Below, one piece after another: positions 1-64,000 of a stretch of DNA of 64,000 nt (the stretch's first letter is position 1; the number at the start of each line of letters is the position of its first letter). This DNA is from a virus. Both the position numbers and the translations under genes were made by a program. A model generated the notes under the pieces. That model had not been told where the DNA came from, made no database searches, and was given only the letters and a program-made list of their open reading frames with translations. The stretch covers positions 14,259 through 78,258 of the IMG/VR virus record IMGVR_UViG_3300036820_000014; one strand, given 5' to 3'.

Positions 1-27
1 GATCATCGTCGCTGAATAACTCCGAGC

Positions 28-279
28 TCACCGTGCTGGCCTCATGTGGGGCGAATCGCTATAGCGGGCGAGGAACTCCATCAGCTCGTCTGTCGAGTCC
101 CACCTGATGTCGCCACGCCGGCCGCACCAGCAGAGGAGGCGGTAGTCATCGCCCTTCCGCTCAAGCGCCACGTAGGTCCCGGGGTCGAGGCATGGGCAAG
201 GTGGGAACCCTGGCCAGTCCGAAACGTCTCGATAGCCGAAGACGATCTCCCAGCCCGGGTCGATGGTCGGCTGGCTCAC
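28..279 (-). CDS. hypothetical protein (Cys pairs)
   Basis: GTG start overlaps the upstream stop (GTGA); CPC and CWC motifs. Confidence 0.55.
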   Translation of the reverse strand: MSQPTIDPGWEIVFGYRDVSDWPGFPPCPCLDPGTYVALERKGDDYRLLCWCGRRGDIRWDSTDELMEFLARYSDSPHMRPAR

Positions 280-983
280 GTCGCCTCCGTGGCGTCGAGG
301 GCTGCCAGGGCGTCGACAAGTGCCCCGAACTCGCATTCACGATCGTGCTCGTTGGAGCCTTCCTCCACGTTCCTGATGTGAACGTGGCAAAACACGCACT
401 CATGCGGCGAGTAGCCGCCGAACCCAAAGCCGTCGTCGAAGGCACATATCTTCCGCGCCGCTTTCACAACCCGCTCCATCTTTTCAAGGTCAGCCCAGAT
501 GTCCTCGTTGTCAGTGCGCGATCTATCCACCTCTTCGATGGCTTCTTCGTTAAGCCCCTTTTCGCAAAGTTGGCGGTCGAACTTGGATTGCATCTCGGTT
601 GGCTTGGCTCCGAGCCGGATAGCGAGGTTGCGGTAGTAACAGGTCAAATCGATCCACCGCTGCTCTTCGTTCTCCAGGGCTTCTGCCTTACGTGCTGCGG
701 TCACGGACTCAGCTGCTTCCACGACGTCGCACAGACGATTGAGTTCTCGGGCGAGGGCAGTGAGTTTCAACTCAGCTGCTCTACCGAGTCGCTCCTGTTC
801 CGTTGTCCCACTCCGCCATGCGAGCGGAAGAGGCACGTACGCAATGACGGTCTCGTCGGCCACCGCTTCCCGAACGATGTTCATTCGTAGCGTTCCGAGG
901 AGGCCGTAACTCAACTTCCACTTACCAGGCGTGATCCCTGAGAGAAGGGCCTGGATCTGCGCTAGTCGTTCGGGGCTGATCAC
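276..983 (-). CDS. hypothetical phage protein
   Basis: 235-aa ORF; ITPGKW near the N-terminus (Ead/Ea22-like), C-terminal CxxC..H..C. Confidence 0.6.
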   Translation of the reverse strand: MISPERLAQIQALLSGITPGKWKLSYGLLGTLRMNIVREAVADETVIAYVPLPLAWRSGTTEQERLGRAAELKLTALARELNRLCDVVEAAESVTAARKAEALENEEQRWIDLTCYYRNLAIRLGAKPTEMQSKFDRQLCEKGLNEEAIEEVDRSRTDNEDIWADLEKMERVVKAARKICAFDDGFGFGGYSPHECVFCHVHIRNVEEGSNEHDRECEFGALVDALAALDATEAT

Positions 984-1046
984 AACGTCACGCTCTCATC
1001 CTCTCGGTAAGAGTTGGCGTCATTGCACATCGCATGGCAGGTGTGT

Positions 1047-1475
1047 CTAGGCACGACGCACCGTCCCGATCGCCGCAACGATGAGAGCTCCGGCCTTTAT
1101 AAGACGTTCCTGGAGGCTGTCGATTGGCTTGCCATCGTTCGCCGAGATGAAACCCTTCTCGTCCCACGGCCACATCGACGATTCCGCCAGCAGGTACGCC
1201 ACAGCTGCGCTCGAGAACTGTTCCGGGTCGTGCAGATCGTCGTGCGCCAGCGTGTATCCGAGCTCGATCTGACGCCGGCGTTCAATGGCGATCAGGTCAA
1301 GAGCTGCCCGATCGTCGTCCTGGATCTGCGCTCGGTGTTCGGGGGTGATCACAATGTCACCCTCGCTAACGTGCAGCATCACGACTGGAGGCCGGTGGCA
1401 GTCATCGTCGTGTCCGAACTTGGCAATGTCTGCACCACACCACGGGCAGAAACGGGGCTGGCTTTCCTCACGCAT
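1047..1475 (-). CDS. conserved phage hypothetical protein
   Basis: IAIERRRQIELGYTLAHDDLH...WPW...LIKAGALIVAAI motif common in phage accessory genes. Confidence 0.7.
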   Translation of the reverse strand: MREESQPRFCPWCGADIAKFGHDDDCHRPPVVMLHVSEGDIVITPEHRAQIQDDDRAALDLIAIERRRQIELGYTLAHDDLHDPEQFSSAAVAYLLAESSMWPWDEKGFISANDGKPIDSLQERLIKAGALIVAAIGTVRRA

Positions 1476-1717
1476 CACTCTTCCTCCAATGCCCAATGCA
1501 GCATCCCAATGCGTGCAGACGGGCCGAGGCCCGGCGTGCTGACACATCGAAGCGTCTCTGAATCGCTTACGCCCCCGTCGCTCACTCTCACTACAAGCAC
1601 AGCGCCCGTGACGATCGGAGGACCCTCGAAGTCCACCGCATCAACTCCGTCCAGAAGTTCTTCGGTGTGAGCGGAGACCCATTCGGACAGAACTTCTCTG
1701 CAACTATCGAGCCTCAT
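1475..1717 (-). CDS. hypothetical protein
   Basis: Coupled ORF ending RIGMLHWALEEE; purine-rich RBS upstream. Confidence 0.5.
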   Translation of the reverse strand: MRLDSCREVLSEWVSAHTEELLDGVDAVDFEGPPIVTGAVLVVRVSDGGVSDSETLRCVSTPGLGPSARIGMLHWALEEE

Positions 1718-1766
1718 CTGTCGTCTCGTCTCCCCTCGTTGTCGGAGCGGTGACCGGCGAAAAGGG

Positions 1767-2165
1767 TCACTGAAAACATCCGATCTTGGCGGCGAAGTCG
1801 AGCATCGAACCTTCACCGTCTTCCCGCCAGATCATGGGCACCCACATCAGATGGAGGCCAAGGCACCGCGCCTTGTCGTGAAAACACGATGGGCAATAGG
1901 TACCTCCTCGACTGCCGTGGACCCGTACGTAGAGATCGTCGCTCGACATCCACACCACGTACCTGCGCCCGCATTCGGAGCACACCTGCACATTGTCTCG
2001 GTGCCAGATGACCCGCCACATGGCGCGACACATCGCCCGATACTTTCGCCGGCCTCCGAACCTCCGAATATCCGACTTGAGCAGGGCAAGCCAGTAGGAG
2101 AGATTGAGGTCGTGCGATACGCCCCTCGCCCCACCCTCGCTACTCGTCACGGCCTGGCTTCCCAT
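1767..2165 (-). CDS. CxxC...CxxC zinc-finger protein (paralog of 3386-3949)
   Basis: CSECGRRY..W...GTYCPSCF..KA...G..L.W.P. Confidence 0.6.
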   Translation of the reverse strand: MGSQAVTSSEGGARGVSHDLNLSYWLALLKSDIRRFGGRRKYRAMCRAMWRVIWHRDNVQVCSECGRRYVVWMSSDDLYVRVHGSRGGTYCPSCFHDKARCLGLHLMWVPMIWREDGEGSMLDFAAKIGCFQ

Positions 2166-2204
2166 GCTTTGCGAACGTCCCCCACCTCAGCCTCGCTTAG
2201 CGGG

Positions 2205-2516
2205 TCAGGCATCGGTGACCTTCTCGTACGTCGCTTCGAAGATGTCGGGCTTGCAGGAGTAGAACTCGTCCCTCAAACCTCGGATGATCCAGTCGCCTAT
2301 ATTCGCAGCCATCGTTCCTTCAAGCGTGCGAACAAGCATCAGCGGACTCCTGCCGCCCTCAAAGCGAAACAGCTCGGTGAGGGAGTATGTGTTGCCCTCG
2401 GGATTCTCCAGGTGGGGCCTCGCCCAGTCGCATATAGCTATGTAACTCTCGAAGCCCTTGAACTGCATTGCCTCAACGACAAAGGGCACGGGCTTCTTGC
2501 GGTATCGGTCACTCAT
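2205..2516 (-). CDS. conserved phage protein (PGDYG-like family)
   Basis: YRKKPV..EAMQF...TLEG.M.A..GDWIIRG...EFY.CKPDIFE.TY signature. Confidence 0.85.
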   Translation of the reverse strand: MSDRYRKKPVPFVVEAMQFKGFESYIAICDWARPHLENPEGNTYSLTELFRFEGGRSPLMLVRTLEGTMAANIGDWIIRGLRDEFYSCKPDIFEATYEKVTDA

Positions 2517-2741
2517 TTACTCGCTCCTCTCGTCGGGTCGGTTGGGGGGTGCGTCCATCGCTATCCAATGGCGCTTCATGACCCGTTCCGCTGTGTCACG
2601 GATCTCTTTGGCGTACCCGCCTTGCGGATCACGCATGATCGAGTCCACAGCTCTCAGCACGTCGCGGGTCCCAGCGTTCGGCCGCGCTATCTGCACGCGT
2701 GCAACCCATAGCTCTCGGATGACGTTGTCGAGACCGCTCAC
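2517..2741 (-). CDS. hypothetical protein
   Basis: ORF contiguous with its neighbours in the operon. Confidence 0.5.
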   Translation of the reverse strand: MSGLDNVIRELWVARVQIARPNAGTRDVLRAVDSIMRDPQGGYAKEIRDTAERVMKRHWIAMDAPPNRPDERSE

Positions 2742-2774
2742 GTCGTCCCACCCGCCCGGTCTGTGACGGGGTGG

Positions 2775-3074
2775 TCAGACATCGGCGTCCTCCACTTCGT
2801 CTTCCATGAGCCAGCCGAAGTGCGCGGCGACGAGACGGCGGGCCTTGGTGAGAACGTCGCAGGGGACATGCTCGGTATAGCGACGTTCCAAGAGCTCAAA
2901 GCCACGAAACCTGGAAATGAGGGGGAGGACGCCGTACTCTGAGTTGGTCGCTTCAACGATGCAACGGTGCATCATCTCGCTGGCCTCCTCCATTTGTTGC
3001 TGGGTCACGTCATCAGGAAGCGCTCCGGTCGCGATGTGGAGTGGTTCCCCTCCGCAAGTCCCGCAGACGCTCAC
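2775..3074 (-). CDS. hypothetical protein
   Basis: 99-aa ORF in operon, N-terminal CxxC. Confidence 0.5.
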   Translation of the reverse strand: MSVCGTCGGEPLHIATGALPDDVTQQQMEEASEMMHRCIVEATNSEYGVLPLISRFRGFELLERRYTEHVPCDVLTKARRLVAAHFGWLMEDEVEDADV

Positions 3075-3111
3075 CGTCGCGCCCCAAGTGCCAGCCGATC
3101 ACGACACCGGA

Positions 3112-3393
3112 TCACGAGACGTCCTCAGGCAGTTCGCCGAGCACCATCCGCGTCGCCTTCTCGCAAATGAAAATCTCGTCGTGAGTGAGGTGACGATCCC
3201 ACCAGAAGATTGAGTCCGACGGGCTAGAAGTGTCGACGTACTGCGGTTGCAGCCCGGCCTCGCTGATGGCAACCTCGAACTCGGCGGCAGCACTGATGCG
3301 CCATGCGTCGTACTCCCAGCGCTTCTCCCAATCGAAGGGCGCCCCAAGTGCCAGCCGACAGGTGGTCATGAGGCGACGGGGGTAGTCAGACAT
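3112..3393 (-). CDS. hypothetical protein
   Basis: MSDYPRRL start overlaps the upstream gene end. Confidence 0.5.
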   Translation of the reverse strand: MSDYPRRLMTTCRLALGAPFDWEKRWEYDAWRISAAAEFEVAISEAGLQPQYVDTSSPSDSIFWWDRHLTHDEIFICEKATRMVLGELPEDVS

Positions 3394-3949
3394 TCCGCTG
3401 AGGCTCCACGCGCTCTGGGCACGGCTCGGTTCCGCACCTGTGATCGCTTGCAGTCGGATGCAGTACGCGATGTGCCGACTGGGAGTCCATGTGCTGCTCC
3501 GCTTCGGCATTCACACGGCTGTCGCGATAGGTGACGCCCGGCATCGTGTCCTCACGGTTCTCGTCCGGGTAGGGCGTCTCGTAGGGCCAGCCGAGCAGCC
3601 GAGCGATCGCACCCCAGTGGCCCTGCGGCACCTGAGCCTTCTCGTTGTCGTGAAAGTGCGGATCGGGTTCGCCCATAAGCAGCCGGTCGCGGACCGGATC
3701 GCCCCACCAGTTCGTCGTTGCGACGCCATCTCGGCGAGTCACGATTGGAGTCCACGTCAGTCGGATACCTGCTTCATGGGCCAGCTTCTCGAAGCACCGA
3801 GGGCAGCGGGTGCCGTGGTAGTGGCCGATCAGCTCGTCCCACAATGGTTGTGGAGAGTGCCAGAGCATGTACCCACGTCCGCAGATCCCGCAGACCTCGT
3901 GGCCATCGTGATCGGGATGAGTCATGTCCTCGAACGCCAGCTCGGACAT
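3386..3949 (-). CDS. zinc-finger protein (paralog of 1767-2165)
   Basis: CGICGRGY..W...GTRCPRCF.K.A...G..L.W.P. Confidence 0.65.
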   Translation of the reverse strand: MSELAFEDMTHPDHDGHEVCGICGRGYMLWHSPQPLWDELIGHYHGTRCPRCFEKLAHEAGIRLTWTPIVTRRDGVATTNWWGDPVRDRLLMGEPDPHFHDNEKAQVPQGHWGAIARLLGWPYETPYPDENREDTMPGVTYRDSRVNAEAEQHMDSQSAHRVLHPTASDHRCGTEPCPERVEPQRNV

Positions 3950-4326
3950 CAATTCTCGTCTCCCTCGCAATCACGCCGGAACGTGTTGAGTTCCGGATCC
4001 CACTGGTAGCAGCACGCACCGACCAGCTTGTAGACGTCGTTGAGCGCATCCATATCGGGCTCGAACACGGTCATGCGCTTGCAATGGAGACACTGGCCAC
4101 CATCGACAAGCCGACCGCAAAGCCGCAGAGCAGCGGTGGTCGGATTCCCTGCGGCGGCGGTCTCGAACCGTCCATCGGAGTACTTGGCAACGACGAACCA
4201 CACCGTGGGCTCCTCGTCGTCGGACCACCGGACCTGGACCTCGTTGACGCCGGTTCGCCGCATGAGGTCAAAGGCAGCCCTGAACTGAGGCGGCATCGGG
4301 TTTGCCGTCTCGGTCATCGAATGCAC
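3949..4326 (-). CDS. hypothetical protein
   Basis: GGQCLHCKR and CCYQWDPEL motifs; coupled to the next gene. Confidence 0.65.
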   Translation of the reverse strand: MHSMTETANPMPPQFRAAFDLMRRTGVNEVQVRWSDDEEPTVWFVVAKYSDGRFETAAAGNPTTAALRLCGRLVDGGQCLHCKRMTVFEPDMDALNDVYKLVGACCYQWDPELNTFRRDCEGDEN

Positions 4327-4664
4327 CGCTTGACTCGCTCGGTCCCGTCGACGCGAAGCTCCGCCGTTAGGCCACCCAAGTCATCGTGCAACTCAGCCCC
4401 GGGAACGAGGAGGATGTCTCCGAGCTCGACGGCTCCGCACGGGACGAGTTCGGTCCTCTGAAACTGTTGCGGTGTCACTTCGGCTTCCGGTTGAACCAGG
4501 CCACGGCCACGAGCGCGGCCAAGAGAGCCACGAAGCAGATGACGATCGATTCCTCAAGCCCGGTCACAATCGCTCCGTGTAGTTGGCGAGCATCGTGAGG
4601 TCGTGCTCTAAGACGATGAAGAGATCGGCGACCGCGTCAGCATCGACAAGCTGGCTGGAGGTCC

Positions 4665-5057
4665 TCATCGTTCCTCGACACGTTCATCCTGGGAGTTCTT
4701 ATGAACGATCCGGCTCTTCCACAGCACCTTCGACGGTGCCCAGATACGCCACGAGTTCTGGCCCTCGGCGAGAAGCCAGACACCTCGCCATCGAGAGTGG
4801 GTGCTGGTGCCTACGCGAAGACCGAAGAGCACCCGACGGATTCGAGTATGCCAGCCGGTCGGGTCGGTCGACCTCTGAGGCGAGAGCACCCAGGCATTGA
4901 ATGAGGCACCACACGCGGCGCATAGCTCGAACTCATCCCACTCATCGGGGGGCAGCACTCCCCACCATCCCTGAGGCATCTCGAAGGTGTTGCCGCGGAG
5001 ACGCCCGCCAGCGTCAGCCACGGTGCGACATCGCCGACACTCGATTTTGCCTCTCAC
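4665..5057 (-). CDS. hypothetical zinc-ribbon protein
   Basis: GTGA overlap start; CRRC...PQGW...ELCAAC. Confidence 0.5.
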   Translation of the reverse strand: MRGKIECRRCRTVADAGGRLRGNTFEMPQGWWGVLPPDEWDEFELCAACGASFNAWVLSPQRSTDPTGWHTRIRRVLFGLRVGTSTHSRWRGVWLLAEGQNSWRIWAPSKVLWKSRIVHKNSQDERVEER

Positions 5058-5290
5058 GTCGCCGGCTCCCGGTTGCGAGCTGAGAGCTTGAGCGCCGCCG
5101 GTGTCACGCCGGCAACCCTGGCGATGCGGGACCAAGAAAGGCCGAGCTCCCTGAGCCGATCGACGATCCGGATTCGAGCATCGACGGCATCGCGCCGCTC
5201 ATCGACGGCGAGCGAGAGCCGGGCTCCGACCGCGACCAGGTCCGCCAAGAGTTCCGGGATCTCGTCGTCGCCAGCCTTGACATGGGCCAT
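5054..5290 (-). CDS. small helix-turn-helix protein
   Basis: GLSWSRIARVAGVTPAAL HTH. Confidence 0.65.
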   Translation of the reverse strand: MAHVKAGDDEIPELLADLVAVGARLSLAVDERRDAVDARIRIVDRLRELGLSWSRIARVAGVTPAALKLSARNREPAT

Positions 5291-5325
5291 CGGGCCGCAT
5301 GGTAGCCCGCTACACCCGCAGCCAC

Positions 5326-6030
5326 CTACCCGTTCCTCTCGTAGACGTACAGGGCGTCATGGATCCCCTCCCATTGGGGGATGTCGACCTCTCTCACGAC
5401 GTGCCAGCGCTTCTCGATCTGACGCCAGAACAGCCACCCGGCGCAGCATCCCCAGGACTCTTCGCCGACGTAGATGAACCGGTCGCCCGTGTAGAGACGG
5501 AGGGCGTTGTAGGCCATGCATTGACGCTGCTTGCGTGCCGTGGCCAGGTCGAACGGCTCAGTCCCCTCGAAGGGTGGCCAGCATAGAAACAGGGTTCGAT
5601 CGGGTTCGATCCGGACCCACGACTCGGTTCCATAGTCGACACGGGTCCACGTGGGGCTGCCCTGGAACCACCAGTTATCGCAAGAGTCGGGTGGATGACG
5701 ATCGACGGCCACGACGTCGGCTCGAGCAAGGCGCAAGAGCCATGCCCAGTAGCCCGTGCCGGCCCCGATTTCGAGGATGGGTGAGTAGCTGGCTATTGCC
5801 TCGATGGCCTCAGGTGTGGGGATGGCGTACGAGTAGCGGTTGACAAGTCGATTGCGATCGTGGCGCGCGTCCTCCCATTGCTGCGCCCACAGGATGAGGT
5901 CATCCTGCGAGGACGACCTTGGGAGCGGGTCGCGGCGGACACGCTGGAACTCGGTCAGGTACGGGTTGCCCATCATCGGGTCGATGGTGACTAGGGCCAT
6001 CGAGGTCACGATCGTGCGTGCGTCGCTCAC
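5326..6030 (-). CDS. class I SAM-dependent methyltransferase-like protein
   Basis: ILEIGAGTGYW motif I, VVAVD, LFLCWP, FIYVGE. Confidence 0.75.
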   Translation of the reverse strand: MSDARTIVTSMALVTIDPMMGNPYLTEFQRVRRDPLPRSSSQDDLILWAQQWEDARHDRNRLVNRYSYAIPTPEAIEAIASYSPILEIGAGTGYWAWLLRLARADVVAVDRHPPDSCDNWWFQGSPTWTRVDYGTESWVRIEPDRTLFLCWPPFEGTEPFDLATARKQRQCMAYNALRLYTGDRFIYVGEESWGCCAGWLFWRQIEKRWHVVREVDIPQWEGIHDALYVYERNG

Positions 6031-6247
6031 GGCCGCAGGCTCCCCAGCCTGTGCTGGACCTGGTACTCGAGCCATCTGATCCCCCAGCCACGGGTGAGCG
6101 GGAACGACGCCCTCTCTCGGCCGACCCGCAGGGAAGCGTGACCTCGCCAGCCAGAGTCGGCGTGCAGCCCGAGGATGCGCATCACCTGGACCGGAGTGCC
6201 GGCGAGCATGCGGATCCCGACGCCTGAGCGTGAGTAGCGGAAGACCG

Positions 6248-6658
6248 TCAGCGTTTCCGGGTCGGCCGCTGTGGCTTCCCGATGTCCGTGGGGTCCCACC
6301 CGTAGGTCCCCGGAGCCGTTGCCGGGGTAGCGAGCCAGCGGGCTATCTGGCTCAGATCGTCGGTGGGTCTGAGCACCCACGCGCGTCCAGTCGGGATGGC
6401 GGCGAACCGGGCGAGCCATTCGATCTGACCCTCCTGGAATGGCGTCGGCTTGCCCCGTGAGTCGAAGCCCTTTACCTCGATCGCCAGGATGAATGTCTGG
6501 CGGAGGCCCACCAAATCTGGCCAACCCTTCGCCGTTGTCGGAGTACGCCATCCGTGCTTGGTCCTCAACGGATACACGTGCATCGTGTCCCAGTGAAAGA
6601 CGGTCAACGTCTCGACGAGGAGTTTCTGAAATTCGCTCTCCGGTAGGAGGTCCGTCAC
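6248..6658 (-). CDS. VRR-NUC / PD-(D/E)XK nuclease (Holliday junction resolvase-like)
   Basis: ESEFQ...GWPDL...IEVK...Q.EWL. Confidence 0.8.
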   Translation of the reverse strand: MTDLLPESEFQKLLVETLTVFHWDTMHVYPLRTKHGWRTPTTAKGWPDLVGLRQTFILAIEVKGFDSRGKPTPFQEGQIEWLARFAAIPTGRAWVLRPTDDLSQIARWLATPATAPGTYGWDPTDIGKPQRPTRKR

Positions 6659-6692
6659 GCACGCCTACTCCCTTTCAGTCCCGACGACGTCG

Positions 6693-6736
6693 GGCACGGT
6701 CCCCTCCCGTTAGGCCCGAGATTCTGGGACCGTGCC
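6693..6736 (-). terminator. stem-loop downstream of 6765-7160
   Basis: GGCACGGTCCC / GGGACCGTGCC 11-bp inverted repeat. Confidence 0.45.
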
Positions 6737-6764
6737 GTTAGCCGTCAGGAAACCTACGGCCTTG

Positions 6765-7160
6765 TCAGGCGGATTTCGCAATCGCCGTCTTCGGACGAGG
6801 CGTGACCTGCTTGCGAGCAAGAGTCGCTTTCGACGGCGCTGGAATGCGGATGGCCGCTACCACCTTGTCTCCGCCAGACGGTGACCGCTTGGCTCTTACG
6901 GCCTTGACCTTCGAGGTGCTCGCTCGATGGCCAATTGCTACGCCGTTCGGCAATTCGACGTCCCAGTCGGTGCCGAGAGGATCCTTTACTCCGAGCCGCT
7001 TCAGGATCTCCGTCAGACGCTTCGTGCTCACACGGTCTGGCGATTTGTTGTCGATACCTGAGGTCTGAAAGTAGGCGACCCCGGAGAGACTGTTTTGTCC
7101 CTTCCCCGGAGCGCTACTCAGCTGCTTTCCGCGGACGATAAAGTGTCCCTGGTCAGCCAT
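6765..7160 (-). CDS. basic hypothetical protein
   Basis: Strong RBS (GGAAGGGAG); K/R/A-rich tail. Confidence 0.6.
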   Translation of the reverse strand: MADQGHFIVRGKQLSSAPGKGQNSLSGVAYFQTSGIDNKSPDRVSTKRLTEILKRLGVKDPLGTDWDVELPNGVAIGHRASTSKVKAVRAKRSPSGGDKVVAAIRIPAPSKATLARKQVTPRPKTAIAKSA

Positions 7161-7235
7161 GATCTGACTCCCTTCCCTTGGGTTGGATGTTGCGCAACCA
7201 AGGTTCGCTTCTTCCATTGCGGAAAGCAAGCGGGA

Positions 7236-8324
7236 TCAGATCGGCTCCGCACCCAGCCCTCCGACACATCCAGGAGACAACCAAGCCCGCTCTCGGCCTC
7301 GGTTGGCTGAATTCCTTGTCTCTCCGGATGAGTTGCCCATCGCTCGACGAGCTCGCCACCACACGGTCCGCCAACCCGGCAAGTCAAAATCCTCGTTGTA
7401 TCCCGCCACCACGATCCTCATCCCAGGAAGTGCTTCATTCTCTCGGCACCAACCCTGGATGGCATCGTGAAGATCATCGTCGACCTCGTGCGCATAAACC
7501 TCGGATCGCTCATTGAGCCGGTATGGGGGATCGAGGAATACGCCCATGCTGTTGGCACCACTCATCGCTCCCGTCGTAACGATGCGTGACCAGTTCCCCG
7601 ACGCACATCGGACGCTTCGCAGACGGGCCGACAGATGACCGAACCAGTCTTGGAGGTCTTCGTAGCTCCGCACTGTTGACTTACTGGCGTTCTGGGCATT
7701 GACCCGAGGGATGTGCCGGGTGACACCCTGGGCGCTCGTCATGTGAGGCCGTTTGCGATCGACCCCATTGGCTTCACTGATGCGAGGGATTTGCTTTCTA
7801 AATCCTTTCGCCTCAGAGCGCCGACTCTTTTGGACTCGTCCATCGACTACGCGCCACGGGCCAGTTCCGGAACACCAACCTGAGCCAATCCAATTCGATA
7901 GGCCCCACGCCCACCACCCGGCGATCTTTGCATCGCAGTAGTCCGGGTCGGCCTCGAGTCGGCTGGCTAACTCCGAGCCGTGGTTAACCAACCAGAGATG
8001 TCGTGCGGTGAGGTCCAGCTCGTGGACGTGGCTGTCGGCCCAGCGAGCGACCTCATCGGGGTCGGACTTGATCGCGCGCCAGAAGTTGGCGACATATCCA
8101 TCCTTGTCATTAACCAATTCCCGACGTCGAGCACATTCTTGGATCTCGAGCGGTCGCCTGAGCAGGACCGCCAGTGATCCGCCAAATGGCTCTGCGAAGA
8201 CGTCCGGATTGCCGAGAGCCCTCCACACAAGAGGAGCGAGTTGGCTCTTTCCGCCGAAGTAGGGAAAGGGTGCCGCCAGCCGAGGGTCTATTGCTTCAGC
8301 CACTCGGTCCCACACTTCGGGCAC
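7236..8324 (-). CDS. DNA adenine methyltransferase (Dam/D12-like)
   Basis: PFPYFGGKS, EPFGGS, LVND, FLDPPY. Confidence 0.9.
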   Translation of the reverse strand: MPEVWDRVAEAIDPRLAAPFPYFGGKSQLAPLVWRALGNPDVFAEPFGGSLAVLLRRPLEIQECARRRELVNDKDGYVANFWRAIKSDPDEVARWADSHVHELDLTARHLWLVNHGSELASRLEADPDYCDAKIAGWWAWGLSNWIGSGWCSGTGPWRVVDGRVQKSRRSEAKGFRKQIPRISEANGVDRKRPHMTSAQGVTRHIPRVNAQNASKSTVRSYEDLQDWFGHLSARLRSVRCASGNWSRIVTTGAMSGANSMGVFLDPPYRLNERSEVYAHEVDDDLHDAIQGWCRENEALPGMRIVVAGYNEDFDLPGWRTVWWRARRAMGNSSGETRNSANRGRERAWLSPGCVGGLGAEPI

Positions 8325-8890
8325 TGGAGCGTCTCGGGCTCCTTGCGCGCATCGAAGCTGACTCGCTCGGTCTGAGCCGAGTCCTCAGCCTGGATCGAAT
8401 CGAGGATCGCTCCGACGTCGACCTGGTCGAATCCGATTCCTTCAAGCGAGCCGGCGTTCGCGTGGGTCTCGATGATGGCGGTCAGGTTCGGGACGTGCCA
8501 TCCGCCTAACTCCACAAGTCGGTTGACCCCGACGAGCATGGCCCGTGCCTCGTCGTCATCGATGGAGGACCAGCCCTCGTAGACCGGAGCCATCCAGACT
8601 CCGTCCTCGTCTATCACGATCCCCTCAGGTAAGTCTTCGGCAGAGTCCGCCATCTCGGCCAGTAGCGCATCCGTGCGGCCGTGGCCTTCGGCTATCAGAC
8701 CCGTGCGTCCGTCGATGACGATGGGAGAGATGAAGCCGAAGCGTCGGATCGATGCTCGAATCTCTGCGTCAGCGTGGAGCTTCGGGTTGTCCGGATTCGG
8801 CGGGAGGTCCGTGATCCGCCTATAGCCGAGGCTCCTGGGCGAGATCACCGCGTCGGGGACGGCCGCGTCGGGAGTTGCAAGATCTGTCAC
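8288..8890 (-). CDS. ParB/Srx N-terminal domain protein
   Basis: PNPDNPKLH...SIRRFGF..PIVID...GHGR; C-terminal CPKCG. Confidence 0.85.
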   Translation of the reverse strand: MTDLATPDAAVPDAVISPRSLGYRRITDLPPNPDNPKLHADAEIRASIRRFGFISPIVIDGRTGLIAEGHGRTDALLAEMADSAEDLPEGIVIDEDGVWMAPVYEGWSSIDDDEARAMLVGVNRLVELGGWHVPNLTAIIETHANAGSLEGIGFDQVDVGAILDSIQAEDSAQTERVSFDARKEPETLQCPKCGTEWLKQ

Positions 8891-8900
8891 TGGCCGGATG

Positions 8901-9275
8901 TTACGGCCGGGCGAGCCATCCCGCTTCTCTTGCTTCGATCGGATGCTGGTTATGGATCCAGTCATGGCACTCGAGGCAGATGTGCAAGAGGTTGGTCAGG
9001 AGATTCTTGCCCCCGTCAGAGACGGGAAGGACGTGATGGCGGTGCTCGCCCCAGTAGTGGCACTTGGCCGAGACGAGGATCTCGCACACACCGTGCGACC
9101 TCTCGAGCAACGCCGGCGTGATGGCGTCCAACTCGTCGAGGAAGGCCCGTTTCTCCGGACTGATCCGACGCAGCCCTTTCCGACGCGGCCGAAGCGGAGC
9201 GCGCTTTAAGCGGGTTTCCGAACGCTTCATCTCGGTCCGTTTCATCTGAACCGGATGCCGGCTTTCACCGCTCAT
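8901..9275 (-). CDS. HNH endonuclease
   Basis: HHVLPVSDGGKN..TNL..ICLECHDWIH. Confidence 0.85.
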   Translation of the reverse strand: MSGESRHPVQMKRTEMKRSETRLKRAPLRPRRKGLRRISPEKRAFLDELDAITPALLERSHGVCEILVSAKCHYWGEHRHHVLPVSDGGKNLLTNLLHICLECHDWIHNQHPIEAREAGWLARP

Positions 9276-9470
9276 CTTTCCGTGGCCACTCAGCGAGGAC
9301 CTGAGGTGTTCCCTTCACGTACTCCCGGTGCTTGCCGCTGTGAGCTGGCGGACGGTTGCAGACCGGATCACGCTCGAGTTTCCACCGGGTCATCTCGACT
9401 CGCTGGTCCCAGGTCGGGGTCTCGCCGCATAGGTGTGCCGCTACGACTGGCGGTGTGCCGCGTCGAGGAC

Positions 9471-9725
9471 TCACGCCGGTGCGAGATGGCCAAGCGAGCG
9501 ACGGAACTGACCGCGGCGCCTGCGTCTCTGGTTCTCCATGATCCCTTCGAACCCGGTCCCGCAAGCCGGACAGAGATCATGGACCAGGCCATCCCACTCA
9601 CGACGGGCCCAGCCTTTTCTCTGGGCTCGGTGCCGGGCGTCTCCGATGGTCAGCACCGTGTCGCCGACCGCTATGTCGATGCGGTTCCGACAGAGGTCGC
9701 AACGGATGGTGATGAGGGCGATCAC
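9471..9725 (-). CDS. small zinc-finger protein
   Basis: CDLC...GW...DLCPAC. Confidence 0.6.
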   Translation of the reverse strand: MIALITIRCDLCRNRIDIAVGDTVLTIGDARHRAQRKGWARREWDGLVHDLCPACGTGFEGIMENQRRRRRGQFRRSLGHLAPA

Positions 9726-9943
9726 TCAGATGACTCCTTTGCCGCGTCTAGGGCGATGCCCTGGACGACTTCTGAATCGACGAAGTTCACGACCAGGCCA
9801 CCGCGGTAGCCGACCATTGCCGCCAGAAGCCAGCGAGGAAGGCCGCAGAGCATGACGATCGCTCGCTCCGGATCATCACGGACGAGGGTCGTGTACTCGG
9901 TGGAGGCTCGGATGGCAGCGAGATTGTCAGGACTGAGATCCAC
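9722..9943 (-). CDS. hypothetical protein
   Basis: Downstream of promoter/operator 9960-9976; GAGG RBS. Confidence 0.55.
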   Translation of the reverse strand: MDLSPDNLAAIRASTEYTTLVRDDPERAIVMLCGLPRWLLAAMVGYRGGLVVNFVDSEVVQGIALDAAKESSE

Positions 9944-9959
9944 CGCCGCACCTCTTCGA

Positions 9960-9976
9960 CTATAGCCACGCTTTAG
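9960..9976. promoter_or_regulatory. 17-bp operator copy 1, overlapping a minus-strand -10 (TATAGT)
   Basis: CTATAG-CCACG-CTTTAG. Confidence 0.6.
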
Positions 9977-10040
9977 CCAAGCGGCTCGTTGGCACCCGCT
10001 CGAAGAGTACGCGGGACCGACCCTGGGATGGCGGTCCTTT

Positions 10041-10226
10041 TCACCGCCTCGGTCCGGCGTACCAACGACGAATCTCCTCCTGGTCGCGCGTCAGCCCTTC
10101 GACCTCATCTACAGCCTGCATCGTGGCGAACACGATGAAGTCAGCCATGCTGGTCTGCAACCCAGCGCAGACGGTCTTGATGCGTGTTATCTGAGACGGC
10201 GAGAACTGGACATCTCGATTGCCCAA
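10041..10226 (-). CDS. small ribbon-helix-helix-like protein
   Basis: VQFS...IK..C......SMADFIV.A. Confidence 0.5.
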   Translation of the reverse strand: MGNRDVQFSPSQITRIKTVCAGLQTSMADFIVFATMQAVDEVEGLTRDQEEIRRWYAGPRR

Positions 10227-10239
10227 GTCCTAGTCCTCG

Positions 10240-10668
10240 TCACCATCGTCGTCGTTCAGGGTCATCTTCCTCGCCGACTGGGTCGACCCCTACCAACCTG
10301 AACTGGCCTTTCGCTTCTTGCGTATCGCGCTCGCGCTTGTCTGCCACCTTGCCAACCATCTTGTCGAGCCGCGTGCCGGTGTCTTTGCGATCATCGATCA
10401 TCACGATCACCGCATCAAACTCCTCGATCTGATGTATTCCAAGCAGCAAGCCGTCCTCTTTCGAGTAGACGTTGGCATAGCTGGTCTTGCGCTGGCGGAT
10501 CCGCATCAGACAGTCCTCGTAGCCGTCTGTCTGGAAGACGTGCGGTGCTATGTCCACCGAGTCCTCCAGCCCGTTGCCCGTCTTCTTGATGACGATCGAC
10601 TGGCCGAGAATCGGTAGCCCGTTGTGCTCGCCGAGGTCGTTGTCTTCGTCAGTGTTTGCCACGGTCAT
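10240..10668 (-). CDS. hypothetical protein
   Basis: ATGA-coupled to the C5 MTase; GAGAGGA RBS. Confidence 0.65.
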   Translation of the reverse strand: MTVANTDEDNDLGEHNGLPILGQSIVIKKTGNGLEDSVDIAPHVFQTDGYEDCLMRIRQRKTSYANVYSKEDGLLLGIHQIEEFDAVIVMIDDRKDTGTRLDKMVGKVADKRERDTQEAKGQFRLVGVDPVGEEDDPERRRW

Positions 10669-12386
10669 TTGGTTCCTCTCTGTTGTTGGATCATGCGTCG
10701 GCCTATCCACTCTGCGACCGGAACGCAAACGGCATTGCCGAGCGTGCGGTATCGAGCTGAGTCGTTCAGAGTCGAGGTCCAGTCATCGGGGAATCCCTGG
10801 AGTCGTTCCACCTCCAGGGGCGTTAATCGTCGGACAGCGAGACTCCCCTGTGCTGATTCGTTTTCACCGCTCGTGGATCGCCCCACCGCTTGAACCTCTG
10901 ATAATGCTTGTCGCACAGGCCCAAGCCCTTCTGAGGCTTGCCACATACCGTGCAAAGTGCACGTCCGCAATGCTCCTTCATGTGACAGGAACGACAAATA
11001 CGTATCAAGTTGGTCGGCGAGTTGTTCAGGTGGTCGCCGTCCCGGTGGTGGACGTCCCTCGCTGAGGATCTCCCGCACTTCGAGCATGGTCCCGGTGGAC
11101 AGATGGCCCGCGCTCGTCTGTGCGTTGTGGACCAGTTCGGGGTCTTGCTCAGGTATCGCCCAGTGAACCCCATCGCCATGCACTTCTGATGGCAGAACTT
11201 CCGGCGTTCGAAGTGGAACAAGGACTCCAAGACACCATTCGACAAACGCTTCCTCTCCAACCTCTTCCCGCAGGACTCGCAGTACCGCTCCGGATCTGGC
11301 TTCCTCGGCATCGGCACGCGAATCACTGTAACCACCGGGTGAGGCTAGGACAGCAGTCGCGGTCCTAGCCGTGTGCCCGATCGCATCGAGGGTGTCGGTG
11401 CGGTCAGTCTCTTCCCATCGCTCGCAATCATCGGAGTCATGCGCCCGTTGCGCCTTGCGGTAGGCCACGACACGAACGCCTCGCTCGGTCGTCTTTGCTC
11501 CGTCGGTAGCCGAGATGGTCGGTGCCAGGTCGGTCGGAGTGGCCACCAGATCGGCTCCTTGCCCTGACTCTGGGTAGATCGAGAAGGCGACCAGGTGATG
11601 GGGTTCTTTTGCCTCATGGGCCGCAATTGGCGCGATCTGCTCCACCTCGTCCCACCATTCGTGGCCCGTCTCGGACGACACCGATACGCGCTCGTGCACG
11701 GCTACTCGGGCGCTGATGGCTGCTCCAGATTGGCCGACTGCTCCAGCGCTTGCCGCAAGCGTCCCGGCAACTCGCGACCCCGTCTCCCTGCTCGGCGGAG
11801 AATCCCCATCGCAGCTCTCGGGCTCAAAAAGTACCGAGAGTGCACCGGCTCTGTCTCCAAGACATCCGACAATGAAGACACGGCGGCGGCGCTGGGCCAC
11901 TCCGAAGAATTGAGCGTCAAGCACCCGGTAGGCCCACCCATACCCGAGTTCGGCCAGGGTTCCGAGAACCGTTGCCATGTCAGCTCCAGGACAGCATCCG
12001 GCACACTCGGCGTCATCGCATCCGGTGGGCTTGTGGCCCGACGAAAGCAGTCCAGGGACGTTCTCGATGAGAACCCAACGGGGAGCAAGCGCCTCACTGA
12101 CACGTACGAACTCGGTGAAAAGTCCGGATCGCTCGCCAGCCAGTCCCTTACGACGTCCAGCCACACTGACGTCTTGGCACGGGAATCCTCCGCAGAGAAC
12201 ATCGACTCTTGGGGCATCGGGACCTATCTCTTTCACATCATCGAAGCGGAGCATCTCCGGCCAGTGGAACTCCAGAACTTTGCGCGCGTCGGGATCGATC
12301 TCGCACTGCCAGGCACACGTCATCCCCGCTCGTTCGAGCCCCAGTCCTATGCCTTCGATCCCACTGAAGAGGGAACCGAATCTCAC
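10665..12386 (-). CDS. DNA (cytosine-5) methyltransferase with large internal insertion
   Basis: SLFSGIEG, GGFPCQDVS, ENVPG, QRRRRVF, RRLTPLEVERLQGFPD, GNAV. Confidence 0.95.
   Translation of the reverse strand: MRFGSLFSGIEGIGLGLERAGMTCAWQCEIDPDARKVLEFHWPEMLRFDDVKEIGPDAPRVDVLCGGFPCQDVSVAGRRKGLAGERSGLFTEFVRVSEALAPRWVLIENVPGLLSSGHKPTGCDDAECAGCCPGADMATVLGTLAELGYGWAYRVLDAQFFGVAQRRRRVFIVGCLGDRAGALSVLFEPESCDGDSPPSRETGSRVAGTLAASAGAVGQSGAAISARVAVHERVSVSSETGHEWWDEVEQIAPIAAHEAKEPHHLVAFSIYPESGQGADLVATPTDLAPTISATDGAKTTERGVRVVAYRKAQRAHDSDDCERWEETDRTDTLDAIGHTARTATAVLASPGGYSDSRADAEEARSGAVLRVLREEVGEEAFVEWCLGVLVPLRTPEVLPSEVHGDGVHWAIPEQDPELVHNAQTSAGHLSTGTMLEVREILSEGRPPPGRRPPEQLADQLDTYLSFLSHEGALRTCTLHGMWQASEGLGPVRQALSEVQAVGRSTSGENESAQGSLAVRRLTPLEVERLQGFPDDWTSTLNDSARYRTLGNAVCVPVAEWIGRRMIQQQRGTK
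10823..11311 (-). CDS. HNH endonuclease nested in the +1 frame of the C5 MTase
   Basis: CSKCG...DVHHRDGDHLNNSPTNL..ICRSCHMKEH plus N- and C-terminal zinc fingers (CESC, CTVC..GLCDKHY). Confidence 0.8.
   Translation of the reverse strand: MPRKPDPERYCESCGKRLERKRLSNGVLESLFHFERRKFCHQKCMAMGFTGRYLSKTPNWSTTHRRARAICPPGPCSKCGRSSARDVHHRDGDHLNNSPTNLIRICRSCHMKEHCGRALCTVCGKPQKGLGLCDKHYQRFKRWGDPRAVKTNQHRGVSLSDD
11702..12217 (-). CDS. M.EcoHK31I-beta-like methyltransferase subunit nested in the +1 frame
   Basis: WPNSGM...LTLNSSEWPS...SSLSDVLE...RYFLSPRA.MGILRRA.RRGR.LP..L..AL. Confidence 0.75.
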   Translation of the reverse strand: MPQESMFSAEDSRAKTSVWLDVVRDWLASDPDFSPSSYVSVRRLLPVGFSSRTSLDCFRRATSPPDAMTPSVPDAVLELTWQRFSEPWPNSGMGGPTGCLTLNSSEWPSAAAVSSLSDVLETEPVHSRYFLSPRAAMGILRRAGRRGRELPGRLRQALEQSANLEQPSAPE

Positions 12387-12616
12387 GCGTGGGCCCTGCC
12401 CCTGCAGGTGGCGAAGTGAGCGAAGCGACGTGGGCCTTCATGGACCTCGTCCTTTTTCAGGATCCTCACCATTGGCACATCGGAGTCTGGATCGATCATC
12501 ACGACCTTGGCCTTGTCGCCTTTGTCTGGCCACGGGTTGACGGGCATGCGCTTGCCCTTCTCAGTCACACACCACACGATCGCCACGCCGCAACGATTGC
12601 ATTTGGTTGTCTTCAC
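12383..12616 (-). CDS. conserved small phage protein
   Basis: CNRCG..IVW..T.KGKRMPVN...HFATC. Confidence 0.75.
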   Translation of the reverse strand: MKTTKCNRCGVAIVWCVTEKGKRMPVNPWPDKGDKAKVVMIDPDSDVPMVRILKKDEVHEGPRRFAHFATCRGRAHA

Positions 12617-13935
12617 GCCGTCTCCTCCTCTACGCCACGTCCTAACTCGAGCAACCGGCCTGCGGGAGACGCTGGCGTCGTGTCCTCGACAGACAGGAAC
12701 ATCCCAACCCGCTCGCGTGCCAGGTCGGCGTTCCGCCCATCGATGTCAATCCCCACGGCGGTACGACCGTGACCAGTGGCCACCATGAGCGTCGTGCCAC
12801 TGCCGGCGAATGGATCCAAGACGCACCCAGGGCGGTAGTCGTCGTGAGAGCAGGCTGTCCAACCGAGGGTGGTGGCGACTCGGTCCATGGTTGGCTTTCC
12901 AGCTGCACCCGTTCCGTTCGTGCGTCCATCGGGTTCTTTCAGGTCACGTCGCTGCCCAGTGGTCCCACCTGACCCGCGGACGTAAGAGACATCGACCATC
13001 CGCCTCGACGGCTCCCCACACACCCGACAAACACGTTCCGGGCACATCGACTTGATAAAGGGCACACACAGGTCGGCCGGCCAGGTCGCATAGTGCGATC
13101 CCTTGTAGGGCGATGTCGGGATCACCAGGTAGGACGGGAACTCCTGGTCTTCGTCCATCTCGATCCAGTCGAGGGGTGGCGCGCCCGCCTCGTTGATCGG
13201 TGAATTGCGAAATCGCTCTCCCTTGTCGTTCAGCGACACGTCCTTGCGCTCGTGGCGGTTGTCATCGGGGAACTTGTGCGGCGTCCGCACCGCGTCCTGG
13301 TCGTAGTAACGCGTCCGGCTCTTGCACGCCACGGTCAGATAGCTCGTAGCGGGTCTGAACTTGTCCCCCAGCGCGCCGACGGGTGGGTTCGGACGATTCC
13401 ACGCCACCAGATTCCTGATGCGCCAGGGGTCGATGGTGCGCTCTGGACGGAGCAGGTTGCGCCCGTAGGCGAGCGACCAGGCGAAGAGGGTGGGGATGCC
13501 GGTGAGGGACTTGTCAAGGGGCCAGCCGAGGCGAGCCTTCGTCATTCGCCCCGGGCCCGTGCGCTCCATCGTGGACTCGACGCGGCGGGCATAGGCGCTG
13601 CCCGTGAACGCGGGCTGAGCGGCTCGCAGGCCGTTGTCGGTGTAGTCCCCGCCCGCCCCGCCGCTTCCGCTGTAGGTGTCGCCGAGCTCGAACACCAGCG
13701 AACCGTGCGGCGCGAGCACGCGGTCACAGGCCTCCACCACGTCGAGCAAGTCGTCGAGGAAGCCAGCCGGCGTCGGCTCCGATCCGATCTCCTTGGATTT
13801 CTCGGGATGATCGGGTGGTAGGTAACTCCGCAGAGCAAGAAACGGAGGAGAACTCAGTATCAGGTCGACGGATTCGTCTGGCAACGAAGCCAGGCCATCG
13901 AGGACGTCGCCGACGATGAACCGCGCGGTGCTCAC
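12613..13935 (-). CDS. DNA N4-cytosine/N6-adenine methyltransferase (beta class)
   Basis: SSPPF (motif IV), HYATWP, VLDPFAGSGTT. Confidence 0.9.
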   Translation of the reverse strand: MSTARFIVGDVLDGLASLPDESVDLILSSPPFLALRSYLPPDHPEKSKEIGSEPTPAGFLDDLLDVVEACDRVLAPHGSLVFELGDTYSGSGGAGGDYTDNGLRAAQPAFTGSAYARRVESTMERTGPGRMTKARLGWPLDKSLTGIPTLFAWSLAYGRNLLRPERTIDPWRIRNLVAWNRPNPPVGALGDKFRPATSYLTVACKSRTRYYDQDAVRTPHKFPDDNRHERKDVSLNDKGERFRNSPINEAGAPPLDWIEMDEDQEFPSYLVIPTSPYKGSHYATWPADLCVPFIKSMCPERVCRVCGEPSRRMVDVSYVRGSGGTTGQRRDLKEPDGRTNGTGAAGKPTMDRVATTLGWTACSHDDYRPGCVLDPFAGSGTTLMVATGHGRTAVGIDIDGRNADLARERVGMFLSVEDTTPASPAGRLLELGRGVEEETA

Positions 13936-15713
13936 CCAGCATCCAAGAACAAGACATCGCAGGCCACCACATAGCCCTTGTCGGGATAGTCGATGAGACC
14001 CAGGGTCCTCAGACGGCCGAGGATGTTTCCGAAGGTGCCTCCGATATTGGGTCCGACCGAGTACCCCGCGATCTCGCCGGCGTGCTGCTTGGTGAGTGCG
14101 TCAGGGTAGGCCGCGATGATCCCCGAGAGCACCCGGCCTTCCGGATCGGTGAGCTTAGAGAGGACCTCACCCTGCAACCCCTCGCTCGTGCGCTCGATGT
14201 CCGGCGCGACAGCGAGATGGCGCCCCTCGTCCGTGAGCCGCACCCGTCCGGATACCGGATAGTCGAGGAGCCCAGCGCCTCGAAGCTGACCCAGGAGATT
14301 GCCGAACGTGCCGCCCACACTCTTTCCGACCCGATAGCCGGCGATGAAACCCGTCTGGATCTTCGTGGGTTGATCGAACCCGACCTCGCGGAGCCAGGCG
14401 AGGGCATCCAAGATCCTGTGCTGCGGCTTGGTGAGGTTGTAGAGGTCGGTACCGGAGACGGGCTTAGGCGCTCTGACGGAGTCGTGGTCAGAGCCGTGGC
14501 GCACCGATTCGCCGCGCGCCTTGGCGGGAGTGGCCACGCGCTGGTTGAGTTTGCGCTCGAACTCGATCACATTGCCGCGCTGAGTCGTCTCCCATCTCAG
14601 TCGCTCCTGGACCTCGCCGAGTAACCCGCTCCAAGGCTCAAGCGCTTCTTCGAGCCGGATGACAAGCGATTCATCGATGACTGGAACCTCTATGCGCTCG
14701 ATGATGCGCTCGGGCTCGGGTAGGACGATCGTTCCAGCCTTGACCAACTCGGCTGTGAGCTCGGCGATGCGGCGCTTGAGCTCCTTCGGGTCATCGGCCT
14801 TGGCGCGCTCGATCGTGTCGGCCATCTGTTCCTTGATCGCAGCCAGGTCGACGTCGGCCAGCTTCACTGGCGGACGAGTGGCCTTCCTGCCGACGAGTGG
14901 CGTCGCACCCGAGTCGAAGGTACGCCGCCGGCGGAAGCGGACCCGATCGATCGCCTTCAGCCAGCTCGGCGAGATTACGAAGGACTCTCCGTCGTCCAGC
15001 GTCGGCAGCTCGCGGACGAGGTCGGCACCGCTCGCGTGGTAGTCACACCATCCGAGGATCTTCTTGCGGTCAGGAGGCCCGGTCGTCCGCATGGCAAAGA
15101 GCGTGCCCACCTGAGTGAGCACGTCGTTGTTGAGCGATGCTGACCGTTGGGTTATTAGCGTGGCTCCGATGCCTCGGAATCGGCCACGCTTGACGATCTG
15201 CTCAAACGCTCCGACGACCTCGGCCGCTTCGCCTCGGACCATCTGAGGGATGTACTCGTCGGCCTCTTCGCAGAACAGGTGAAGCGGTTCGCGGTTGAAC
15301 CGGTAGAGCCGCTTGGCGAAGTCCCGGAGGAACCGGCGCTGGTCGGCTCTCGTCATCTCCGACACATCGAGCACGCACGTGAGACGGTGCTCTACGACAA
15401 GATCGGCGATGAGGTTGCCAGATGACGGCTCGAGCGGGACGTCGCCGTGCAGGCCGCCGAACACGACGATCGACAGGCCAGCCCCAGAGCCATCGCCCGA
15501 TGACCTGAGGCCCCACCAATCACCCTTCGGATCCACCGCCACCCAGGGAAGCTCATGGTCGTACATCTCCTCAGCGAGGACAGCGGCGGCGTTCGACTTG
15601 CCGGCACCTTTCACCGCCAAGATCCCGAAGGTCTCGGTCACTCCTTGCAGCGGGATCTTGAACGTCGCGCCAGCTTCGGACTTACCGAGATGGAGGTACT
15701 GGTCCCTACTCAC
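13932..15713 (-). CDS. HerA/FtsK-like ATPase (DUF87/DUF853-like) with tandem C-terminal winged helices
   Basis: AVKGAGKS Walker A, VDPKGDWWG, LFCEEAD, KRGRFRGIG...TQR. Confidence 0.8.
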   Translation of the reverse strand: MSRDQYLHLGKSEAGATFKIPLQGVTETFGILAVKGAGKSNAAAVLAEEMYDHELPWVAVDPKGDWWGLRSSGDGSGAGLSIVVFGGLHGDVPLEPSSGNLIADLVVEHRLTCVLDVSEMTRADQRRFLRDFAKRLYRFNREPLHLFCEEADEYIPQMVRGEAAEVVGAFEQIVKRGRFRGIGATLITQRSASLNNDVLTQVGTLFAMRTTGPPDRKKILGWCDYHASGADLVRELPTLDDGESFVISPSWLKAIDRVRFRRRRTFDSGATPLVGRKATRPPVKLADVDLAAIKEQMADTIERAKADDPKELKRRIAELTAELVKAGTIVLPEPERIIERIEVPVIDESLVIRLEEALEPWSGLLGEVQERLRWETTQRGNVIEFERKLNQRVATPAKARGESVRHGSDHDSVRAPKPVSGTDLYNLTKPQHRILDALAWLREVGFDQPTKIQTGFIAGYRVGKSVGGTFGNLLGQLRGAGLLDYPVSGRVRLTDEGRHLAVAPDIERTSEGLQGEVLSKLTDPEGRVLSGIIAAYPDALTKQHAGEIAGYSVGPNIGGTFGNILGRLRTLGLIDYPDKGYVVACDVLFLDAG

Positions 15714-15979
15714 TTGCGTCTCCCCTTCGGTTGGCTAGCCGCCTGGCACCGCGGGTGCGTGCAGATGGCCTTGTCGTGGTCGATCTTCATATGGCCACCT
15801 GACCAGTAGTCCCAGTCCCCCGGCTTGCATATCTGGCACGGTCGTTCGAATGCATAGCCACGACCGTCTGTGGTCCGGACGGTTCCGACCGGGATCTCAT
15901 CAGTCCCACCGCACTCGGGACACGGCCCGGGCGGATCCATGCCCGAGGTGAGGATGAGCGGCGCTCCGTCGTCGGTCAC
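15710..15979 (-). CDS. zinc-binding hypothetical protein
   Basis: CPECGG...PCQIC. Confidence 0.55.
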   Translation of the reverse strand: MTDDGAPLILTSGMDPPGPCPECGGTDEIPVGTVRTTDGRGYAFERPCQICKPGDWDYWSGGHMKIDHDKAICTHPRCQAASQPKGRRK

Positions 15980-16530
15980 GGTGCCCTTCCCAGCGCCAGG
16001 AACTCGTCAGCTCGCCCTAGAGCCCCACACTTGTCGAGATAGGTCGCCAGGGCTGGTGGAACCGTCTGGCCCGCCACGCGGTGCCTCGCCGAGCTGGACC
16101 CGTAGACCTTGGCGAACTGGCCGCGCAGGACACCGGGCTCGGTCGAGTTACAAATCTCCTCCCAGCCGAGAGCGGACACGGCCGAGGCGATAGCCGGGTG
16201 CGACCACTCAGGAGTGGCGTACCGACCGACCGAGCGGACCTTGTCGAGCATCTCGGTCATGGCCTCGTCGACATCGGGGATCCTCGGCGCATCGATTGCC
16301 ATCGCTTGGATGCTTTGAGCCTGCTCGCGTACCTTGCCCGGCGCCGGTGGGAACTCACGGTAGGCCAGGCTGGCAAGAGCGGCCTGGACCAGGTCGGCGT
16401 CGAGATCCCCGAGCACGTCGCGCCAGACCTTGAGCCGGACCTCCTGGAGGAACTGATGTTCCGGAATCCGGAAGGCGGTCCAGGTCTCCTCGCACCAGAG
16501 CCACGCGAGTTGGATCTCGCCGTCGGTCAC
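15976..16530 (-). CDS. replicative helicase loader/inhibitor (G39P-like)
   Basis: W..VL.DL....V.AA......FPP.PG.VR; follows the initiator gene. Confidence 0.7.
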   Translation of the reverse strand: MTDGEIQLAWLWCEETWTAFRIPEHQFLQEVRLKVWRDVLGDLDADLVQAALASLAYREFPPAPGKVREQAQSIQAMAIDAPRIPDVDEAMTEMLDKVRSVGRYATPEWSHPAIASAVSALGWEEICNSTEPGVLRGQFAKVYGSSSARHRVAGQTVPPALATYLDKCGALGRADEFLALGRAP

Positions 16531-17273
16531 CGTGCCTCCTCGGGTCGGTATCGAGACACCAGGCGATCGGCGACGCCAGAGGCACCCGAGGTGCCGCTGC
16601 GGGGTCGAGCCTTCGAGATGGCTGTCTGGAGGCCAGCCACGGTCCACGTGATGTCGCCCGCCTTGATCGCCCGCTCGACATCGGGGACGGAGCGACCTTT
16701 GCGAAGAGCGCGCTCGATGAGTTTCATCACAGCAGGGAACACGTTGCCGTTCGCTCGGGCGAGGTCGGGCTTCTCGGGCTGCTCGAAAGCAAGGATGGTG
16801 AGCCGGTGAGCTGCACGCGTCAGAGGGTCATCGGTTGGCTTTGCCGCCGCGCCGTTAGGCGCAAGAGTTGGGTTGCTTGGGTTGTCTTTGGTTAGTAACA
16901 GTGCGTTGTCACCGTTGTCACCCTTTACGGTCGCCGTTGTCACCCTTTCGCGCTCCTCATGTCCCCCTTTAGCCTCCCCCGAAAGGGTGACAGATTGTCC
17001 CGCTTTAGGACGGAGCAACCGGTACTCCGGAGTCCTTCCACGTCCGGTCGTCGAGGACAGCGCTTCGAGGTAGCCAGTTTCCACGAGGGCAGCCAATGTG
17101 CGAGTCACCGTCCGCTCCGAGCACCGGGCCTTGCGGGCCAGGTCCGCCCGTTTCAGCCAGAGGCGGTTGTCGTTCATGTCGTTCGCCACGTCGGCGAGGG
17201 CCAGGTGAACGACGAGCATGTCACCGGAGCACGGTGAGTGATCGAAGACCCAGCCGACAGCGGACGCGCTCAT
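16527..17273 (-). CDS. replication initiator (N-terminal wHTH)
   Basis: MS..AV.WV...LVVHLALAD.AND...LARKARCSERTV.R.L..L...GYL. Confidence 0.8.
   Translation of the reverse strand: MSASAVGWVFDHSPCSGDMLVVHLALADVANDMNDNRLWLKRADLARKARCSERTVTRTLAALVETGYLEALSSTTGRGRTPEYRLLRPKAGQSVTLSGEAKGGHEERERVTTATVKGDNGDNALLLTKDNPSNPTLAPNGAAAKPTDDPLTRAAHRLTILAFEQPEKPDLARANGNVFPAVMKLIERALRKGRSVPDVERAIKAGDITWTVAGLQTAISKARPRSGTSGASGVADRLVSRYRPEEAR
16868..17006. repeat. iteron-like repeats (putative origin) within the initiator gene
   Basis: TTGTCACC(CTTT) x3, degenerate TGTCCCCCTTT and TTGTCCCGCTTT, inverted AAAGGGTGACA; adjacent T/G-rich tract. Confidence 0.6.
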
Positions 17274-17385
17274 GCCATTGGACCTCCCGTCTCCGACACA
17301 CCGACTCGGTGACGGTACCTGCAAGACCCGGGTGCTTCCAGAGGTGTAACCGGTGGAAATGTTGCGGGCGACGTGTGGAAAACAC

Positions 17386-17664
17386 CTAGACATCCAGGGG
17401 AAGAGGGGGGACAAACTCGACGAATCCCAGGCGGGAGGCGATCTGGAGCGGTTGGGTCGGGTGCCGGTCGAAAAAACCTCTACAGACGGCGTTGTCTTTC
17501 CCGAGCGTTGAGTGACAGATGATGGCCGACTCGTTCGCCTTGGCATCGCTGACCATCTCGGCGAGCCGACCAGGGTTGAGGTGCATCAGGTTCCCAGGCC
17601 GGAATACACAAGTTGCACACAATTGTGCACAAACGTGGACACGTCCGTGCCGGTAGGCGTTCAC
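17386..17664 (-). CDS. Cys/His-rich hypothetical protein
   Basis: CATCVFRPG...ICH....AVCRGF. Confidence 0.65.
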   Translation of the reverse strand: MNAYRHGRVHVCAQLCATCVFRPGNLMHLNPGRLAEMVSDAKANESAIICHSTLGKDNAVCRGFFDRHPTQPLQIASRLGFVEFVPPLPLDV

Positions 17665-18221
17665 GTGCTTGGCTTGCCCATGACCGCGCGATATATCGCG
17701 CGGGCCCACCTGGCATCTCCGAGTGCGGTATGACGAGCGAACTGGTCGGGGTTCACTCCCACCAGACCGGACAGGTACTCCGAATCCCACGGAGGCTCCT
17801 CGATATGGTCGAACCCCCCCTGGGAAGACGAACCGGCGACAAAGCCCGCCGCCAGAGCCTCAACATCGATGAGGTGGTAATGCCACCGAGGCGACCGGCC
17901 GTGATGCCACATGAGCCGACGTAGGCGCTCCTCGTCGAAACTGGGGACGGCACCGACGATGTGAGTGCCGGACTCGATGTAAAGCCATAGGCGCGAGGCG
18001 GCATATGCGGGATGGACCGCAGCCCGAGCGTTATACCGATCATGAAAGCCGCTGATCTCAAGCGCCTTGGGGTGAGCGAGAGAGATGTCTCGGTCGGTCA
18101 CCTGGATTTGGAACTCCACCTCCTCGCCAGATGGCAGGATCAACCCCACTTCCCATACGGGGTTGAAGTCCGGATCCAGACCAAGGGTTTCGGTATCGAG
18201 GAAACAGACCGGTGCGCTCAC
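17661..18221 (-). CDS. DnaQ-like (DEDDh) 3'-5' exonuclease
   Basis: FLDTETLGL, GAVPSFD, HTALGDA. Confidence 0.9.
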   Translation of the reverse strand: MSAPVCFLDTETLGLDPDFNPVWEVGLILPSGEEVEFQIQVTDRDISLAHPKALEISGFHDRYNARAAVHPAYAASRLWLYIESGTHIVGAVPSFDEERLRRLMWHHGRSPRWHYHLIDVEALAAGFVAGSSSQGGFDHIEEPPWDSEYLSGLVGVNPDQFARHTALGDARWARAIYRAVMGKPST

Positions 18222-19903
18222 TCTGGGTCCCTCGCTCCGGCTGCCTCACGGGCAAGCAGCGTGATTAGTTGGTGGCGACGGACGACTTCGTCCTCCTGGT
18301 GAGGTATGGCGCCCCGCTCCAAGAGCGAGTTAATCACTCCGTCGTTATCGATGAACGAGACGAACTCGAGCAGCACATCGGCCATGGCGCTTGGTAATCC
18401 CTCGGGCATGCCGGCTCCGGGGTCATCGGCTGACGCCACATCCTTCGGGCACAGAGGCGGGTGAGGAAGGAAGTCGCCGGGCTCGTGGTCGGCAATCGTG
18501 TGGCCTTCGATCCGCTCTCCACACCAGCACCAGACGGGTCGACTTGGCGGCGTGTCTACGGCATGGGGATCGGTCGGAGGAGCCTCGTCTTCAGCCGATG
18601 CCTCAGGTTGCTCCTGAGCGCCAGCGGGCTCGTCGGTAGGTGGTTCCGGAACCGGTTTGGTACCGGTTCCCAGCCCGATCCAAAAAGCGAGACCTCGTGC
18701 GAGGTCTGCGAGCACGGCTGTACCCGCTGCGGACTGGTCCCAGCCCCGAGACTTGGCCTGGGCCTGGATCCCTCGGATGAGCGCCGTAGCCACCCTCACC
18801 TGTGGGCCCGTCGTGAGATCCCGAGGGCTCGCCGGTAGCTTCTGTCCCGATACCTGGGCGTTGTTCCACCGGTCCCTCAGATCCTTACGACCATCTGGGT
18901 CGAGGGCCATCGCAGCGATCTGGAGCTCGACGAGCGCGTGGGGATCGGCCGGCTCGTCGGTCGACTGTGAACCAGAGTGTGAAGTGCCGCCCTTCGAGTC
19001 GAAGCCCTCAGGGAGTTCGAGCGTGTCCAGGTCGATGGGATCCCCGTTCTGATCCGTCAGTGCGCCAAGCTCGTCAGGGTTGTAGAGCCCGAGCGCCGCC
19101 TCCGGGAAGTAGACGTCGGAGCACCGCTGAGCGGCTCGCCACCAGAGCATGTCCCTCGGGTACGTCTGATAGTTGTTCTTGCACCGCATCCGGACGTGGT
19201 CCTGGTTGTAGTCGTGCTTGGCGTTCCATCTCCGGCAATGCTCGGCGTGGTCATCGGGCTTGCAGTCATCGCACACCAGGTCGGCGCGCTGAGCGTCCTC
19301 CCAGGTGAAAGAGATCGGGTCGACCGGCTTACCATCGACTGGATCCAACAGAGCCTTTCCGTCAGGACCGACGGCATAGGCCTGAGAGGCGAAGATGCTG
19401 TTGCCTCGTCCCGGACGGATCGACCCGGAGCCGAGCTGACGGAGGCGGGCGTTCAGGAGCTTCGGAGCGATCGAGGGCTTGCCATCGATCACGTAGATGA
19501 GGTTCACCGCTGCGGTCAGCGGGACACCCAGATCCCGGCCGGTCAGAAGGATCACCAGCATGTCGTAGGGCTTGCCTCGAAGCGCCTTCGGTGCCAACTC
19601 GGACGACGACAGCATCTTCGCCATGAGACATAGCTGGAGGAACTCGTCACGCCCGGGGATCCCCGGCTGGTCGATCGCATACTCAGCCGCCCTTGTGATG
19701 GCGACCTCGGCGGCCGTGGGCTCTTTGCGATTGCGGACCTCGAGGGCCACCTCATCGACGAGTACGGCTTCCGGCTGAGGCGATTCAGCGGTGGCGGGTT
19801 TGCCGCGCTCTTCTTCGGGAACCTCCGAAGTCTCACCCTCTGGTTCTGGTTGAGGGCCGAGGTCTTTTAACGCCTTGGCCCGTATGGCATCGGTGATGGT
19901 CAT
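18218..19903 (-). CDS. single-strand annealing recombinase (RecT-like)
   Basis: GRDLGVP...IYVIDGKP...YQTYPRDMLWWRA...FPEAALGLY..DEL. Confidence 0.75.
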   Translation of the reverse strand: MTITDAIRAKALKDLGPQPEPEGETSEVPEEERGKPATAESPQPEAVLVDEVALEVRNRKEPTAAEVAITRAAEYAIDQPGIPGRDEFLQLCLMAKMLSSSELAPKALRGKPYDMLVILLTGRDLGVPLTAAVNLIYVIDGKPSIAPKLLNARLRQLGSGSIRPGRGNSIFASQAYAVGPDGKALLDPVDGKPVDPISFTWEDAQRADLVCDDCKPDDHAEHCRRWNAKHDYNQDHVRMRCKNNYQTYPRDMLWWRAAQRCSDVYFPEAALGLYNPDELGALTDQNGDPIDLDTLELPEGFDSKGGTSHSGSQSTDEPADPHALVELQIAAMALDPDGRKDLRDRWNNAQVSGQKLPASPRDLTTGPQVRVATALIRGIQAQAKSRGWDQSAAGTAVLADLARGLAFWIGLGTGTKPVPEPPTDEPAGAQEQPEASAEDEAPPTDPHAVDTPPSRPVWCWCGERIEGHTIADHEPGDFLPHPPLCPKDVASADDPGAGMPEGLPSAMADVLLEFVSFIDNDGVINSLLERGAIPHQEDEVVRRHQLITLLAREAAGARDPE

Positions 19904-20535
19904 TTGCGGGTCTCCTTTTCCAGCTCGTAGCTGAACCTGTCCTCGGCCGGTTTGAAGAAGGTCACGCCAGGAACGGGCACCGGCTCGGCTCCCTCCTCGG
20001 CTGGCGGCAAGAGGACAGGGACGGCTTTCCCTTTCTCGCCGCCCTCGGTGGCCTCAGCGGCCATCTTGTCGGCCACTCGTGGCAGCTTCCCAAGCGCCTG
20101 GCGGTTGACATCGACGTTCACCCGTACCAACTCGTCATGGCCCGAAGTCAGCGCCCAGGCCTTGAACGCGTCCTCATCGGCCACAACGACCCGGCCGGGG
20201 AGTGCCTTCATCCGGACGGTGCCGTGAGGCAGCGACAGGGTCTTCACCTTGGCTTGCTTCATCTCAGGGCGGGCATAGGCCTCGACGATCGCTTCGATCC
20301 GTCTGAGTTGCGCCTCGGCCGCTTTGGTGCGGTCGGCCAGCCAGCCGTCCAGACGCTCACGTTCGGCGTCGTAGACGACCTTGACATCTCGGAGATCGGC
20401 CTGGAGCCGCATGCCCTTTCGGAGCAGCCAGTCCAGCTGCTCTCGGCTATTGGGCGGTGGGACATCCTCGCCCTCGGGAAGCGGATCCCCGATGAATTCA
20501 TCGAGGTCGCGCTCCCAGAAACCAGAGTCGCTCAC
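19900..20535 (-). CDS. Mu Gam-like / host-nuclease inhibitor protein
   Basis: Coiled coil followed by KTLSLPHGTV.M; upstream of SSAP; AAGGAGG RBS. Confidence 0.7.
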   Translation of the reverse strand: MSDSGFWERDLDEFIGDPLPEGEDVPPPNSREQLDWLLRKGMRLQADLRDVKVVYDAERERLDGWLADRTKAAEAQLRRIEAIVEAYARPEMKQAKVKTLSLPHGTVRMKALPGRVVVADEDAFKAWALTSGHDELVRVNVDVNRQALGKLPRVADKMAAEATEGGEKGKAVPVLLPPAEEGAEPVPVPGVTFFKPAEDRFSYELEKETRK

Positions 20536-20564
20536 GGTCCTCCTTGTCTGATGGGTTGGAGTTA

Positions 20565-20581
20565 CTAAAACGGAACTATAG
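20565..20581. promoter_or_regulatory. 17-bp operator copy 2 / minus-strand -10 TATAGT
   Basis: CTAAAA-CGGAA-CTATAG upstream of the gam-like gene. Confidence 0.7.
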
Positions 20582-20696
20582 CGACGGGTTGCGACATCGG
20601 CCCAGACGCGGCGAAGGCGGAGCACTGAGGCCCCGCCTTCTCGCCCGCACTGAATCTCCAACCCAAAATTGGGAACCAGTGGCGAAGTGGTGAAAG

Positions 20697-21068
20697 TTAG
20701 TCGCGTGCGGCCGTGGATGCCCGTTGGACAGCGGCCAGAAAAGCCGCCGCCGCTGGGGAATAGTCGCCGCTGACCAGATGGATGGGACGGGGCACTACAC
20801 CGAAGGGCCAGCCCAGGCGCTCGAACTGGATCACCACACCCATGAGGGCTGAGAGCATCCGACTCTCGGCATGGCTGAGGGTCGGCAATCCGTGGAGTTG
20901 CCACTCGGCGGCACGCTCCCATGCTCGCTGGAACGTGAACACATCGAGGTGGGTGAGTGCCTCGAAAGCATCACTGCCTCGGCGCTCACATTCTCGGCAT
21001 CCATCCACAAGGATCTGGCCCGGGTCGTAACCGGGCAGCGATGAGTGAGCAGCGTGTGTGCTCATCAT
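20697..21068 (-). CDS. hypothetical protein
   Basis: 123-aa ORF, DGCREC. Confidence 0.55.
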   Translation of the reverse strand: MMSTHAAHSSLPGYDPGQILVDGCRECERRGSDAFEALTHLDVFTFQRAWERAAEWQLHGLPTLSHAESRMLSALMGVVIQFERLGWPFGVVPRPIHLVSGDYSPAAAAFLAAVQRASTAARD

Positions 21069-21358
21069 CGTTCCATCGTCTCCTCGTGAACGTGGTCGTG
21101 CTCTCGGTTGCGGTGGTCGGCGGCGTGAACGGCACGGAAGTACCGGGCCGGAGCGTCACTACCCAACCAGGCGGCGAAGTCGATCTCGTTCATGGACCAC
21201 CGGAATCCGCTGTCCTGATCGGCCTCGTCCCACGCGGTGCCGAGCGGACCCTTGTGCTCAACCCTCAAGTGAAAGATGAGGGTTGACTCCTCATCGGATC
21301 CATCAAGCGGTGCGTCATCTATGTGACCCGAGGCTCGGAAGTTGCTCATCCGATGCAC
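21065..21358 (-). CDS. hypothetical protein
   Basis: Coupled ORF in operon. Confidence 0.5.
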   Translation of the reverse strand: MHRMSNFRASGHIDDAPLDGSDEESTLIFHLRVEHKGPLGTAWDEADQDSGFRWSMNEIDFAAWLGSDAPARYFRAVHAADHRNREHDHVHEETMER

Positions 21359-21576
21359 TCCACCAGCGAGGTCTCGGACTCGTAGAGGAAAGTGACAACG
21401 ATGCCCCAGGTCTCAAGCGACGCACCAGCGATTCCAGCGTCAGCGAGCAGGCGTGCCCGTAGGTGGGCGTCAGTGGCCACCTCCTCGGCGGTAACGACAC
21501 CGTCGGCACAAGCGATGATCCGTGCGGCCTTGCGGGCACGTGCAGCCGTGGCGTAGGCGTTGTAGGCGGCGCTCAT
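21346..21576 (-). CDS. hypothetical protein
   Basis: ARARKAA...LLADAG...ASLETW. Confidence 0.55.
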   Translation of the reverse strand: MSAAYNAYATAARARKAARIIACADGVVTAEEVATDAHLRARLLADAGIAGASLETWGIVVTFLYESETSLVECIG

Positions 21577-21733
21577 TGTCCCGCCTCGCCCAGAAGCGAG
21601 AGTTCGTGCTCCCACTCGGCTATAGACTTGTTGATCCGTTCGACCTCGTACTCCATGCCGTGGCGCTCGGCCACGGCGAGCATCCGCCTGTAGCCCTTGA
21701 GTTGGCGCTCGGCCGTCGCCCTAGAAGGCCCTC

Positions 21734-22072
21734 TCACGCCGCCATCCCCTTTTCAATGGCGGATGCAACGCGGAGGGCGACCCCGGACTTGCTGAGCCGG
21801 TAGTACCCGCCAGTCAGGCCAGCGTGACCACCGACCGAGGCTCCATCGGTGCCCCACACGCTGCCTGGGCGGACCATCGGAAGCCTCGAAAGGAGCGACG
21901 GGCCGATGCCGTCACAGCGGACGTAGGCGCTCCTGTCGCCAGCGGTGAAGGTCGTGGTGACCGAGACGACCGCGTCGCCACCGTGACTCCTGATCTCGAC
22001 GGTGAAGCCCTCGGCCACACAGGCTGCGAGGAACTCGTTGGCTATGGTGCCGGCCTTGCTGGTGCTTGCCAT
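21734..22072 (-). CDS. hypothetical protein, first gene of the early operon
   Basis: GGGAGG RBS; GSVWGTDGASVGG. Confidence 0.7.
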   Translation of the reverse strand: MASTSKAGTIANEFLAACVAEGFTVEIRSHGGDAVVSVTTTFTAGDRSAYVRCDGIGPSLLSRLPMVRPGSVWGTDGASVGGHAGLTGGYYRLSKSGVALRVASAIEKGMAA

Positions 22073-22099
22073 TGCTGGCCTCCCTTTGGGTTGGAGTTA

Positions 22100-22138
22100 C
22101 TAAAATCCGATTATAGCGGAGGCCATTGGAACAGCCAA
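22100..22138 (-). promoter_or_regulatory. sigma70/SigA-type promoter overlapped by operator copy 3
   Basis: Minus strand TTGGCT-17 bp-TATAAT; operator CTAAAA-TCCGA-TTATAG at 22100-22116. Confidence 0.75.
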
Positions 22139-22153
22139 GTCGGGAAACCCCGG

Positions 22154-22723
22154 CTACCCCGGATTGCAATGATTGGGTGCCGAGGCGCAGAGACCAGCCA
22201 GCTTTGTGTCGATCGAGCTGAGCTCGGCGAGGATGAGCGCCTGCTTGGATTCGAGAACCGTGACCGTCAGGCCAGCCTCCTTGAGAATCTGGCCGACCGT
22301 CGTGTTGCCTGACACCTGGAGGGTCTGTTCTCTTTTGATCTCCACGACGAGCGACTTGATATCGGCATCCTCGGCGGCCAACTCGTTTGTCTGAGCCTTG
22401 ATTGCGTTGAGAGTTCCGGTGTGGTTGTTCAGACCCGTCTGGAGATCTCCGAGCGCTGTCTGGAGGTCCATCTCTGTCGTGGCGAGGCCCGAGACGATTG
22501 TTGTGAGTTGGGTTACCTCCGAGTTGGTCGATTTCGAGTTCGAGTCGCTCTTGGTAAAAGCCAGAGAGCCGAGGACTATTGCAACGATCAGACCGACCAC
22601 CGTTATGGCCGTGATCCATGCGGATCCCTTGTCGAGGAACCGGCTCCAGAGAGAACGGTCCTCCTTCTTTGCACGCATCTCCGCGCCGTTGTCGTAGACG
22701 GCGACTGCCTCATCGGAGGTCAC
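22154..22723 (-). CDS. membrane-anchored coiled-coil protein (lysis module)
   Basis: One TM helix (WITAITVVGLIVAIVLGSLAF) followed by heptads. Confidence 0.6.
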   Translation of the reverse strand: MTSDEAVAVYDNGAEMRAKKEDRSLWSRFLDKGSAWITAITVVGLIVAIVLGSLAFTKSDSNSKSTNSEVTQLTTIVSGLATTEMDLQTALGDLQTGLNNHTGTLNAIKAQTNELAAEDADIKSLVVEIKREQTLQVSGNTTVGQILKEAGLTVTVLESKQALILAELSSIDTKLAGLCASAPNHCNPG

Positions 22724-22956
22724 TTGTGCCGCCTGTCGTCGGGCATGTTGTGAATCTCCCAATCCCCCATGTGGAGTTCCATGCGCTTTATCGAGCCCGG
22801 TTGGATCTCTCCGTTCGAGTCTTTGTACCCGAGGAGAGACGCCTTCTCTAGTCTCCATTGGCGGTTCTCCTTTGCTTTCTGGCTTACGTATCGAGCTGAG
22901 CCTCCCGCTAATAGAACGGTCAAGCCAGCGATGACTGCCCATATGCCGTCACTCAT
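22720..22956 (-). CDS. small membrane protein
   Basis: N-terminal TM helix. Confidence 0.55.
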   Translation of the reverse strand: MSDGIWAVIAGLTVLLAGGSARYVSQKAKENRQWRLEKASLLGYKDSNGEIQPGSIKRMELHMGDWEIHNMPDDRRHK

Positions 22957-22989
22957 CTGCTCCCCGCTCCACGAACCTCAAAGCAGTTA

Positions 22990-23721
22990 CTAGGGCTCCA
23001 CCGTGTACGGACCGGCGTCAGGGAATCTGGTGAGCCCGTTCTGGGTAGCGTCATCAACCCCCCAGTTCTCCTTACCTGGCGGCTGACCGCCGGCTGCGCG
23101 GAAGTGCAACAGATGGCCGAGTCCCACCTTCACACTCGAGGCGACCCCGAAGCAGTGGATGGTTCCGTCGGAACCTTCGAACGCGGTTAGAGCCATGTCT
23201 TCTTCTCCTTCTGGTAGCGGTGGTGTGGGCAATGGACTGGGTGGAGCGGGATCAAACGCCGTGATACGTGCGACACCCATGAGGAAAATGTCGACATCGT
23301 TAGGGACCTGCGATATCTCTACCCGCCCTCGCACTCCTGGCGCGACAAATGTTTCGGGGGCCTGGATCATCTGGCCGTTCCCGAGATAGACGCCGGTGTG
23401 GGCTGGCTGGGACTGGCTGTCGCTGGGGACATTGAACTCGAGGAGGTCGCCTGGCAGAGCCTTGGCCAGGGCCTGTCCAATATTTTGGACAGCGAAGGGG
23501 TCAGGGCTAACCCATATGGCCTTCAGGTTGTTTCTGCCGGCCTTGGCGTCGGCCCACATCTCCTCGGTGGTTCGCGAGAGAGCAACTCCTTGTCTGCCGG
23601 CGCTGTACTGCTCAATGCCCGAGCAGTCGAAGCCGACGTCAGGGGAGCTCCCGCCGAGCACGTAGAGGATGCCCAGCTGTGCATGAAGGACGGCCAGGAA
23701 ACCGCCGACGGAGCCGGGCAC
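22990..23721 (-). CDS. NlpC/P60 peptidoglycan endopeptidase (endolysin)
   Basis: YVLGG...GFDCSG, PGDL, HTGVYLGNGQMIQAP. Confidence 0.85.
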   Translation of the reverse strand: MPGSVGGFLAVLHAQLGILYVLGGSSPDVGFDCSGIEQYSAGRQGVALSRTTEEMWADAKAGRNNLKAIWVSPDPFAVQNIGQALAKALPGDLLEFNVPSDSQSQPAHTGVYLGNGQMIQAPETFVAPGVRGRVEISQVPNDVDIFLMGVARITAFDPAPPSPLPTPPLPEGEEDMALTAFEGSDGTIHCFGVASSVKVGLGHLLHFRAAGGQPPGKENWGVDDATQNGLTRFPDAGPYTVEP

Positions 23722-24068
23722 TAGCCCGCTCCTATTCCGAAGCGAGCGGTTGCTCGAGCGATGCGGTCAGAGGCACCCGTCGGGCGATAGAGCCCGTAGT
23801 AGCTGGCGACCGAGGTGACCCAGGCGACCGCTATGGCCAGAAGGATCTGCTCCCAGTGTGCGACGTCGAGGATCCCACCGCTGAGAGCTGACGAGAGGAC
23901 ACCAGCCACAGCCGACAGTAACAAGTTCGCAATTGCTTTCAGCCATGCCGGCGCGGTCAACTGAGTGAGCACCGCCGTTAGTGCGGGCACGACGGCCGTG
24001 CCGGCGAGTGCCGACCAGAGCGCCGTCGGGGCAAGTGTGGCGGCAGCGATGAGGACGAGGAGCATCAT
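23721..24068 (-). CDS. holin
   Basis: 3-4 TM helices, SYYGLYRP; adjacent to the endolysin. Confidence 0.75.
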   Translation of the reverse strand: MMLLVLIAAATLAPTALWSALAGTAVVPALTAVLTQLTAPAWLKAIANLLLSAVAGVLSSALSGGILDVAHWEQILLAIAVAWVTSVASYYGLYRPTGASDRIARATARFGIGAG

Positions 24069-24982
24069 CGATCTTTGATGAGGTGCTCGATGTCCTCGAT
24101 TACATCCTCGGCCTCATGCTCGACACGCTTGATGAAGCCCTCGCCGGGCTCGGTCGGTGCAGGAGGGTTGGCCGACTGAGGGATCTGGGCGAGGTCGCTT
24201 TCGAGCTGCGTCTCGTTGAACCCGCCGTCCGGGTCAGTACCGTTGGCGGCGATCCAGTCGCTTGAGACGGGAGCCCAAATCTCCTCGAGGTAGGCGGTCC
24301 GGAACGCCGGCGTGACGATGTACCAACCACCCCAACTCGGCGTCTTCCAGTTCTCCGAGGCGGCATAAGCGGCGGCCAGAGTGGAGTGGCCACCCCATGA
24401 GCCAGGCTCCCAGTCCCCGGTCAACGGCTGGCCCGCAGGGACATCCCAGGTAGTCCCCATGGACTGAGCCGCGACCGGGAGCGCCCACGCTAGATCGAGA
24501 CCACCGCAGAGCCACATCATCTGTTGAGCGAGCGAGTTGTTGTCGAGTGGCACCGACGCGAACGCCCCGAGCTTGTGGACCTTGCCGTTCTGATCCACGA
24601 TCCCGGTCGACTTCAGGTAGCCAAGAACGTTCGAGATGACCGCTCCCTGGTCGGTTGAGGGGTTGCCGGGGACATAGCCGCCGACTACCTCGTAGAGCTT
24701 CTCGATGATCGCGTCAGGAAGGGTGAGGACGACGCCCAAGGCGATCGCCGTCCACAACTGGATCTGGTGGCCGACCTCGGCACACGTGCAGTCGCCGAGC
24801 TGATCGTTCAGCATCATGCCCAGATTCGTTATGAGGGTCGTCTGATCCCACAGCGGTGGGTTTTCAGGAAGCCCAGACAGGGTCATGTACCGAGCAACGG
24901 TCAACCTCTCGGCATCGAAGAGCGACTCCTGGCGTCCGAGTCGCTTGCCTTCTACGGTGACGAGTTCGTTACGAGCGGCCAT
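24065..24982 (-). CDS. papain-like cysteine peptidase
   Basis: MLNDQLGDCTCA (Cys), WGGH (His), SWG. Confidence 0.7.
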   Translation of the reverse strand: MAARNELVTVEGKRLGRQESLFDAERLTVARYMTLSGLPENPPLWDQTTLITNLGMMLNDQLGDCTCAEVGHQIQLWTAIALGVVLTLPDAIIEKLYEVVGGYVPGNPSTDQGAVISNVLGYLKSTGIVDQNGKVHKLGAFASVPLDNNSLAQQMMWLCGGLDLAWALPVAAQSMGTTWDVPAGQPLTGDWEPGSWGGHSTLAAAYAASENWKTPSWGGWYIVTPAFRTAYLEEIWAPVSSDWIAANGTDPDGGFNETQLESDLAQIPQSANPPAPTEPGEGFIKRVEHEAEDVIEDIEHLIKDR

Positions 24983-25022
24983 CGGCGGATGCTATCTATC
25001 GACGCCCGAAAGACGGCGGACT

Positions 25023-25568
25023 TCAAACCGTGGTGTCGAGGCTGGCGAGCTGGACCTGGGCTCCGACAAGTACCGAACCACCTGTGCCAGTAGTGAGTGC
25101 TCCAGTCGATACCGTCACGTTCTCGGAATCGACCACCGTGAGTATCTGCGTGCCTGTTGCGAATATGCCGGGAGCAAAGAGGTACGAGCCAATGTCATCA
25201 TCGGTGAAGTCGCCCGAGTCCGACTCGAGCGTTAGGTCGCCCTGAGTCGTGACGGCGTCACTAAGTTGCCTCGAACCGGGTGGTTCGGACGGGACCGAGA
25301 TGTAGTAGCTCCGTACGGTGGCGCCGGAGATGTTCTCGACGACCTCGTACAAAGTCGCTGGCACCGTCTGGTCGTTGGCAACAAGCGACTGAGCAATGGC
25401 GCCATTGACGAGCTCGGCCGGGACCTTGGTCTGGGGAACAGACTCGCCGGTGTCCTCGTTGGTCATCGCCGCTGTGAGAGTGAATTCGACATCGCCATTG
25501 GGCGTCGAGCCGTCGGACCCGGTCCAGTCCCTCAAGACCATGATCGTCGTCAACTGGCGGAGAATCAC
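25023..25568 (-). CDS. putative virion protein carrying the shared S/T-rich domain
   Basis: Beta-rich N-terminus plus DAVTTQG...FTDDDIG...GTQI. Confidence 0.65.
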   Translation of the reverse strand: MILRQLTTIMVLRDWTGSDGSTPNGDVEFTLTAAMTNEDTGESVPQTKVPAELVNGAIAQSLVANDQTVPATLYEVVENISGATVRSYYISVPSEPPGSRQLSDAVTTQGDLTLESDSGDFTDDDIGSYLFAPGIFATGTQILTVVDSENVTVSTGALTTGTGGSVLVGAQVQLASLDTTV

Positions 25569-25816
25569 GGCTTCCTCTCGTAGGGCGGTACCTCTGGCGA
25601 GTGCCTGATTAGATGGTCGAGTTTTTCATGCAGCTCACCGAGAAAGTGGCGATGCACCCAGCCCTTTACCTTGTTGCGGAGCAACGGCCAGACGGCCGTG
25701 GCCACACACATCCCAACGAGGGTGTACTCGGCCGAGGCGAGGAGATCACCCCAGATACCTCCAGATCCGCCAGCCGGCCAGATCCAGATAGGAAAGAACC
25801 CAGTCGCCAGGACCAC
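25565..25816 (-). CDS. small membrane protein
   Basis: TM segment, HEKLDHL. Confidence 0.5.
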   Translation of the reverse strand: MVLATGFFPIWIWPAGGSGGIWGDLLASAEYTLVGMCVATAVWPLLRNKVKGWVHRHFLGELHEKLDHLIRHSPEVPPYERKP

Positions 25817-25828
25817 GACGGTCCTCTG

Positions 25829-26176
25829 CTATTCGCCTGACGAATCCCCGTCTCCGTCAACGATCTCGGCGTCCACGACATCGTCGTCATCGCCGTCGTC
25901 ATCCGTGACGGGTTCGCCATGCTCGGACACTCCAGCGGGCGTATGCGTCCGCTGCACGCCGGGAGTCGTCACGTTGTCCTGAATCACCCCGGCGAATGGA
26001 TAGGGCTCGGCATGTTCGGCTTCGGACGTCTCGGGTTCTGGCTCAGCTACCTCTTCGGGATCCGAGTCATCGAGCTTGGGTGCTGGGTTCGGAGGTGGAG
26101 TCTCGCCAGGCCGAGGGGGGATCGGGACCTTGGGTGCAGGAACGCCTGCCTTCTTCTCACCGGACTGGTCTGACAA
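25829..26176 (-). CDS. acidic Pro-rich protein
   Basis: GGGAGG RBS; low complexity. Confidence 0.5.
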   Translation of the reverse strand: MSDQSGEKKAGVPAPKVPIPPRPGETPPPNPAPKLDDSDPEEVAEPEPETSEAEHAEPYPFAGVIQDNVTTPGVQRTHTPAGVSEHGEPVTDDDGDDDDVVDAEIVDGDGDSSGE

Positions 26177-26188
26177 CGGGGATCCTCC

Positions 26189-26605
26189 CTACTTGACGAT
26201 GACGATGCCCGATACGGGCCTGGACTTGATGTGCGAACCGCTTATTTCAATGACGCTTACGCCAGCAGAAGTCGGGTGCTCTTGCAAGGTGCAATACCTC
26301 AGGAGATCGTCCCCGTCGGAAAACTCAATCGTTTCGATTGAGTCAGGGAAGACGCCGACCGTGGCCATTCCGAATCCCGTGGCATCGAGTGCGATCGCTA
26401 TCGGATAGCCCTCGCGGATCTCTTGCTTTTCGGCGACCGGTTCCACCGGTTCCGTCACTGGTCCCGGATCGTCCTCGTCCTCGTCTTCGGTCGCGAACAC
26501 CTCTGCCGAATCGATCCCATCGGCGAGCACGGCGCTCCCGGTCATTGCCTCCGGTGCCTCGTCTTCGGAGTCGTGATCCACGGCGCGGATGATAGTTACC
26601 CTCAA
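26189..26605 (-). CDS. acidic hypothetical protein
   Basis: 138-aa ORF in operon. Confidence 0.5.
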   Translation of the reverse strand: MRVTIIRAVDHDSEDEAPEAMTGSAVLADGIDSAEVFATEDEDEDDPGPVTEPVEPVAEKQEIREGYPIAIALDATGFGMATVGVFPDSIETIEFSDGDDLLRYCTLQEHPTSAGVSVIEISGSHIKSRPVSGIVIVK

Positions 26606-26623
26606 GGAGTGGTACGGGGACGG

Positions 26624-27715
26624 TCAGGCCGTCGTGCCGACTGCCCAGTTCCCCGACGCCGGTGCCGGCTTTAAGCCCACTGCGATGAAGAGACCGAGGG
26701 CCTCGGACCAGCAGATGTCCTGAATGATGAAGCCATCGAGCGGAGTTGTCTGGAGGGTCCAACTATTGAAGCCGTCTGTACTCGTAATGATGCTGGCGGC
26801 AGCTCCATCTGTGGAGAAAACACTGGCGACCCAGGTGTCCGTGTTCCCGAAGCACAGGCCCCAAATGCCGTAGGGAATCGAGTCCGCTCCGGTAGGAGCA
26901 AAGTCCGAGCCGTCGGCGCTCGAGAAGACATACATGGTGTTCGACGGCCCGCTAAGCGGCTGGTAGCCCAAGCACATAAACATGTCGTCGCCATAGGCGA
27001 TGGCTCCGGCGACCGGCCCTCCGTCGCCTTCATCAACACCGGCGAGCATGTCCTGGGGCGTTTGCCATGAGCCGGAACTCCATTGGGTCGCAATGAGGTG
27101 CTCGGGGAGCAGGACACCGTCGGACGTTTCCCACGAGGCGATAACCACCACGTTCTCCCCGTCTGAGGCATACCCGTAATACTCGATGATCCCTGACGCT
27201 CCCCCCGTAGCCCAGGCGGGTTCTGGGTCAGATGCCCAACCAATCGGATCCCCTGTACCGAGATTCGTCAGGACGGATGTATTGATCGGAGCCGAAAACA
27301 CCCCATCGGCAATGCTGCTGTCGGCGAAGCCGTTAATCGGTGGCCCGTTGTCAGGTATAGACCCGGCGTATTGCCCGAGATCGGTCCAGCTAAGACCGTC
27401 ATCGGATTGCTGCGTGTCGGTTGTATCGCCTGGCGCGATCGAACCGACGACCCACAGACCTAATTCGGGTAGCCACCGCACTGATCCCGATGAGGAGTTG
27501 AACCCTGGGAAGCCGCCGACCAGCGAACTCGTAACGGCATCCCACGTAACCCCATCTGTGCTCGTCACAAGCGGGTTCGTAGCTCCGACGCTGAGAGCCA
27601 CGATTCGATCCTCGTTGGCTGACACTGACGCGCCGAAGCCGCCGCTGTCCCAAGTGGGGTTGTCTTGGAGCGTCCAGGTCACCCCGTCGGGGCTCGTCAT
27701 GATCGTGTCGGCCAT
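26624..27715 (-). CDS. BNR/Asp-box beta-propeller protein (tail tip / receptor-binding candidate)
   Basis: Repeated S.DG.TW motifs (SPDGVTW, STDGVTW, SDDGLSW, SADGSDF, STDGFNSW). Confidence 0.75.
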   Translation of the reverse strand: MADTIMTSPDGVTWTLQDNPTWDSGGFGASVSANEDRIVALSVGATNPLVTSTDGVTWDAVTSSLVGGFPGFNSSSGSVRWLPELGLWVVGSIAPGDTTDTQQSDDGLSWTDLGQYAGSIPDNGPPINGFADSSIADGVFSAPINTSVLTNLGTGDPIGWASDPEPAWATGGASGIIEYYGYASDGENVVVIASWETSDGVLLPEHLIATQWSSGSWQTPQDMLAGVDEGDGGPVAGAIAYGDDMFMCLGYQPLSGPSNTMYVFSSADGSDFAPTGADSIPYGIWGLCFGNTDTWVASVFSTDGAAASIITSTDGFNSWTLQTTPLDGFIIQDICWSEALGLFIAVGLKPAPASGNWAVGTTA

Positions 27716-28293
27716 TAGGCCGTCGCCAGTCCTACGGTTACGCCCAACTCAACATGGATCACGAGGTCCGAATTGCTCTCCCCAATGTCGGTGGTAACGA
27801 TCGTGAGTAGATCCGTGTAGGGCACGAGTTGCTGCACCGTCGTCACCAGCATCCGCCCCGAGCTCGCTGCATCGAAGCTGAATGATTGCAGCACCGTGCC
27901 GTTGTAAAGCAAGTTGAACTCGACCGGCCCAGTGTCAAAGGCTCCGAGATCAGCCGCCACGGCGACCGGGGCGCATGGGAATCGCGAATGCCATGGAGGA
28001 GAGCTGGCGAGGCTAAGTGCGCCCTGAAGGTGGAACGTGGCCTCGGCGAACGTCGGGCGAGGCCAGAACCCCCCGCTTGCAACATCCATGCTGGCGGCGT
28101 GACCGTCTTGGGCCTGCGACATTTGGTTCGAGTCCGCGAGCTGGTGAAGCAGGAGGTTGGCCTGGGCTCGGTTCGCCTGGAGGGCATAGATGGCGCGATC
28201 AATGTCGTCCAGCTTTCGAATGAGCGTGGACCAATCGACCGGTGCCTTCGACGTCGGTCCAGTCGGGTAGGGGATCGGTCCGGTCGTAGTCAT
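27715..28293 (-). CDS. minor tail protein
   Basis: N-terminal coiled coil, C-terminal DLLTI...SDLVIHV. Confidence 0.6.
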   Translation of the reverse strand: MTTTGPIPYPTGPTSKAPVDWSTLIRKLDDIDRAIYALQANRAQANLLLHQLADSNQMSQAQDGHAASMDVASGGFWPRPTFAEATFHLQGALSLASSPPWHSRFPCAPVAVAADLGAFDTGPVEFNLLYNGTVLQSFSFDAASSGRMLVTTVQQLVPYTDLLTIVTTDIGESNSDLVIHVELGVTVGLATA

Positions 28294-30218
28294 GATGCGT
28301 TGATGGTCATGAGACCGAGTGCTAACTCCTCGGTCGGGGGGTAGAGGGTTATCTGGGCGATCCTCATCAACTCGGGGCCGTAGGTCAGCCAGCCGTAGGA
28401 GAACCTCGCGGGGATCACATCACCAGTCGCCACCCGGCCCATGAGGCCCCGAGGCCCGTCCGCGCGCTGGCGAGCGGTGGGCAACGCCTGAGCTCGAAGC
28501 GTCTTTGTCAGGTAGGCCTCGGCCGTACCGGTCAACGTCGAGAGTGGCTGATCGGGGTAGGCCGATTGTGATTTGTCCAGGATGATTCCGCCGACCCCGA
28601 GGGTCTCGCCGGAAAGGCTCAACTGCGCCGGCTTCGTCATCACGACGGTTGTGGACGAACTCACGCTTTCGATAGTCGTGCCGATGCTGAGTGCACCGTG
28701 TCGGCTGTAGATCCCCTGGCCAATGTCATCGTCGGTGAAGTCGGCCGTGGCTGACGTGGCCGTAGTCGAGCCTTGGGTGAAGACCCCATCGAATACGACT
28801 CGACCGCCGAGGGAGCTCGGGAACGCTGCGTAACCGATCTCCGCTGCAGGACCGGTCTGGCCTTGACCGAGGACACGCTGAGCGGTGGCAACCTGGGAAC
28901 CGTCGACGCCACCTTCTAGGTCGGTCACATCGCCAAGGTCGATCTCGACCGGATAGTTATATTTCGTAGAGCCCTTGCCGGGGTTCGAGTACAGATGCAG
29001 CCATCGCTGGTGGCCGGTGGCATCCCATTGGAACTCGTAGTCGGCCACGCCGATCGATGGGAACTCCTGGAGCGCGTCGAGGATCCCCTGGTTGTCGGAA
29101 AACTGGTAGGCCCGCTGCAGGACAGTTCCCGTCAGACCGCCGGTGGTCGGGCCCCAAGCCATCGGGGACTTGCCACGGTTCGGGTCTTGGGCGTAATGGA
29201 TGATGAGACTGACGATGTCGAAGACGTCAGAACCGTCCGAAGCCGATGACACCGACTCGGGAACCGCTGCCGTGCATGCGTCCCAGACGACGCTCGTTGC
29301 CGGGCAGTAGAGACGGAAGTCGAGTGTCCAGGTCGTGAACGGTGGGACCTCGATCGTGGTTTCCAGCCGGGTCCAGATGCCCTTCGGCGTTGTATTCGTG
29401 ATCTCCTGGAAAGAGACCGCGACGAGGTTGTCGTCCGAATCGGTTGCCTGGAGATAGAGCCCTCGCTGTTGCCATGCCTGACCGTGCCAAGCCACGGCGG
29501 GGTCGATCCACACCCAGGCGGCGAAGTCGATCTCATCGCCGTCTCCGCCCGAGGTGAACGTAACCTCCTGGTGGAGGTAGACGTTGGCCTCGAGCGTCCC
29601 CTGCGCGAGCCGCGCGGCCTTCTTGCCGACCAGGACAACGCGCGTTTCCTCCTCGATGAAGATGTCCGACGTCGCTGACCAGTTCACGAGCGGGCCCAGC
29701 TCGAAGCTCGGGTTCAGGAGGTAGTTGGTGGTGACCGGTCCGAAAAGCAACTGTTGGAGAACCCATAGGAAGCCCTGGCACGTGAGGTGCACCTGGTCCT
29801 TGTCGAAGGTCGCGCTCACCGGCCAGCCCCACCAGATGAGCACCTGGTCTCGCCATATCTGAATCTCAGCAACGCCCGGGATTGACTCGATCGGCAAGAG
29901 CGAAGCGTGCGGATCGGTGATCGAGAAGTCGATGAGCGCTTGGCCGAGGTCGTCTAGGTCCCACTCGACCTGAGTCGGAACGGCCGTAGTGAGTTTGCCG
30001 GTAGCGATGCCGTACTTGTCACAGACGATGACCTCGTAATCGTGCAAGCCGCCGGGCCCCGGAACAGGGTTCGGCATTGGTGGCTCCGCGTAAGCGCTGA
30101 ACCATGCACGAGAGACGGCGCGTGAAAAGAACGCTGCGTCGGTCGGCGGCGGCGGCGGCGGCGTTGGGGCAAACCATGCGCGCGATACCGCACGTGAGAA
30201 GAAGGCCGCGTCGGTCAT
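28290..30218 (-). CDS. minor tail (hub/Tal-like) protein with CBM-like and shared S/T-rich domains
   Basis: IWRDQVLIWWG, NYLLNPSFE..W CBM-like insert; position after Dit. Confidence 0.75.
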   Translation of the reverse strand: MTDAAFFSRAVSRAWFAPTPPPPPPTDAAFFSRAVSRAWFSAYAEPPMPNPVPGPGGLHDYEVIVCDKYGIATGKLTTAVPTQVEWDLDDLGQALIDFSITDPHASLLPIESIPGVAEIQIWRDQVLIWWGWPVSATFDKDQVHLTCQGFLWVLQQLLFGPVTTNYLLNPSFELGPLVNWSATSDIFIEEETRVVLVGKKAARLAQGTLEANVYLHQEVTFTSGGDGDEIDFAAWVWIDPAVAWHGQAWQQRGLYLQATDSDDNLVAVSFQEITNTTPKGIWTRLETTIEVPPFTTWTLDFRLYCPATSVVWDACTAAVPESVSSASDGSDVFDIVSLIIHYAQDPNRGKSPMAWGPTTGGLTGTVLQRAYQFSDNQGILDALQEFPSIGVADYEFQWDATGHQRWLHLYSNPGKGSTKYNYPVEIDLGDVTDLEGGVDGSQVATAQRVLGQGQTGPAAEIGYAAFPSSLGGRVVFDGVFTQGSTTATSATADFTDDDIGQGIYSRHGALSIGTTIESVSSSTTVVMTKPAQLSLSGETLGVGGIILDKSQSAYPDQPLSTLTGTAEAYLTKTLRAQALPTARQRADGPRGLMGRVATGDVIPARFSYGWLTYGPELMRIAQITLYPPTEELALGLMTINAS

Positions 30219-31126
30219 ACCCAAGCGGGGTAGTACGAGATCGAACCGCCGATCGTGTCCGGAGAAACAGCCAGTTCGGTTGTGCCGACAGGAGCCACCA
30301 GCATTGGCGTCTCCAAATTGCGCAGGTAGTAGTAGTTGTTCCCGTCAGCGTCTTCGATCGTTTCGTTGTAGAAGTCGATGACGAGTGTCGACGGGATGTT
30401 TCCCAGCGTTGGTGCGCCGGCCGGCACTGTGGGCTTCCTAATCTGCATGACCAGGCTGCCGAGAGTGAGGCTGATCGGCCCATCGCCGCCCCCTGTATCG
30501 GTGAGCGTCACCACCATGTTCGAGCTGGGCGTATTGCCGCTGTTCGCGATGTTGAGCGTCCCGTCAGAAAGGTCAGCGGTGGAGGCTTCCTGGGTGTACT
30601 TGAACGGGTCCTCGGCGTAGAACTCCAATTCCGCCTTGAACAGATAGACGGTCGACCCCGGCGGTATCCCGACTAACGGATCCAGGTCTCCTTCCTGGCT
30701 CTGAGCCGCGAGTGTGGTGTACCCCAGATCGGTGTAGGTCAGCTTTCCTTGATTCGAGTTGCCAGACCGCACGATCGTTATCTGCTTCGGCACCTCCTCA
30801 TAGACGTAGAAGGTGCCAGTCGCGCCGGTCAGGTCGAGTGCGCCGGCGAGCAAGTACTTAGAGGCCTGGCGATTGACCTCAGTGGTGGCGTGCCCGTAGA
30901 TCGTCATTACGATCGAGCGTCCGCGATAGTGCAAGTCGGAGGGGATCTCTCCTTGAGCTCGTGGAGTGTTGCCGATCTTCGTGAGCATCGACACACGCAT
31001 GTCCGGAGAATCCCAGCCTCCGACGTCGTCTTGAAGTGTCCAGTAGGTGCCCTCGGCGTCGGCAGTCCCGGTGTTAACCGGGATCACTCCGTTGATGTTG
31101 TATTCGGTAAATCCGAAGTCATTCAT
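30215..31126 (-). CDS. distal tail protein (Dit-like)
   Basis: GWDSP.MR, AEDPFKY, NSGNTPS; follows the tape measure. Confidence 0.75.
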   Translation of the reverse strand: MNDFGFTEYNINGVIPVNTGTADAEGTYWTLQDDVGGWDSPDMRVSMLTKIGNTPRAQGEIPSDLHYRGRSIVMTIYGHATTEVNRQASKYLLAGALDLTGATGTFYVYEEVPKQITIVRSGNSNQGKLTYTDLGYTTLAAQSQEGDLDPLVGIPPGSTVYLFKAELEFYAEDPFKYTQEASTADLSDGTLNIANSGNTPSSNMVVTLTDTGGGDGPISLTLGSLVMQIRKPTVPAGAPTLGNIPSTLVIDFYNETIEDADGNNYYYLRNLETPMLVAPVGTTELAVSPDTIGGSISYYPAWV

Positions 31127-34100
31127 CGGGCGAGCTTCGCTCCTACGGTGCGGCCAGCCGCTCGAGATGCCCCGTCACTGGCGGACCTCGGAAGCCCCGC
31201 TCCTGGCATCAGGGTGAGTTTCTGCGTCTTCTGCATCTCTTCGAGTTGCTGACGCATGAGAAGAGCCATGGCTCGAAGTTGCGTTAGCTCCTGCTGGTGC
31301 AGAGAGAACTCGCGCTCGGCGAGCTCGTGGCCTTGGCTGAAGTGAGCTGTGCAGTCAGCGAGCGCCTGGTTGGCCGAAGCCGCGAGCGCGGACGTCGAGG
31401 CTTCGATCTCGGTGATAAGGCGGATCTTCTCGACGCCTTGCTGCACCTCGGCGGTCTCCAAGATCACCAGACGAGAGAGGCTGTCCTTCTGTGTCGTGGA
31501 TAGCTCCAGGCCTCGGATCTGGAGTTCGGATCCGGACAATGCCAGCGTGAGCATCCGATCATCGGTGAAGTTGACCTGCTCGAGCACCTGGGTCTGGCGG
31601 AGAAGCGAGTCCACCTGGCGCTGCAATAGCGAGAGCGTCACTGCTGGAGCGATAGGCGCGGCCTCGACGCGGTGCTCGGCGAACGACCGAGCCATGAGCG
31701 CCAGTTTCTCTCTGGTGATGGTGACGTCGTCTCTGATCGCCAGAGTGAGAACCTCAATTGCTGGGATGAGATCCTGCTCCACGCGCGCCGAGTTCCGCAG
31801 CGTCGCAATCGACTCGTTGAGACGAAGCGCGAGAGAAGGCACCGAAGCCTGGAGACGGGTCATGGATTGCACAAGGCCCGGTGTCTCTGCAACAAGCTGA
31901 GCCAGCGTCGCCGTAAGCCGTTCGTACAATTCGCGTGTCTGGGTTCTGACCACCGCCGTTGAGGAGCCTTCAGCGTGAGCCTGAAGTCCAATGTTCAAAG
32001 TCGGATTCAGGCGAGCGAACTCCGCCGTTATCTTGGCCACGAACTGACGGATGGCTTCGACCATGACGCTGAAGCGAGAGGTGAATCCCACCGCGATCCC
32101 TTCGGGAATGGCTTCTCCGATAGGCACCATCGTCTTTGCTGGCGAAGCGACACCGAAGTCAGCCGAAATCTTGTCGATCGTCGCAGCCGTCATCTTGCCC
32201 GCCGCCGCTAGAAGGTTTGGATTGCTGTTGATGATTCCGGCGACCACGCCAGCGGTCACCTCCTGGCCGGCGTTGGTGGCGAGGCCTGCCGCCTTCTTCC
32301 ACCGAGCATTGAACTCGGCGACGAACTTGTCGGCTTGTGCTGTCTGGCCAGTCGAGATCAGGTTCGTGAATGTGACGAGGTTTCCCTTCTTGGCAAAGTC
32401 CGACAACTCCGCTCCGGTGATGTGCAGCTGGTTGGCGAGAGCTCCGAGGTTCGGGATGGCCTTCGAAACGAGGTCCTGGTGCTTGACGAAGACATCGTTC
32501 GTTCCGGCCAGAGATGCTCCAAGTTTGTAGAGGGGGTCCTTCGTCGAGTCGGCCCACTTAGCGATGCTCTGTATGCCGCCCACAAGACCGGTGATCAGCT
32601 TGATGAAGGGCTGAAGGATCGCGGTGATGATCTTGACCGCACCGGCTAGAGCGCCGCCCAGCACCTTCGCGACGTCAGCGATGACTCCGGACAGCGGCGT
32701 CAGGAGTTTGAGCAGCGGAGAAATCAGATCGACCACCAGGGTCAACAGTGGTGCGAGCAGCGGAGTAAGGGCCTTCAATAACTGACCGAGTGGTGCGAGC
32801 AACGGAGTAAGTGCCGAGAGCACCTGGCCGATGGCCTTACCGAGCGAGCCGATCACCGGTGCAATAACCGCGAGGATCGACTGGAGCGGGCCAGCAAGGG
32901 CCTTGACGATCTGTTCGATTATCGGCGCGAGCACCTTGAAGAGTCCAGCAACGACGGTGAGAGCCGGGCCCAGAATCGAGGACAGCGCCGACACCAGGGT
33001 TCCGATGACCGGGGCTAGGGCTCGGATAACCGGAGCAAGAGTCTGTCCAAGCTGGCTGACGAGCTGACCCAGAATCGTGATGATCTGATCGATAGGCGGC
33101 ATCAGCGCCTTGAACGCCGGCATGAGGGCTTGGATCAAAGTCTCATTGAGGAATGCGATCGCAGAAAGCAAAGGCTCGAGTCCCTTGACGATCTCGGCGA
33201 AGGCTGGACCCAGCGCCTTTACGAGGTCATCGACGATCGCTTCGATGGGTGGCAAGAGATCCGCCAGTGCCGGCGCCAGGTCCTTAACGATGCTGTCGAC
33301 AAGGCCCCCGATCGGCACAAGCAATTGGATCAACGGTGGGAGCAGGAGCCCCACCGCCTTTATCACCGTGTCGAACACGGGAGCGAGAAGCTTGATGGCA
33401 TCGACCAGGCCGACCCCGAGGATCTTGACCAGGTTCCCGATGACCGGGCCGAGCGTGTTGAACACCGGACCGAGCGCCGTGAAAGCGGCCGACAGTTCCT
33501 TTCCCAAGATGGCGATGACCGGCGTGAGCGGCTTCAGAAGTTCTGTCAGCGCCTTGAGCACGACCTGGCCGAGCGGGATCAGAGCGTCTTCGACCGAGGC
33601 CTTGAGTGACTTCCATGTGCCGGAAAACGTGTTCAGTTTGTCCTGGGCCGCTTTGCTTGCGGCACCTGAACGAGTGACAGCTGCGGCGGCCTTGTCGTAG
33701 GCCGGCACTCCGGCCTCGATGATCTGCCCGACCTTCTGTGCCGAGGTCGCGCCGAAGAGGTTCTGATCGGCGAGATCCCGAGCCGCTGGCGTGAGTTTCG
33801 CCAGAGCTGGTTGCAACTGAGCGATCAGCTTCCGCATGCCCTCGAACTTGCCGCCGACGTCGATCGTCGAGATGCCGAGCTGCTTCAGGGTGGCGTTGAC
33901 CTTGCTGTTGCCGACAGCCGACCCGTCTTGGATGTTCTTCAGGCTCGTCGCCGCCTGCCCCGCCTTCGTCTGAGCCGCAGCGACATTCTGGAGTGCGACC
34001 GAGTGGCGTTGCTGGGCAGCGGTCACGGCAAGTTCGGCCGACTTAATCGCTTCCTGCTGAGCGATCGTCGGATCGGCCGCGTCGTTGTATTCGGTCGTTG

Positions 34101-35304
34101 CGGCAGTGAGACGTTGTTGAGCGGCAATAACCGAACTCATCGATTCGGTCGCCGAGTTTTGGGCTGACTTGATCGAGAGGCCAGCCTTGGTGACGGAATC
34201 CTGAGCGGTTTGAAGCGATTTGGCGGTCGCGGTGCCGGCGTTACCGACCTCACCCAAGAAGTGCTGGAACGCTGAGCCCAGAGCGTTGATGCCTCGGGTC
34301 CCTTGGAGCCCGGCGCTATTGGCCGCGTCGATGATCAGGGTCGAGGTGCCGGCGAGACTGGGCGACAGATCGCCGAGTGTGGAGTGAAGACGAGCGAGTG
34401 ATGTAGTCAGGCTGGTAACAGGCACTCCAAGCGCGCTCGAGGTATTGAACAGGACGTTGCTCGCGGCGGCCGTTCCTTTGACCTGGATCGAGAATGCGCG
34501 CATGACTGTCGCCAAAGCCGAAGTGGTGGCTCCGAGGTCGCTGTTCGATGCCTCTGCCAGATCCGCCGCTGACTTCATAAACAGGAGGTCTTGGCTCGCA
34601 GTCAGTGCATGGCCTTGGAGTGTGGCGAGCTGAGCCGACACGGGCGCGAGCGCCGCAACCATTTGAGACGCGCCGAAGGTCGTGGTCCCGGCCGTGCTCA
34701 GCAGCGCCTTGCCGATAGCGTTCGCCTGCGCCTGGGTAATCCCAGCAACTCCTTGCAACTGAGCGACGGCCGTCTGGAACTTCACCGCCGTATCGGCAGC
34801 GATCCCTCCGATGGCGGCAATGCCCAGCGCCGTTCCGCCTACGATTTTCGACCCCAACGATGCGAAGATCCCACCGCTCGCCTCGGCGTCTGAAGCAGCG
34901 GACTTCTGTGCTGCAGCGGCCTCGCCCGCGGCGACCTTCTGTGTCTCGGCCGTCTTGACGCTGGCCCCACGAATCGCATCGGACGCGGCCGTGATTCGCT
35001 CGGCCGAAGTCTCGGACGCCGCTGCCAGGCCGGCCAGCGAGTCCGCCCCTACCGACTCCGTCAGCTTGAGTTGGTCGGCGATGCTCTTGTTGGAATCATC
35101 GATCTTGACGCCAGCACCTTCGACCTTGGCGGCGGCGTCGTCGGCGCTTGTGCCCAACTTGTCGTAGGCACCCTGGTCTGCTGTCGTGTCGAGCGTCGGC
35201 GTCGCAGTCTGAGCGGCGAACGCCGCGTCGATCTTGGCCTGGGTCTCCTCATCGAACCCGGTAAGGAGGGGCCGCAGGGCGACCCAGGCCTCGCCGACGA
35301 TCAC
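31123..35304 (-). CDS. tape measure protein
   Basis: 1393 aa, Ala-rich, periodic L..L.P amphipathic repeats; IVGEAWV.LRP N-terminus. Confidence 0.9.
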   Translation of the reverse strand: MIVGEAWVALRPLLTGFDEETQAKIDAAFAAQTATPTLDTTADQGAYDKLGTSADDAAAKVEGAGVKIDDSNKSIADQLKLTESVGADSLAGLAAASETSAERITAASDAIRGASVKTAETQKVAAGEAAAAQKSAASDAEASGGIFASLGSKIVGGTALGIAAIGGIAADTAVKFQTAVAQLQGVAGITQAQANAIGKALLSTAGTTTFGASQMVAALAPVSAQLATLQGHALTASQDLLFMKSAADLAEASNSDLGATTSALATVMRAFSIQVKGTAAASNVLFNTSSALGVPVTSLTTSLARLHSTLGDLSPSLAGTSTLIIDAANSAGLQGTRGINALGSAFQHFLGEVGNAGTATAKSLQTAQDSVTKAGLSIKSAQNSATESMSSVIAAQQRLTAATTEYNDAADPTIAQQEAIKSAELAVTAAQQRHSVALQNVAAAQTKAGQAATSLKNIQDGSAVGNSKVNATLKQLGISTIDVGGKFEGMRKLIAQLQPALAKLTPAARDLADQNLFGATSAQKVGQIIEAGVPAYDKAAAAVTRSGAASKAAQDKLNTFSGTWKSLKASVEDALIPLGQVVLKALTELLKPLTPVIAILGKELSAAFTALGPVFNTLGPVIGNLVKILGVGLVDAIKLLAPVFDTVIKAVGLLLPPLIQLLVPIGGLVDSIVKDLAPALADLLPPIEAIVDDLVKALGPAFAEIVKGLEPLLSAIAFLNETLIQALMPAFKALMPPIDQIITILGQLVSQLGQTLAPVIRALAPVIGTLVSALSSILGPALTVVAGLFKVLAPIIEQIVKALAGPLQSILAVIAPVIGSLGKAIGQVLSALTPLLAPLGQLLKALTPLLAPLLTLVVDLISPLLKLLTPLSGVIADVAKVLGGALAGAVKIITAILQPFIKLITGLVGGIQSIAKWADSTKDPLYKLGASLAGTNDVFVKHQDLVSKAIPNLGALANQLHITGAELSDFAKKGNLVTFTNLISTGQTAQADKFVAEFNARWKKAAGLATNAGQEVTAGVVAGIINSNPNLLAAAGKMTAATIDKISADFGVASPAKTMVPIGEAIPEGIAVGFTSRFSVMVEAIRQFVAKITAEFARLNPTLNIGLQAHAEGSSTAVVRTQTRELYERLTATLAQLVAETPGLVQSMTRLQASVPSLALRLNESIATLRNSARVEQDLIPAIEVLTLAIRDDVTITREKLALMARSFAEHRVEAAPIAPAVTLSLLQRQVDSLLRQTQVLEQVNFTDDRMLTLALSGSELQIRGLELSTTQKDSLSRLVILETAEVQQGVEKIRLITEIEASTSALAASANQALADCTAHFSQGHELAEREFSLHQQELTQLRAMALLMRQQLEEMQKTQKLTLMPGAGLPRSASDGASRAAGRTVGAKLAR

Positions 35305-35696
35305 TTAGGTAGTCGCTTCCGGAAGAGCCGTGGCTTGTCGCTTCTGGAACTCCTCGAGGTCTCGTTGCCGTTGCGCCCAGGCGCGCTCGACAAAGGCGTC
35401 GACGTTTCTGACTCCCAGTCCCTTCGCCGTCCGACGTGCCGAAGCGTCCTGCTCGCGTGCCGCCTGCTCGGCGGACTTGCGGGCTTTCTCCTCTGGCCAG
35501 TCCAGGGACAGGTCGATCTCTCTTCGCCTGTCCGGGTCGAACGCGACGTTCTCGACAATGAGCGCGTAGGCCAGATTGAGCAGCCGACGGAGCGGCAGAT
35601 CAGTCGGGTCGACGTTGGCAAGAACGCAACGTGCATCTATCAGAGGCCAGTTTTCGTCCGCCCACGCCGCGAGGGCGAGGACGGCGTGGTAGGGCG
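35305..35696 (-). CDS. tail assembly chaperone, -1 frameshift extension (GT-like)
   Basis: -1 frame relative to 35640-36029; overlap at CGC CCT ACC. Confidence 0.7.
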
Positions 35697-36029
35697 GCCG
35701 GTATCTACCTCCGTAACCCACGCAATGATGTCTCCAAGGACCGCTGCGTCGATGATCGGAGACCCGGGGCCAGTGCGTTGACAGAACTCCGCGAACCGCG
35801 CGTACTCCTCCTTGTCCATGGCTTTACGGAAAAACTCCAACCACGAGTCGGTGTCTTGAGACACGGCGGACCCGGTAACGCGAAGCGTCGTGAATTGAGG
35901 CACCCGATGGGGATAGACAACGAACTGCTCGGACAGCGACGTCCCTTCATCGTCTTGGTAAGCGAGCTTGAACGTCTCGCTCTGTTCTTCCTTCGCCCTG
36001 TGGGCGATTTCGAATTGCTTCACTGGCAC
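35640..36029 (-). CDS. tail assembly chaperone (G-like)
   Basis: DIIAWVTE..TGRPT ending; AAGGAG RBS; upstream of the tape measure. Confidence 0.8.
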   Translation of the reverse strand: MPVKQFEIAHRAKEEQSETFKLAYQDDEGTSLSEQFVVYPHRVPQFTTLRVTGSAVSQDTDSWLEFFRKAMDKEEYARFAEFCQRTGPGSPIIDAAVLGDIIAWVTEVDTGRPTTPSSPSRRGRTKTGL

Positions 36030-36051
36030 TTGGGGGTTGCTCCTTTTCTCG

Positions 36052-36534
36052 TCAGACTCCGCCGCCGGATTCGAGGCACACGGCCTGCATGGCTCTAGTG
36101 ACGAAGTCGTTCTTTTTGGGGGGTGGGTGTGACTTGACGTACTTGCGAAAAACGGGAGCGCCGTCCTTGAACCACCGCAGGACGCCATCGGGATCTTTGG
36201 GCTCGATCGGGTACGGTCCGCCGGACGGAGCGACCAGTAGCCCGAGCGCGGAAACGTCCGAGCTCGATCCGCCGCCGCGTGTGAGCGTCGATCCGATCAG
36301 GATCATGGGTGTCTCACCGAAGATCAGTCGGCGCTCCATGGTGTCGCGCAGGTGCTTGCTGGTTCGTGGCTGGCCGTCGTCGCCCGCCTCTTTGCCAACA
36401 GGGCAGTCGGCGATTGCCACCGCCAGGATCCGGTCGGCGAACTGGCGCCATTGCGGGCTCTGGGATACGGCGGAGTTCAGAACTGGCTGACCGTACGAGA
36501 CATAACGAGCGCCCGTCACTTGTTGCCACAGCAC
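36052..36534 (-). CDS. tail completion / HK97 gp10-like protein
   Basis: CPV...HLRD, IEPK...LRW...VFRKYV.HP...NDF..RAM. Confidence 0.7.
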   Translation of the reverse strand: MLWQQVTGARYVSYGQPVLNSAVSQSPQWRQFADRILAVAIADCPVGKEAGDDGQPRTSKHLRDTMERRLIFGETPMILIGSTLTRGGGSSSDVSALGLLVAPSGGPYPIEPKDPDGVLRWFKDGAPVFRKYVKSHPPPKKNDFVTRAMQAVCLESGGGV

Positions 36535-36719
36535 ATCTGGGTGAGCACCTCAGGAGGCGCCTCGCCTCGGTTGCCGGTCTCTGAGATGAGGCCAGCTGCA
36601 AGCCATCCTTCAAGGCGCGCGTCGTTCTCGTCGACGTCGGCCCAGCGACCGGCGGTCAGCCGACCTACGCCGCAATTGGCGAAGACTCGCCTCTTTCCCG
36701 CTTCGAGTCGCCCGGCCAT
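36516..36719 (-). CDS. hypothetical protein
   Basis: Short ORF overlapping the next start. Confidence 0.45.
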   Translation of the reverse strand: MAGRLEAGKRRVFANCGVGRLTAGRWADVDENDARLEGWLAAGLISETGNRGEAPPEVLTQMCCGNK

Positions 36720-36810
36720 TCATGAATGGTTCACGATTCATGACCCATTAGATAGCCCTATGGCGACTAGGTAATGCGCCAGAGTTTCAGGGCGATTAGA
36801 AACGGCACCC

Positions 36811-37296
36811 ATGGAAGAGGACCGTCTGACCTACTGGACGCGATACCCAGACCTAGAAACAGGACCGCTCTGGGTGGGATTGCACCTGCACCGCAGAGCT
36901 GGCGCAACTGTGCTCGTCGGGCTCGAAACCTGGACCGAGGCACCCGGACGGGCCAGACGCTCGCTCGGTCCGGAAGCACCTGACAACGATGAGCTCCAGC
37001 TCTGGCCACCTCGGCCGTTGCATCTGGCGGATCTGCGCCGGCTGAGGTTCCGGGAGTTGCTCGACCAGCTATTCGCTGCGCTCCGAGATCGGGACCTCGC
37101 CGTGAACTGGCGGCCAGCTCGGCCAGGACGGCCAAAGGTCTACGACGATGCCCACTACGAGCGAGTCGCTGGTATTTACCTCAGGGCGAGGGCCAGCAAG
37201 AGCCCGCCTGTACAGGCCGTACAGGCGACCTGGAACGTCTCACGGGGCACAGCGGCCGGTTGGGTGGCCAAGGCTCGAGCCGCCGGTTGGTTGTGA
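36811..37296 (+). CDS. DNA-binding protein (DUF6214-like, C-terminal HTH)
   Basis: RPGRP..YDD.HY.RVA.IY......P.QAV...W.VSRGTAA.WV.KAR..G.L. Confidence 0.7.
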   Translation: MEEDRLTYWTRYPDLETGPLWVGLHLHRRAGATVLVGLETWTEAPGRARRSLGPEAPDNDELQLWPPRPLHLADLRRLRFRELLDQLFAALRDRDLAVNWRPARPGRPKVYDDAHYERVAGIYLRARASKSPPVQAVQATWNVSRGTAAGWVAKARAAGWL

Positions 37297-37430
37297 CCCC
37301 ACACGCGCAGCGACTCCGAGCCTGGGACCGGATCACCATGCTGGGCATCGGTCCTTCATCAGCTCGGGGCCACGGACTCCAGCCAATGGAAGAGACGGGA
37401 GGCTGCGCCGTTAGGTAAGAGTGAGGACTC

Positions 37431-37964
37431 TTACCCGGTGACGCTCATCGTCAGCTCGGCGGCTTCCCCCGCGCTGACCGTGACCTCTACCGAACCGGAC
37501 TCGCCGAAAGGCTGACCGGAAGGGTCATCAACCGCAGAGCCGTCCGAGTTGATGAGAGGAACCGGAGCGAGGTTCGCTGTGCCCTCGGCAACCATCGTGA
37601 GAGGCGCCGACCACAGGCCAGGCGTGGCTCCAGCTACGGCATCGCCTACGGTCAGAGCCGCCGGATTGTCCGAGGTCGCGGAGGGTGCGATCGGGAAACC
37701 TGTAACCGAGTCGTTCGGCCCGGCGGTGTCGTCCAGGTGGTCATCGGTGAATTGGAAAACGGCTGCGCCATCGGTGGTGTCGACGGTAAAACTTGTTCCC
37801 ATTTTGGGCTCCTTAGTGACGGTCATGGCGAGCCACGATGCTCTCCGGGGATTCGGTACGACCTGGACCTGAAGCGGTTGCTCAGGCCAGTGGAAGTGGA
37901 CGTGTAGCTCGATCGACGTCGGCGCCAGAGCGTCGACTGCGGGAACCTCGTCGTCTGCGTCCAC
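37431..37964 (-). CDS. Ig-like domain protein
   Basis: SDNPAALTV...GTANL...VEVTVSAGEA; may start at 37803 (MGTSF). Confidence 0.55.
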   Translation of the reverse strand: MDADDEVPAVDALAPTSIELHVHFHWPEQPLQVQVVPNPRRASWLAMTVTKEPKMGTSFTVDTTDGAAVFQFTDDHLDDTAGPNDSVTGFPIAPSATSDNPAALTVGDAVAGATPGLWSAPLTMVAEGTANLAPVPLINSDGSAVDDPSGQPFGESGSVEVTVSAGEAAELTMSVTG

Positions 37965-38018
37965 CGCGGCGCACGATAGCGCGGGAAGTCGGTCATCGCT
38001 CAGCTCGGTGGTTGGTGG

Positions 38019-38285
38019 TCATCCTCCAGCCACATGGAGCCCAGTCGCTTCACGGAGTAGCTGGTGGGCCATCGCTGTGGCCATCTCCAAAGGGAAGGGG
38101 AAGATCTGGCTACCTGTCGAGTGCTCGATCCTGAGCGCTACGGCCGGCACGGCCTTCCCCTGGTCGTCTTGACCCATGACCCGTTCCACGCCGAACGCCA
38201 TGGGTAGCCCAAGCATGACGTTCATGAAGGGTTCGAGGGTGGTTCTTTGTGTCCCGTCAGGATCGTGTCCGTTGTCCGCTGCCAT
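38019..38285 (-). CDS. hypothetical protein
   Basis: VALRIEHSTG...A..MA..L...ATGL. Confidence 0.55.
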   Translation of the reverse strand: MAADNGHDPDGTQRTTLEPFMNVMLGLPMAFGVERVMGQDDQGKAVPAVALRIEHSTGSQIFPFPLEMATAMAHQLLREATGLHVAGG

Positions 38286-38312
38286 CGTCGGCAACCTAGT
38301 ACCGAGACGCGA

Positions 38313-38442
38313 AGGGAGCCAGGGTCGGACGAACCCTGGCTCTCCCTCCGAGGACGGCGTGAACGTCCGGCTCGCACGCTATCGAATGCGGCCCTCAAAT
38401 AACCGAGGCCCCGGGGTGGGGGGAACCCGACCCGGGGCCTCG
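38313..38442 (-). terminator. two tandem GC-rich stem-loops
   Basis: GAGCCAGGGT/ACCCTGGCTC (within 38313-38347) and CGAGGCCCCGGG/CCCGGGGCCTCG (38404-38442). Confidence 0.55.
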
Positions 38443-38470
38443 ACGGCGGTGCAGATACATCAGCTAGCGG

Positions 38471-38626
38471 TTACCGCCTGCCGATGAGCAGGTCCGCAGC
38501 CGCCTCTTCGATGAGCCACGAGGCGACGCCTCCCACGGGTTCCCTCACAGCCCCCGTAGCGGTCACCTCGTACCCGCACCCATCGAGCACTTCGAGCGTC
38601 TGGTTGTGCTTCCAATTCTGTGGCAT
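38471..38626 (-). CDS. 51-aa protein under operator control (not in ORF track)
   Basis: GGAGG RBS, ATG; MPQNWKHNQTLEVLDGCG...LLIGRR. Confidence 0.6.
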   Translation of the reverse strand: MPQNWKHNQTLEVLDGCGYEVTATGAVREPVGGVASWLIEEAAADLLIGRR

Positions 38627-38658
38627 TTGGTTCCTCCGTTTGGGTTGGTGCCCACAGT

Positions 38659-38675
38659 CTATAACTCTGTTTTAG
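38659..38675. promoter_or_regulatory. 17-bp operator copy 4 / promoter
   Basis: CTATAA-CTCTG-TTTTAG; minus strand TTGGCA...TATAGA. Confidence 0.7.
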
Positions 38676-39017
38676 CGGATGCCAATCGAGTCCCCTCAGG
38701 CGCTCGCCGCCAGTTTCCAGAACCTCCTGTCGAGGCAGACCCGGCAGGTCCGGTCAGTTACGGATTCGCTCACCTGGTGCTCCCAGACGAAGATGCCGCA
38801 CTCAGTCACGACCGGGCGACCTGATCGGAGGTCGGCATCGTTGACCAGGTGGAGCATCATGGGAGCGATCTCAGTGCCCGGTGAGAGAAAGGGTCAGGCA
38901 CAAGACGCCATCCGGAGGGAGGCGCCATCTTGAGGTCCCAGAACCGCGACCAGTCGAACGGCCATCCTCCTCTTTCCCAATAGCCCAGCCACCCATCCTC
39001 GAAGCACCCGAAAGGAC

Positions 39018-39386
39018 TCATTGGCGCTCCAGCCGCCTCAGATCCTCAAGACTTACAGCCGCCGCATGGGCCAGCTCACGTGCCCGATCAGCGGTAAAGG
39101 CGTAATCGTTCAGTTGGCTCACTTCCCAGGCCACGTCGACTCTCGCCCCACAGGGATGTGTGAACCTCGCTATGACGGGGTGAGCACGGTCATTGAGGCG
39201 CACAATCACGGTTGGATCGGGTGCTGGCACGTCCCCACCGCACCCTCGACACTCCGAGAACGGAGAGCCGAGGACGACCAGCCAACGGCGGCGGATGCCT
39301 GTCATCGGATCCAGGCCGGAATGGACAGCCGCCGATAGAGCGGGGTCGATTTCTTGCACCGCCTCGGTGACCTCGGCGTACTGCAT
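39018..39386 (-). CDS. hypothetical protein
   Basis: MQYAEV...CRGCGG...HPCG. Confidence 0.5.
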   Translation of the reverse strand: MQYAEVTEAVQEIDPALSAAVHSGLDPMTGIRRRWLVVLGSPFSECRGCGGDVPAPDPTVIVRLNDRAHPVIARFTHPCGARVDVAWEVSQLNDYAFTADRARELAHAAAVSLEDLRRLERQ

Positions 39387-39391
39387 GGGTC

Positions 39392-39787
39392 TCACGATGC
39401 CCGGGCCCTGAGTTCGGCGGTCGGACCGAGGAAGACATCCTCCGGCTCGATGAACCCGTCTGCCGTCTTGAGCGGCCGGCACGACACACAATCCGTGCCT
39501 CGGTGCCAGACTCCTCGCTCCCGAATGACGAGCTGACCACCGCAATTCTGGCAATAGAAGACCCGAGGATTGGTGGGCTTGGCGGCACAATCCCCGCAGC
39601 ACTTGACCGTTTGCCAGACGCCGCCGAAAGCCGGAGCGCCCGTATCGAGGTAACGATTCCCGATAGCGATGGTCCCCCGGCACTCACCGCACCGGTGCTC
39701 CTTCTTGCGGGCGGTCCGCCAGACCACCCGCTTGCCATGCACCGATCGCCAGAAGCCTTCGACGGTCAGCGTGCTCACTGGTGGCAC
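39392..39787 (-). CDS. multi-CxxC zinc-finger protein
   Basis: ARKKEHRCGEC...I..G.RY...CCGDC...CQNC. Confidence 0.6.
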   Translation of the reverse strand: MPPVSTLTVEGFWRSVHGKRVVWRTARKKEHRCGECRGTIAIGNRYLDTGAPAFGGVWQTVKCCGDCAAKPTNPRVFYCQNCGGQLVIRERGVWHRGTDCVSCRPLKTADGFIEPEDVFLGPTAELRARAS

Positions 39788-39932
39788 CTACACCCGCCGT
39801 CCGAACAGTTCTCGGCGACCCGGTTGCAACCATCCTCGTCTTGGCGAGGACAGCCGCACCCGACGCACAGGTGGTTGCCGTAGCCGCCGAGTGGCGACTT
39901 GCTTTCGAGGTCGGGCTTCGTCTCCGGAAGGT

Positions 39933-41450
39933 TCATAGCGCCACCTCTTCTTCGGGCTTGCCCATTCCGAGAAGCTCGCGGAGAGCCCCGCAATTCGAGA
40001 CGTCCAACTCCAACTTCGCCCGGGTCACCGCGACGTACAGGAGCCGTAGCTCGCTGCTCAAGTCCTTAGGACGACCGTCAGGCCCTATGGATGGCATCAG
40101 GTCCTCGGCGAAGTCATCCGCCAGCCGTACCTTCGGGAACTCCAGGCCCTTGGCTTTGTGTGCCGTCGAGACGACCACGTCGGCCGAGGTGCGCCTGTCC
40201 ATGCGCCCGAGGGCATCAAGGATGACCTCGCACCCGAACTCCTCGACCAGCGACACCATGAGGCGCAATTCGTCACCTTGTGGGTCGATCCTGGAGTACT
40301 CGATCACTTCATCCCAAGAACGGAAACATGCCAATTCTGGGTGAGCGGTCCAGCCTCGTTCCATGAGGTCGGTCGCCGCCCTGGCAAACGATGCGACCTC
40401 GGCACCACCGCCCACCAGATAGACACCTCGGCCAGCCGCCTGCAGCCTGAGCACCGTCGTGACGGCCCCGGCGTTGGTCCTGGTAAGAATCGCCGATGGG
40501 TTCGGCATCCTTTCCACCAGCCGCGAGGACACCTCAGGGTTGCCCGAGAGCATGAACGGGGAATCGAGGCGACGCAGGAGCGTGTTGGCCACGGTGGCGA
40601 TCTCATCGCCGAAGCGGAAGGACTTGGTCAGGTAAGACCTGAGATCGGCCGGCACCCGCTCCAAGGCGTTGACCGCCCCACGCCACTCATAAATCTGCTG
40701 CTGGGAGTCACCCACGAATACAAGCTGGGTTCCCCTGGCCACCTGCTGCTCGACGATCGACAGCATGACCGGCGCGGCGTCCTGGGCCTCATCGAAGAGG
40801 ACGAAGTCTGCCGCCATCTTCGGGTCGTTCAGCTCGAACATCTTGAGGTAGTGATCGTGCTCGAACTTGAGCCGGCCGCCCGGGTCGCAGATGTCCGCCC
40901 AAGCGGCACCGAGGAACGGGGCGATGTGAGCGCGCACCGCGTTGTTGTTGTCGAACGACCGCTCGTGGGTGGTCTCGTTGGGCAGGTCGATCCCGTCGAT
41001 GTATGGCACGTGGTGGACGCCTGGGACCTTGTCGGTGGACTGGCAGAAGTTCCGGACCCCACGCATGACAAGCGAGGCCAGATAGCCCCGCTGGAGCACC
41101 TTGGACTCAGACCCATAGCGGATCACGAATTGCGTGATGCCCATCTGTCGGGCGATCTCGTCGGAACGGACCCGAGACGCACCGAGGCGGTGGCGATACC
41201 GCTGCCCGATCGCCCTCATGGCGAGAGAGTGGGCCGTCGAGGCGCGGACGTTGTCGGGGCAGCGACGTCCGAAGTCATCGACGATCGCCCGGTTGAACGC
41301 GACGTACTGGCCATGCCCTCTCGGTGCCGACTCGGCGCACATGATGAGTGTCGATGTCTTGCCCGTTCCGGCTCCCGCTTCGATCGCGAGACCCATCCCG
41401 GTTCCGAACGCCTCGACCGCCGCTACTTGCTCATCGGTTGGCTTGGGCAT
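39933..41450 (-). CDS. UvrD/REP-family (SF1) helicase
   Basis: AGAGTGKT, DEAQD, VGDSQQQIY.WRGA, SFRFG, TAHKAKGLEF, LLYVAVTRAK. Confidence 0.92.
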   Translation of the reverse strand: MPKPTDEQVAAVEAFGTGMGLAIEAGAGTGKTSTLIMCAESAPRGHGQYVAFNRAIVDDFGRRCPDNVRASTAHSLAMRAIGQRYRHRLGASRVRSDEIARQMGITQFVIRYGSESKVLQRGYLASLVMRGVRNFCQSTDKVPGVHHVPYIDGIDLPNETTHERSFDNNNAVRAHIAPFLGAAWADICDPGGRLKFEHDHYLKMFELNDPKMAADFVLFDEAQDAAPVMLSIVEQQVARGTQLVFVGDSQQQIYEWRGAVNALERVPADLRSYLTKSFRFGDEIATVANTLLRRLDSPFMLSGNPEVSSRLVERMPNPSAILTRTNAGAVTTVLRLQAAGRGVYLVGGGAEVASFARAATDLMERGWTAHPELACFRSWDEVIEYSRIDPQGDELRLMVSLVEEFGCEVILDALGRMDRRTSADVVVSTAHKAKGLEFPKVRLADDFAEDLMPSIGPDGRPKDLSSELRLLYVAVTRAKLELDVSNCGALRELLGMGKPEEEVAL

Positions 41451-41451
41451 G

Positions 41452-41997
41452 TCACTCGTCTGTCGTCGGGATAAGGCTATCTACAGGCTCCATCGGGACA
41501 ACGTGATAGACGTACGCACCGCATCGCTCACAAAGGGTGCGCGTGCCGAACGGCCGCAGGCACGAGGAGCACTCGCGAACCCATGAGATCGGCTTGCCGT
41601 TGATCTCGGTGACACTCTCGGCCAGGTACACCTTGTTTTGGTTCTCGACTATGCCGAAGGCCAGGTCTCCGTCGTAGTCGCAGAGGGCGTCGACCGTTCC
41701 TTCGATGACCTGAGCCACGCCATCCCAGAACCGCATGCTCACGCGGTAACCGGGCTTGAGGACGGCGTCAGCATCAGGTACCACCCAGAGGCCGAACCGC
41801 TCGCGGGCGCACGCACCGTGTAACCACTGGCCTCGGTATAGAGCCGGGATCTCATCGAGCGCACCATCGGGATCGGACTTGATGTCATCGCCGCATAGTT
41901 GGCACATCTCGAAGTCGGGGGCGTCGTCAGCGGAGTCGTAGGTTTCGCCGTTCCTATCCACTTGGTCGGTTCCTTTCATTTGGGTTGGAGCTTTCAC
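41452..41997 (-). CDS. hypothetical protein
   Basis: Zinc-finger motifs; likely start ~41961 after the GAAAGGA RBS. Confidence 0.6.
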   Translation of the reverse strand: MKAPTQMKGTDQVDRNGETYDSADDAPDFEMCQLCGDDIKSDPDGALDEIPALYRGQWLHGACARERFGLWVVPDADAVLKPGYRVSMRFWDGVAQVIEGTVDALCDYDGDLAFGIVENQNKVYLAESVTEINGKPISWVRECSSCLRPFGTRTLCERCGAYVYHVVPMEPVDSLIPTTDE

Positions 41998-42005
41998 TGG
42001 TCACA

Positions 42006-42022
42006 CTATAACCGAGTTTTAG
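42006..42022. promoter_or_regulatory. 17-bp operator copy 5 between divergent genes
   Basis: CTATAA-CCGAG-TTTTAG. Confidence 0.7.
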
Positions 42023-42040
42023 CCGCTATGCTCTCGGATC

Positions 42041-42328
42041 ATGCCCACAGCCACTCAGCCCACGGCGTCCACAGAATCCCCAGAGGATGTCGATGGGGTG
42101 CTCGCCAGCCTTGAGAGTGCCCGTCTGTGCGTCGAGAACTCGAAGATCGCCTTCGATGAGGCCCGGTACGTGGCAGTGACCACCCTGGAGGCGACCGGCT
42201 GGACCCGAGAGAAGATCGGCGAGGCTCTGGGGTGCTCGCCCATGAGGGTCCGCCAGCTCGCGGGGTCTAGGAAGGACGGCGGTCCGAAGGGTCCGCCGAG
42301 AGGCCGATGGGCTCCCAGGACGACCTAG
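42041..42328 (+). CDS. HTH protein, candidate repressor
   Basis: GWTREKIGEALGCSPMRVRQL; divergent from operator copy 5. Confidence 0.7.
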   Translation: MPTATQPTASTESPEDVDGVLASLESARLCVENSKIAFDEARYVAVTTLEATGWTREKIGEALGCSPMRVRQLAGSRKDGGPKGPPRGRWAPRTT

Positions 42329-42537
42329 GCGAGACCGAGGTCCGGCGCCTGGGCCGATCTGGTGATCGTCATGCCCGCATCGCCACCTGTGCCCGCTTGC
42401 CGAAGGACGTCCACGAGGCGCTCAGGATCGCCGCCGAGGACCGCGGGGTCTCGATGAATTGGCTGATCTGTCGGGCCGTCGCCGAGTATCTGGACCGCCT
42501 GGTCCCGGTCGAAGAGATGCTCCTAACCCGGGACTGA
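42307..42537 (+). CDS. ribbon-helix-helix (Arc/HicB-like) protein
   Basis: RLPKDVHEALRIAAEDRGVSMNWLI.RAV.EYL. Confidence 0.8.
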   Translation: MGSQDDLGETEVRRLGRSGDRHARIATCARLPKDVHEALRIAAEDRGVSMNWLICRAVAEYLDRLVPVEEMLLTRD

Positions 42538-42560
42538 GGTCCGAGAACCGGGGATCCCGG

Positions 42561-43862
42561 TTAGTTCGGCAGGGCCGGTACCGCCGGCGGGACGATGGCC
42601 GGGAGTTGGCTCGGACACGCTGCATCGAAGGCGACACCCGTAGGTGTCTTGTTCCCGCAAGCGAGTGACGAGGACTTCCCCAGCGTCGCGAAGGGATAAC
42701 CCGTGCCACCGATCGAGGGCAACGGATCGGTGTTGCCCATCACCAGCACGTCCACCGTATTTAGGACGTTCACAGGTGACCGGTTAGGCCACGTGCTCGA
42801 GGCCGTCGATGTGTTGCCCGAGATCAGGACGTTGGCGTTCGCCGAACCGCCGAAGTTGTGAGGTGCCACGAAGATCCGGATCTGGGCACCAGTGACGAGC
42901 TGGAGGTCCGTGATGGCCACCCGCTGGAGCTCGGTACCGGTATACGCAGCGAACAGGTAGCCGTAGTTCTGACCGATGATCTTGTCGTGGGTGATGTCGA
43001 TATCCGTGTCGATTGCCGCCGCATAAGTGACGTCGGTCTCGTCATCGAACATGGTCAGTCCGGCACCTTGGAAGGTGTCCTGGCTGATGAGCACGCGGTG
43101 GGCACCGTTCGTCTCGGAGATCCCCATCCGGCCGGCGTAGGAGAACCTCGAGTGCTCGATCGTGACGTCCGTGCTCGGCATCCCACCACCACCGCCGGGA
43201 GCCTCGTGTAGCCCCGAGATGGTTACGAAGTCGCCCCATGGACCGTGCTCGGTGTCGTCCAAAAGGAGGACGCGCTGAGCCCCGTCGATCGAGATGAAGG
43301 AGTCCGGCTGAAGCGCCGGGGTATCGCCTGACTTAGACGAGTGCGAGCCGGTGATTGTGAGGTCTTTGATGGTGAGGTCACACCCGCCATCGAGCGTGAG
43401 TAGCTCGACCTGAGACGTGATGCCCGAATAGAGATCGTTCATATATGCCGTCGAGCCGCAGTACGGAGCGACAGACGGGTTGTCACGGCCACCAACCACC
43501 GTGTCGGGGACGGTCGTCGAGGTCTCTCGAATCGTCGCTCCGTTGCCGTCCAGGTCGATATTCCTGGCTCCTCGCCACCACCAGGAGCCGTTGACCAGGT
43601 AGCAGGCACCCTTCTTGAGTTTGGCGATGGAGTCGTGGCCCGGCGTTCCATCCCGGACGCTCATCAACCATGCTCCGAGACTGGCCGTGTCATCGACCTT
43701 GCAGGTGGTGTCGATCGTCTTAGGTGGGGTGAAAGTGGTCGGTGCCTTGATGGTCACTTTCGGCTTCGGTGCCGGCGAGCTGACGGCTAAGCCGATCCCG
43801 ACACCAGCACCGGCCAAGACTACGGCGAGGGCTCCAATAAGTAGCTTGCGGCGGCGAGTCAC
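42561..43862 (-). CDS. membrane-anchored right-handed beta-helix (pectin-lyase-like) protein
   Basis: RRRKLL+TM; LDGNGATI, WGDFVTI, GRMGIS parallel beta-helix motifs. Confidence 0.7.
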   Translation of the reverse strand: MTRRRKLLIGALAVVLAGAGVGIGLAVSSPAPKPKVTIKAPTTFTPPKTIDTTCKVDDTASLGAWLMSVRDGTPGHDSIAKLKKGACYLVNGSWWWRGARNIDLDGNGATIRETSTTVPDTVVGGRDNPSVAPYCGSTAYMNDLYSGITSQVELLTLDGGCDLTIKDLTITGSHSSKSGDTPALQPDSFISIDGAQRVLLLDDTEHGPWGDFVTISGLHEAPGGGGGMPSTDVTIEHSRFSYAGRMGISETNGAHRVLISQDTFQGAGLTMFDDETDVTYAAAIDTDIDITHDKIIGQNYGYLFAAYTGTELQRVAITDLQLVTGAQIRIFVAPHNFGGSANANVLISGNTSTASSTWPNRSPVNVLNTVDVLVMGNTDPLPSIGGTGYPFATLGKSSSLACGNKTPTGVAFDAACPSQLPAIVPPAVPALPN

Positions 43863-43872
43863 CCGCGCGGGT

Positions 43873-44478
43873 TTACCAGCCGAGGTCGACCATGGTAGCG
43901 ATACTGGCTAGACCTCCGGCGGGGCCCTTCGAGCGGCTCTCTCCGACCAGTGCTCGCCCGTAGCCAGGGCTCTGGATCGGCGGGTCCAGCGTTACACCGC
44001 CGAGCGAGTACGCGAGGAGAGCCGAACGCACTATGAAATGGTCGCGCCAGAGCCCGTGACGGGCTGCGATGACCTCGTCCGGATCGGCGTACTTGCCTGT
44101 CTCACCACCTCGGATCGTTGGCCACGGGTGCACAACGTCAACGACGAAGGTAGTGACCCGCAGAGCGACCTTTCCGAACTCTCCACTCACATCCTGGAAC
44201 TGCTGCTGGCCAGCTCGCCCAGGAAGCAGCGTTGGCATCGCGACGATCAGCTGCTTACCTCCGCCGATCCACCATGGTGCCGCTTCTGAGTGCACTACCT
44301 GGCGACGCGCGTATTCGTCTCCTCGTTGGAAGTAATCGAGAGACTGCCCGGCGATCGCCAGAAGCCCTTCTCCCATGAGCGAGAGAAGCTGCTGGTTCGG
44401 GATCCACTGAGGGGCGGGAGGGAAGCTGACCGTGAACGGTTGCATCCCCTCCGGAGGCAGGTCGAAGTCATCGCTCAT
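43873..44478 (-). CDS. tail terminator-like protein
   Basis: C-terminal GPAGG motif; position after the head-tail adaptor. Confidence 0.55.
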   Translation of the reverse strand: MSDDFDLPPEGMQPFTVSFPPAPQWIPNQQLLSLMGEGLLAIAGQSLDYFQRGDEYARRQVVHSEAAPWWIGGGKQLIVAMPTLLPGRAGQQQFQDVSGEFGKVALRVTTFVVDVVHPWPTIRGGETGKYADPDEVIAARHGLWRDHFIVRSALLAYSLGGVTLDPPIQSPGYGRALVGESRSKGPAGGLASIATMVDLGW

Positions 44479-44617
44479 GCGTCGGAGTCCTCAAGGGTGC
44501 AGAACACCTGGAGCCACATCTCCTCCCAATATCGAGCGACCGGGTCATCTCGGCTCACGCCGTCGTCAATGATGTCGTGCTCGTTGTTGCGGATCTTGCG
44601 ACGTCGACGACGACGTA

Positions 44618-45472
44618 TCACTGGCCGTATGGCATCGAACGGCCCTGGACCGAGTTCGGAGCAAGGAACGACGCTCGCCGGCGTAGCCCGTTGGGATTCT
44701 TCGCCTTCAGGAAGGCCGCGCACCAAGGGAGCGGGATGATGTTGTCGCGCAGGTGCGCGATCGAGTCGGCCACCTGGACGCTCACGCCCTCGGATGCCAT
44801 CGACACGACCCGGTTGGAAAGCACCGACAGGTCGCTTCCTGAGAACGACAGGGCCAACTCGATGGTCAACTCGACGCAGGCCGCCCACCCGGATGCCGGG
44901 ACCGGTCGGCCCCACTCGTAGTCGATCAGCCAGGTCCCCGGATAGCTGAGCGGAAGCTGAAGTTGCTGCTCCCACGGCCACGCTGACGCGCCCTGGGAGG
45001 CGGGGTTGATGTTGCGGACCAGGCGTCTTCGGTCGTAGAGGGTGTAGTCGGCACCCTCTACGAGCTCGACGCCGTTCACAAGCACCTGGTTGATCCGGGT
45101 GACCGGTCCCTGGAGGACGACCTCTGCGAGGTCCTGGCCGTTGTTCCACCAACCCATCCCCGGTGCCGTCCAGGCCCAGCCGGCAGCGAAGCCCCACGCC
45201 GAGCCGTAGCCCGACATCGATGAGTAGGGATAGAGGAAGCTCTGGTTGGCGTATGACGAGTTGATTGTGGTCGGCCGAATCCGAGAGCGCCCAGTGCGGT
45301 ACTGGCGGCCGCTGAAGCAGTAGAGCAGGTCAGTGGCCACGCCGATCATCCGCCCGATGTCGATGTCTTGGACCTTGGCTAGCCGTCTCGTCGGGATGTC
45401 GTCCTCGTTGCACCATGGCGAGAGCCACGTCTCGGCTGCTGGCGCTACTGTGGCGATGGCTGGGGCACCCAT
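44618..45472 (-). CDS. head-to-tail adaptor
   Basis: ATDLLY.FSGRQY, L.GPV..I..V..NG, WP..Q.L, YEWG.PVP..G..A..EL. Confidence 0.8.
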   Translation of the reverse strand: MGAPAIATVAPAAETWLSPWCNEDDIPTRRLAKVQDIDIGRMIGVATDLLYCFSGRQYRTGRSRIRPTTINSSYANQSFLYPYSSMSGYGSAWGFAAGWAWTAPGMGWWNNGQDLAEVVLQGPVTRINQVLVNGVELVEGADYTLYDRRRLVRNINPASQGASAWPWEQQLQLPLSYPGTWLIDYEWGRPVPASGWAACVELTIELALSFSGSDLSVLSNRVVSMASEGVSVQVADSIAHLRDNIIPLPWCAAFLKAKNPNGLRRRASFLAPNSVQGRSMPYGQ

Positions 45473-46113
45473 CAGGAGGCCTGCTCGTAGGTGATCCCGG
45501 TGTCTGAGGGGAAGGTGATCGTGCCGGCTCCGGTCAAGACGATCGTGCCGTCCGGTTGGGCAACGAACTGGCCCGAGCTCGATGGCGTAATCGGATCCCC
45601 ACCCTCTGTCGCTGAGATGTTGACAAGGTCGGCACTCACGACCGTGACCACCCAATACTGAGTATCTGTCGTGAACCCCGTCGGGATCCCTGTGTTCGAG
45701 AGAGCAGGATCTTCGTAAAGCCGGATCACGTCGTTCACGCTGAGGCCGTGTGCGGGAATGATGATGTCGTCATCGGTGCCGACGGCGCAGCACCCCATCG
45801 GTTGACCGGCCAAAGGCCAGCCTGCGAGGAAGGTGCCACCCGTCTGAGCTGTCCAGAAGCCGACCCAGGGGATCGTCTCCGCTCCAGCGACATCGATCGA
45901 GAGATCGCCCGAATTGTTCTCGGTGCCGTCCGTGCCACTGAAGGTGATCTGTTGGCGACCATCTGCTCCAGTGCCGCTCGTTATCTCGTTCGCGCCCGTT
46001 CCACCCGGACTCCCTGAGTGAAGCGACAGCCAGACCTCAGAGATGTCATAGCTGGTGTTCTCACAAAGCGCCTGAGCGAGCCCCTGTAGTTGTGCAGTGG
46101 TCAGCCCCATCAA
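45472..46113 (-). CDS. virion structural protein with FCCH-like inserted domain
   Basis: WLSLHSG.PG..GANE...RQ.ITF, GFW.A.TGG.FL; insert AHGL.VND.I..TQYWV. Confidence 0.65.
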   Translation of the reverse strand: MMGLTTAQLQGLAQALCENTSYDISEVWLSLHSGSPGGTGANEITSGTGADGRQQITFSGTDGTENNSGDLSIDVAGAETIPWVGFWTAQTGGTFLAGWPLAGQPMGCCAVGTDDDIIIPAHGLSVNDVIRLYEDPALSNTGIPTGFTTDTQYWVVTVVSADLVNISATEGGDPITPSSSGQFVAQPDGTIVLTGAGTITFPSDTGITYEQAS

Positions 46114-46126
46114 AATCCCCTATCCG

Positions 46127-46624
46127 TCACTCGCTTGATGATAAGGCTCCGACCATGAACCATCCGGGACATTGAGGGTCGGCCATGAGTTCAACGACGG
46201 TGAGCCCCACCTCGCTTGCGAGCGACCGGAGCGCACCCGCTGAGAATCGCCAGTAATCCGGCGGATTGTGCACCGGGAACGCTCCCCTCTGAGCGTCGTA
46301 TCCGCGACAGGTGAGTATGAGCGTGCCGTTGTATCGCAGGAGTCGAGCGATCTCCTTGAACGTTTCCCATGGTCGAGGATCGTGCTCGAGCATCTCGGTC
46401 GTCACCACGACATCAAATGATCCGGTGGAGAACGGGATGATGCCCGGCTCAACGACGAAGTCGACCCCTGGTCCTTGGGCTAGATCGACCCCCATGTAGT
46501 CGCCGGTAAAGAAGCGTCTTATCGACCCGTTTACGTCTGCCGACCCGATCTCTAATACCGACCGATGTGACAAGGAAAACTGATCGACCTTTCTTTCCAC
46601 CCACTCCATGACCGATTCATGCAC
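46127..46624 (-). CDS. class I SAM-dependent methyltransferase (type 11-like)
   Basis: VLEIGSADVNG, GVDLAQGPGVD, FDVVVTTEMLEH, H..PDYWRF. Confidence 0.85.
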   Translation of the reverse strand: MHESVMEWVERKVDQFSLSHRSVLEIGSADVNGSIRRFFTGDYMGVDLAQGPGVDFVVEPGIIPFSTGSFDVVVTTEMLEHDPRPWETFKEIARLLRYNGTLILTCRGYDAQRGAFPVHNPPDYWRFSAGALRSLASEVGLTVVELMADPQCPGWFMVGALSSSE

Positions 46625-46820
46625 GGGCTCGGCGTTGGACAGAGCCGGTCATCCCCCGGCTGTCCTCCATCACGCCGCCAGCTTGTCGAAGACCATTTCA
46701 CCATCGACTACCAGGCTGAGGTCTCCGTCGACGCCGACGAAGGCTGTCCAGTTGCACTCATCGGGACTGATCCAACCCTGGTAACGATCCGCTGGCCATT
46801 GACAGCCCGGATTGGACTCC

Positions 46821-48701
46821 TCAAGCTCGGCTCGCTGCTCGTCGGTCGGCACGGGATACCTCCCCACGCTGATGTTGCACATTCGCTTCACCTCCTTTCG
46901 TGCTTTTGGTTGCGACTTTTTCATAGCCCACACGGGCCTTTTCCTGCTCAGCAAACCAATCGACGTTGTTCGCGTCGAACGTGGCATGACCATCGTGGTG
47001 GACATAGCACCCGTCAGCGATGACCAGGTCGCCGAAGGCCTTCAGCTTCCGGCAGAGGTCGTCGTCTTCATAGCCGCCCATCGAGTCGTTGAACTTCCGG
47101 AAGCGCCCGACCTTGTTGAACATCTCAGCCTCGACCGCCAGGCAGAAGCCGACGAGACGATCCGTCTTACGACTACGACCCTGGTGAGACTTGAGCCATT
47201 CGGCGGAGAACTCCTCGAGGTCATCGATCTCCGGCGCCTCCTCGACAATTTGCGGCCCGCTCACGCATCCCGCTCGAGCGCCTGATGCGACAACGGTCTC
47301 GGAGCGAAGGTGACCGATCAGCTCGTTTAGCCAGCCCTCGGTGACGATGACGTCGTTGTTCAAGAACACCAGCGTCGGGTTGGTAGCCGCCTCTGCCCCG
47401 GCGTTGCAGGCTGCGGCGAACCCGCGGTTGGGCGCGGCCCAGCCGATCTCCTTTAGTCGCTTGTCCTTGAATCGCCACTGAACTGAACAGATCGCGCCAA
47501 CACCAGCTGTTTTATCTGTCGAACCGTCATTGACAAGAACAACCTCGTCATCGGTGTTGAGTGTCGGGAGTAGCGCGTCGAGGCACCGTTCGGTCATGGC
47601 CCAGGCGTTCCACACCGGCACGATTACAGAGACGGCAGGACGACCCCAGTGGGCGCGCATCTTCGAGAGATCGGCTAGGAGTTGACCATCGACCGCGTAG
47701 CCTTCCGCCGCCTTGGCTCCGAGTTCCAGTTCCTCGAGCGACCTATCGAGATCCCCGAGCCGCTCGAAAGCGACGGCGAGGTAGTGGTGAAACCGCCACG
47801 GCAACGAGTCGTCTCGGAGGTAGTGGGTAACAGGCGGACACGCGAGCCCACGCTCGGCGGCTTCGATCACATCGACATGGCGCTTGAGGTCCGATGACCA
47901 CGCGGCCTTGGCGAACCATGCTCCGGGCTCGTCGGGTGCCTCGACGGTTCCCTGGTGAACCCAGAAGAGCACGTCCTCGTCTTGAGCTCCCGTCTTCGAG
48001 CTGGCCATCGCCAGCCATCGACACGTCGCGGCCCGCTCGTTCGGCGTTCCTGTCGTGAGGTCCATCGCCCGTTGGCCTGTTCTGAGGACCTCGAGCCAGT
48101 CCTGACGTAGCCCGTACTCTCGGCTCAGGTAGGCCCACATGCGGAAATCACTGGGCTGCTCCGAGACGGCGAGCTCCAAGAGGCCGAGGTATTGAGTCCT
48201 CGGCTTTGAGTTGTCAGGCCGATGCTTGATGAGCGCACCTTCGATGAAGACAGCATGCTCCTCTCGCATGGGATAGGGCACCGCGACCTCGTGACACGGT
48301 GCGACCCACCGGTAGCCCTTGCGGCCGTGGATCCGATTGACCTGCCACCGCGCGCCAGTGTCGATCTCGATGAAGCCTCGCTCGAACGGACCTGCCTTTT
48401 CCCACGCACGCCGGACGGCCTTGATGAATCCAGGAGCGAGGACCTCGTCCATGTCGAGCGAGATGCACAGGTCCACGTCGACCGGCAGAAGCGCCAGTGC
48501 AGCGTTCCTGGCGTCATCGAACCGCCAGGGGTCGATCGAGATGGACGAGACGGTGACACCGACATTCCTTAGCGCCTTGACCGTTCCATCCGTCGAGCCG
48601 GTATCAGCGACGAACCGGAAGTCAGCTTGCGCGCACGAGGTCGCCCACCGTCTCGCGTGAGCGACCTCGTTGTAAGCAACTGTATAGACCGCGATCTTCA
48701 C
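46821..48701 (-). CDS. GT2-TPR-GT2 glycosyltransferase
   Basis: NE...ADTGSTDGT..FDDARNAAL..LDMDE..HE; TPR-like helices; second GT2 VSVIVPVWN..NDGSTD..NRGFAAACN..FLNND..EDDDLC. Confidence 0.9.
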   Translation of the reverse strand: MKIAVYTVAYNEVAHARRWATSCAQADFRFVADTGSTDGTVKALRNVGVTVSSISIDPWRFDDARNAALALLPVDVDLCISLDMDEVLAPGFIKAVRRAWEKAGPFERGFIEIDTGARWQVNRIHGRKGYRWVAPCHEVAVPYPMREEHAVFIEGALIKHRPDNSKPRTQYLGLLELAVSEQPSDFRMWAYLSREYGLRQDWLEVLRTGQRAMDLTTGTPNERAATCRWLAMASSKTGAQDEDVLFWVHQGTVEAPDEPGAWFAKAAWSSDLKRHVDVIEAAERGLACPPVTHYLRDDSLPWRFHHYLAVAFERLGDLDRSLEELELGAKAAEGYAVDGQLLADLSKMRAHWGRPAVSVIVPVWNAWAMTERCLDALLPTLNTDDEVVLVNDGSTDKTAGVGAICSVQWRFKDKRLKEIGWAAPNRGFAAACNAGAEAATNPTLVFLNNDVIVTEGWLNELIGHLRSETVVASGARAGCVSGPQIVEEAPEIDDLEEFSAEWLKSHQGRSRKTDRLVGFCLAVEAEMFNKVGRFRKFNDSMGGYEDDDLCRKLKAFGDLVIADGCYVHHDGHATFDANNVDWFAEQEKARVGYEKVATKSTKGGEANVQHQRGEVSRADRRAASRA

Positions 48702-48714
48702 GGCCTGGATTCTG

Positions 48715-48909
48715 TCAGGCGCCAGTCGGCCCCGTCGGCCCCGTCGGGCCAGTGACACCTGTTCCGCCTGTCCCACCCGTGCCACCGGTTGGACCGGTAG
48801 CGCCAGCGGGCGTGGCAAAGACGAAGGCAGTGCCATTCCAGGTCGGGACCTGACCGGTCAGAGGGGGAGGACCGGTGACAACTGGCGGATTCGGGAACTC
48901 GGTAGCCAT
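48715..48909 (-). CDS. collagen-like (G-X-T repeat) mini-protein
   Basis: AAGGAGA RBS; GATGPTGGTGGTGGTGVTGPTGPTGPTGA C-terminus. Confidence 0.8.
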   Translation of the reverse strand: MATEFPNPPVVTGPPPLTGQVPTWNGTAFVFATPAGATGPTGGTGGTGGTGVTGPTGPTGPTGA

Positions 48910-48944
48910 GTCTTCTCCTTGTCGAAACGGATTCGGACGAGCGC

Positions 48945-49898
48945 TTAGGCGACGGGCAGCGTCTGGTAGCCAGGCTGGAGCGGGGACGGAAGCTCGAAGT
49001 CGCAAAGCTGGTCGCAGAACGCCGTGGTATCGACGGGAGCGCCGACGGCCGGCATCGCCGAGGTGCGCCAGTCATCGAGAGGCCCGGTTCCAAAGTTCGG
49101 GTTCTCGATCGCCCACCCTCGGAACATCGGAGTCTCTTCTTTGTCTTCCTTCGACCAACCGTCCCAGAAGAGGAACGCACGGAAGACGCCGACTCTGAGC
49201 CACGCTGAACCCGGAATCGTGGCCGTGCCGGCCGAAGGGTACGGCGTGGTGCCCTGGTAACCGGTGCCTCGGACGATGAGCCTCGACCAGACCTCGATCG
49301 ACACTCCGTTCGGACACGGCACGGTGAGCAGATGCGGGAACGCATACCCGATCGTCGAGACGGGTTGGGCACCCAAGGTGATCGAGACGCCGGTCAAGCT
49401 TGTGGTCGACACGGCGCTAACACGCACCTCTGTGGCCGAGATGTACTCCGAGACGTAGGCCCCGGTCGCGACGCCAGTGCCGGTGACGGAGCGGCCGACG
49501 TCAGTGTCCACAAAGGATGCGTCGGCGGCCGAGGTGATGATGTTCGATTCGAATGCCACGACGCCATCGGCGAAGGTGCGCCCCGCCGTGCCGGAAGCCG
49601 TGAGGATCTGGCCACCGCCGAGGAGTTCCTGCTGTTCGGGATCCCAGTCACCGAGGCTGAGGTTCACGTCCCACCGCTTGTAGCGGTCGCAGTCCTTGTA
49701 ACTGATGACCGGGACGCCGCACGCGGACTTCGGAGTGATCTCGACGCCGTCTTCCATGACGGGCTTGCACTCGAGCTTCACGAAGTTTCGGTCGTCTTGA
49801 ACCATGGCAGTCGATGAGCTGACGATCGAGCCGTCGGCCGCGAGGCGCGAGAATCGAACGGCACAACCCTGGACTGCTACGGGTCCGTTAGTGGCCAT
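48945..49898 (-). CDS. major tail (tube) protein
   Basis: RFSRL..DG, SACG, IGYA.P, GVSIEVWS, ENPNFG.GP..DW. Confidence 0.8.
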   Translation of the reverse strand: MATNGPVAVQGCAVRFSRLAADGSIVSSSTAMVQDDRNFVKLECKPVMEDGVEITPKSACGVPVISYKDCDRYKRWDVNLSLGDWDPEQQELLGGGQILTASGTAGRTFADGVVAFESNIITSAADASFVDTDVGRSVTGTGVATGAYVSEYISATEVRVSAVSTTSLTGVSITLGAQPVSTIGYAFPHLLTVPCPNGVSIEVWSRLIVRGTGYQGTTPYPSAGTATIPGSAWLRVGVFRAFLFWDGWSKEDKEETPMFRGWAIENPNFGTGPLDDWRTSAMPAVGAPVDTTAFCDQLCDFELPSPLQPGYQTLPVA

Positions 49899-49907
49899 GT
49901 TTCCTCC

Positions 49908-51251
49908 CTAACTGCTGGTTGTGTCGACGAGAACGGTGGCACGCAAAAGCTGATTGCTGATGAACGCATTGGGACGCTCGGCTCTCACTTCAGCGAGGTT
50001 GTCAACCGGGACGTCGGGGGACATCTGACGAAGATCGTTGGGGTAATGCGAGACGTCGCCACGAAGCCGAAAGATCGCGTCGGTGGCGTACGCCCATTGC
50101 TGAGGAGCACCACCAGCTCGCCCGCCCACGCCAGCAACGCTGTAGGTGATACCGGTGCCGTCGTCGGTTGCTGGTTGGGAGAGCACGATCTCGGTGCCGG
50201 AGTTGACCTGCAAGACATAGGTACCGGCAGGGATCCGCCCAGAGTCATCGGTCTCGGTGATGACTCTGCCGATGTCGAGGTTCGTGAAGTTTCCGTCTAC
50301 AGAGTCGAACGTGGTCGATCCGCTTGTGGTGACACCGTCATCGGCTCCGTGAGCCTCAGAGTCAGGCCCAAGACCCCCATAACCGAAGCCGGCAACGATC
50401 AAGTTGTGGTTGACCGTGTAAATCTTCCCGTCGGTATCCCGAATGAACGGGTACACGGCCATCCACCTCTGGACCAGATACGGGGTCGCGTGAATGAACC
50501 CCGTCCCGGCGTCAGATTCGGCGATGGCCTGATCCAGTGCTGCGAGAGCTTGACCGAGCGCGACGGCTGTTCCGAGAATGGTGCCGGGCGCCGGATCAGG
50601 AGATGGGAAGGCGCTGATCGTGCGGCGAGGTGAGGAGGTCGGCGTCAACGGAGAGGCCGTCAGGTGGTAGTTCGTTGGAACGGCTAAGCCACTCCAGAAC
50701 TCCTGCTCGCACTGCCAAGCCTCGTGCTTTCGCATGGCGCGCTCGGCACGCATGGCCCTTGAGATGTAGTCCGTGAACGGGTAGCCGAAGACCGATCGAC
50801 TGTCCCGGCCAATAGCCATGAAGGGGTCGTACCAAAACGTCGCATCTTGGTTAGAACCCGATGCCTTCGGCTGCTCTGATCCCCCGTAAGGCGAGATGAC
50901 CTCGCATGCCTCGGCGTTGCCCAACTCAGGCAGATAGACGAACCCCTGGGTCCAGCGTTCGATCTCGGCGGCCGTCTCGTTGTACTCGGCGACCACATCG
51001 AGCGCCGCCTCATATTCAGAACGCAGCTGCTCCAGATTCGCCTCCGCCGACGTCGCGTCCGGCGCGGCCTCTGCCAACAACTTGAGCCGCATCTCGGCTG
51101 ACGCCGCCGTCTCTGCGGCGACCCTGCGGTCCTCGGCCTGGCGCTCGTTGTCGACCAAGACCTCGGTCATCATCAGCAACGAGAGAGGGGGATCGGTGAG
51201 GGGCGGCGCGGCGACTACAGCGTCGATACCTGACGTCGCAGTGATCGTCAC
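49908..51251 (-). CDS. minor capsid / head-associated protein
   Basis: Directly after MCP; ALAALDQAIA...G.IHATP, VAG.GY, WAYAT. Confidence 0.6.
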   Translation of the reverse strand: MTITATSGIDAVVAAPPLTDPPLSLLMMTEVLVDNERQAEDRRVAAETAASAEMRLKLLAEAAPDATSAEANLEQLRSEYEAALDVVAEYNETAAEIERWTQGFVYLPELGNAEACEVISPYGGSEQPKASGSNQDATFWYDPFMAIGRDSRSVFGYPFTDYISRAMRAERAMRKHEAWQCEQEFWSGLAVPTNYHLTASPLTPTSSPRRTISAFPSPDPAPGTILGTAVALGQALAALDQAIAESDAGTGFIHATPYLVQRWMAVYPFIRDTDGKIYTVNHNLIVAGFGYGGLGPDSEAHGADDGVTTSGSTTFDSVDGNFTNLDIGRVITETDDSGRIPAGTYVLQVNSGTEIVLSQPATDDGTGITYSVAGVGGRAGGAPQQWAYATDAIFRLRGDVSHYPNDLRQMSPDVPVDNLAEVRAERPNAFISNQLLRATVLVDTTSS

Positions 51252-51319
51252 CTCACCCCACCGATCCCATTAGCTCTCTTCATTGCTCCGACGGGCCCCG
51301 AGGCCCTTCTCAACAAGCC

Positions 51320-53620
51320 CTACAGACCGTTGCCAGCGCCCAAGACGACGGCCGTGGCAGCCCCGTAGGTGCCGTCAGCGGCGACGGTGTGGACGCAACG
51401 GAAGGAGCGAGCTCCGACGTACGCCGGGGTTTCCCAGCCTTCCTCGAAGTTCCTGAACCGGTTCTGCGAGTTCAGGAACGAGTCGCGGACAAGGCCGAGG
51501 TTCAGCTCGCCGGTCGTCAGACCGATCCACGTGCCCTCACCCCACAGGTAGGTGACGACCTTGGTGCGGAACGACGTGGACGAGCCTTGACCCGGGTAGT
51601 CAGGGATGGCAACCGGAGTGGCGTTGTTGACGCCTCCCGTGTTGACCGCACCCGAGCCGATCGCTGCGAACAACTGGGAGATGTCCGAGGGCCCGTCCTG
51701 GTACCACGAAGGCAAGACAGCGATGTTCCGGAAGAACGCCACGAGCTCCTCGTCGCTCAAGCCCCAGTCGCTCGGCGAGCCGCCGAGGAACGTGGAGATG
51801 AGGTCGCCTCGCATCGCGTTCAAGGCCCACGCCGGGATCAGCAACCGGAGAACGGCGCCCGGGTCCATGCGCTGGTCCTGGCGGTACACCGCCGCCATGT
51901 GCTCGATCTGGGCGAGCAACTGGCGAGCCGTGCCGAAGGTCTTTGACGCGGTGAGCAGCGTCGACCAACCAGTGATGTAGTCGAGGCATGCCGTCTCGGC
52001 CACCCTGGCCTGCAACGCGTTCGCGATGAGGATGTTCAGCTCGACCTGCTCCGGGAAGGTGCGAGCCGTGAGGTTCGCGTACTGGAGCGAGGCATAGGTG
52101 GAGAACACGTCGTGCTCGGCCTGGGTGCCGAGAGGCACGTCGTAGGTGTACTTGAGCGTGTTCGGAGGGCCGGCCGCGTCTTGGGCAGCCGTGACGAGTC
52201 CGACCGCCGGGCCCAGGTTGTACGGGTTGCGGTTCCGGATGGCGAAGGGGACCGCGGTGACCGAGCCGCCCGTCGATGCCTGCGACAACGTGATCGAGGT
52301 TGTCGATCCCACCGCTTCGATGATCGTGCCGGCGGGGATGTTGCTCGTCGAGCCTGACGACGAAGCCCCGACTTGGACGATCGGCGAGCCGACGTCAGAG
52401 GCGAGGAAGGTTGCGGTGGCAGACGTGAAGGTGGTCGAGTTGTTGGTGACGCCGTCGGGGTACTCGCCAGGGATCGTGGCCGCAGACAGCGTGCCGATCG
52501 ATGCCGGCAGCACCAAGCGGATACCACCACGGTCGGCCACCATCGAAGGCATGGAGTCGAGGACCGGGCGAGCCGCCTGCCCTAGGAACAGCTGCGGGTA
52601 GTACGGGTCGACCGGTGCCGAAAGACCACCGGATGCGGTGATCGCATCGATGTCGTCGCAAACAATCCCGCCTCGACCGATCGGCTTCTCTTCGCCCGTC
52701 CAAGGGTCGATACCCATGGCGTCCGGACCGATGGTCTGCTGCAGAAACTCACGCACCGCCTGGGACGAGGCTTCGCGGAAGGGACGAAGATCGCGGTTGG
52801 CGGGCGGCTGAGGAGCGCGCACCGTTGCCACAACAACCTTCTCTTCCACCGTCGAGGTGGACTTGCCGAGATTGTCGATCCGCTGGCGGGTCGCTTCGAC
52901 CAGCTCGGAGCGGCTGGCGAACTGGTGGCCGGTCGGGAAGATCCCGTTGTCTGGAGCGGCGGTGAGGATACCGAGCTCACCGTGCCGGCGACCGTTGGCT
53001 CCCTGCTCGCCAGGGGCTCTGTCGGCCGGGCGGTAGTCGCCGATGCCACGAGCCCTGCGAGGAGATGCGGGCACCGCGATCCGCTCCATGGCGGCGGTGA
53101 AGGCCTCCGCGATGGGCGCCACGCCAGCGGTGACCGCTGCGGCGATCGCCTCAGGAGAAACCGACTGGCCAATGACGGACGCCTCGAGGACCGTGGGTGC
53201 GGGGATGTTGCCAAGAGCCTCGAGAAGCGCTAGCGCCGTGGCGCGGTCTTCGTCAGTCGAAGTTGTCGGAGAAGGTGCTGGTGTAGGAACGGGCACCGGG
53301 TCGGTCGTACCGCCGGGCTCGGTCCCGCCTTCGGTGCCACCTTCATCAGCGGCGGCGAGGCGAGAGGCCACCTCGTTGAGCAGGGCAGCGGCGTGAGCCG
53401 CAATCTCGGTGGCGCGAGCTACATCGATCGTGTCGGGGTTCTCACGCATGGTCGCCGCTTCGGCGGACAAGGCGTCATACATCGCCGACAGGTCGGCGTC
53501 AGAGATGCCGGCGAGGTTGCCATCGGCGGGCCATTCAGGGAGACCCTCAGCGACGAGCGCGATCAGATCGCCATCGGCGTCATACGTGGCGAACCGGTTG
53601 TTGGAGCGGGACAGGGACAC
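51320..53620 (-). CDS. major capsid protein (with N-terminal scaffold-like region)
   Basis: ITASGG.SAP, RGGIR, N.TARTFPEQV, LNLGLVRDS.LN..N.F..F.E..E. Confidence 0.85.
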   Translation of the reverse strand: MSLSRSNNRFATYDADGDLIALVAEGLPEWPADGNLAGISDADLSAMYDALSAEAATMRENPDTIDVARATEIAAHAAALLNEVASRLAAADEGGTEGGTEPGGTTDPVPVPTPAPSPTTSTDEDRATALALLEALGNIPAPTVLEASVIGQSVSPEAIAAAVTAGVAPIAEAFTAAMERIAVPASPRRARGIGDYRPADRAPGEQGANGRRHGELGILTAAPDNGIFPTGHQFASRSELVEATRQRIDNLGKSTSTVEEKVVVATVRAPQPPANRDLRPFREASSQAVREFLQQTIGPDAMGIDPWTGEEKPIGRGGIVCDDIDAITASGGLSAPVDPYYPQLFLGQAARPVLDSMPSMVADRGGIRLVLPASIGTLSAATIPGEYPDGVTNNSTTFTSATATFLASDVGSPIVQVGASSSGSTSNIPAGTIIEAVGSTTSITLSQASTGGSVTAVPFAIRNRNPYNLGPAVGLVTAAQDAAGPPNTLKYTYDVPLGTQAEHDVFSTYASLQYANLTARTFPEQVELNILIANALQARVAETACLDYITGWSTLLTASKTFGTARQLLAQIEHMAAVYRQDQRMDPGAVLRLLIPAWALNAMRGDLISTFLGGSPSDWGLSDEELVAFFRNIAVLPSWYQDGPSDISQLFAAIGSGAVNTGGVNNATPVAIPDYPGQGSSTSFRTKVVTYLWGEGTWIGLTTGELNLGLVRDSFLNSQNRFRNFEEGWETPAYVGARSFRCVHTVAADGTYGAATAVVLGAGNGL

Positions 53621-53837
53621 GGGAACCTCCGCGTGGGCACGATCGGGTTGGCTGCACCTACCGGGCCTCTGTGAGTCCCCTGCTCCTCGGGCTATGCCCT
53701 CGGTTCTTGCTAGGTCGCTATGCGTCCTGAGCGGAGATTCTGCACGACCGCCGATCGCGTTACAAGCACCCTCGGCGATTTAGCGTTTCGCGATTCGCGA
53801 ATTGGGTACCAAAGACGGCTGCAGAAATACAGGATTT

Positions 53838-54164
53838 CTACGTGATTTGGATCGTGTCGAGCTGAGCGATATAGGTGTCCGGGTCATCGCTGATCCGGAT
53901 CCAGATCGTGTAGACGCCGACGGCCGGGGTGAGCGCGCCGGTCGGCCCGATGTCGATCGCCGCCAGGTCACCGCCAGGGACAGTGATCCAGTATCCGTCC
54001 ACCCAGGACTCGTCCGTTGGTCGCTGGCGAGCAGGCCTCTGCATGCGGCCGATCGTGAGCGCGAACGCCACCTCGTCTGAGGTGAAGTCCTCGACCTGGC
54101 TGGGGATGAGTTGCTGGACGAGAAACGGCACCGTTTGGGTGGAGGTCCGGTCGATGACTTTCAT
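53838..54164 (-). CDS. structural protein (BppU-like)
   Basis: IGP.G......G.Y.IW.RI.D.P. Confidence 0.55.
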   Translation of the reverse strand: MKVIDRTSTQTVPFLVQQLIPSQVEDFTSDEVAFALTIGRMQRPARQRPTDESWVDGYWITVPGGDLAAIDIGPTGALTPAVGVYTIWIRISDDPDTYIAQLDTIQIT

Positions 54165-55147
54165 GGCCCTCCAATCACGATGGTTTCGAGCGCCTCAGAC
54201 ACCAACCACCGACGCTCTGCCGGTCCGACGCGCCACCTGTTTAGTGCTCCGGTGAGCCTGAATAGCTGACCCTCGTCAGTAGCCCAGCCCGGCATAGGTG
54301 TGATCCGCCAGCGATCGAGTGCTTGGCCGACCAGCCACACGCTGTGACGGAGCACGATGACGACACCCGAGGCGATGTCGGTGCCACCTGCATGGTCGCT
54401 CGCTGTACGGATTCGGACGACCGCACCCGTGGCGGCATCCGTTCCTCGGGCCAGGTCCACAGCCATGCGCGCGAGTGCGAGGTGGCGAGACGCCGAATCG
54501 GTCCCACGAGCTGAGTCCGAAGCCGTGCGGCTGGCGCTTCGAGACGCCGACCCAGAATCGACGCCGTTCGCCGCGTCCGATGCCGATCGGAGAATGAGAA
54601 TTATCCGGGTCGCTGAGTCCGCCCCGTGAGCCGAGTCGCTCGCGGTCCTCGAGCGGCCAGAGATCCCACTGGCCATGTCCGTCGCGCGCGCGAGGTCCGA
54701 GGCTGTTCGCCCGATCGCGACGTGTCGCGAAGCGACATCGGTGCCGTGACCAGCATCGGAAGCCGATCGGGCGATTCCTAAGGCCCGAGAAGCCACATCC
54801 GTCGCGCGCGCGAGGTCCGAGGCGAAGCGATGTGTCGCGACAAGTCGCGAAGCGGAATCCGTGCCGTTGGCGGAATCGGAACTCGTCCGAGCCTTCGGAG
54901 CGATGCGGGTGGCCACATCAGTGCCCTTCGCTGAGTCCGATGCGACCCGGGCAAGGAGCAGCGAGCGGATGACGCTGTCTGTCCCATGAGCCGCGTCCGA
55001 AGCGGTGCGTGCGTATGTGGACGTCCGGGTGGCTACATCAGATCCGTTCGCCGCGTCGGAGGCTGAGCGGATGAGAACGGCACTACCGGCTGGTGGAGCG
55101 TTGCCCGCATACGTCGAGCCGCCGTAGGTTCGACCGCCGAAACTCAC
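54161..55147 (-). CDS. 19-aa tandem repeat protein (fibre-like)
   Basis: About 13 copies of R(T/S)ASD.A.G.D.A.R. Confidence 0.75.
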   Translation of the reverse strand: MSFGGRTYGGSTYAGNAPPAGSAVLIRSASDAANGSDVATRTSTYARTASDAAHGTDSVIRSLLLARVASDSAKGTDVATRIAPKARTSSDSANGTDSASRLVATHRFASDLARATDVASRALGIARSASDAGHGTDVASRHVAIGRTASDLARATDMASGISGRSRTASDSAHGADSATRIILILRSASDAANGVDSGSASRSASRTASDSARGTDSASRHLALARMAVDLARGTDAATGAVVRIRTASDHAGGTDIASGVVIVLRHSVWLVGQALDRWRITPMPGWATDEGQLFRLTGALNRWRVGPAERRWLVSEALETIVIGGP

Positions 55148-55150
55148 GGG

Positions 55151-55447
55151 CTACTCCGGTGTCTGTTGAGTGCGCTTGTCTCCCATGGTCCGTCCACCGG
55201 CAGCGCGTAGCGCCTCAGCGACCTCCCTTTTGGCCGTGCCAACGATCCGGCACTGCCCGTCGAAGTCGGGGTGGTTAGCAGCGACCGTTACACCATCGAC
55301 GAGCCAGTCACACAACTCCAGCGTCTCTTTCGACAAGTGCTGGCGCGGCTTAGGCGGTGTTGCTCGCGCTGGCGGTGCGGTTCGAGGCGCCTCACCCTTG
55401 CCGATTGCGGCACCCTTGCGGACCACAGGTCGTGTGCGTTGTGCCAT
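55151..55447 (-). CDS. hypothetical protein
   Basis: Follows the fibre gene. Confidence 0.5.
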   Translation of the reverse strand: MAQRTRPVVRKGAAIGKGEAPRTAPPARATPPKPRQHLSKETLELCDWLVDGVTVAANHPDFDGQCRIVGTAKREVAEALRAAGGRTMGDKRTQQTPE

Positions 55448-55449
55448 CG

Positions 55450-56985
55450 CTACTTCCACGCGGGGACATAGACGGTCGATCCGTCTGACGACATCATCTT
55501 GAACCAAGTGTACGGAGCCGTGTTCGTGACTGCTGGGGAGTTCGCACCAAGGGCCGCTACGCCGGCGCCTGTCGTGCTGTTCGACACCTGGATCTGGTGG
55601 AGCGTGGTCCCGAGCGCGATCACGTCTTGGGTGGCCGAGGTTGCAGACGTTCCGGTGTGGTCGACACCAATAGCGACAACACCCGAAGCACCGAACGTGC
55701 AGCCATTGCCCAAGACCGTCGTGTAGTTGTACTGGGTATTCCCGGCGTTCGAGGAGCCGGTGTTGTTGCCGACGAGTGTTTGCCCGAGCCCGGTGGAAGT
55801 CGCGTTCGTGCCCGTGATGGCTCCGGCGTTGAAGCCGATGAAGACACCGACGGCCGAGGTGAGCCCCGAGCCCGCCTGGCAGCCGATGACTACGGTCCCT
55901 GTGCCATTACCGCTGCTCGATGCGCTGCCGATGCACACGGTCGTGGTACCGGCGCTGTTCGAACCTTCACCGATGATTACGTTGCCGCTGCCCGTGACCG
56001 TGGTCGAACCACCAACGACCGTTTGGGATGCACCGGTGGCCGTGGTCGCGTTACCGATTACGACGGATGTGGCGCCGGTCGATGAAGCGCTCTTGCCGAT
56101 GACGATGCAGGCGTTAGCTGACGTGGTCGCGTTGTAGCCGATGACGACGGTGTTCTGTGCCGTGCCGGTGGACGTTGCTCCCGAGCCAACGATGACCGCC
56201 TGGGAGCCAGCGGCCTGGGCGGTGTCACCGACGCAGACAATGTCGTTAAGGGCAGAAGCGGAAACGACGTTCTGGCCGGTGTTGTAACCGAAGAGTGTTT
56301 GGCGCGTCCCAGTGGTCGTGGCATTCGTTGGTGTCGCCGTGTAACCAGCCTCATATCCGACCATCGTGTTGACACCACTTGTGCACGAACGCCCGGTGTT
56401 AGCTCCAATGGCAACCGTGCCCGCACCGGTGAGACCGTTATTCCCCGCGACAACTCCTACAACAACTTGGTTAGACCCATTAGTAGCTGCATTCGCTCCA
56501 ATGGCAATCGAGCTTGACCCCAGGCTCTGTGAAGCTGACCCAATGGCGATAGCGCTGTAAGCCCCAGCATTCGAGTTTGGACCAATCGCAACGGTAGTCG
56601 CCGCACTGGCATGTGCGGTCCACCCAATGCAAACAGTTTGCCCACTGGTTGTCGTCGCGTTTACGCCGATACAAACAGACTGACTTGGGGTAGCGCTGGT
56701 ATAGCCATTCGTCGCGAACTGTCCACTCTGCCAGCCAATGAAGACGTTACTGTCCCCGGTCGTTATCGACTGTCCAGCTTGATACCCGATAAGCGTGTTC
56801 TGCTGTCCAGAGGTACCGGCTCCGGCTATCGCTTGTGTTGGGGAGAGGCTTTGTCCAGCTTGATACCCGATAAGCGTGCTGCCACTTTCAATACCGGGTA
56901 TGACAGCGGTCCCCGCGCCGTAATCGTAACTCTCATTCGAGAGCCCGCGTTGCCCGCGCCGAGCGTCGATGGTCCCAGCGGGCAT
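55450..56985 (-). CDS. YadA/Hep_Hag-like beta-roll fibre/adhesin protein
   Basis: Many S.AIG / NT.IGYQAG repeats; C-terminal YVPAWK. Confidence 0.75.
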   Translation of the reverse strand: MPAGTIDARRGQRGLSNESYDYGAGTAVIPGIESGSTLIGYQAGQSLSPTQAIAGAGTSGQQNTLIGYQAGQSITTGDSNVFIGWQSGQFATNGYTSATPSQSVCIGVNATTTSGQTVCIGWTAHASAATTVAIGPNSNAGAYSAIAIGSASQSLGSSSIAIGANAATNGSNQVVVGVVAGNNGLTGAGTVAIGANTGRSCTSGVNTMVGYEAGYTATPTNATTTGTRQTLFGYNTGQNVVSASALNDIVCVGDTAQAAGSQAVIVGSGATSTGTAQNTVVIGYNATTSANACIVIGKSASSTGATSVVIGNATTATGASQTVVGGSTTVTGSGNVIIGEGSNSAGTTTVCIGSASSSGNGTGTVVIGCQAGSGLTSAVGVFIGFNAGAITGTNATSTGLGQTLVGNNTGSSNAGNTQYNYTTVLGNGCTFGASGVVAIGVDHTGTSATSATQDVIALGTTLHQIQVSNSTTGAGVAALGANSPAVTNTAPYTWFKMMSSDGSTVYVPAWK

Positions 56986-57389
56986 CAGTAGCTACCGCCC
57001 AAGGCAATCGCCTTAAGGATAGAAGCGTTCCCAGCAACCGTTTGTGACGCGTAAAGGAACCACCCATTGGGAAGAAACAGGTTGTTGTAAGACCTCGACA
57101 GCCGGAACCCTGCCGCCGTTGCTGAGCCGGTGACGGCAGTGATAGGAAACTCGTCAAACAGGTGGTACGTGGTGCCGTCGTAGAGGAACCATACGACAAG
57201 ACCCCCCGCCGTCGTGTTGATTAGCGTGGTGACGGCGGCCTGGACAACCAGCTCCTCGATCTTGGCACCGCCGGAACCCGGTGTCACGACGAGCGACGCG
57301 TGCACGGGGACCTGGAGATTCGTCTCCGCTGTACCGAGCAACGCAGAGCCGATAAGTGGAGTGGATGCGTAGTTCGGTGAGGTTGCCAT
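56985..57389 (-). CDS. structural protein
   Basis: MATSPNYASTP...L.LP.GW.L...GGSY. Confidence 0.65.
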   Translation of the reverse strand: MATSPNYASTPLIGSALLGTAETNLQVPVHASLVVTPGSGGAKIEELVVQAAVTTLINTTAGGLVVWFLYDGTTYHLFDEFPITAVTGSATAAGFRLSRSYNNLFLPNGWFLYASQTVAGNASILKAIALGGSY

Positions 57390-57772
57390 CAGCGTGCTCC
57401 AAGGTCGAAGGCGGCGATGCCAGCCTGCACCTGGTTGCCGGTGAGCTGGTCAGGGCCAAGCGGAAAATCGATAGCTGTGGGACCGTGCACCCAATAGGCG
57501 GCAGACACGGTGTGACCAGTCGTGCCTTCCTGTGCGCGCGTCACCGTTGCGCTGGTCCCACCAGAGGTGAAGGCCGTGACGTAGATGATCTCTTCGTTGG
57601 CAGTGTCCGGGTTGACGATGATGACCGCATAGTTCGGTGCGGCGATGGTTGGAAAAGCTGGGGCGGAGGCGAAGCTGGCCGTCGCCGTGGAAGTGGATGA
57701 GAGCGTGATGCCGTTCGTCGGAGCCGCCGCGGTGCCGAACGCGCTGATGTTGTCGAACCGCTGACGGGTCAG
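57389..57772 (-). CDS. structural protein without ATG/GTG/TTG start (CTG start or frameshift)
   Basis: Open frame TRQRFDN...FPTI..PNY...EEIIYVTA...TVTRAQEGT...WVHGPTA fills the gap exactly. Confidence 0.75.
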   Translation of the reverse strand: MTRQRFDNISAFGTAAAPTNGITLSSTSTATASFASAPAFPTIAAPNYAVIIVNPDTANEEIIYVTAFTSGGTSATVTRAQEGTTGHTVSAAYWVHGPTAIDFPLGPDQLTGNQVQAGIAAFDLGAR

Positions 57773-58863
57773 AGTGAGACACTTTCTGTGACGGTTAATT
57801 GGTCGGATACCGCCGACACTGTGGCCGTCGCATTGAGCAGCGTTTCGAAAAGCATCGCCGACGCTGTGTTCGCGACCACTCGAGAGATGAAGACGCCGAT
57901 CATGGCGACGGTCACCGGCAGCGAGTCCGAGCCGTTAGCCGTGTATACGGGTGTCAGCGTGTAACTCGCCGCGCTGGCGGTGTGGGCGTAGACCGCGATC
58001 TTGCGGATGAGTCCACCACCTGCGCTGGTGATCTCGCCCGCGAGGGACGTATCACCTGATGCCGGAGGTCCCGTGTTCGCTGTGAGCCCGACGAAGGGCG
58101 CTGGCGCGGTCCCGGCCGTGATGACATAGGACGAGCCGCCAGCAGGCGTGGAAGCTACCGAGCCGGGAGCTCCCGGCTGGGACCAGCCGTCGATCGTCAG
58201 AACGGTCGATGTGTTCGACTCGACATTGGCTATGGCATTGCCGCAGATCACCTGCATTCCGAGCCACTGGTTCGAGGTCCACGACGCACCGGTGTCGGTC
58301 ATCGACGTGGTTCCCGGTGCCGACCCGCCTGAGCTGGCCGTGCCAGTCGCGCCTACGCCGTTACCGCCCATCTGGCGGGACTGGATATCGTTCCCCGAGT
58401 TGACCTTGAGAGCCTGCAGGTCGGTTGCCGCTCCGGGCGTCACACCAGGAGGCCCAGCCTCGGTGTAGTAGTGGTCCTCGAGGCCTTCTAAGTCGGTGGC
58501 TACCGAGATCCCGAGGATGTCTCCGACGACCTCGGCGAGATCAGGGTTGTCCGACCACACCCAGCCGGGCGCTTCGGATGAGTGGTGACGCCAGAAACCG
58601 CCTGGGTGGACGAACGGGAGGATCGCCTCGTGACCGGGTAGCTGGGTGATGCCATCAGCCGAGCGGGTCAGGTGTAGGGCCACTGCTGAGGCCAGGCCCG
58701 AAGCGCCAGGCTCAAGAGGGGGGTCGGTCGTGAAGGTGTACTCGTCGGGAACCTGGACGCGGGTGACCGCGGGCCCGGGGATCGGGTTGTGGCCCACGCA
58801 CTCGTGGGAGTCCTTGTCGAAGACGCACTCGTGCGGAGCCGAGTTGCCGATGAGTACCTGCAC
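57769..58863 (-). CDS. structural protein
   Basis: GLTAN...GDTSLAGEI...GL.RK.A.YAH; S/T-rich insert. Confidence 0.7.
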   Translation of the reverse strand: MQVLIGNSAPHECVFDKDSHECVGHNPIPGPAVTRVQVPDEYTFTTDPPLEPGASGLASAVALHLTRSADGITQLPGHEAILPFVHPGGFWRHHSSEAPGWVWSDNPDLAEVVGDILGISVATDLEGLEDHYYTEAGPPGVTPGAATDLQALKVNSGNDIQSRQMGGNGVGATGTASSGGSAPGTTSMTDTGASWTSNQWLGMQVICGNAIANVESNTSTVLTIDGWSQPGAPGSVASTPAGGSSYVITAGTAPAPFVGLTANTGPPASGDTSLAGEITSAGGGLIRKIAVYAHTASAASYTLTPVYTANGSDSLPVTVAMIGVFISRVVANTASAMLFETLLNATATVSAVSDQLTVTESVSL

Positions 58864-58885
58864 GCTTGTCTCCCTTGACCTCGAA

Positions 58886-59242
58886 CTACCAGTCGGTGAC
58901 CGGCGTCAGCCTAACCACGAGCCCTGGGCCGCCGTCTCTCGGTGCCGTCCCTTCCTTGGCGAGGTCGAACACGATGCCGCAATCGGCACAGCGAAGCCGG
59001 ATGCGGGCCTTCCACCCGACCACCCTCTCGGTGCCGTCCTCGTTCTTGGTCGTCTCGGCTCCGGCAGTGACCTGCTCGGTGAAGTGCATGTGGTCACACA
59101 GTGGAGCTTCCTCGACGAGCTGGAACGGCTTATCAGCCACCTGCATCTCGGCGGTCATGAGCTGACCCGCGAATCCCTCGGGGAGGCCCATGTCCTTTCG
59201 GATCTGCTCGAGTTCGGCGGGGTCACTTAGCTGTTCGGCCAT
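58886..59242 (-). CDS. hypothetical protein
   Basis: CDH...IRLRCADCG..F. Confidence 0.6.
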   Translation of the reverse strand: MAEQLSDPAELEQIRKDMGLPEGFAGQLMTAEMQVADKPFQLVEEAPLCDHMHFTEQVTAGAETTKNEDGTERVVGWKARIRLRCADCGIVFDLAKEGTAPRDGGPGLVVRLTPVTDW

Positions 59243-61254
59243 CAGGCGGACCAGGGCACCGAGTCGAGGGCCTCGAGTGCGTTCGCCCGCTGACGGTCAT
59301 CGAGGTCGTTCCACAGCACGCTCACGAGCCGTTCGAGCTGACCGATGCGGTCCTCGGGTGAGGCCCGGTGCACGCGGCCGGCTGCGACCAGCGCCACGAT
59401 TTCCCCGTCTCGATCGAGGCCAGCCCTGACGGCGTGGAGGTCGACGATCTCTGCGAGGTTCGCCGAAGCGACAAGCGACTCGCGAGCGACCGGAAACCCG
59501 CCGACCGGTACGGCCAAGAGGGCGATCATGTGGAGCTGACCGGCGATCTTGCGCCAGTCTGGCGAGATTTCCTGGGTCCGGAAGTGACGGACCTGCTCGG
59601 CGGTCGGTCCCTCGGGGAAATCATTGGACTGGAACGGCTTGAGCGCTCCGGCCATCCATACCCCGAAGTCGTCCTCGCCGGCCCGGACGTCAGCGATCTG
59701 GACCGCTCCGTAGCCGCCGTCGTAGTGGGCCTTGGCGGCTGCCGCACCGATCGGTCGTGAGGTGTCGGCGTGGCCGCAACCCATGGTGATCTGTCCGACA
59801 GCCACGGTCCCGGTTGCGGTCTCGCGCTCGCCGGTCATGTAGTGGGCATACGTGGCGCCTCGAGGTGGCGTCACGGGCTTTCCTCGTTTGTCCACGAGGC
59901 CGGCCGTGTGCAGCTGGCCCCAGTAGCAAGCGTGCCCGAAGACCCGACCGTCGGCGGTGACGGTGAGGGGGCAGGCGTACTTGCCGTCTGGCTGGCGGAT
60001 AAGTCGAGGATCGCCCACGTGGAACCCGGGATCCTCGAACCATTCGGATGGAGGCAAGGTCGAAGGTGAGCCATCCGCCGCGACCACGATGATCGACGGC
60101 TGGGCCCGCTCGAGCGCAAGCGGAGCCATCGGGAGCGGCATGTCGGCCATGGCGATCACGGCCTGCTGCAGCGCCGGGCGGCTCACGATGGTGGCCGCAC
60201 CGATGGTGATCGAGGAGAAGCGGTACCACTGCTGGACGATGTCGTCGCAACCGTCGTCACAGTCGTACATCGGTCCGGATACCTGCTGGGATCCGACTTG
60301 CACCGAGACCACCTCGACGTCGACATCTCGGCCATCGATCGACACGAAGCGCTGGGCTTGAAGCTCGGCATTCATCTGCGCTAGCTGACCGTGGTGATCT
60401 GGGGTGAAGGTGCCCGTCGCGTAGATGTAGTTGAGGCCCTCGATCGGCGTGCGGTCCATGGTCTCGATCGGCCCGACGGTTACGGCGCCGAAGTGACCAC
60501 CCTCGTCGTGGATCTGGAACCGCATAGGCACGGGGAGATCCGGAACCACGACCGAATCTGGGAGCAATTCCCTCGGCATCTCCTCATCGGTCATGACGCC
60601 TTCGACGCAGAGATATGCGTGCCAGGATCCACCCGGATTCGAGACGAGGTTGACCTGTTCGCCGTCAGCGGTGAGAGCCGAAAGGTCCAGGGCTTCGACC
60701 TCGTACCAGTCCTCGCGGAAGCCGTTCTCGGGAGAGGGCTCGACCTTCTCGCCCCATCGGATCGGCAGACGGAGCTTTGAGCCGTCGGCGAGGATGACCT
60801 CGGGCCAGTCCTGAGCTTCACCTAGCGCAGCGAATGCCTGGAGCCGCTCGGTCTGCTGGCGGATCTGGGCCTCGTGGTCGGTGCTCCTGGTCAGAAGAGT
60901 CAGTGCCTCATCAACCGACATGCCAGATGCCGTGGCGAAGGACTCGGCCAACGCGGTCTGCTCGGCCGTCGCCGAAGCACTTGAGTGGTGATCGTGGCTG
61001 CCGTCGTTCGAATGCGTGTGCTCGTGGGAATGATTGTCGTCATCGCCCTGGGATCCCATCGCGGCGTGGTCGTGGGAGTGGGTCGTCGACACCGAGCCAT
61101 GCCCGGAGAGGTCCTCGTCTGGTGTATCACTCGACTCGCCAAGGTCACTGGCGTCTTCGTCAGCGACTTCCGGTGGCTCGTCAGGACCTTCGGCGATGAG
61201 GGCGATGATCTCGCCATCCCCATCGAACGTGACCCAGCGGTTCGCTCGTCTCAT
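59242..61254 (-). CDS. prohead maturation protease-like protein
   Basis: HDEGGHFGAVTVG, VSIDG, GATIV..PA, GRVFGH, ISPDWR; position between MuF and MCP. Confidence 0.7.
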   Translation of the reverse strand: MRRANRWVTFDGDGEIIALIAEGPDEPPEVADEDASDLGESSDTPDEDLSGHGSVSTTHSHDHAAMGSQGDDDNHSHEHTHSNDGSHDHHSSASATAEQTALAESFATASGMSVDEALTLLTRSTDHEAQIRQQTERLQAFAALGEAQDWPEVILADGSKLRLPIRWGEKVEPSPENGFREDWYEVEALDLSALTADGEQVNLVSNPGGSWHAYLCVEGVMTDEEMPRELLPDSVVVPDLPVPMRFQIHDEGGHFGAVTVGPIETMDRTPIEGLNYIYATGTFTPDHHGQLAQMNAELQAQRFVSIDGRDVDVEVVSVQVGSQQVSGPMYDCDDGCDDIVQQWYRFSSITIGAATIVSRPALQQAVIAMADMPLPMAPLALERAQPSIIVVAADGSPSTLPPSEWFEDPGFHVGDPRLIRQPDGKYACPLTVTADGRVFGHACYWGQLHTAGLVDKRGKPVTPPRGATYAHYMTGERETATGTVAVGQITMGCGHADTSRPIGAAAAKAHYDGGYGAVQIADVRAGEDDFGVWMAGALKPFQSNDFPEGPTAEQVRHFRTQEISPDWRKIAGQLHMIALLAVPVGGFPVARESLVASANLAEIVDLHAVRAGLDRDGEIVALVAAGRVHRASPEDRIGQLERLVSVLWNDLDDRQRANALEALDSVPWSA

Positions 61255-61333
61255 TGATCCCTCACCCTCACACGGCTGCAAGCTCGTATCCGGCGAGAGT
61301 CTGTCACGCGCTTGGATGCGAACGAAGGAACCC

Positions 61334-62107
61334 TCACTCGTCAGGAACATCGACGCCGTCGGTTTCCACGTGGCAGCGGCAGTTGATCGTGTTGCCGTCC
61401 GAGCCCTCTGGGTCCTGAGGGAACATCAGACTTTCGCCGTTCACGACGAAGGACTCGTTCAGGCCAACCGGGTCCACATCGGTGGCGTGGTGACCGTCGC
61501 GGACCTTGTCATCACCGAAGTCCGCCCAGTTGCGGGTCGCTCCGGGGAACGCTCCTTGAGTAGCGCCAGCGAACCCGAGTGCCGTGTACTCGGCCATCCC
61601 GGCCGCGCCATTGGCCGACGATCCCACGACGTCGCCTTGGATGGTGGCGGCGGTGTTCCAGAAGTTCACCAGTGCTTTCACCTGAGCTGCGGGCGACGGT
61701 GCCGCCAGGAGGTCGCCGTTCAGCCGCTCGCCCATATACGCGCCCGAGGCGAGTGACCGGTCCACCAGCATTTGCTTGATCTGAGCCTCGGTCGAAGACG
61801 CCGGGAAGCCATATGTCGCGCCTTTCGGCATCGACTTTCTGGCCGCCGCGACGGCGCCGACCCCCACGGCGCCAGCCACGACGGCGATGTGTTTATGGAC
61901 GAGGTTCGTCCAATAGTCAACCGACCATACCGACGCCGCGACGCCGGCTGGCCTCGGACCTGCTGCAACGAGTGCGGTACCTCGGCTCACGTGAAGAGTC
62001 CGATTGACCTCACGTTGCATGTCGGCCATTGCCAGGTTCACGGCCCGGCGAAGCTGTAGCTCCCACTCGTCGACGAGCTCGGGGGGAACGAGACGCCGGC
62101 CTGCCAT
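61334..62107 (-). CDS. MuF/gp7-like minor head protein
   Basis: W...GDDKVR.GH...F.V.GE.L.FP.DP......INCRC. Confidence 0.85.
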   Translation of the reverse strand: MAGRRLVPPELVDEWELQLRRAVNLAMADMQREVNRTLHVSRGTALVAAGPRPAGVAASVWSVDYWTNLVHKHIAVVAGAVGVGAVAAARKSMPKGATYGFPASSTEAQIKQMLVDRSLASGAYMGERLNGDLLAAPSPAAQVKALVNFWNTAATIQGDVVGSSANGAAGMAEYTALGFAGATQGAFPGATRNWADFGDDKVRDGHHATDVDPVGLNESFVVNGESLMFPQDPEGSDGNTINCRCHVETDGVDVPDE

Positions 62108-62953
62108 CTAGGAAACCGGCTGGCCGTTGATCTTCAGGTTGAACGCCTGGAGCCCGAAGGTCTGCTGACCGTTCGTGTAGCAAAGCTCGGCGCCCTCACC
62201 GTCTTGCCAGAAGTGAGGGGCGCTGACGAGCCAGCCCTGCGACTGTGCGTATTGCAGGAAGGCGAGCACGTCCGTCTGATCGGACGTGTAATTCGTGACC
62301 GCCTTGAACGTGACGATGTCGCCGTTCGACTGTCCGAGACCGCCCGCCAGCCACACGCTGAAGGCCCGACCGTTGATCGTGGTGGTTCCCACATCGGTCC
62401 CGGCGGGGACCTGGTTGCAGGTGTAGTGCCAGATCATCAGCTCCGTGTGGGTGCTGGCGTCCGACCACTCGTTCGCGTCACCTATCCAGTCGTCCGAGGC
62501 GTACTCGTAGTCGTTGCCGCTACAAGACGGAGGCGTCCCGTAGATGCGGAAGTTGCTCGTCATCGAAGTGAACGAGGAGATGAGCGGAGCAGCGAGGGTG
62601 ACGTTGGTGTCCGGGTAGCTCTGGACCGCGCCGTTGTCGCCTGTCTGATTGGCGCTCGCAGTGACGTACCAGGAGTTCTTGTTGCAGGCGTAGAGAGTCT
62701 GGGAGATGTTGATGCCATCCCACACGTCTTGCGAGAGGACCGAGTGACCGTAGGGACCGGCGTGACCCTGTGGATCAGTGATCCCCTTCGCCGGCTGAGG
62801 GTTGGTACATGGGTGATAACCGGGTCCACCCGTGTCGGGACTTGCGTGCGCGAGGTCGGGTGGGAGCCCAGACACCGAACCGAAGATGGCGAGCCCGAGC
62901 GCCACGATAAGCGTGACCCACAGAAGGAATCGCAACCGGAAAACCACTGACAT
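62108..62953 (-). CDS. secreted/anchored GH12-like glycoside hydrolase
   Basis: Signal/TM; VQSYP, YEYASDDW, TELMIW, TINGRAFSVW, GAEL. Confidence 0.7.
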   Translation of the reverse strand: MSVVFRLRFLLWVTLIVALGLAIFGSVSGLPPDLAHASPDTGGPGYHPCTNPQPAKGITDPQGHAGPYGHSVLSQDVWDGINISQTLYACNKNSWYVTASANQTGDNGAVQSYPDTNVTLAAPLISSFTSMTSNFRIYGTPPSCSGNDYEYASDDWIGDANEWSDASTHTELMIWHYTCNQVPAGTDVGTTTINGRAFSVWLAGGLGQSNGDIVTFKAVTNYTSDQTDVLAFLQYAQSQGWLVSAPHFWQDGEGAELCYTNGQQTFGLQAFNLKINGQPVS

Positions 62954-63018
62954 GGATCGACCTCCCTGAAGTAGTCGAATCCCCGAAGGTTAGGAACGCC
63001 GGTGTCACTCTTTGGGGG

Positions 63019-63288
63019 ATGCTTGCTTACCCTGCTGGAGAACCGGACGTTTTAGACCTCGGCCTGCGTCACTTCGTCCTTGTCGACCAAGAGGGCGACA
63101 CTGTCCTCTGGTGGCACGATTGCCCCGCCGTAAAGCATGTGGCCTGGGGTTGGATCGGGCGCAATGGTTCTGTCGTCTCGGGCCACGTGGTCCGCTCGTG
63201 GTCGCCGCTAGACGTTCAGGGCTCGCTCGTCTGTGAACACTGCCGCGATCATGGATTCATCCGCGCGGGTCGGTGGGTGCCCGCGTGA
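63019..63288 (+). CDS. DUF6527-like protein
   Basis: PL.VQGSL.C..C.DHGFIR.GRW. Confidence 0.65.
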   Translation: MLAYPAGEPDVLDLGLRHFVLVDQEGDTVLWWHDCPAVKHVAWGWIGRNGSVVSGHVVRSWSPLDVQGSLVCEHCRDHGFIRAGRWVPA

Positions 63289-63472
63289 TCCCTTTGCACA
63301 TCGTCAAGCATCCGTTCCCTGAAAACAGGGAGCCCGGAATGATGTGGCGCTGATCACCGTGTCGCCGTCGATCGATGTCGAGTGCTGGATCCGACAGCCT
63401 GACGGCTCAAGCGTGCGTGATGGGTCCTACTGGCACGGCTTCATCCGAAACGGTCAGATCGACCCCGGCTAA
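63285..63472 (+). pseudogene. broken DUF6527-like paralog
   Basis: VIPLHIV...PGMMWR* then out-of-frame ITVSPSI...YWHGFIRNG. Confidence 0.55.
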
Positions 63473-63563
63473 TAGATCCATTAACCGCCTTGTCCAGTGA
63501 TGCGCTAGAAATCCTGACCAGGGAGAATGCTGGTTTCTCTACCTCAAGTGAGGGGACGAAATC

Positions 63564-63698
63564 AGCACGGCCCTGACCGGACACGACTGCGGAGCTTCCA
63601 TCGCCAGCGCCTCAGGAGGGTCCACGGATTTGCACCGGGATCACTGGTCTTTGCGTGCTTACCGCCTGAAGTGCTACCCGGTCAGGGTTGTCCGTGCT
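63564..63698 (-). ncRNA. putative structured RNA closed by a long bulged stem
   Basis: AGCACGG-CCCTGACCGG pairs with CCGGTCAGGG-(TTGT)-CCGTGCT; internal GGTGCAAATCC T-loop-like hairpin. Confidence 0.45.
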
Positions 63699-63727
63699 CC
63701 TGGCCCGCATTGGACACGAATGGGGAA

Positions 63728-63802
63728 GGCAGCGGCAGGGAATCGAACCCTGCGACCTCCGGACTTCTCCGGCGCTCGCGCACCTCATCGAGCTGCGCTG
63801 CC
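63728..63802 (-). ncRNA. tRNA-like element lacking an anticodon loop
   Basis: GGCAGCG/CGCTGCC acceptor stem, GCTCG/CGAGC D stem, CCGGA-GAAG-TCCGG, GCAGGG-TTCGATT-CCCTGC. Confidence 0.7.
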
Positions 63803-64000
63803 TCCAACCGCCAGCGTAGTAATGACAGCCGGTTTTTGCTAATGGAGGATGAGCGGGCTTATCTCGGGCTTTCAGCCCGCTCAACGGCTGAGCACCTAAC
63901 GAATCCAACGTGCTCCCCCACACCGCATCGCACAAGTCTCGAAGGTTTAACCCTATACGCGAGTCGACCCCGGCGGCGGACCGGGATCGTAAGGCCGACT

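Follow-up and report, generated by a model that had tools for sequence, protein, structure and literature searches.

A putative splicing-free homing element: an HNH endonuclease gene nested out of frame in a phage C5 cytosine DNA methyltransferase gene

The stretch of soil phage DNA analyzed here (the window; 64,000 nucleotides, positions 14,259 to 78,258 of the IMG/VR record IMGVR_UViG_3300036820_000014) contains a C5 cytosine DNA methyltransferase (methylase) gene whose reading frame runs uninterrupted through an insert that encodes, in another frame, an HNH nuclease. Judged from the sequence and its relatives, the arrangement is best explained as a splicing-free ("read-through") homing element, in which an HNH homing-endonuclease gene of about 0.5 kb resides in a phage C5 methyltransferase gene, and we regard this explanation as probable. 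A homing element that dispenses with splicing and keeps the host frame open had already been proposed in a preliminary description of this DNA, and the proposal is supported by the nesting of the two genes, the avoidance of stop codons, the pattern of selection and the polyphyly of insert-bearing methylases.

Table 1. Coordinates of the methylase gene, its insert and the nested HNH gene in the window.
Feature	Position	Strand	Basis or remarks
C5 cytosine DNA methyltransferase host gene	10665..12386	-	573 aa, uninterrupted ORF; ORF listing and Pfam
Methylase C-terminal part, motifs IX-X	10668..10841	-	83% identity to P0002
In-frame insert, 166 codons, 498 nt	10842..11339 (±3 nt)	-	BLASTP against insert-free P0002
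Nested HNH endonuclease gene	10823..11311	-	+1 frame, 162 aa, ATG 11311-11309 to TAA 10825-10823
HNH catalytic core DVHH...NN...NL...CxxCH...H	10970..11056	-	Residues 86-114 of the 162-aa protein
Host motif IX codons GTC CGA CGA TTA ACG (V R R L T)	10821..10835	-	Sequence
TAG stop in HNH frame	11345..11347	-	36 nt upstream of conserved ATG

Results

An uninterrupted C5 methylase gene carries an in-frame insert

The host gene was assigned to the C5 cytosine DNA methyltransferases (PF00145) on the basis of its predicted product. The ORF matches the Pfam C-5 DNA methylase model PF00145 at an E-value of 2e-62, and motifs I (FSGIEG), IV (GFPCQ, with the PCQ Cys), VI (ENV), VIII (QRRRRVFIVG), IX (VRRLTPLEVERLQGFP) and X (GNAV) are found in order within this single ORF, at invariant columns of the alignment. 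The gene belongs to a methylase island of the phage that also comprises D12 (7236-8324) and N4/N6 (12613-13935) methylase genes; the phage also carries a free HNH gene at positions 8901-9275. A scan for sigma-70 promoters returned zero sites on the gene's strand within the methylase, and a megablast search of the gene against the phage collection yielded no match.

The limits of the insert were defined by BLASTP against the nearest insert-free allele (P0002, 61% identical), in which window residues 349 and 515 are contiguous: window residues 1-349 align with P0002 residues 1-347, and residues 515-566 with residues 347-398, the 5' junction being placed at the protein level only. Insert-free alleles, against which the preliminary description had suggested that the boundaries be drawn, do exist and constitute the majority state: the insert is absent from 78 of the 80 viral C5 methylase loci that match best. 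The same description had read the gene as an uninterrupted C5 methylase with a segment of about 500 bp, unlike methylase sequence, just before RRLTP, which agrees with the 573-aa ORF and with the 498-bp insert now delimited. The insert separates the variable target-recognition region from motif IX (VRRLTP), and its junctions fall between Ser and Pro at one end and between Gly-Ser and Leu at the other; it thus begins with Pro (or Ser) and ends with Gly-Ser, followed by Leu. Since its length is a multiple of three and it is free of stop codons in the host frame, ribosomes would be expected to read through it, and motifs IX-X reach the methylase in frame solely via this read-through. Among insert-bearing alleles, the motif IX-X blocks have a pN/pS of 0.31, indicative of purifying selection. 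The methylase-frame peptide of the insert matched no PHROG family, and in a model of the full-length methylase it was predicted as low-confidence helices with pLDDT values of 25-63. The model suggests that, in this frame, the insert is helical filler of low confidence, and the insertion point appears to be a site at which C5 methylases tolerate some 170 added residues.

The nested frame encodes an HNH endonuclease

The ORF listing contains a 170-aa nested ORF that spans exactly 10823..11335 on the minus strand, from a GTG start at 11335, and that lies on the same strand as the methylase in its +1 frame, as (12386-11335) mod 3 = 1; the third frame of the insert is closed. The nested ORF contains DVHHRDGDHLNNSPTNLIRICRSCHMKEH as well as three Cys4-type modules, and both the HNH zinc ligands (CxxC...CxxC) and the H-N-H motif are present. 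Residues V87, H88, H89, N96, N97, N101, L102, C106, C109, H110 and H114 are invariant columns in an alignment of 15 sequences (A2). The ORF matches PHROG HNH families (phrog_1271, E-value 9.5e-12) and, at an E-value of 1.2e-3 that does not reach the gathering threshold, Pfam HNH_3. The AlphaFold2 (AF2) model of the HNH protein has a pLDDT of 83.6; the top VIA-align matches of its residues 55-117 are HNH nucleases, albeit with weak scores below Z 8 (4h9d, Z 5.1; 5h0o, Z 4.8; 1u3e, Z 4.4), and a Foldseek search of the multi-domain model against the PDB returned nothing at an E-value of 10−3 or lower. By motif and PHROG match, the predicted protein belongs to the HNH (beta-beta-alpha-Me) endonuclease superfamily, and the intact zinc-finger HNH nuclease that had been noticed in the +1 frame at 10823-11335 is thus borne out by ORF listing, motif and PHROG profile alike. 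Its nearest HNH relatives share only 65-66% identity with it. More than 230 homologues of the HNH have been called as proteins, and those annotated at NCBI include Phenylobacterium and Methylorubrum proteins.

The extent given for that ORF needs revision at one end: it is exact for an ORF opened by GTG 11335, but the start conserved in the family is ATG 11311 (MPRKPDPERYC), about 28 nt into the insert. This ATG is conserved at 81 of 83 distinct loci, and a Shine-Dalgarno core lies 5-14 nt upstream of it at 46 of the 83, against 11.4 ± 3.0 at random positions. In Staphylococcus phage CUB-EPI_14, where the host gene is gp45 (L001, 1848-3653) with a predicted 601-aa methylase and 160-aa HNH, GGAGGA is found 7 nt upstream of the HNH ATG; in the window copy, no obvious Shine-Dalgarno sequence precedes ATG 11311. 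A fusion of methylase and HNH by frameshifting was also considered and judged unlikely, given that many loci have HNH-frame stops 12-36 nt before the ATG and that both the ATG and the Shine-Dalgarno sequence are conserved. In the window, the TAG stop listed in Table 1 leaves such a fusion no more than a very short stretch in which to enter the HNH frame.

At its other end, the HNH ORF extends 19 nt beyond the insert into the host codons for LAVRRLT, and its TAA stop combines the second and third bases of the Leu codon TTA with the first base of the Thr codon. This Leu codon is TTR in all 13 alleles with an HNH ORF that ends here, versus 17 of 55 insert-free alleles.

Both frames are kept open, and only the HNH frame is under amino-acid selection

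At 109 of 110 related loci with GC contents of 32-70%, an open C5 methylase ORF harbors the HNH gene in its +1 frame; this applies to all 30 loci from viruses, isolates and MAGs and to 79 of the 80 from metagenomes. The sample is biased in that similarity to the HNH guided the collection of insert-bearing loci, and similarity to the methylase that of insert-free ones. When the HNH protein and the local codon usage are taken as given, the probability that the methylase frame of the window insert is open by chance is 4e-4, and permutation of synonymous codons gives P = 0.003. The corresponding probability of an open frame is 2e-11 in Staphylococcus phage CUB-EPI_14, with a GC content of 33%, and below 2e-3 at all 20 loci tested. 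A chance ORF in GC-rich DNA is ruled out by this codon resampling and by the Staphylococcus copy at 33% GC.

A comparison of selection in the two frames, which had been proposed as a check on the nested gene, shows selection on the +1 frame. The pN/pS ratio is 0.44 in the HNH frame versus 1.06 in the methylase frame, with 1.10 in the closed third frame; amino-acid identities are 0.56, 0.36 and 0.35, respectively, and substitutions at HNH codon positions 1, 2 and 3 number 4961, 4779 and 7687. Among the frames of the insert, only that of the HNH is under purifying selection, and the methylase-frame peptide, with no detectable amino-acid selection, evolves like an untranslated frame.

The element is patchily distributed and appears to be mobile

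On a tree of 93 methylase N-domains, built on an hmmalign-based alignment, at least 9 gains or losses of the insert are needed, and a single clade of insert-bearing methylases is rejected (AU test, P = 1.5e-42); these methylases are hence polyphyletic. In 49 of 55 pairs, conservation is higher for the HNH than for the host N-domain. At two loci (L006 and L007), the inserts are 95-100% identical in genes that are otherwise 25-70% identical, and an identity of about 80% persists for some 120 nt downstream of the HNH stop, a stretch that looks like a co-conversion tract. The lineage is present in soil phages, in MAGs of several bacterial phyla and in a cultured Staphylococcus phage. Taken together, these sequence comparisons indicate that the element is patchy and has moved between divergent methylase genes. 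Three soil DNA runs containing the virus presented only the insert-bearing form of the window allele, with no contig skipping the insert, an observation that counts neither way.

Discussion

A read-through homing element and its alternatives

In the explanation that we favor, ribosomes starting at the methylase ATG would read through the insert and produce a methylase with 166 extra, unconstrained residues, and the HNH would be made by ordinary internal initiation at its conserved ATG, its last codons and stop being presumably borrowed from the host VRRLT codons. The nuclease would then cut or nick insert-free alleles near the sequence coding for motif IX, during co-infection or in a lysogen, and recombinational repair would copy the insert into the cut allele. 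The methylase carrying the insert might lack activity; the proposed mechanism takes it to remain active, and stops in the methylase frame would be selected against for that reason. On a broader reading, to which we lean with some reserve, read-through homing elements may offer homing endonucleases a third general means of residing in genes, next to introns and inteins, and the C5 lineage may be an independent origin of it, directed at the motif IX codons as the best-conserved DNA of the family, with a minimal design: a Shine-Dalgarno-led ATG located about 28 nt into the insert, a stop borrowed from the host, and filler constrained only against stops. Because motif IX codons would be the target, such an element could invade methylases of many phyla that are 30-50% identical in their catalytic domains.

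The element could instead be fixed or fossil, a copy that arrived by homing and is now immobile, with an HNH ORF that is either an intact relic or silent for want of a ribosome-binding site. The lack of an obvious Shine-Dalgarno sequence before ATG 11311, the exclusively insert-bearing allele of the three soil runs and the modest identity to the closest HNH relatives all favor this scenario. However, the full-length ORF has lost none of the Zn-binding and catalytic residues that are invariant in the family, purifying selection acts on the HNH frame family-wide, and a dead gene at 62% GC would be expected to lose invariant residues soon; we therefore consider a fossil unlikely, while granting it some weight. 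That the HNH has been co-opted as a partner of the methylase, for instance in a one-locus restriction-modification pair or as an anti-host nuclease from which methylation protects, is suggested by the presence of nuclease and methylase on one transcript, in a phage that also bears a methylase island and a free HNH gene. Yet the near-identical HNH inserts of L006 and L007 reside in methylases with unrelated recognition regions, so that nuclease and methylase specificities cannot match; the insert is, moreover, absent from most close methylase relatives and polyphyletic in its distribution, and we deem such a partnership very improbable.

The two remaining alternatives would remove the insert from the methylase, and both run against the preliminary finding, corroborated here by Rfam, Pfam and the junction residues, that intein and intron features are absent. 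Phage group I introns commonly carry HNH genes (PMC11855218), and the core of an unrecognized self-splicing intron bearing the HNH ORF may be too divergent for covariance models; by this or some other RNA-level removal, a methylase mRNA devoid of the insert would be formed. No Rfam match was obtained at an E-value of 1 or lower in 10400-12600, the insert is a multiple of three in length, and a ribozyme core would find no space, as the ATG comes about 28 nt into the insert and the ORF reaches the 3' junction. Strong selection also keeps the host frame free of stops, even where GC is as low as 33% (P = 2e-11), which makes RNA splicing unlikely, as a spliced RNA would need no open frame; we see only a very slight chance for an intron. 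Inteins depend on an open host frame, and related methylases do contain them (P0027; ShiLan gp65), but several observations speak against an atypical intein of 166 residues excised by protein splicing. Pfam detects no Hint/intein domain; the ends are Pro (or Ser) and Gly-Ser before Leu, not Cys/Ser and His-Asn before Cys/Ser/Thr; the methylase-frame peptide has the pN/pS of untranslated sequence (1.06 vs 1.10); and it is modeled as helices of low confidence. Protein splicing is accordingly considered extremely improbable.

Comparison with known systems

A resemblance to the ShiLan-type insertions of actinobacteriophage methylases had been suggested. The concept is indeed published: the ShiLan domain is a hidden, out-of-frame HNH in the actinobacteriophage methylase ShiLan gp65 (Gosselin et al. 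2023, PMC9957025; Arsenault et al. 2025, PMC11855218). As in ShiLan, the HNH gene of the window lies out of frame within an insertion that introduces no stop codon into the methylase ORF, adjoins conserved residues, is patchy and horizontally transferred, lacks intron and intein features, reads in frame as a low-confidence helical segment and has an ORF end of ...TAAC. The window element is not itself a ShiLan domain, as host, frame, site and HNH subfamily differ. ShiLan gp65 is an N6_N4 methylase of PF01555 (Dorothy_75 / ShiLan_65 family), whereas the window host belongs to PF00145; the HNH lies in the +2 frame and has 195 aa in ShiLan, against +1 and 162 aa in the window; and the two can be aligned over just some 50 residues surrounding the catalytic motif, at 34% identity. 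In a tblastn search of the HNH against phages (E-value of 5 or lower), ShiLan was not among the best 60 matches listed. The ShiLan HNH starts with a GTG 18 nt into the insert, for which leaderless initiation has been proposed (PMC11855218), while the C5 family uses an ATG that is often Shine-Dalgarno-led, and the window stop, unlike that of ShiLan, derives from host motif IX codons; neither a stop built from motif IX Leu-Thr codons nor a Shine-Dalgarno sequence before a conserved ATG was found in Arsenault et al. 2025 (PMC11855218). A ShiLan-style repeat, in which the start of the insert resembles the 11 residues that follow the site, is absent from the window, where the first 11 insert residues are LASPGGYSDSR and those after the site VRRLTPLEVER. 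The C5 lineage ranges over many bacterial phyla and a Staphylococcus phage, in contrast to the mycobacteriophages of ShiLan. By its sequence, the window element is an analogue of ShiLan from a different family.

Pacc40 gp60, the helicase-methylase of a cluster F1 mycobacteriophage, is a second published case of the kind, with an out-of-frame nuclease-like ORF in an in-frame methylase insertion, whose HNH assignment its authors describe as less certain (PMC11855218); from the description, host protein, site and nuclease family differ from those of the window. Cluster J mycobacteriophages have C5 methylases with a nested, annotated HNH; one example, Constella gp104/gp105 (MH399772.1), combines a 228-codon in-frame insertion with an out-of-frame HNH CDS, the overlap of which is annotated in GenBank. 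It differs in that the insertion follows motif VIII (motif IX in the window), the frame is +2 and the host methylase is split into two ORFs, and its HNH is unrelated in sequence to that of the window.

For the design of a read-through, out-of-frame insertion there is a 2025 publication on another methylase family; the C5 lineage is a separate and widespread one. With an unrelated HNH and an unrelated methylase family relying on the same trick, the ShiLan observation is not a mycobacteriophage oddity, and anti-stop selection, an unconstrained host-frame peptide and a ribosome-binding site of the hidden gene provide quantitative support beyond PMC11855218. Gene callers overlook such genes or report a single long methylase containing an "unknown domain". 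As Staphylococcus phage CUB-EPI_14 is amenable to culture, the lineage is directly testable. With HNHs borne by introns or inteins (I-HmuI, PDB 1U3E) and free-standing phage homing endonucleases, the window element has in common the probable HNH fold (a weak match to I-HmuI, Z 4.4), a conserved site in a host gene as target, a proposed spread by gene conversion and patchiness; what sets it apart is that it would spare the host gene by means of an open frame, and not by RNA or protein splicing or by intergenic siting.

The nested gene and its host methylase

The preliminary description, made from sequence alone, had proposed that an HNH endonuclease at 10823-11335 is hidden in the +1 frame of an uninterrupted C5 methyltransferase, as a splicing-free homing element. 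An ORF was found at exactly those coordinates, in the +1 frame because (12386-11335) = 1 mod 3, and the host gene is indeed a single ORF in which alignment identified motifs I, IV (PCQ), VI (ENV), VIII, IX (VRRLTPLEVERLQGFP) and X, with none missing. The nearest insert-free allele, the methylase P0002 (402 aa, 61% identical to the window methylase), matches window residues 1-349 and 515-566 and has no sequence between the two blocks. The approximately 500 bp of non-methylase sequence described just before RRLTP is therefore an insert of 166 codons, with the variable target-recognition region (...TATAV) on one side and motif IX (VRRLTP) on the other.

The HNH ORF starts within the insert, and the start conserved in the HNH lineage is an ATG (MPRKPDPERYC; ATG in 81 of 83 distinct loci). 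It ends 19 nt past the insert, where the host codons GTC CGA CGA TTA ACG (V R R L T) supply its last codons and its TAA stop. TTA or TTG encodes the motif IX Leu in 13/13 alleles with an HNH ending there, versus 17/55 insert-free alleles. In some relatives (L015, L018-L020, L136, L137, L139) the HNH is lengthened by a further Cys/His module (C..C...C..H) at its C terminus, and their ORFs end before or beyond motif IX, not in the RRLT codons.

The nested ORF contains the HNH signature DVHHRDGDHLNNSPTNLIRICRSCHMKEH with Cys-pair zinc modules on either side and matches PHROG HNH families (best E 9.5e-12), whereas for Pfam HNH_3 the E-value is only 1.2e-3, too weak for the Pfam cut-off. AlphaFold, run with 15 homologues, gave a model (mean pLDDT 83.6) whose central domain is structurally closest to HNH nucleases (4h9d, Z 5.1; 5h0o, Z 4.8; I-HmuI 1u3e, Z 4.4); these matches are weak but consistent. 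A Foldseek search with the model returned nothing significant. Read in the methylase frame, the insert matched no PHROG family, and in the full-length methylase model its peptide forms low-confidence helices (pLDDT 25-63).

Coordinates of features in the window
Feature	Position	Strand	Description
C5 cytosine methyltransferase ORF	10665-12386	-	573 aa; PF00145, E 2e-62
Nested HNH ORF	10823-11335	-	170 aa; same strand as methylase ORF
Insert	~10842-11339		166 codons
Conserved HNH-lineage start	11311		ATG
Cys-rich mini-insertion	11976-12041	-	GHKPTGCDDAECAGCCPGAD; methylase residues ~116-137
Deletion in soil contig	11354-11563		210 nt (70 codons), in frame
Other methylase island genes	7236-8324, 8901-9275, 12613-13935, 13932-15713, 19900-20922	-	D12-class N6A methylase, free-standing HNH (PF01844), N4/N6 methylase, HerA-like helicase, Mu Gam-like protein

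The virus record is complete (78,258 bp, with terminal repeats), the window, with a GC content of ~62%, being part of it, and near-identical sequence occurs in three soil metagenome studies. The C5 methylase lies within a methylase island. Between motifs VI and VIII, it shares with P0002 and another relative, P0003, a Cys-rich mini-insertion, missing in most relatives, that may be a small zinc-binding loop. A low-depth short soil contig (run X2) joins 11353 to 11564, deleting part of the target-recognition region immediately upstream of the insert; this contig derives from a variant or related allele. About one third of related viral C5 methylases are split within the variable region, giving two ORFs that overlap and differ in frame, like phage Omega gp127/gp128 (L075, L082, L084, L085, L089, L091-L093, L095, L097, L098, L100, L102, L107, L109, L111-L114, L120-L122, L124-L126, L133). 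They group in clades; the split may stem from a frameshift, from a natural two-subunit form or from a further insertion.

Stop avoidance and selection

With the HNH protein fixed and local codon usage applied, the methylase frame of the window would stay open with a probability of 4e-4 (0.003 when synonymous codons are permuted); this probability is below 2e-3 in 20/20 loci tested. Staphylococcus phage CUB-EPI_14 (gp45, GC 33%) carries the same element with an open-frame probability of 2e-11. No locus has an open third frame. The nested arrangement is thus more than chance. Compared over 91 pairs, the HNH frame has an amino-acid identity of 0.56, against 0.36 for the methylase frame and 0.35 for the third, closed one; substitutions are in excess at third HNH codon positions (4961, 4779 and 7687 by position), and pN/pS in the insert is 0.44, 1.06 and 1.10 for the three frames respectively. 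Of the insert's frames, HNH alone is conserved as protein and, but for its absence of stops, the host-frame "domain" resembles untranslated sequence. In alleles with the insert, purifying selection persists on the methylase motifs that follow it (pN/pS 0.31, computed on chosen conserved blocks).

Distribution and mobility

An open C5 methylase ORF with an HNH in its +1 frame was found in 19/19 viral or isolate loci collected by HNH similarity, in L055, in 9/9 MAG loci (MAG labels: Dokdonella, Peptococcaceae, Georgfuchsia, Acidobacteriia, Hyphomicrobiales, Verrucomicrobiota, Methylococcaceae, Solibacter, Gastranaerophilales) and in 79/80 metagenome loci. The sole exception among 110 loci, L198 (76-552), has an intact HNH, but the methylase frame across it is broken by several stops and motif IX is missing downstream; it may be a decayed host gene or a free-standing HNH copy. 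One 153-kb metagenome contig (Ga0209318_1000051) bears two separate HNH-bearing methylase loci (L227 and L228) ~72 kb apart.

Among the 80 viral C5 methylase loci that most resemble the window's, 78 are without the insert, including the closest (L056, 62% in the N-domain). In a 93-taxon methylase N-domain tree the insert requires at least nine state changes, and a single insert-bearing clade is rejected (AU p 1.5e-42). HNH is better conserved than the host N-domain in 49/55 pairs. The inserts of loci L006 and L007 are 95-100% identical in DNA, the genes being 25-70% identical elsewhere, with identity near 80% across ~120 nt through motif IX, as would be expected of a co-conversion tract. The proposed observation is confirmed, and its interpretation as a homing element that persists by keeping the host frame open is supported.

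Splicing and expression

If the RNA were spliced, the strong stop avoidance would be needless. As originally described, intron and intein features were not detected: Rfam returned no intron, Pfam no intein domain, and the junction residues are unlike intein termini. For translation of the HNH, a Shine-Dalgarno (SD) core lies 5-14 nt upstream of the ATG in 46/83 distinct loci, versus 11.4 +/- 3.0 for positions drawn at random from these genes, and in CUB-EPI_14 a perfect GGAGGA precedes it by 7 nt. In many loci the ATG is preceded by HNH-frame stops at a distance of only 12-36 nt. SD enrichment and these stops favour ordinary internal initiation over frameshifting or leaderless translation. In the window's own copy no clear SD precedes the ATG, and a promoter scan inside its methylase gene gave no sigma-70-like site. 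Splicing, HNH translation and methylase function are directly testable in this lineage, owing to its breadth, the evidence of selection and a model phage that can be cultivated.

Comparison with known systems

The "ShiLan domain" was described by Gosselin et al. 2023 (PMC9957025), and Arsenault et al. 2025 (PMC11855218) showed the out-of-frame HNH hidden in it and reported a second case, Pacc40 gp60. The suggested link to ShiLan holds for this published concept, not for membership of the same family. ShiLan gp65 (NC_041988.1), an intein-containing N6_N4 methylase, hides an HNH (195 aa, frame +2) that has only ~50 residues around the catalytic motif in common with the window's. As methylase family, insertion site, frame and HNH subfamily all differ, identity as a ShiLan domain was rejected and the window's element is an analogue. 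Among the papers searched, none treats the C5-methylase HNH lineage. Cluster J phage C5 methylases hold a different nested HNH. Compared with phage Omega (L005), the C5 methylase of cluster J Mycobacterium phage Constella (MH399772.1, L004:780-2207) has a 228-codon in-frame insertion directly after motif VIII, with a nested HNH (gp105 of the pair gp104/gp105) annotated in GenBank in frame +2 and unrelated to the window's HNH; it is a third lineage with the same strategy. The general idea is already published, and the window's lineage is a variant of it.

Follow-up and report, generated by a model that had tools for sequence, protein, structure and literature searches.

A collagen-like mini-protein and a GT2-TPR-GT2 enzyme in a candidate O-glycosylation cassette of a tailed-phage structural operon

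We identified a cassette of four genes on the minus strand (positions 46127 to 48909) of a 64,000-nucleotide stretch of viral DNA, hereafter the window, that encodes a 64-aa collagen-like protein, a glycosyltransferase of GT2-TPR-GT2 architecture, a 70-aa open reading frame (ORF), and a small methyltransferase. Little space separates these genes, which lie within the late structural operon behind a gene encoding a protein of tail-tube fold. We estimate a probability of roughly 60% that the cassette is a late-expressed, cytoplasmic module for O-glycosylation of collagen threonines that occupies a variable slot of the structural operon. Most likely, the enzyme sugar-coats the threonines of the collagen-like protein and not the whole virus particle.

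Results

The initial annotation of this region described a 64-aa protein ending in (G-X-T)9, a GT2-TPR-GT2 enzyme, and a small SAM methyltransferase after a tail tube gene, and our analysis recovered all three in that place and on the minus strand. The gene for the mini collagen-like protein (48715 to 48909) was read from the sequence and is preceded by a ribosome-binding site, AAGGAGA, 6 nt ahead of its ATG. Its stop is separated by 13 nt from the GTG that opens the enzyme gene (46821 to 48701; 626 aa). The start of a longer enzyme ORF (46821 to 48836) was rejected in favor of the GTG at 48701 because every full-length homologue opens with M[RK]IAVYT. This common start, along with the differing frames of the two genes, also ruled out that the mini-protein and the enzyme are joined by read-through or by a frameshift. 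Between the enzyme and methyltransferase genes, we found a 70-aa ORF (46670 to 46882) that was absent from the initial annotation; it has a strong GAAAGGAGG ribosome-binding site, overlaps the 3' end of the enzyme gene by about 60 nt, and had no match in PHROGs or NCBIfam. The last gene (46127 to 46624) encodes the class I SAM-dependent methyltransferase of 165 aa. A promoter and terminator scan of the cassette returned nothing above chance and none internal to it, and neither a transmembrane segment nor a signal peptide was detected in the enzyme, the methyltransferase, or the mini-protein. The phage, from soil, is known from a metagenomic record, and a near-identity search of the cassette DNA against GenBank phages gave no match.

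The N-terminal 35 or so residues of the mini-protein form an 'FPNPP...G...W' motif, which is followed directly by the triplets, with no C-terminal domain beyond them. The C terminus reads GAT GPT GGT GGT GGT GVT GPT GPT GPT GA, which amounts to nine uninterrupted G-X-T triplets. These perfect triplets were read directly; Pfam Collagen (PF01391) did not match the 64-aa protein at E 0.01. Two mini-collagen paralogues of 76 and 79 aa occupy the same position in the related locus L196 with 44 to 53% identity to the window's copy, and the 79-aa paralogue (53% identity) did match Pfam Collagen (E 6.7e-7). The 'FPNPP' anchor motif was also observed in fibre-like proteins that occupy the same slot of another relative, L193. 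For a stable triple helix, nine triplets is a small number, which counts against our main reading.

The enzyme matched PF00535 at 91.6 bits (cut-off of 23.3) over two stretches, and in a six-frame search of the genome with this profile the second domain scored 76 bits and the first 20.4 bits; phrog_13126 matched the first half. The AF2 model of the enzyme (pLDDT 88.7) contains a GT-A (GT2) domain at residues 1 to 165 (48207 to 48701), nine TPR-like helices at residues 171 to 351 (47649 to 48191), and another GT-A (GT2) domain at residues 357 to 600 (46902 to 47633). The assignment of the first domain draws on the start of homologues, motifs, profile, and Foldseek matches, and that of the helical domain on the model and on profile matches to TPR proteins, including consensus TPR (E 1e-24 to 6e-50). 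The helical-domain profile also weakly matched the peptide-binding TPR domain of collagen prolyl 4-hydroxylase (about 4e-4). The second GT-A domain was matched by PF00535 (E 6.8e-26) and PF13641, and a sequence search of the PDB returned GalT1/CgT for it (5hea; 2.4e-10). Nucleotide-binding and DxD-type metal-binding motifs are conserved in both catalytic domains: in the first, 14 to 32 family members show little or no variation at D33-T-G-S-x-D38, D83-x-D85-E86, and H137-E138, and in the second, N-x-G-S-x-D, F-L-N-x-D, and a D-D-D run are invariant in all four full-length homologues.

Among solved structures, the family profile found GmaR and SunS (each 2e-9), with matches including ThuS ranging from 2e-9 to 3e-8, and the best folds found by Foldseek with the enzyme model were SunS (5.6e-16) and ThuS (6e-15), at target-normalized TM-scores of 0.56 to 0.63. 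As the initial annotation had proposed, the enzyme is thus of the protein-glycosyltransferase type, its GT-A and TPR half being closest by both profile and fold to GmaR, SunS, and ThuS. Like the window's enzyme, the glycocin S-glycosyltransferases SunS and ThuS (7msn, 7msp, and 7msk) and Listeria GmaR (22ao), a flagellin O-GlcNAc transferase, combine GT-A with a helical or TPR-like domain, and they act on protein or peptide acceptors. However, SunS and ThuS act on a bacteriocin cysteine and GmaR on flagellin, with a fold identity to the window's enzyme of just 14 to 17%, and no glycocin precursor, transporter/export, or flagellin genes were found near the cassette, whose neighbors are the tail-tube gene and a head fibre gene. 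The GT2-TPR family comprises 1,553 protein clusters at E 1e-30 and is present in freshwater actinophage-like contigs, soil phages, and loci in Bacillota genomes. Its stand-alone members are 344 to 370 aa long. The GT2-TPR-GT2 fusion recurs in three further proteins (P0002, P0004, and P0005), and in L196 both kinds of domain are fused in the reversed order. A tblastn search of 50,697 phage records with the enzyme (E 1e-5) matched nine records, none of them from a mycobacteriophage.

We examined 65 informative viral or metagenome loci, those with at least 3 kb of sequence upstream of the enzyme gene, for a same-strand GX[T/S] collagen ORF ending within 3 kb before that gene. Such an ORF was present in 54 of the 65, compared with 2 of 55 loci when the downstream side was searched and 2 of 79 phage loci that lack the enzyme (Fisher p 7e-26, a statistic that ignores relatedness; counted by 70% identity clusters, the pairing held in 7 of 12). 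The collagen ORF often lies less than 100 bp from the enzyme gene, the pairing spans genomes of 22 to 70% GC, and threonine fills 77% of the Y positions in these collagen ORFs. In cellular genomes, collagen ORFs occurred at 33 of 80 loci, mostly ending just ahead of the enzyme gene. We read 19 of them, and several, in Bacillota, show the Cys-rich N terminus and C-terminal domain typical of BclA. Among cultured phages, Actinomycetia phage DSL-LC01 has two collagen genes lying about 3 kb ahead of its homologue of the enzyme gene. The pairing is not universal; some family members, such as those of the cultured Pseudomonas phage PaBG (by annotation), L003, and L007, have no collagen gene nearby. 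It is also a matter of gene neighborhood and not proof of an enzyme-substrate relation. Within this phage lineage, the window, L196, and L033/L034 contain both the collagen gene and the gene for the GT2-TPR enzyme, and L193, L194, L195, L197, and L264 contain neither, a pattern of gene content which supports the idea that the two were gained and lost together. This joint gain and loss, together with the conserved upstream G-X-T gene in phages, metagenomes, and Bacillota, makes the collagen mini-protein the most likely substrate, in agreement with that part of the initial proposal. Our literature search found no paper connecting phage collagen with a TPR glycosyltransferase.

The methyltransferase matched PF13489 (39.8 bits; cut-off of 27), PF08241 (37.9 bits; cut-off of 21.2), and phrog_32762 (8.6e-22), and an SAM-binding motif, 'LEIGSADVNG', was read in its sequence. 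Matches in NCBIfam were below threshold and included several O-methyltransferases, such as UbiG and Mtf2. In an unrelated viral contig, L006, a longer GT2-TPR gene is immediately followed by a homologue of the methyltransferase gene, and a jackhmmer search of 191 enzyme-bearing loci returned this contig only, so that the link between the methyltransferase and the enzyme is weak. A glyco-island of FdtA, a DegT aminotransferase, two methyltransferases, and GT2-GT2-TPR enzymes comes after the two mini-collagens of L196. The recurrent fusions and these neighbors in L006 and L196 make plausible the suggested order in which the first domain starts a glycan, the second extends it, and the methyltransferase caps it, and it is from them that the order is inferred. 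The description of the system as self-contained did not hold. The complete genome had no match to epimerase/dehydratase, NTP-transferase, or DegT aminotransferase families, and sugar donors must therefore come from the host.

The upstream neighbor of the cassette (48945 to 49898; 317 aa) was only weakly recognized by sequence (phrog_792; E 8e-6). Its AF2 model (pLDDT 83.7) matched siphophage tail tubes (8xkn_B, 8rk3_f, 9n71_A, 8vhx_G, and 6xgr_A) with a Foldseek probability of 1.0 but at modest TM-scores of 0.35 to 0.45, which we attribute to an inserted domain at residues 101 to 180 that is missing from its homologue gp76 of Gordonia phage Phendrix. The gene sits before the head-tail adaptor, an unusual position.

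This insert is one of five copies, in five virion proteins, of a Ser/Thr-rich domain of about 80 aa (domain E 2e-24 to 2e-34 with its own profile) that is inserted in the capsid protein, the tail tube, and tail proteins. Its Ser plus Thr content of 25 to 35%, against 14% in the proteome, its presence on exposed virion proteins, and the position of one copy just upstream of the cassette would fit an enzyme that also or mainly glycosylates this domain and so covers the whole virion in a glycan coat, as happens in mycobacteriophage Che8. Further points in favor are that SgtA takes Ser as well as Thr in peptides (PMC7157674), that Che8-type phages are reported to glycosylate capsid proteins (PMC11256854), and that the shared domain adjoins the collagen gene of the enzyme-bearing locus L033. 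We nonetheless consider such a coat unlikely. The domain occurs in capsid, 447-aa-like, and tail-tube proteins of the same five relatives that lack both the GT2-TPR and collagen genes; in a CheckV-complete genome carrying it (G004), searches with PF00535, PF00534, and the GT2-TPR profile gave no match; and no copy turned up in the other 109 enzyme-bearing loci. The initial annotation had itself named occurrence of the domain independently of glycosyltransferase genes as evidence against its reading, and the five relatives show just that; its proposal of the domain as a substrate is not upheld. The domain had no match in Pfam even at E 1, and a tblastn search of phages with one copy found none, possibly due to the low-complexity filter. 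A solved homologue is the decoration protein of Arthrobacter phage Bridgette (8eci chain 1; E 4.8e-12; fold match at 33% identity). This homology to a solved decoration protein accounts for the presence of the domain without glycosylation. In Bridgette, the decoration protein is a separate 126-aa protein, whereas here it is a domain inserted in virion proteins and lies outside the glycosylation cassette.

We weighed two other explanations. It is quite unlikely, in our estimation, that the acceptor is a host cell-wall glycopolymer, a lipid-linked sugar (for superinfection exclusion), or phage DNA and that the collagen gene encodes an unrelated fibre and happens to share this variable region. 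The PHROGs category of the GT2-TPR family is 'moron, auxiliary metabolic gene and host takeover', weak matches of the second domain include the GtrB-like phrog_841 (E 1e-6) and, far below cut-off, NCBIfam polysaccharide synthases, papers on freshwater actinophages assume a role in DNA or cell-wall modification (PMC10202952), and a drop in GC content across the cassette suggests acquired cargo. These points are outweighed by an enzyme with no membrane segment, by nearest solved relatives of the GT-TPR half that are all protein or peptide glycosyltransferases, by the directional and often close pairing with collagen genes across a wide range of GC and in BclA-type loci, and by the location of the cassette in the late structural operon. 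We regard as very unlikely the idea that the mini-collagen is what remains of a decayed gene, or serves solely as a structural adaptor, and that the true substrate is a host protein or another virion fibre, such as the downstream Gp80-like head fibre (22% Ser plus Thr). Collagen proteins of relatives are indeed far longer (726 aa in L033 and 285 to 1081 aa elsewhere), and the window's copy escapes Pfam Collagen. Even so, the mini form is conserved in the L196 paralogues, the window's copy has an intact frame behind its strong ribosome-binding site, and the enzyme start follows its stop so closely that there is no room for lost sequence.

Discussion

Our analysis favors a cassette that O-glycosylates its own collagen-like protein, and we infer the acceptor residue, the order of action of the two catalytic domains, the target of the methyltransferase, and the attachment to the virion as follows. 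The TPR-like domain would bind the protein substrate, with the groove of the GT-A and TPR half accommodating the G-X-T stretch of the 64-aa mini-protein. The first GT-A domain would then start the glycan by moving a first sugar from a host nucleotide-sugar onto threonines, and the fused second GT2 domain would extend it by at least one more sugar. The small SAM methyltransferase putatively O-methylates the resulting glycan. Finally, the N-terminal 'FPNPP' motif may anchor the mini-protein to the virion, which would thereby display short glycan-bearing whiskers.

We tentatively propose, at somewhat less than even odds, that the pair of a G-X-T fibre and a GT2-TPR enzyme is a widespread protein-glycosylation module of tailed phages, of which we found no previous description, and that here the fibre has been cut down to a 64-aa anchor with nine triplets whose methylated glycan serves as the working 'head'. 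If so, many phage glycosyltransferases annotated as DNA- or host-modifying would instead sugar-coat the phage's own fibres. To our knowledge, self-glycosylation of the phage particle has been shown so far for only a few mycobacteriophages. Should the pairing be functional, phages that infect abundant bacteria of fresh water and soil would commonly bear collagen-like fibres coated with glycans, the annotation of a large class of phage 'auxiliary' glycosyltransferases would change, and phage fibres would be linked to the BclA/SgtA spore-surface system. With a 64-aa substrate and one fused enzyme, the cassette is a very small test case for how TPR glycosyltransferases recognize collagen-like repeats, and it is suited to making defined glycopeptides. 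Our findings also separate two things that the initial annotation had merged, a decoration-type domain spread over the virion and a cassette that probably serves the collagen protein only.

Che8-type mycobacteriophage glycosyltransferases, which are said to lie near the genome end, reportedly modify the phage's own structural proteins (capsid and tail-tube) before assembly, a finding attributed to Freeman et al. (2023). The window's enzyme resembles them as a phage-encoded glycosyltransferase that putatively acts on the phage's own proteins. In contrast to the capsid and tail-tube acceptors of the Che8 type, the likely acceptor here is a dedicated collagen-like protein, and no mycobacteriophage matched the window's enzyme at E 1e-5.

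In Bacillus BclA, G-P-T repeats bear an O-linked rhamnose-anthrose oligosaccharide ending in a methylated, amino-modified deoxysugar. BclA belongs to the spore surface and the protein considered here would sit on a virus particle, and the window's cassette has no sugar-nucleotide genes, whereas L196 approaches the Bacillus system in carrying FdtA, a DegT aminotransferase, and methyltransferases beside its mini-collagens.

A close parallel is Clostridioides difficile SgtA, a 358-aa protein with GT-A at residues 1 to 260 and TPR at residues 262 to 358. Its gene adjoins that of the exosporium protein BclA3, and in vitro it attaches GlcNAc in beta-O linkage to the threonines of GPT repeats (PMC7157674). 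GT-A followed by TPR within about 355 aa is also the layout of enzyme residues 1 to 351 and of the stand-alone family members, and in both systems the enzyme gene adjoins a gene for collagen-like repeats (G-P-T in C. difficile and G-X-T here). This likeness is set by architecture, context, and the published work (PMC7157674). The N terminus of SgtA, taken from a cloning primer, is closer to a neighboring GT2-TPR subfamily than to that of the window's enzyme. Cytoplasmic O-glycosylation of repeat threonines is proven for SgtA (PMC7157674) and would apply to the window's enzyme by analogy. Unlike the C. difficile system, the cassette is phage encoded, its collagen gene precedes the enzyme gene, a second GT2 domain is fused to the enzyme, a methyltransferase follows, and the candidate substrate comprises only 64 aa without the C-terminal domain of BclA.

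Architecture of the cassette and its genomic setting

The window represents 64 kb out of a virus record of 78,258 bp that has direct terminal repeats and is rated complete, with a GC content of 60-66%. Since the closest GenBank relatives of the capsid protein are found in Gordonia, Arthrobacter, and Microbacterium phages, the host is likely an actinobacterium. Structural genes occupy the minus strand in the order portal region, 766-aa major capsid protein (phrog_777), 447-aa protein, 317-aa protein with a tail-tube fold (48945-49898), the cassette, 213-aa Gp80-like head fibre (PF23140), and head-tail adaptor (phrog_783), with a helicase, chaperone-like genes, a 1393-aa putative tape measure protein, and Dit encoded further downstream.

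Every element named in the initial annotation, which had proposed glycosylation across the virion, was recovered in place. The 64-aa mini-collagen ORF (48715-48909) is preceded by an AAGGAGA ribosome-binding site and closes at its C-terminal end with nine unbroken G-X-T triplets. A start at 48836 is possible for the glycosyltransferase ORF, but at the cost of an approximately 120-nt overlap with the mini-protein gene. All full-length homologues begin with M[RK]IAVYT, which in the enzyme of the window corresponds to the GTG at 48701, 13 nt past the mini-protein stop. Pfam detected GT2 twice in this enzyme, and an AF2 model (pLDDT 88.7) contained a GT-A domain at residues 1-165, nine TPR-like helices at 171-351, and another GT-A domain at 357-600. 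The methyltransferase (46127-46624) scored above two Pfam cut-offs. Between the enzyme and methyltransferase genes, also on the minus strand, lies a previously missed 70-aa ORF (46670-46882) with a very strong ribosome-binding site, for which a search for a family match returned none. This ORF overlaps the last ~60 nt of the enzyme gene, and an extra 27-aa C-terminal tail of the enzyme that is missing in its homologues falls in this overlap. No membrane segments were found in any cassette protein. We also observed that GC content drops to 0.57-0.60 over 46100-47150 (the 3' part of the enzyme gene, the small ORF, and the methyltransferase gene) versus 0.63-0.66 in the flanks, which would fit a recent acquisition of this part of the cassette.

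GT2-TPR enzymes are often encoded next to collagen-like genes

Its first half places the enzyme in a very large GT2-TPR family of ~355-aa proteins. A word-indexed search returned 1,059 matches, and a full scan gave 1,553 cluster representatives at an E-value of 1e-30, rising to 10,391 at 1e-10. Many members carry further fused domains. Across the family, nucleotide-binding and DxD-type motifs show little or no variation, and the second GT2 domain of the enzyme retains its own motifs. When a family profile built from 14 diverse members was run against the PDB, the helical half matched TPR proteins and the catalytic half matched GmaR (E 2.2e-9), SunS (2.4e-9), and ThuS (2.8e-8). The enzyme model likewise had SunS (5.6e-16) and ThuS (6e-15) as top fold matches, with the two-domain chondroitin polymerase K4CP, polypeptide GalNAc-transferases, and CgT/GalT1 ranking next. 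Thus, among solved structures, the closest relatives of the GT-TPR half are all protein or peptide glycosyltransferases.

Comparative evidence bears most strongly on the substrate of the enzyme, for which the collagen peptide had been one proposal. Among 111 enzyme-encoding loci (30 from IMG/VR, one GenBank phage, and 80 from metagenomes), 71 contained a GX[T/S]-rich collagen-like ORF, with threonine at 77% of the Y positions. Of the 65 loci with an upstream stretch of 3 kb or more, 54 had a same-strand collagen ORF that ended no more than 3 kb ahead of the enzyme gene, and in some of them the distance was ~20 bp or less. The downstream control gave 2 of 55, and phage loci lacking the enzyme, fetched via a tail-tube homologue, contained a collagen ORF in 2 of 79 cases. 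The association had a Fisher p of 7e-26 without correction for relatedness; as a partial correction, pairing was kept in 7 of 12 informative enzyme clusters at 70% identity and in 5 of 7 at 55% identity.

The pairing extends to cellular genomes. A scan of 185,579 species genomes returned at least 578 relatives, chiefly in Bacilli and Clostridia, and 33 of 80 kept loci contained a collagen ORF, most of which end right before the enzyme gene. Several of the 19 cellular collagen ORFs that we read combine a Cys-rich N-terminus and G-P-T repeats with a C-terminal domain typical of BclA exosporium proteins. By architecture and gene context, C. difficile SgtA/BclA3 is the case in which this arrangement has been characterised: SgtA, a 358-aa protein with a GT-A domain at 1-260 and TPRs at 262-358, is encoded next to bclA3 and in vitro adds beta-O-GlcNAc onto threonines, and also serines, of G-P-T peptides (PMC7157674). 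From Bacillota genome loci (L116, L117, L118, L123, L124, L130, L147, and L153), we also noted that many Clostridia and Bacilli genomes encode tandem GT2-TPR paralogue pairs and that other Bacillota loci have one GT2-TPR copy right after a BclA-like collagen gene.

Both the SgtA/BclA3 system and phage virion glycosylation were already known, the latter in mycobacteriophages, as reported in PMC11256854. We found no literature link between phage collagen-like proteins and GT2-TPR enzymes. The usual assumption, in the literature and in PHROGs, is that such an enzyme acts on DNA or the host envelope, and a freshwater actinophage study that lists both gene types took the glycosyltransferase as DNA or cell-wall related (PMC10202952). 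Such a role does not account for why collagen genes pair directionally with the enzyme gene, nor for the TPR domain, the resemblance to protein glycosyltransferases, and the absence of membrane segments. The mini-collagen might instead be a remnant, but it has a strong ribosome-binding site and is conserved in L196, a relative from the phage's own lineage.

The shared Ser/Thr-rich domain occurs without the enzyme

The second proposed substrate, the Ser/Thr-rich domain common to five virion proteins, is real, with five minus-strand copies in the window (52235-52486, 50121-50360, 49359-49598, 28578-28817, and 25050-25289), and belongs to no Pfam family. We also found it in capsid, 447-aa-like, and tail-tube proteins of the lineage relatives L193, L194, L195, L197, and L264, in which the enzyme, collagen, and methyltransferase genes are all absent within 10 kb. 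Whole-record searches of two complete genomes of relatives revealed no GT2-TPR gene: G004 had no match to PF00535 or PF00534, and G002 had one unrelated GT2 ORF. The domain profile matched the "Decoration protein" of Arthrobacter phage Bridgette (8eci chain 1; E 4.8e-12), a free-standing 126-aa protein, whereas the homologous domain here is inserted in five virion proteins. Its presence without the enzyme, together with the Bridgette match, argues that the domain is a decoration-type module existing independently of the cassette and apparently inserted into the capsid protein, the tail tube, and proteins of the tail. Occurrence of the domain independently of GT genes was what the initial annotation itself had named as refuting its proposal, and these comparisons do not support the shared domain as an enzyme substrate, a role that now seems unlikely.

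The cassette occupies a variable slot

Relatives fetched via the tail-tube gene have a conserved backbone of capsid protein, 447-aa protein, tail-tube protein, variable slot, and adaptor. The tail-tube-to-adaptor interval is a variable cargo slot in this lineage (L193:11217-15628 versus 45472-48909 in the window), which is nearly empty in L195 and short in L194 and L197. In L193, it holds several fibre-like genes, one encoding a 733-aa protein in which short sequence motifs recur, and the products of these genes open with the "FPNPP...G...W" motif of the mini-collagen; this N-terminal motif probably serves as a shared docking peptide. Among full-length homologues of the enzyme, the closest (46% identity; L033/L034) shares the head-module synteny and is preceded by a 726-aa G-X-T collagen protein and a shared-domain protein.

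L196, a complete 80-kb genome, carries a pair of mini-collagens (79 and 76 aa, with 53% and 44% identity to the copy in the window) in the slot, followed by a ~9-kb sugar island (L196:11466-20807). This island encodes a Glyco_tranf_2_5 enzyme, two SAM methyltransferases, FdtA (E 1.5e-51), a DegT aminotransferase (E 6.5e-106), a FemAB/GNAT-like protein, a 434-aa protein without a Pfam match, and a 1057-aa enzyme with a GT2 domain ahead of a GT2-TPR unit, with three GT2-type domains overall. Its content suggests production of a 3-amino-3,6-dideoxyhexose and is reminiscent of the Bacillus spore anthrose pathway. Fusion of the two GT2 domains has happened in either order. Across the lineage, three members encode both a collagen protein and a GT2-TPR enzyme, and five encode neither.

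Second GT2 domain, methyltransferase, and sugar supply

The roles proposed for the second GT2 domain and the methyltransferase, glycan extension and capping, draw support from four observations. The GT2-TPR-GT2 fusion recurs in the homologues P0002, P0004, and P0005. In L006, an unrelated viral contig with a 1081-aa collagen gene upstream, a 575-aa GT2-TPR protein can be aligned with the enzyme of the window beyond the TPR domain, up to ~residue 470 of 626, and directly behind its gene come those for a methyltransferase homologue, a dioxygenase of the PhyH type, and another methyltransferase. The L196 island and the several O-methyltransferases among sub-threshold NCBIfam matches of the methyltransferase are the others. 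The L006 dioxygenase (L006:12125-13021; Fe(II)/2-oxoglutarate type, E 8.8e-18) could be a collagen hydroxylase. The cassette had been described as self-contained, but epimerase/dehydratase, NTP-transferase, and DegT families had no match in the complete genome, so that donor sugars would have to be drawn from the host pool.

Neighbouring structural genes

The tail tube label of 48945-49898 was doubtful by sequence, with a weak PHROG match and a homologue, Gordonia phage Phendrix gp76, encoded by an unnamed gene preceding the adaptor. An AF2 model of the 317-aa protein (pLDDT 83.7) matched siphophage tail tube proteins with a Foldseek probability of 1.0, and the label stands as a predicted fold assignment. 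No further gene that clearly encodes a tail tube protein was seen ahead of the tape measure gene. The position of the 48945-49898 gene (minus strand), with the capsid genes on one side and the head-tail adaptor on the other, is unusual and is kept in L193-L197. A DNA helicase gene (39933-41450, minus strand; phrog_1967, E 3e-86) also lies within the structural region, flanked by head-tail joining genes and tail chaperone/tape measure genes. Between the head-tail genes and a helicase, 42561-43862 (minus strand) encodes a 433-aa protein that carries a membrane anchor at its N-terminus (Kyte-Doolittle 19-residue window of 2.4 at residue 7), looks beta-helix-like by eye, and might be a depolymerase or lysis-related protein.

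Follow-up and report, generated by a model that had tools for sequence, protein, structure and literature searches.

The locus described here raises the question of why a virus should carry, among its late genes, a sequence with the architecture of a tRNA in which the anticodon loop is missing, and what such a sequence might do. The window analyzed in this study is a stretch of 64,000 nucleotides, corresponding to bases 14259-78258 of a 78,258-bp IMG/VR virus record. A 127-bp terminal repeat in this record represents an assembly overlap, and the genome is circular or terminally redundant with a length of 78,131 bp; an independent per-run assembly recovered it as a single contig of 78,161 nt, and another contig extends 1.26 kb beyond the window end. 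Nearly all genes around the element are on the minus strand, and the element is co-directional with the flanking late genes and with two tRNA-Ser genes. Its setting comprises the following features:

Minus strand, gene order: large terminase, tRNA-Ser(UGA), tRNA-Ser(GCU), portal, 1,269-nt gap, GH12-like gene, MuF-like head-morphogenesis gene, 702-aa head protein
62108..62953, minus strand: GH12-like gene, the first minus-strand gene downstream of the element (Pfam Glyco_hydro_12, E 3.5e-16)
62954..64000, strand not applicable: the window part of the 1,269-nt gap from the portal stop to the GH12-like start, which continues 222 nt past the window end on the circular genome
63019..63288, plus strand: 89-aa ORF with a C-x2-C...H motif (no Pfam or PHROG family)
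63728..63802, minus strand: the whole element, a tRNA-derived anticodon-less cloverleaf (from the sequence, a descriptor matched in 0/200 shuffles, matches of the covariance model R1 and the contigs of three runs)
63850..63883, minus strand: 10-bp G+C-rich hairpin with a 14-nt loop and no U tract (-19.4 kcal/mol, z -3.2), 47 nt upstream of the element

The element is a 75-nt minus-strand cloverleaf running from 63802 to 63728, with its 5' end at 63802 as read directly from the sequence. It begins 420 nt past the portal stop and finishes 774 nt ahead of the GH12-like start. The parts of the cloverleaf are:

63796..63802, minus strand: 5' strand of the acceptor stem, GGCAGCG, pairing with CGCUGCC at 63728-63734 (7 Watson-Crick pairs)
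63774..63793, minus strand: D arm, GCUC(G)/(C)GAGC, with a 10-12-nt loop that includes GG; it matches the D arms of real tRNAs in alignment
63759..63772, minus strand: capped 'anticodon' arm, CCGGA-GAAG-UCCGG, with a 5-bp stem and a loop of 4 nt instead of 7, lacking U33 and an anticodon
63735..63758, minus strand: variable loop AGGUC and T arm GCAGGG-UUCGAUU-CCCUGC, with a T stem of 6 bp instead of the usual 5

The acceptor stem is separated from the D stem by C8 and A9, and G26 precedes the capped arm. The D stem has 4 bp, or 5 bp if G14:C21 pairs, and the element displays C8, G14 and C21 where U8, A14 and A21 are usual. Its 22-23 pairs include neither mismatches nor G-U pairs, and the stack of acceptor and T stems amounts to 13 bp, the usual value being 12. 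Position -1 is an A, and the trailer 3' of the element reads UUCCCCA, with no CCA encoded. An earlier, sequence-only reading of this DNA had listed the fully paired stems, the TTCGATT loop, the AGGTC variable region, the GAAG loop, the 6-bp T stem and the missing CCA, and all these details proved correct on the minus strand. Three other registers, namely a tRNA-His-like G-1:C73 register, an 8-bp acceptor stem and the use of the first hairpin as the anticodon arm, all gave worse pairing than the 7/6 cloverleaf.

To what extent is this cloverleaf real? A generous descriptor, allowing a T stem of 5-6 bp, a D loop of 7-12 nt, a capped or normal loop of 3-9 nt and a variable loop of 4-6 nt, recovered this site alone in the real 78-kb genome and matched none of 200 dinucleotide shuffles. 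Per-run contigs from three soil-metagenome runs match positions 63000-64000 with zero differences inside the element; these runs may include the source sample and hence rule out an assembly slip without representing independent occurrences. As the contigs are identical in the element, the 4-nt loop is not a product of such a slip, and the assembly error that the sequence-only reading had named as a possible source of the short loop can be set aside. ARAGORN called neither a tRNA nor a tmRNA on the element, and no Rfam family reached its threshold; the best matches in a 600-nt search were tRNA-Sec with 25 bits (threshold 47) and mascRNA with 23.6 bits (threshold 42.5), and in a search of the whole window the E-value for the element was greater than 0.5. 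The claim of a real, intact cloverleaf without an anticodon is thus upheld by the shuffles and the contigs of the three runs, with standard tools rejecting it as a tRNA. Among public runs, no RNA dataset was found that covers the region, a result that does not bear on its expression. Two long ORFs run over the element and show a flat G+C content by codon position (0.61/0.61/0.61), as opposed to about 0.68/0.47/0.78 in the real genes of this region; the element is non-coding.

The 75-mer folds with a z-score of -3.4. Its predicted minimum lies at -40.8 kcal/mol, and the textbook cloverleaf, at -37.3 kcal/mol, is 3.5 kcal/mol higher. The acceptor stem apart from G7:C69, the capped hairpin and the T arm have pair probabilities of 0.7-1.0, with the capped arm alone at 0.95-1.0. 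In the acceptor stem, the outer six pairs reach 0.8-0.99 and the seventh, G7:C69, 0.05. The D arm is the thermodynamically weakest helix of the element, with pair probabilities of about 0.01. When 60-nt flanks are included in the fold, the acceptor stem is out-competed.

The affinities of the element were examined by means of a covariance model, R1, derived from its single sequence alone. In 151 Gemmataceae genomes, R1 recovered a tRNA-Thr(UGU) with 46 bits and a tRNA-Ala(CGC) with 40 bits, and it also matched an unannotated tRNA-Met(CAU) of Bordetella phage PHB09 with 46 bits (L040:1463-1537). These alignments are full length: the real tRNAs carry 3 extra nucleotides only in the capped loop and have one T-stem pair fewer. 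Relative to them, the element has lost 3 nt of the anticodon loop, gained one T-stem pair and 3-4 D-loop bases, and carries C8, G14 and C21. Because real tRNAs align along the whole length, the element is, as judged by its sequence, a remodelled class I tRNA rather than a chance fold, in which decoding would no longer be possible. The suggestion of a tRNA mimic unable to decode is consequently borne out, both in the derivation from tRNA and in the absence of an anticodon loop.

A comparison with canonical class I tRNA (RF00005) brings out what has been retained and what has changed. Shared features are the arm order, the 7-bp acceptor stem, the GCUC/GAGC D stem with its GG, the 5-bp anticodon stem, the AGGUC variable loop, the UUCGAUU loop with G53:C61, and G26/A44; the elbow in particular keeps the T loop of the form UUCRANY, G53:C61 and the D-loop GG. 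In contrast, a 4-nt GAAG cap stands in place of the 7-nt loop, with neither U33 nor an anticodon, the acceptor and T stems are 7/6 (13 bp) rather than 7/5 (12 bp), and the core has C8, G14, C21 and A15/C48 instead of U8, A14, A21 and a 15:48 pair. T8 and A14 are present in all five Gemmataceae tRNAs that were compared. The D loop is 3-4 nt longer, and the element is rejected by ARAGORN and falls below the Rfam gathering score.

The departures from canonical tRNA are confined to positions 8, 14, 21 and 15/48, to the lengths of the D loop and the T stem, and to the anticodon loop. Base pairs are gained in two cases, at G14:C21 and with the sixth T pair. The joint probability of this pattern under one uniform neutral rate and a canonical ancestor is <= ~3e-5, with the grouping of sites made post hoc; the estimate would not hold for an ancestor that was itself a non-canonical phage tRNA, which is plausible here. 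On sequence grounds, the pattern of change points towards a maintained structure. The sequence-only reading had argued that intact pairing speaks against simple decay. This argument stands insofar as uniform neutral decay from a canonical tRNA fits poorly, but it is weakened because the phage's own tRNA-Ser genes are non-canonical and the ancestor may already have been an odd phage tRNA.

These two genes, tRNA-Ser(UGA), called by ARAGORN, and the adjacent tRNA-Ser(GCU), recovered with relaxed settings only, lie on the minus strand at genome positions 3006-3175, between the terminase and portal genes. Both have non-canonical cloverleaves. In tRNA-Ser(UGA), an 8-bp acceptor stem and a 4-bp T stem are possible and no CCA is encoded; its best Rfam match is tRNA-Sec, with 38.6 bits (threshold 47).

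The weaker R1 matches in phages were considered as candidates for further elements with a sealed anticodon stem. None of those in PHB09, Kikimora and Mel-JY01 qualifies, the one in PHB09 being an ordinary tRNA-Met that is missing from the annotation of the record. In the tRNA cluster of the Brevundimonas phage Kikimora (L042:1448-1530) there is an unannotated 83-nt non-canonical tRNA-like sequence with an encoded CCA, on which ARAGORN is silent and which appears to keep its anticodon loop. In the Synechococcus phage Syn5 (EF372997 19842-19882; L041:1484-1524), we observed an unannotated 41-nt element on the coding strand, between the scaffolding and major capsid genes. It combines a 5-bp terminal stem with a 6-bp T arm and UUCGAUU loop identical to those of the element described here, is preceded by a D-arm-like GGUAGAGC, and is probably a tRNA fragment or minihelix.

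The distribution of the element was investigated through its neighbors. Homologues of the portal protein number at least 50 among 5.8 billion sequences, the nearest being at most 56% identical, and single-protein scans of IMG/VR with the portal and GH12-like proteins recovered no close relative. Distant relatives, with portals about 47% identical, lack the element. Of the nine related loci recovered from IMG/VR, two have the MuF gene 20-81 bp behind the portal gene, and in the others the gap measures 280-1,460 bp and has unrelated content. These nine loci contain no tRNA and no Rfam match, and neither they nor five whole related phage records have a counterpart of the element, with R1 scoring at most 20 bits. 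At the nucleotide level, only the 89-aa ORF of the 1,269-nt gap finds a match in the nine loci, and the GH12-like gene is absent between the portal and MuF-like genes in 9/9. In one relative (L010:6001-9102), the match to the portal falls into two blocks about 1.1 kb apart (query residues 48-377 and 380-684), which suggests an insertion, be it an intein, an intron or a domain, within that portal gene. Exact and degenerate DNA patterns of the element returned 0 matches in IMG/VR, and a blastn search of cultured phages with the last 8 kb produced no match. Short matches to its 5' half in Planctomycetota genomes are G+C-rich coding strings, not tRNAs. The sequence comparisons indicate that the element, the GH12-like gene and the tRNA-Ser genes are lineage-specific, and that the element is a singleton within a lineage-specific insertion of 1.27 kb.

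This insertion holds no credible gene except the plus-strand 89-aa ORF. Homologues of the latter in two related phages (L006:7986-8249 and L007:2464-2733) are 39-58% identical and occupy other positions and orientations relative to the portal gene; by these comparisons, it looks like a small mobile accessory gene. Neither a sigma-70-type promoter nor an intrinsic terminator is found in the window part of the gap, and in the 500 bases past the window end, the sole match resembling a terminator is within the portal gene, at its 3' end (L002 369-386). A promoter-like palindromic motif, CTAWA-N7-TWTAG, occurs at five sites (9960, 20565, 22100, 38659 and 42006; 0.28 expected, five reached in 0/100 shuffles), and none of these is near the element. 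In sliding 120-nt folds over both strands of the gap, z-scores range from -2.5 to +1.3, and on this account thermodynamics alone does not support a large ornate RNA around the element. A search at permissive Rfam thresholds of the window, the related loci and the first 3.4 kb of the genome returned nothing relevant, including no raiA, GOLLD or ROOL-type match downstream of the portal gene. A domain of about 135 nt at 63564-63698, 30 nt downstream of the element, can be closed by a long-range stem of 16-17 bp (10 perfect pairs plus 6); with z-scores of -1.9 (minus strand) and -2.4 (plus strand), its strand is ambiguous, and it has no Rfam match.

What, then, might the element do? The reading that we tentatively favor, by analogy with tRNA-like RNAs elsewhere, is that of a non-decoding, tRNA-shaped, cis-acting module cut by RNase P and RNase Z, an idea already put forward in the sequence-only reading and one that agrees with what is established about these enzymes. 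RNase P measures the stack of T stem and acceptor stem and needs a T-loop-like elbow, not an anticodon arm, and it cuts tRNA-like RNAs that are not tRNAs, such as tmRNA and MALAT1/MEN-beta (PMC4919913). One tRNA-like module of a Y RNA, in which the acceptor stem has 7 bp, is likewise cut by RNase P and receives CCA (PMC4201824). Stacked acceptor and T stems, a T loop of canonical form and the GG of the D loop are all retained in the element, which on paper is what RNase P and RNase Z require of a structure. Furthermore, the late array must already be processed, since the two tRNA-Ser have to be cut from long transcripts. It is the retention of RNase P features, in a co-directional late array that is already processed for these tRNAs, that makes a processing module the most likely reading.

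According to this proposal, host RNase P would cut the 5' end of the element, at or within one nucleotide of the junction between 63803 and 63802, and RNase Z or exonucleases would trim its 3' end near 63727, with CCA possibly being added to the trimmed element. The cut would split the portal message from the downstream head-gene message, and the portal message would end near the 63850-63883 hairpin, which could protect the 3' end of the portal RNA. A tRNA-shaped RNA of about 75 nt would be released by these cuts. We infer transcription, cleavage and selection keeping the element. The efficiency and position of the predicted cleavage are uncertain, given the 13-bp stack, the lack of CCA and the A at position -1. 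Several observations weigh against a processing module: the element is a singleton, with no counterpart in the nine related loci and five whole records, and its minimum-energy fold is not the cloverleaf, the acceptor stem being out-competed in the presence of the 60-nt flanks. In addition, relatives in which the portal gene abuts the MuF gene need no processing site there.

A close parallel in mechanism would be mascRNA and the MEN-beta tRNA-like RNA (RF01684), in which a tRNA-shaped module with a shortened anticodon arm sits within a longer transcript. If the proposed mechanism holds, the likeness would extend to this placement, the cuts by RNase P and RNase Z, the structured 3' end of the upstream RNA and the freeing of a small tRNA-like RNA. 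However, those are elements of eukaryotic nuclear lncRNAs, the phage element scores 23.6 bits against a threshold of 42.5, and its processing is a proposal; common descent of the two is not plausible. Two other non-standard members of the tRNA world also differ. Like bacterial tRNA-Sec (RF01852; allo-tRNAs, PMC5389517), which has an 8/5 arrangement, the element has a 13-bp stack and a D stem that can extend through 14:21, and tRNA-Sec is its best Rfam model. Yet its arrangement is 7/6 and not 8/5, 9/4, 8/4 or 9/3, it has a 5-nt variable loop without a long arm and no anticodon, and it obtains 25 of the 47 bits; none of the hallmarks of tRNA-Sec, namely an 8/5 or 9/4 stack, a 6-bp D stem, a long variable arm and a UCA anticodon, is found in it. 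The tRNA-like domain of tmRNA is distinguished by a tag reading frame that separates its halves and by G3:U70, where the element has C:G at 3:70, and ARAGORN makes no such call on the element.

Nearly as likely as a processing module is an inert relic: a third tRNA gene of the phage that came in together with, or close to, the two tRNA-Ser genes, shed three anticodon-loop bases and persists as a pseudogene, with any cleavage by RNase P being incidental. This would accord with the rejection of the element by ARAGORN and by the Rfam thresholds, with its position in a lineage-specific insertion at a site that varies from 20 to ~1,460 bp among relatives, and with the lack of a counterpart in the relatives searched. 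Debris of tRNAs also occurs in intergenic regions among structural genes of other phages, as in the 41-nt fragment of Syn5 with the same T arm, and the element resembles phage tRNA pseudogenes and fragments in being tRNA-like but non-decoding, present once, not conserved and located in an intergenic region that varies. Given the non-canonical tRNA-Ser genes of this phage, C8 and the paired 14:21 could moreover be ancestral and the deletion recent. On the other hand, the element differs from such pseudogenes in being full length with all helices perfectly paired. All 22-23 pairs are intact without a single G-U, and the T loop and GG remain canonical while the core positions and the anticodon loop differ; the changes create two pairs or cap a stem rather than break pairs, a pattern that uniform decay of a canonical tRNA would be unlikely to produce. 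Among the working tRNAs described, we are not aware of any with a 7/6 arrangement of acceptor and T stems that a single deletion would turn into the element.

The next reading is one in which the element acts in trans as a decoy or sponge, its tRNA body and acceptor end titrating a tRNA-binding host factor such as a toxin acting on acceptor ends, a defence enzyme or a modification enzyme. We consider this unlikely. Its appeal lies in the retention of the elbow and the acceptor half with the loss of the decoding parts, and in the fact that the exact T arm is otherwise encountered only in YrlA-type Y RNAs, which themselves mimic tRNAs. The latter relationship was followed in some detail. The exact 23-mer comprising the 6-bp T arm and the last part of the variable loop is present in 2 of ~185,000 species genomes, both of them Gemmataceae MAGs, and in one metagenome contig, and it is absent from IMG/VR. 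All three sites are the T arm of a circularly permuted YrlA-type Y RNA and never that of a canonical tRNA. The YrlA-like modules lie at L012:2775-2844 in one MAG and at L013:4171-4252 and 4354-4417, ~100 nt apart, in the other; the Rfam YrlA model scores 26-35 bits there (threshold 69). In the metagenome contig (L024:2440-2640), a tandem pair of YrlA-like modules, judged without Rfam, is visible directly upstream of an ORF.

The identity of the element with the Gemmataceae YrlA-like RNAs extends to 27 nt. It may have arisen by convergence, since T arms have few degrees of freedom, or may be a hint, from sequence, of a planctomycete host. What the identity does establish is that known non-decoding tRNA mimics make use of a 6-bp T stem with this sequence. 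With YrlA and Yrn1 (RF02553; PMC4201824), the element shares the status of a non-decoding tRNA mimic that keeps a T arm, a D arm and an acceptor-like stem, and the arms follow one another in the same order in Deinococcus Yrn1, whose 'anticodon' stem has 5 bp and carries a shortened loop (PMC4201824). In YrlA, however, the acceptor is capped and the anticodon stem is open, continuing into the Ro60-binding stem, whereas in the phage element the acceptor is open and the anticodon stem capped. The element also lacks a Ro-binding stem and an Rfam match to YrlA, and the phage has no Ro60/TROVE gene. An assignment of the element to YrlA was accordingly rejected, on account of its unpermuted topology and the missing Ro60 gene. 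Three other families of bacterial tRNA mimics have a different connectivity (2026 preprint). In the literature we found no paper on phage elements with a sealed anticodon of this kind, and we regard the element as a variant among tRNA-derived, non-decoding tRNA-like RNAs.

Several observations speak against action in trans. The element is present in a single copy without a promoter of its own and is not conserved, and a six-frame Pfam family search of the complete genome detected no Ro60/TROVE, RtcB, CCA-adding-type nucleotidyltransferase or PTH2 gene. The more specific idea of the sequence-only reading, a decoy for anticodon nucleases, is disfavored because the loop that these nucleases cut and need is the one that the element has lost; among the families searched there is also no tRNA-related partner gene. 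A related and equally doubtful prospect is that the element belongs to a widespread, as yet undescribed phage class of tRNA mimics with sealed anticodon stems, processed by the host and acting in trans outside translation, for instance as sponges for toxins aimed at tRNA acceptor ends, for defence enzymes or for enzymes that modify tRNAs. Were such a class to exist, the 6-bp T arm held in common with planctomycete YrlA would represent a common mimic design.

Considerably less probable is a recombination scar or the remnant of an attachment site, that is, a copy of a tRNA left by integration and excision or taken up when host DNA and the neighboring accessory genes were captured. Genes for tRNAs are common integration targets, and the insertion also brought in the 89-aa ORF and the GH12-like gene. 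But the same six-frame Pfam search of the complete genome found neither a tyrosine nor a serine recombinase, no convincing att-like direct repeats flank the element, and the tRNA shape is full length rather than a 3' half. In 401 Planctomycetota genomes, similarity to the flanks never exceeds 40 nt, and no host tRNA with the sequence of the element was found in two Gemmataceae genomes. Finally, a chance cloverleaf in G+C-rich non-coding DNA, or a signal at the DNA level, to which the sub-threshold Rfam scores, the whole-window E-value above 0.5 and the resemblance of the 5' half to common G+C-rich coding strings might lend some color, is the least probable reading of all and close to refuted by the shuffle test and the full-length R1 alignments to real tRNAs at 40-46 bits, with the strand-specific T-loop motif moreover lying on the transcribed strand.

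On present evidence, the element is a single unconserved instance, and its value is mainly that of a clear and testable example. Should it prove functional, it would represent in a bacterial virus what tRNA-like processing modules are in eukaryotic long RNAs and tRNA punctuation is in mitochondria, and it would constitute a further case of a phage reusing the tRNA shape outside decoding. As standard tRNA finders miss elements of this kind, phage genomes may hold many of them.
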